DNA from: Paramicrosporidium saccamoebae KSL3
Taxonomy: Eukaryota > Fungi > Cryptomycota
Length of the DNA stretch: 12,077 bases
Direction: 5' to 3'
Assembly: GCA_002794465.1 (NCBI GenBank)
Contig: MTSL01000081.1
Span: 1 to 12,077 of the forward strand
Below, piece after piece: positions 1 through 12,077 of this stretch. The notes beneath the pieces are model-generated. The model searched no databases. It worked only from the letters and a program-made list of their open reading frames with translations, and was not told the origin of the DNA. Numbering within the stretch: position 1 is the first letter of the stretch; every line of letters starts with the position of its first letter. Both the position numbers and the translations under genes were made by a program.

Positions 1-167
1 AACAGCCTATCTTTCCATCTCTTCCCCACTATGCGGCATTGTTATTAACCTCACAAAGGGTTTCATTTAAAATATTATGTACGCTATGCCAACCACCAGG
101 CAACTTGGTTGTACCTCTCTCGTCTCTTTTTTAACCCATTCGATCCATCTTTGTTTTCTCAAATACA

Positions 168-1192
168 CTAGCTCCCACGCCTAATAACCTTGTTGATTTT
201 GCTCATTTCTTCTTGGAAAAGGTCTTCAAGCACTGCAATCTTTTTATCCTTTTCTGACGGTATACAATCCGGGTACTTTTTGCACAGATACTTTTTGACT
301 CTTTTTCTAAAGGTTACAAATTCCTCCCCATCTTCATTGTTGATATGATGTGATCGATACAAATTTGCCAGCTCGATCAGTTCTGCCTGTAGGGTAGTTA
401 CTTTCACTGGCTCGCCAGCTTCGACCATGGCCAAATCATTTGCCAATTTGAACATGCAAAACTCGTCAGACGGATCTTCCACCGTCACTTCCTTGACGTC
501 TTCATCGGCTATTGCGTCTTGCATAATGGCCCTGTATAACACTGAGCCCAGACCACGACGCTGGTGGGGAGGGACAATGAAGAATTGGCTGATTCGGAGG
601 CGCTTCTTGTCGGGGAACAAAAGGAATGGGTAAGCAGAGCAGAACCCTAGTATTCTGTCGTCCTCGTCAACAAGATAGTATAGGAGCCACTTGGGGTCTG
701 ATAAATCTATGATGGAGGCGCCATCGATAAAGAACAACAGCAACGCCTCCATCCGATTAGTGAGCTGTGTGGCATCACTTGGGGCACACTTGTAGAGACG
801 CAGAGTAGAGTTCTTGATGGGAGCCGCATTGGCGAGCAATCTCCCGCTTGAATTTAGCGCATTTTTATAATCCTCTTCTACAAAGTACACACTATCGAAG
901 ACACTAGCCAGGAGCCCAGAGGTGTACCTTGGGGAAACTTTTTTAGCACTGGACCCAGCGACCTTTTAAAGTCCTCAACCTCCGCATTGCTTGCGGTAGT
1001 GAAAAGCATCAACAGGGTCTTTGGGTCCACACGCACTCGAGTTTGCAAATTCTTCTCGCCCAGGTCCGATTCGGGATAGAATTGATGCAGGTACGAAGCT
1101 GGACATTCCGCGTCATCCCCGAATTGGAATGTAAAAGAACTACACTCATTCTCTGGGCTTGTTTTCTGTCTTTTGTTTGCTGGCTCTCCCAT
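168..1192 (-). CDS. HAT1: Histone acetyltransferase type B catalytic subunit, encoded in two overlapping frames (N-terminal part from 1192 to about 939; catalytic part from about 903/891 to 168)
   Basis: The C-terminal ORF has HAT1 motifs FFIDGASIIDLSDPKW, ISQFFIVPPHQRRGLGSVLY (GNAT acetyl-CoA motif A) and EVTVEDPSDEF. The upstream ORF (MGEPANKRQK...CPASYLHQFYPESD) resembles the HAT1 N-terminal domain. The start could be the ATG at 1192 or at 1207. The junction between the frames is inferred. Confidence 0.9.
892..938 (-). other. Putative short intron in HAT1 (GT at 938; AG at 904 or 892; 35 or 47 nt)
   Basis: A phase-2 donor (AA|GTTTCC) joined to either AG restores the frame (…LKN-VFDSVYF or …LKN-VYF). 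The donor is atypical and there is no clear branch point. Confidence 0.45.
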
Positions 1193-1338
1193 GGCAACTG
1201 GACACATATTCACAATACTAGGGTACTAACGCCTTATTGTCCATGTACCAGGAAGACTATTGGTCCATTAGGCAGACAACATGGCGCCTGGTTGGTCCAT
1301 TTGTATCTCTTCACAGGCCACGGTGTGCATAAGCCGAT

Positions 1339-1809
1339 ATGAAGCTCGCCCTCCTTCTTCTAGCTGCAGGCTGTTATGCCGCAACACCCGAGGACAATAT
1401 ATCTGAAAAATGCAAAGATGCCGTTGAGGCGCTCTCAGAGGACTCTGTGTATCACAGAATACACGAAAATTTGATTAGTGCCCAATACAAAGGGCGTGAG
1501 CACCAAGGCCTGGGCGCCTCTTACGGCATCATCGAGTCGTACACTAAGCTAATGCCTGAGCGCTTTGACGACGAAGAGACTGCTGCCGAGGCACTGCCTA
1601 TGTTCTACAATTGTCGCGACGATCATGTGGGGAAAGACGCCACGTTGAAAGAAAAAATCAAGAGGGACCTGTTTGGACAGATCCCCATGTTCAGTGACAA
1701 AGCATTCAAAGACGAGGTAATTAGAGAGTTTAACGACAAGGAAGGAGAGGCAGTAGAGTGGTACAAGGGTTTTGAAATTCCCACCGCTGATGTAGGCGAA
1801 GAATTATGA
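1339..1809 (+). CDS. Small predicted secreted protein, 156 aa, two Cys in the mature part; paralog of the next gene
   Basis: ATG start and a signal-peptide-like N-terminus (MKLALLLLAAGCYA). AATAAA overlaps the stop. The protein aligns co-linearly with 1894..2358. No known family recognised. Confidence 0.8.
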   Translation: MKLALLLLAAGCYAATPEDNISEKCKDAVEALSEDSVYHRIHENLISAQYKGREHQGLGASYGIIESYTKLMPERFDDEETAAEALPMFYNCRDDHVGKDATLKEKIKRDLFGQIPMFSDKAFKDEVIREFNDKEGEAVEWYKGFEIPTADVGEEL

Positions 1810-1893
1810 ATAAAACAAGTGCGATCTCATTGGTTCCTGCCGTCCATCGATGCAACGCGCAATAAGAACACCAATCAGTGTTCGTTATGCATC

Positions 1894-2358
1894 ATGCGTC
1901 TTTCACTTCTCATCCTACTACCGTTTGTCTACGGAGTGCACCATGACTCGGGCATCCCGGCATGCGAATCCGCATACCATGCCAGTCCCAGTCAGTACCG
2001 CCACTATCATGACTTTATGATTGACGCACAGCAGAACACTCTGGTACATAACGCCAGTAAATCGGCAGGATTCGTCGAGGCGTGGCAAGCCGTTGCTCCT
2101 GAAATGAGCACAGAGAAGCATCTGGCCGGCCTAAAGGTGCTCTATGCATGTCGGAGTATCTACAAGATTGGCGACCGTATCACCAATGCCAAGAACAAAG
2201 ACTATTGGCACATATTCGGAGAGATGCACCTCTTTACTAGTGAAAAGATTGTGGGAGATGTCAAGGAGGCACTAGGAAAGGAGACGGGCTCGCTGGATAT
2301 AAAGAGATGGTACGACAAGATTGTCAACAGAATTCGAGAGTTACATGGCAAGAAATAG
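1894..2358 (+). CDS. Small predicted secreted protein, 154 aa; paralog of 1339..1809
   Basis: The ATG at 1894 gives a signal peptide (MRLSLLILLPFVYG), so the GTG extension to 1819 is unlikely. Motifs shared with the upstream gene include YxxxHxxxIxAQ, YxCR, FGxxxxF and WY. Confidence 0.8.
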   Translation: MRLSLLILLPFVYGVHHDSGIPACESAYHASPSQYRHYHDFMIDAQQNTLVHNASKSAGFVEAWQAVAPEMSTEKHLAGLKVLYACRSIYKIGDRITNAKNKDYWHIFGEMHLFTSEKIVGDVKEALGKETGSLDIKRWYDKIVNRIRELHGKK

Positions 2359-2370
2359 CAAGGCTACTTT
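2352..2370 (+). repeat. Left arm of an inverted repeat (perfect 19-bp core; imperfect similarity extends to about 2412)
   Basis: GAAATAGCAAGGCTACTTT is the exact reverse complement of 5263..5281. Confidence 0.9.
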
Positions 2371-2480
2371 ATTAGAGGCATGGTGCATTTATAGGCAGCC
2401 GCCTCGACACACCAGGCCGCGTTTATGGGATAGTTATCTCTGTTTTGTTATCACAAACCAACAACAGGTCTATCAATACT

Positions 2481-2695
2481 GTTGCAACGAATAAAAGTAT
2501 TGCAAGTCATTACTTGCCGTCTATAAGGGAGTCACTACCAACGTGCCAGATCTAGTTTACCAACTGACAGCGAGTTTTATCGTTAGACATGCTGCTGCAA
2601 TGAATAAAAAGCTACTGTGAGCCAATATCTGCTGTCTATAGGGGGGCCACTATCAACATGCCAGATTGGAGTCACCAAACAACAGCGGATAATGG
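2481..2695 (+). repeat. Two degenerate tandem copies of an about 115-nt upstream module with a GTCTATA core (2519 and 2634)
   Basis: gttgcaacgaataaaag…gccgtctataagggagtcactaccaacgtgccagat aligns with gctgcaatgaataaaaag…gctgtctatagggggccactatcaacatgccagat. A homologous single copy lies at about 5290..5390. Confidence 0.75.
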
Positions 2696-2698
2696 CGC

Positions 2699-2821
2699 AT
2701 CCCAAGGCAACTTATCATTGACCACGTGGCCGAGCGGAAGATCCCGCGGTTTGGGTCTTCGATCGCACACCGGGTACCCCGGCCTTCACACGACGTTGGA
2801 GGGTCTTCTTCATTTCGTGAC
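2699..2821 (+). promoter_or_regulatory. Conserved proximal upstream region of protease A (CACGTG at 2723; near-palindrome CCGGGTACCCCGG at 2770)
   Basis: Aligns with 5476..5594 upstream of protease B. The conserved DNA falls in different reading frames relative to the two ORFs, so the conservation is non-coding. A regulatory role is inferred. Confidence 0.6.
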
Positions 2822-5194
2822 ATGTGCGTAAAAGTGATATTGTTCTTCTTTTTGGCACTTACCGCCGCCTCTGGATCACGAAATCATGTGGAGAATGCAG
2901 AAAACACGTCCGAGTCTACAACTGATAGACGGGTTAGATCTGTAACTTATAAACAAGTCCGGTCTACAACCGGTAGACGGGTTGAATCCACAGCAGTATC
3001 TATTAGATGGCCTCTTCCAGAGAATGAGCTCGTGTCTCCAGAAACCAGTGATAAGAGTGCGAGTTCACCACGTCCTAAGTATGTTGGGCGAGCCGTGGCC
3101 ACGAAACTGCCGACGATAACGGTCAAGAGAAGCGCGTTTCCAGTCGCGCCCCCTAAAATATCGTATTATGGCAGACATGAAACCAGTTATGGCGGACATG
3201 AAACGAGTTCTGTTGAACCCGAAGAAAAAATATTCATTGTCCTTACAAGCTTAGATGATGGAATGCCTACTCTGGAGAACAATTCGCACCAACCGAATAA
3301 TGATCCCAGGCCGTTCGAAGATAATGGTGGATGTGCAGGCGATCTTGTCGAGCCCAAAGATAAAGAACTCATCGATCCGATAAGCTCGGATGATGAGATG
3401 CCTAATGCAGAGAATAGTTCACATCAAACCGAGAGCGGCGAGCCTGTGAATTTCCCAACTCCCAACCTCGTGTATTTAATTATGGATCCGCTAACGGGAC
3501 CAAAAGTTGACAGACAGGTTACCGACAGTCTATCATTGGACGAGGAAGACTTGCAATCAACGCTGTTAGAAGATAACGGCGAGTCTGCAAGGTTGTTAAC
3601 TCCCAAAGACGCGCATCTAAACACGATTGTTACGGATCCGCCAACGGAACCAAAAGCTGACAGACAGGCCATCGATATTCTACCATTAGACTATGAAGAT
3701 TTGCAATCAGCGCCGCTAGTTGACAAGGATGAGTCTGTGAGTTTGCTAGCTTTCAAAGACGCGTATCTAGACACGGCTGTTACAGATTTGTCAACGGAAT
3801 CAAAAGCTGACAGACAGGCTATCGATATCCAACCATTGGACAATGAAGACTTGCAATCAACGCCGTCAGAAGGCAATGGTGAGTCTGCGAGGTTGTCAAC
3901 TTCCAACGACGTGTATCTAAACACGATTGTTACGGATCCGCCAACAGAACCAAAAGCTGACAGACAGGCCATCGATATTCTATTATTAGGCTATGAAGAC
4001 TTGCAATCAGCGCCGCTAGTTGAAAATCACGAGTCTGTGAGCTTGCTAGCTTTCAAAGACGTGTATCTAGACACGGCTGTTACAGATTTGTCAACGGAAC
4101 CAAAGGCTGACAGACAGGCTATCGATATTCTATCATTAGACTATGAAGACTGGCAATCAGCGCCGCTAGTTGACAATTACGAATCTGTGAGTTTGCCATC
4201 TCCCAACAACGCGTGTCTAGCTGCGCTTGTTACGGATTTGCCAATGGAACCAAAAGCTGACAGACAGGCCATCGATATTCTATCATTAGACTACGAAGAC
4301 TGGCAATCAGCGCCGCTATTTGACAATTATGAATCTGTGGGTTTGCCATCTTTCAACGACGCGTGTCTAGCTGCGCTTGTTACGGATTTGCCAATGGAAC
4401 CAAAAGTTGCCAGAAAGGTTGTCGACATTTCATCATTAGAAAATCAAGGTATGCAATCAACACCCGAAGCGTCTAGGTCCATTACGTTGGCTCTACCGAC
4501 TGATTTGGAAGGCAATGATCAGTTCACTTCTTCGGAACTAGATATTGCTGCTGCTAGCTTCTTATCCCAGCTGGGACAATCGTCGTCTAAAATAGACCTG
4601 CCTCGTCTTCCAGGCGAGAAGCCTTCTTCTCGTCGTGAAATTGATAGCATCCGATTCCGCAATCTGCTGTCCCCCCAATGTGTCAACGACCAGGTCGTCA
4701 GTGCCTACTTTAAGCAGCTGCCGCTCTTCAACAAGACCAAGTCTTCTTATGATATAGTGGATCCCCTTTTGAGTCAGAAAATGCCCGAATCATTCAAATT
4801 CGAGTGGGGAAAAATATACCTATGGCCACTGCATCATGTAGAAGAATTTCACTGGACTCTGCTAGTAGTGGATCTAAGCAATGTTCAAGAAGAGAAGATG
4901 GACTTGAAACACTATGATTCGTTGAAATCTGGAGTACGCCGATCTGGTGTTGATCTCGCATTCGGAATATTGAAGGAGAAAATTGGTATCGAAGACGAAT
5001 TCTTTACCTACAAAAAGATGCGTACACCTCAGCAAAAGAATGTGGTCGATTGTGGCATCTTTACTAGCATGATAGGCAAGCAGCTAGTCCTTGGGCTCCC
5101 TGCCAAAACTATCGCTTCGTGGAATAGCGATGACATGAGAAAGACTATGGCTGTAGAGCTGGTTACCACGAGAGTTCAACGTGGACCAAAATAA
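2822..5194 (+). CDS. Signal-peptide-bearing Ulp1/SENP-like C48 cysteine protease A (790 aa) with an acidic tandem-repeat region
   Basis: Signal peptide MCVKVILFFFLALTAASG. C48 motifs VNDQVVSAYF, FHWTLLVVD (His codon 4850), HYDSL (Asp 4916) and PQQKNVVDCGIF (Gln 5033, Cys 5051). AATAAA overlaps the stop. The ORF-track start at 2726 is a GTG placed before the signal peptide. Confidence 0.85.
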   Translation: MCVKVILFFFLALTAASGSRNHVENAENTSESTTDRRVRSVTYKQVRSTTGRRVESTAVSIRWPLPENELVSPETSDKSASSPRPKYVGRAVATKLPTITVKRSAFPVAPPKISYYGRHETSYGGHETSSVEPEEKIFIVLTSLDDGMPTLENNSHQPNNDPRPFEDNGGCAGDLVEPKDKELIDPISSDDEMPNAENSSHQTESGEPVNFPTPNLVYLIMDPLTGPKVDRQVTDSLSLDEEDLQSTLLEDNGESARLLTPKDAHLNTIVTDPPTEPKADRQAIDILPLDYEDLQSAPLVDKDESVSLLAFKDAYLDTAVTDLSTESKADRQAIDIQPLDNEDLQSTPSEGNGESARLSTSNDVYLNTIVTDPPTEPKADRQAIDILLLGYEDLQSAPLVENHESVSLLAFKDVYLDTAVTDLSTEPKADRQAIDILSLDYEDWQSAPLVDNYESVSLPSPNNACLAALVTDLPMEPKADRQAIDILSLDYEDWQSAPLFDNYESVGLPSFNDACLAALVTDLPMEPKVARKVVDISSLENQGMQSTPEASRSITLALPTDLEGNDQFTSSELDIAAASFLSQLGQSSSKIDLPRLPGEKPSSRREIDSIRFRNLLSPQCVNDQVVSAYFKQLPLFNKTKSSYDIVDPLLSQKMPESFKFEWGKIYLWPLHHVEEFHWTLLVVDLSNVQEEKMDLKHYDSLKSGVRRSGVDLAFGILKEKIGIEDEFFTYKKMRTPQQKNVVDCGIFTSMIGKQLVLGLPAKTIASWNSDDMRKTMAVELVTTRVQRGPK
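2912..2992 (+). repeat. Short in-frame internal duplication, 48-nt period (STTDRRV / STTGRRV)
   Basis: gagtctacaactgatagacgggtt at 2912 versus cggtctacaaccggtagacgggtt at 2960. Confidence 0.7.
3167..3208 (+). repeat. 21-nt tandem duplication (YGRHETS / YGGHETS)
   Basis: tatggcagacatgaaaccagt followed by tatggcggacatgaaacgagt; absent from paralog B. Confidence 0.85.
3482..4465 (+). repeat. Coding tandem array: six full 150-nt (50-aa) units plus a partial seventh
   Basis: Units start at 3482, 3632, 3782, 3932, 4082, 4232 and 4382. Approximate consensus: TDxxxEPKADRQAIDILxLDYEDxQSxPLxxxxESxxLxxxxDxxLxxxV. Confidence 0.95.
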
Positions 5195-5262
5195 AGGCTC
5201 TGTCAACATTAGCAACCTGCCTATTAATGTCCTTATCCATGCCATAGAAATCGACGTCCTTC

Positions 5263-5281
5263 AAAGTAGCCTTGCTATTTC
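5263..5281 (-). repeat. Right arm of the inverted repeat (imperfect similarity extends inward to about 5200)
   Basis: AAAGTAGCCTTGCTATTTC is the exact reverse complement of 2352..2370. Inner blocks CCATGCC and CTGCCTATWAATG also match. Confidence 0.9.
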
Positions 5282-5289
5282 ATTAAAGT

Positions 5290-5390
5290 TGTGAAAAGTT
5301 ACTGCAAATCAATATCCGCCGTCTATAGAGGGGCCGAACACTCTCAACGCACCAGATCGGGTCCATCGACCACTAGCGGATAATAGCTAC
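5290..5390 (+). repeat. Single copy of the GTCTATA upstream module, before protease B
   Basis: aaaagttactgcaaatcaatatccgccgtctatagaggggcc…caccagatc…gcggataat is homologous to 2481..2695. Confidence 0.75.
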
Positions 5391-5475
5391 TAATTAATAG
5401 ACTGTCTGAATGCAGAAATAAATACAAGGTGACTAACACTTATCGTACGGTGTGGGATTTAGCGAACAATGTCCT

Positions 5476-5594
5476 ATCCCAAGACAAATCATCACTGAAC
5501 ACGTGCCCATGCAGAGGATCCCGCGGCTTTGGGTCTTCGATCGAACGCCGGGTACCCCGGTCTCTACACGACGTCAAGTTTTTCGTTTTGTGAC
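5476..5594 (+). promoter_or_regulatory. Conserved proximal upstream region of protease B (CACGTG at 5500; CCGGGTACCCCGG at 5548)
   Basis: Homologous to 2699..2821. Confidence 0.6.
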
Positions 5595-6875
5595 ATGAGT
5601 GTAAAAGTGATACTGCTCTTTTTTTTGATATTTACCACCGCCTCTGGATCACGGAAGCATGTGAAGAATATAAGAAACACGCCCGAGTCTAAAACTACGG
5701 GATTATATGCTATGTGGGCTACTTTAGACGACAGCCTTGCGCCTTCAGAAGGCGACGGTGAGCCCATAAGTTTGCCATCGTTTAAAGATGTGTGCCGAGA
5801 TGCGGCTATGAAATTGCCGACGATGTCGACAAAGGGGAGCGTATACCCAGCCACGGCCCCTAAAATACCGAATAATGATAGATATACAAGCGTGCCTGTT
5901 AAACCCAAAGCCAAAGCAGTAATCGACCTTACAAGCTCAGATGATGAAAAACCTACTCCAAAGGACAGTTCGCGTCAAACAAGGAATAGCCCCACGTCGT
6001 TAAAAGACGATAGAGAGCCTGTAGGTTTACTATCTCTCAACGACATATACCTAGCTACGGTAGCAGAGCAAGTAGTTTCAAATACGACCCCTACTAGAGA
6101 GGTCATCGACATTTTATCATCAGATGATGAAGGTTCGCAATCAACGCCCAAAACGCCTGGGTCCATTACGTTGACTCTACCGGCTGATTTGGAAGGCAAT
6201 GGTCAGTTCGCTTTCTCGAAACTGACGATTGCTGCTGCTAACCTCTTATCCCAGCTGGAGCAATCGTCTTCTAAAATAGACCTGCCTCTTCTTCCAGGCG
6301 AGAAGCCTTCTTCTCGTCGTGAAATTGATAACATTGAGTTCCGCAATCTGTTGTCCCCCCAATGTGTCAACGACCAGGTCGTCAGCGCCTACTTTAAGCA
6401 GTTGCCGTTTTTCAACAAGACCAAGTCTTCTTATGCTATAGTGGATCCCCTTTTGAGTCAGAAAATGCCCGAATCATTCAAATTCGAGTGGGGAAAAATA
6501 TACCTATGGCCACTGCATCATGTAGAAGAATTTCACTGGACTCTGCTAGTAGTGGATCTAAGCAATGTTCAAGAAGAGAAGATGGACTTGAGACACTATG
6601 ATTCGTTGAAATCTGGGACACGTCGATCTGGTATTGATCCCGCATTCAACACGCTGAAGGAGAAACTTGGTTTCAAAGAGCAAACATTCACATACAAAAA
6701 GATGCAAACGCCTCAGCAAAAGAATGTGGTCGATTGTGGCATCTTTACTAGCATGATAGGCAAGCAGCTAGTCCTTGGGCTTCCTACCAAAACTATCGCT
6801 TCGTGGAATAGCGATGACATGAGAAATACTATGGCTGTAGAGCTGGTTACCATGAAGCTTTACGAGTACGAATAA
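5595..6875 (+). CDS. Signal-peptide-bearing Ulp1/SENP-like C48 cysteine protease B (426 aa), tandem paralog of A
   Basis: Signal peptide MSVKVILLFFLIFTTASG. His codon 6534, Asp 6600, Cys 6735. The catalytic domain is nearly identical to A. SIM-like motifs VIDLTSSDDE (5919) and VIDILSSDDE (6102). AATAAA overlaps the stop. Confidence 0.85.
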   Translation: MSVKVILLFFLIFTTASGSRKHVKNIRNTPESKTTGLYAMWATLDDSLAPSEGDGEPISLPSFKDVCRDAAMKLPTMSTKGSVYPATAPKIPNNDRYTSVPVKPKAKAVIDLTSSDDEKPTPKDSSRQTRNSPTSLKDDREPVGLLSLNDIYLATVAEQVVSNTTPTREVIDILSSDDEGSQSTPKTPGSITLTLPADLEGNGQFAFSKLTIAAANLLSQLEQSSSKIDLPLLPGEKPSSRREIDNIEFRNLLSPQCVNDQVVSAYFKQLPFFNKTKSSYAIVDPLLSQKMPESFKFEWGKIYLWPLHHVEEFHWTLLVVDLSNVQEEKMDLRHYDSLKSGTRRSGIDPAFNTLKEKLGFKEQTFTYKKMQTPQQKNVVDCGIFTSMIGKQLVLGLPTKTIASWNSDDMRNTMAVELVTMKLYEYE

Positions 6876-6884
6876 ATATAAAAT

Positions 6885-12077: not shown

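Follow-up and report, generated by a model that had tools for sequence, protein, structure and literature searches.

A tandem pair of leader-bearing SENP-like proteases in Paramicrosporidium saccamoebae, probably exported to remove SUMO from host nuclear proteins

The DNA analysed here (the window, 12,077 nucleotides) derives from contig MTSL01000081.1 of assembly GCA_002794465.1, which is part of the Paramicrosporidium saccamoebae genome (MTSL00000000). This species is an intranuclear parasite of amoebae, with Saccamoeba as host (published species description), which agrees with the initial annotation of the sequence, where a eukaryotic parasite with a possible link to the host nucleus had been proposed. 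All the features described below lie on the forward strand. ORF A (2822..5194, 790 aa; Pfam PF02902, E 8e-9) encodes a leader, a SIM-repeat linker and a C48 protease, and ORF B (5595..6875, the last position belonging to its stop; 426 aa; PF02902, E 3e-10) encodes a leader, two SIMs and a C48 protease. The sequence features that the initial annotation had listed were all found again in both genes where it had placed them. It had also regarded the two proteases as a system; on this point A and B are tandem paralogues, either recent duplicates or gene-converted copies, and not two different components of one system.

The folded Ulp1/SENP-like domain spans 4478..5176 in A (Pfam and alignment) and 6162..6860 in B (AF2 pLDDT about 90 for residues 185-420), and the two domains are 86% identical. 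In the Pfam scan both proteins exceed the Peptidase_C48 gathering cut-off of 20.7 bits (A 36.1 bits, B 40.8 bits), the match being confined to the C-terminal half of the model. The catalytic residues, previously described as intact, are indeed present: H677 (4850-4852), D699 (4916-4918), the oxyanion Q738 (5033-5035) and C744 (5051-5053) in A, and H314 (6534-6536), D336 (6600-6602), Q375 (6717-6719) and C381 (6735-6737) in B. Across the family alignment there is no variation at His, Trp, Cys and Gly and hardly any at Gln, and a few rows have Asn in place of Asp. The best Foldseek matches are SENP2, Ulp1, SENP1, SENP5 and SENP3 (E 3e-10 to 3e-9, of the order of 1e-10 for the first three; TM 0.65-0.72), and the first 26 fold matches and the first 14 profile matches are SUMO proteases without exception. 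The family profile gives E values of 3e-23 for SENP1, 8e-22 for SENP2, 2e-11 for SENP8, 2e-8 for XopD, 3e-8 for Ulp2 and 5e-4 for SENP7. By predicted fold and family profile, the catalytic domain is thus nearest to the SUMO-specific SENP1, SENP2 and Ulp1. With these enzymes A and B share the fold, the His-Asp-Cys triad with its oxyanion Gln, a disordered N-terminal extension and the motifs LND..I..Y, HW, YDS and PQQ.N..DCG. On the other hand, Ulp1, SENP1 and SENP2, which reside in the nucleus or at its pores, lack a signal peptide, whereas the A/B family has a Sec-type leader. The family also differs from SENP1 in the absence of a segment of about 14 aa that carries, as 'RW', the second di-Gly-clamping Trp; the invariant Trp of WPLxH may substitute for it.

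Between leader and protease, B contains VIDLTSSDDE (5919..5948, aa 109-118), with a PIAS-type SIM core and a Ser/acidic tail in a region predicted to be disordered, and a second SIM, VIDILSSDDE (6102..6131, aa 170-179), 10 aa N-terminal of the folded domain; both lie within the low-confidence part of the AF2 model (pLDDT <50). The Ser-Ser-Asp-Asp-Glu tail of the first motif fits the CK2 consensus S-x-x-[DE]. Its exact VIDLT core is that of the tight-binding, high-affinity PIAS SIM (PMC3901395), but the SIMs of PIAS and RNF4 belong to ligases, while the one in B is a predicted SIM in a protease. B has two stringent SIM-like sites, where shuffled sequences lead one to expect 0.12 (P = 0.008). 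Of the 13 leader-bearing proteins that were scanned, 5 have an exact [VI]IDLT (0.015 expected by chance) and 9 have a looser SIM pattern (0.31 expected); among the remaining C48 matches (11,285 residues scanned) a single one shows the looser pattern.

The linker of A contains IFIVLTSLDD (3230..3259, aa 137), a SIM-like motif aligned to VIDLTSSDDE of B, and LIDPISSDDE (3368..3397, aa 183), a degenerate one with Pro in its core, aligned to VIDILSSDDE. These are followed by seven tandem 50-aa units (3491..4540; repeat family D1), each with a hydrophobic core and an acidic tail, whose cores run TDSL, IDIL, IDIQ, IDIL, IDIL, IDIL and VVDIS. The array has a 150-bp period and a 300-bp super-period (TRF array 3493-4461), and its units carry AIDIL-LDYED. 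As listed previously, there are exactly four IDIL cores (aa 284, 384, 434 and 484), VVDISS (aa 533) and three degenerate cores (LIDPISSDDE, TDSL at aa 234 and IDIQ at aa 334); since they stand in a 150-bp tandem array, the IDIL cores are repeats of a single unit and do not count as independent events. The disordered acidic linker attributed to both proteins holds for A, which is strongly acidic (net charge -59), but not for B, which is nearly neutral (-3). The initial annotation had cited the tandem SIMs of RNF4; these are tightly clustered, whereas the SIM-like units of A are 50 aa apart. Ulp2, SENP6 and SENP7 also have multiple SIMs in long disordered extensions, implicated in the recognition of poly-SUMOylated substrates (PMC12687455), and by analogy the array of A could give avidity of this type. 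These enzymes nevertheless have no leader, the units of A stand 50 aa apart within a recent tandem repeat, and the catalytic domain of A and B is not of the SENP6/7 type, as the profile values given above for SENP7 and Ulp2 against SENP1 indicate.

The leaders, MCVKVILFFFLALTAASGS in A (2822..2878) and MSVKVILLFFLIFTTASGS in B (5595..5651), have an n/h/c layout, each with a single basic residue, an uncharged run of 15 residues and small side chains at -3/-1. The leader of A is the hydropathy maximum of the protein, and AF2 models a helix at residues 2-16 of B. Leaders were called by heuristics (layout, hydropathy and -3/-1 residues) together with conservation. The signal peptides noticed initially are in this sense borne out: signal-peptide-like leaders stand at the first in-frame ATG of both ORFs, and the same layout with small -3/-1 residues occurs in 12/12 complete members of the clade described below, the sole leaderless member being a truncated fragment. 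An upstream start had been considered as a possible objection. Each ATG is the first in frame after an upstream stop (2690 for A, 5496 for B), and the DNA 5' of both is non-coding, because the A/B alignment shows frame-breaking indels there. This conserved region precedes A at 2690..2821, where it contains CACGTG, and has its counterpart 5' of B at about 5470-5594 (repeat D8, 89% identity). The NCBI model of A (790 aa) matches ORF A, leader included; in that of B (387 aa) the start is placed at Met41, so that the leader is left out, which counts against the leader reading. The published RNA of P. saccamoebae comes from spores only, which bears on the 5' ends of the A and B transcripts.

A set of 1.84 billion proteins was searched exhaustively and yielded only 40 matches. 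The nearest of them form, in the C48 phylogeny that the initial annotation had asked for, a leader-bearing clade of uncultured relatives, which has a support of 95/96 and represents at least six other organisms. Its members share the locus HAT1 ... GT22-PRP3-PTPA, and orthologues adjoin HAT1 and GT22-PRP3-PTPA in L002/L003, L004, L005, L007 and L009. The leader is kept across the clade though catalytic-domain identity is only 25-33%; with L002 the catalytic domain is 27-33% identical, against 46-54% for the housekeeping neighbours. The combination of leader, SIM and C48 domain is kept in the 12 complete clade members and so extends beyond a single gene model. The coding sequence of the neighbouring HAT1 gene is divided between two frames, and short introns occur in this genome. 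The window also contains a small leader-bearing all-helical protein of 156 aa (1339..1809; AF2 pLDDT 80), which is co-inherited with the C48 genes, and a second copy of 154 aa (1894..2358). L003, L005 and L007 have homologues in the corresponding position, and the 156-aa protein has no match in Pfam or PDB. Besides, there is a catalytically dead leader-bearing paralogue at the same locus; as these families share it with the proteases, a cluster of secreted proteins is suggested.

The explanation that we favour, with a probability of roughly 0.6, is that A and B are exported SUMO proteases, in which the leader serves secretion, the SIMs serve SUMO docking and the domain serves host deSUMOylation. 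A cleavable N-terminal signal peptide, suggested by sequence and conservation, would route the proteins through the parasite's secretory pathway to the outside of the cell. The published biology of P. saccamoebae, with growth in the nucleus of the host, suggests that secreted A and B would meet concentrated host SUMO conjugates there. The PIAS-type SIMs of the disordered linker, by motif identity and conservation, would dock onto SUMO, two of them in B and about nine SIM-like units in A, whose avidity would favour multiply or poly-SUMOylated targets. The SENP1/2-like domain would then cut SUMO off host proteins; its fold and residues are supported by prediction and alignment, and its activity and Ubl specificity are putative. 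The exported-effector interpretation of the initial annotation is supported, since all the computational tests that were run agree with it, one of them being a real risk to it.

An unlikely alternative is that the hydrophobic stretch is an uncleaved membrane anchor and that A and B are the parasite's own Ulp1/Ulp2-type proteases, tethered to ER or nuclear-envelope membranes, their catalytic domain exposed to the parasite cytosol or nucleoplasm and acting on the parasite's own SUMO conjugates. The basic stretch RKHVKNIR directly after the leader of B carries more positive charge than the flank on the N-terminal side and by the positive-inside rule could favour such an anchor, with opposite topology, but the flanks past the core are acidic or neutral in several clade members (P0046, P0039 and P0006), as fits the normal N-in orientation. 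Uncharged stretches reach 21-25 residues in some members (P0002, P0006 and P0011), yet the strongly hydrophobic cores measure only 8-13 residues, and small -3/-1 residues in all members (WAS|K, WAG|R, WAS|Q, CGA|S, ASG|S) fit cleaved signal peptides. Housekeeping SENP/Ulp2 enzymes do standardly carry SIM-bearing disordered extensions, but the catalytic domain here evolves faster than the housekeeping neighbours, and two further leader-bearing families (the small helical one and the dead paralogue) stand at the locus.

It is likewise improbable that the enzymes are secreted or spore-packed without being SUMO-specific, and remove host ubiquitin or NEDD8, as several bacterial CE-clan enzymes do, or carry out Gly-Gly-directed processing of secreted or spore proteins on the model of viral CE-clan proteases. 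The NEDD8-specific SENP8 and bacterial CE-clan enzymes of mixed specificity share the fold, but they rank lower in the lists, which SUMO proteases head throughout, SENP8 being 11-12 orders of magnitude behind by profile. The lost SENP1 segment with its di-Gly-clamping Trp and a weak YopJ-type match in the precomputed Pfam annotation of one relative would suit such an activity; against it, the conserved [VI]IDLT with Ser/acidic residues is a ligand of the SUMO groove for which no ubiquitin or NEDD8 equivalent is known. That the leader is an annotation artefact, with the true start at Met41 of B or in an upstream exon, and that A and B are ordinary nuclear Ulp1-like enzymes is very unlikely, since the deposited start of B and the short introns (as for HAT1) are outweighed by the leader at the first in-frame ATG of both genes and in the deposited model of A, by its conservation in both paralogues while the upstream DNA has frame-breaking indels, and by its equivalents in every complete clade member despite the low catalytic identity.

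As exported SUMO proteases, A and B would resemble XopD, NopD, SnCE1 and their relatives, Ulp1-fold enzymes with which an intracellular parasite or symbiont removes host SUMO, but those reach the host by type III or IV secretion and not through a eukaryotic Sec leader. Moreover, bacterial CE-clan effectors are much less similar to A and B in sequence and fold than eukaryotic SENPs are, and A and B are eukaryotic genes, vertically inherited among eukaryotic housekeeping genes. The architecture had been called unfamiliar. Searches of the literature turned up no account of a eukaryotic SUMO protease that is secreted, so this is upheld for the Sec leader; disordered extensions bearing SIMs are ordinary for SENPs (PMC12687455), and for that reason what is unusual and new is confined to the leader and the parasite context. 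A and B are a lineage-specific, vertically inherited branch of the Ulp1/SENP family (peptidase C48), and the gene, which is old and fixed in its syntenic position in the parasite clade, has undergone repeated duplication; in P. saccamoebae its products probably leave the parasite cell and remove SUMO from nuclear proteins of the host.

The two C48 (Ulp1/SENP peptidase family) open reading frames of the window, A (2822-5194, plus strand, 790 aa) and B (5595-6875, plus strand, 426 aa), are probably secreted proteases that act on host SUMO conjugates, and a probability of roughly 0.6 is assigned to this mechanism as a whole. Its computed basis is a SENP1/2-like fold with an intact active site, a disordered linker carrying conserved PIAS-type SUMO-interacting motifs (SIMs), a conserved Sec-type leader (a signal-peptide-like N-terminus) located at the start codon, and the intranuclear parasitism of the source organism. 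The leader would be cleaved and both proteins would exit the parasite and encounter host SUMO conjugates in the nucleus; there the SIMs would dock on SUMO, the array of A favouring multiply or poly-SUMOylated targets, and the catalytic domain would strip SUMO. P. saccamoebae, whose genome (MTSL00000000) was published in eLife in 2017, belongs to Rozellomycota, sister to Microsporidia, and is an intranuclear parasite of Saccamoeba (PMC5701793).

The C48 domain that the initial annotation had read from the sequence is recovered by Pfam: PF02902 is matched above its gathering cut-off of 20.7 by both A (36.1 bits) and B (40.8 bits), the match being confined to profile positions 85-212 of 217. The intact His/Asp/Cys and oxyanion Gln described there are indeed present, as H677/D699/Q738/C744 in A and H314/D336/Q375/C381 in B. 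These residues align with those of SENP1, SENP2 and SENP5, in the canonical order and with the Gln six residues ahead of the Cys. Across the family alignment the His, the next Trp, the Cys and the Gly are invariant and the oxyanion Gln is nearly so, whereas a few rows have Asn in place of the catalytic Asp. The family is without the segment of ~14 residues that contributes the second Gly-Gly-clamping Trp in SENP1; an invariant Trp in the motif WPLxH, eight or nine residues N-terminal of the catalytic His, may stand in for it.

For B, AlphaFold2 with an alignment of 28 sequences predicts a helix at residues 2-16, disorder at 21-177 (pLDDT <50) and a domain at ~185-420 (pLDDT ~90). When this predicted model, which appears to have the Ulp1 protease fold, was compared with the PDB using Foldseek, the top three matches were SENP2, Ulp1 and SENP1, and the top 26 were all SUMO proteases (SENP2, Ulp1, SENP1, SENP3, SENP5, Ulp2 and SENP7), the best having E values of 3e-10 to 3e-9 and TM scores of 0.65-0.72. 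A secreted enzyme with a specificity other than SUMO would be an unlikely reading beside this ranking, in which OtDUB, the NEDD8-specific SENP8 and XopD do appear, below those 26. The profile of 13 family members places SENP8 and NopD at ~1e-11, after SENP1 (3e-23), SENP2 (8e-22) and SENP5 (3e-18), and close to Ulp1 (9e-11). Membership of the SENP6/7 class was also considered and is ruled out, since in the same profile SENP7 scores 5e-4 and Ulp2 3e-8 against the value for SENP1.

A and B each open at the first in-frame ATG downstream of a stop; the region first delimited for B is correct, with its ATG at 5595. The leaders, MCVKVILFFFLALTAASGS in A and MSVKVILLFFLIFTTASGS in B, are the most hydrophobic segments of their respective proteins, and each has a single basic residue, an uncharged stretch of 15 residues and small residues at -3/-1. 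The leader call is a heuristic that combines the n/h/c layout and the -3/-1 rule with conservation. By it, the classic signal peptide claimed for both ORFs is predicted in A and B, and the same tripartite layout and -3/-1 rule are found in every complete member of the clade of leader-bearing C48 relatives. The DNA 5' of the two ATGs is alignable (~80-89% identity) but interrupted by indels of 1 and 5 nt, and is therefore conserved non-coding sequence, the reading frame starting at the ATG. This stretch of ~130 nt (~2690-2821 and ~5470-5594) reaches 89% over 47 nt between A and B, is better conserved than the neighbouring coding sequence, and contains a CACGTG box and the palindrome-like GGGTACCCCGG; it could be a shared promoter, a 5'UTR or a gene-conversion tract.

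The existing gene models treat the leader unevenly. The NCBI model of A (790 aa) includes it, whereas that of B (387 aa) begins at Met41 and omits it (window 5595-5714). In two related contigs, the model of the first C48 gene of L003 (P0041) begins at an internal Met (L003:1326-1364), so that the leader is hidden, and that of L007 (P0047) is over-extended upstream (L007:4435-4647), so that the leader is buried; an in-frame Met and a leader exist in both. A systematic annotation error is thus exposed, in which three C48 genes have mis-called starts that conceal the leader. Such RNA as has been published comes exclusively from spores. It is also conceivable, but improbable, that the hydrophobic N-terminus stays uncleaved and anchors a Ulp enzyme belonging to the parasite itself. 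That the leader is itself an annotation artefact is very hard to credit, because every complete clade member retains it.

Between leader and protease, the candidate secreted enzymes carry the linkers in which all the SIM-like motifs listed in the initial annotation are present. Both linkers had been described as acidic, which holds for A, with a net charge of -59, and not for B, nearly neutral at -3. SIMs were defined by a core of 3-4 V/I/L residues with acidic or Ser flanks in a disordered region, and in B they occupy aa 109-118 and 170-179 (pLDDT <50). The four IDIL cores of A, together with IDIQ, TDSL and VVDIS, are parts of seven tandem 50-aa units (3491-4540, with a period of 150 bp). B carries two diverged copies of this unit, so the array of A has expanded from an ancestral module that bore a SIM.

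The linkers are unalignable across lineages, yet the motifs recur in them and are enriched over shuffled sequences. The pentamer [VI]IDLT is present in five of the 13 leader-bearing proteins, where shuffles give 0.015 expected and never above one, and the looser [VI][VI]D[LI][TSLME] in nine of them (0.31 expected); just one other C48 match contains the looser pattern, among 11,285 residues scanned. In other members, acidic runs accompany equivalent cores: KIIIIDSDSDE, PIIIEDDDE, ISLVDDDDDVII, DIVIVLGEES, DDLIVLPDS and EVINLVDNDD. VIDLT is the SIM core of PIAS, among the tightest SUMO binders (PMC3901395). SENPs have disordered extensions bearing SIMs, and Ulp2, SENP6 and SENP7 have multiple SIMs implicated in poly-SUMO recognition (PMC12687455). 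The combination of SIM and C48 is consequently normal SENP design, and the abnormal feature of the A/B family is the secretion signal. The catalytic domain of the family is not of the SENP6/7 type; nevertheless, through its SIMs the family may work like Ulp2, SENP6 and SENP7, though outside that branch.

An exhaustive phmmer search with the domain of B against 1.84 billion cluster representatives returned only 40 proteins at E <1e-3 and five at <1e-10, and word-indexed searches with the catalytic region of B and with the family profile returned the query itself or already-known proteins, and no others. The nearest relatives are proteins without a name, from Logan, JGI or ENA assemblies, and nearly all have a hydrophobic leader and SIM-like motifs. 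Their contigs repeat the gene order of the window to different extents: L002/L003 contain HAT1, a small leader protein, two C48 genes, a third degenerate paralogue, GT22, PRP3 and PTPA; L004 one C48, GT22, PRP3 and PTPA; L005 one C48 adjoining GT22; L007 HAT1, a small leader protein and two C48; and L009 one C48 followed by PRP3 and PTPA. This conserved synteny identifies orthologous loci in related organisms. Between the window and L002, identity is 46-54% for the housekeeping neighbours and 27-33% for the C48 domain.

A C48 phylogeny had been proposed at the outset; one built by maximum likelihood from the catalytic domain groups all 12 leader-bearing syntenic proteins with support 95/96. 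The clade also holds one truncated fragment, and the leaderless Ulp1-like matches fall outside it. In the window, in L003 and in L007, the two C48 genes of the tandem pair are sisters of one another, which indicates repeated duplication or gene conversion; between the catalytic domains of A and B, dS amounts to 0.14, with a dN/dS of 0.54. The thirteenth leader-bearing protein, P0039 (L006:78-953, on a 1-kb ENA metagenome contig), combines a leader and a canonical Ulp1 domain (Pfam E 4e-31) with a basic KKRK stretch and NVIDLMSSDEED. It looks like an unrelated case and falls outside the Paramicrosporidium clade, and therefore the architecture of leader, SIM and Ulp1 domain may have arisen more than once, being perhaps convergent in the organism of P0039.

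The DNA of the window is eukaryotic and compact, with few introns and a GC content of ~47%. Around A and B lie ordinary housekeeping genes, in which Pfam identifies a HAT1-like GNAT, an Alg9-like GT22 mannosyltransferase (6885-8414, abutting B), PRP3 and an alpha/beta-hydrolase-like protein. Acquisition of the genes from amoeba-associated bacteria by horizontal transfer was considered and is ruled out, because the family profile scores eukaryotic SENP1/2 at least 12 orders of magnitude better than any bacterial CE enzyme and the synteny of the genes extends to the relatives. Bacterial CE-clan effectors are encoded by bacterial genes and delivered by type III/IV systems; A and B instead lie on a eukaryotic contig, amid HAT1, GT22 and PRP3 in a synteny kept in relatives, which is not the setting of a bacterial injected effector.

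Other features of the locus were also recorded. The HAT1-like gene (168-1213, minus strand) is divided between two overlapping ORFs in differing frames; the NCBI model (324 aa over 1025 nt) leaves room for one short intron of ~50 nt, and short introns are therefore present in this genome. A 593-aa protein (10111-11892, minus strand) has a Peptidase_S9 match below threshold (17.5 bits, cut-off 22.6), as well as a hydrophobic stretch at the C-terminal end, LLAAGFGIFALIAAVIIIW, which resembles a membrane anchor. An intergenic repeat of 69 nt (9852-9920 and 11994-12062, 94% identity between copies) lies directly upstream of two minus-strand genes, PRP3 and that of the 593-aa hydrolase-like protein, and may be a promoter element. 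Inside it there is a tandem 29-nt unit, GTATTTGACGTAGAGG..TGATTAGTTG, and the inner unit is also found at 9837-9893. Next to the repeat, at 11932-11990, the unit AGAGGC forms a perfect microsatellite, (AGAGGC)n, with 9.8 copies.

Two other leader-bearing families accompany the C48 genes. Small proteins of 154-176 aa are located just upstream of them in the window (1339-1809 and 1894-2358, plus strand) and in three related lineages (L003:116-586, L007:3612-4142 and L005:6179-6700, the last on the minus strand). Two Cys are invariant among them, and the motifs LY.CR..YP and P.FSD..F are shared. The all-helical structure that AlphaFold2 predicts (pLDDT 80) has no significant fold match in the PDB, and the proteins match no Pfam family; a functional partnership with the proteases is possible. 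Besides, a third leader-bearing paralogue sits in relatives between the active C48 genes and GT22 (L003:4437-5633, equivalent to L002:11900-12892, and possibly L004:11907-13526). It has lost the catalytic His (YWTLL for HWTLL) and the Cys, and the family HMM recognises it with E 2e-7 in L003 and just 0.14 in the L004 protein. It is missing from the window, where B directly abuts GT22, and could be a pseudo-protease or a SUMO-binding decoy.

Delivered SUMO proteases are known in bacteria (XopD, NopD, SnCE1), and the novelty over them is that a eukaryotic version, routed through Sec and armed with SIMs, is fixed in a clade of parasites. Secretion, SUMO, Ulp1 and C48 are unmentioned in the genome paper and its supplements (PMC5701793). 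A fungal secretome review includes P. saccamoebae without C48, and the full-text literature yielded nothing relevant on secreted SUMO proteases or signal-peptide Ulp1 in microsporidia, nor on any link between Paramicrosporidium and SUMO. To our knowledge, and in the literature searched, secreted SUMO proteases have not been described from any eukaryotic parasite.

In the nucleus, SUMO has a central part in regulating chromatin, DNA repair and responses to stress, and both bacteria and viruses are known to attack it. A broader joint reading, for which, taken only as a whole, the odds seem about even, is that A and B represent the first eukaryotic family of Sec-secreted SUMO isopeptidase effectors. 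This family would reflect an ancient adaptation, in the Paramicrosporidium lineage, to living inside the host nucleus or close to it. Secretion alone would bring the enzyme to host SUMO conjugates, tandem repeat expansion and recurrent gene duplication would tune SIM number, and a small all-helical family and a dead C48 paralogue, a possible SUMO-binding decoy, would travel with it. A and B, with an array of about nine SIM-like units and with two respectively, provide a natural experiment in the tuning of a SUMO protease by the number and spacing of its SIMs. If the proposed action on host SUMO is true, a SENP-like enzyme with high-affinity SIMs would be a very direct route to reprogramming of the host nucleus by an intranuclear parasite, and A and B would be the first concrete effector candidates in Rozellomycota, the sister lineage of Microsporidia, for which we know of almost no mechanisms of host manipulation.
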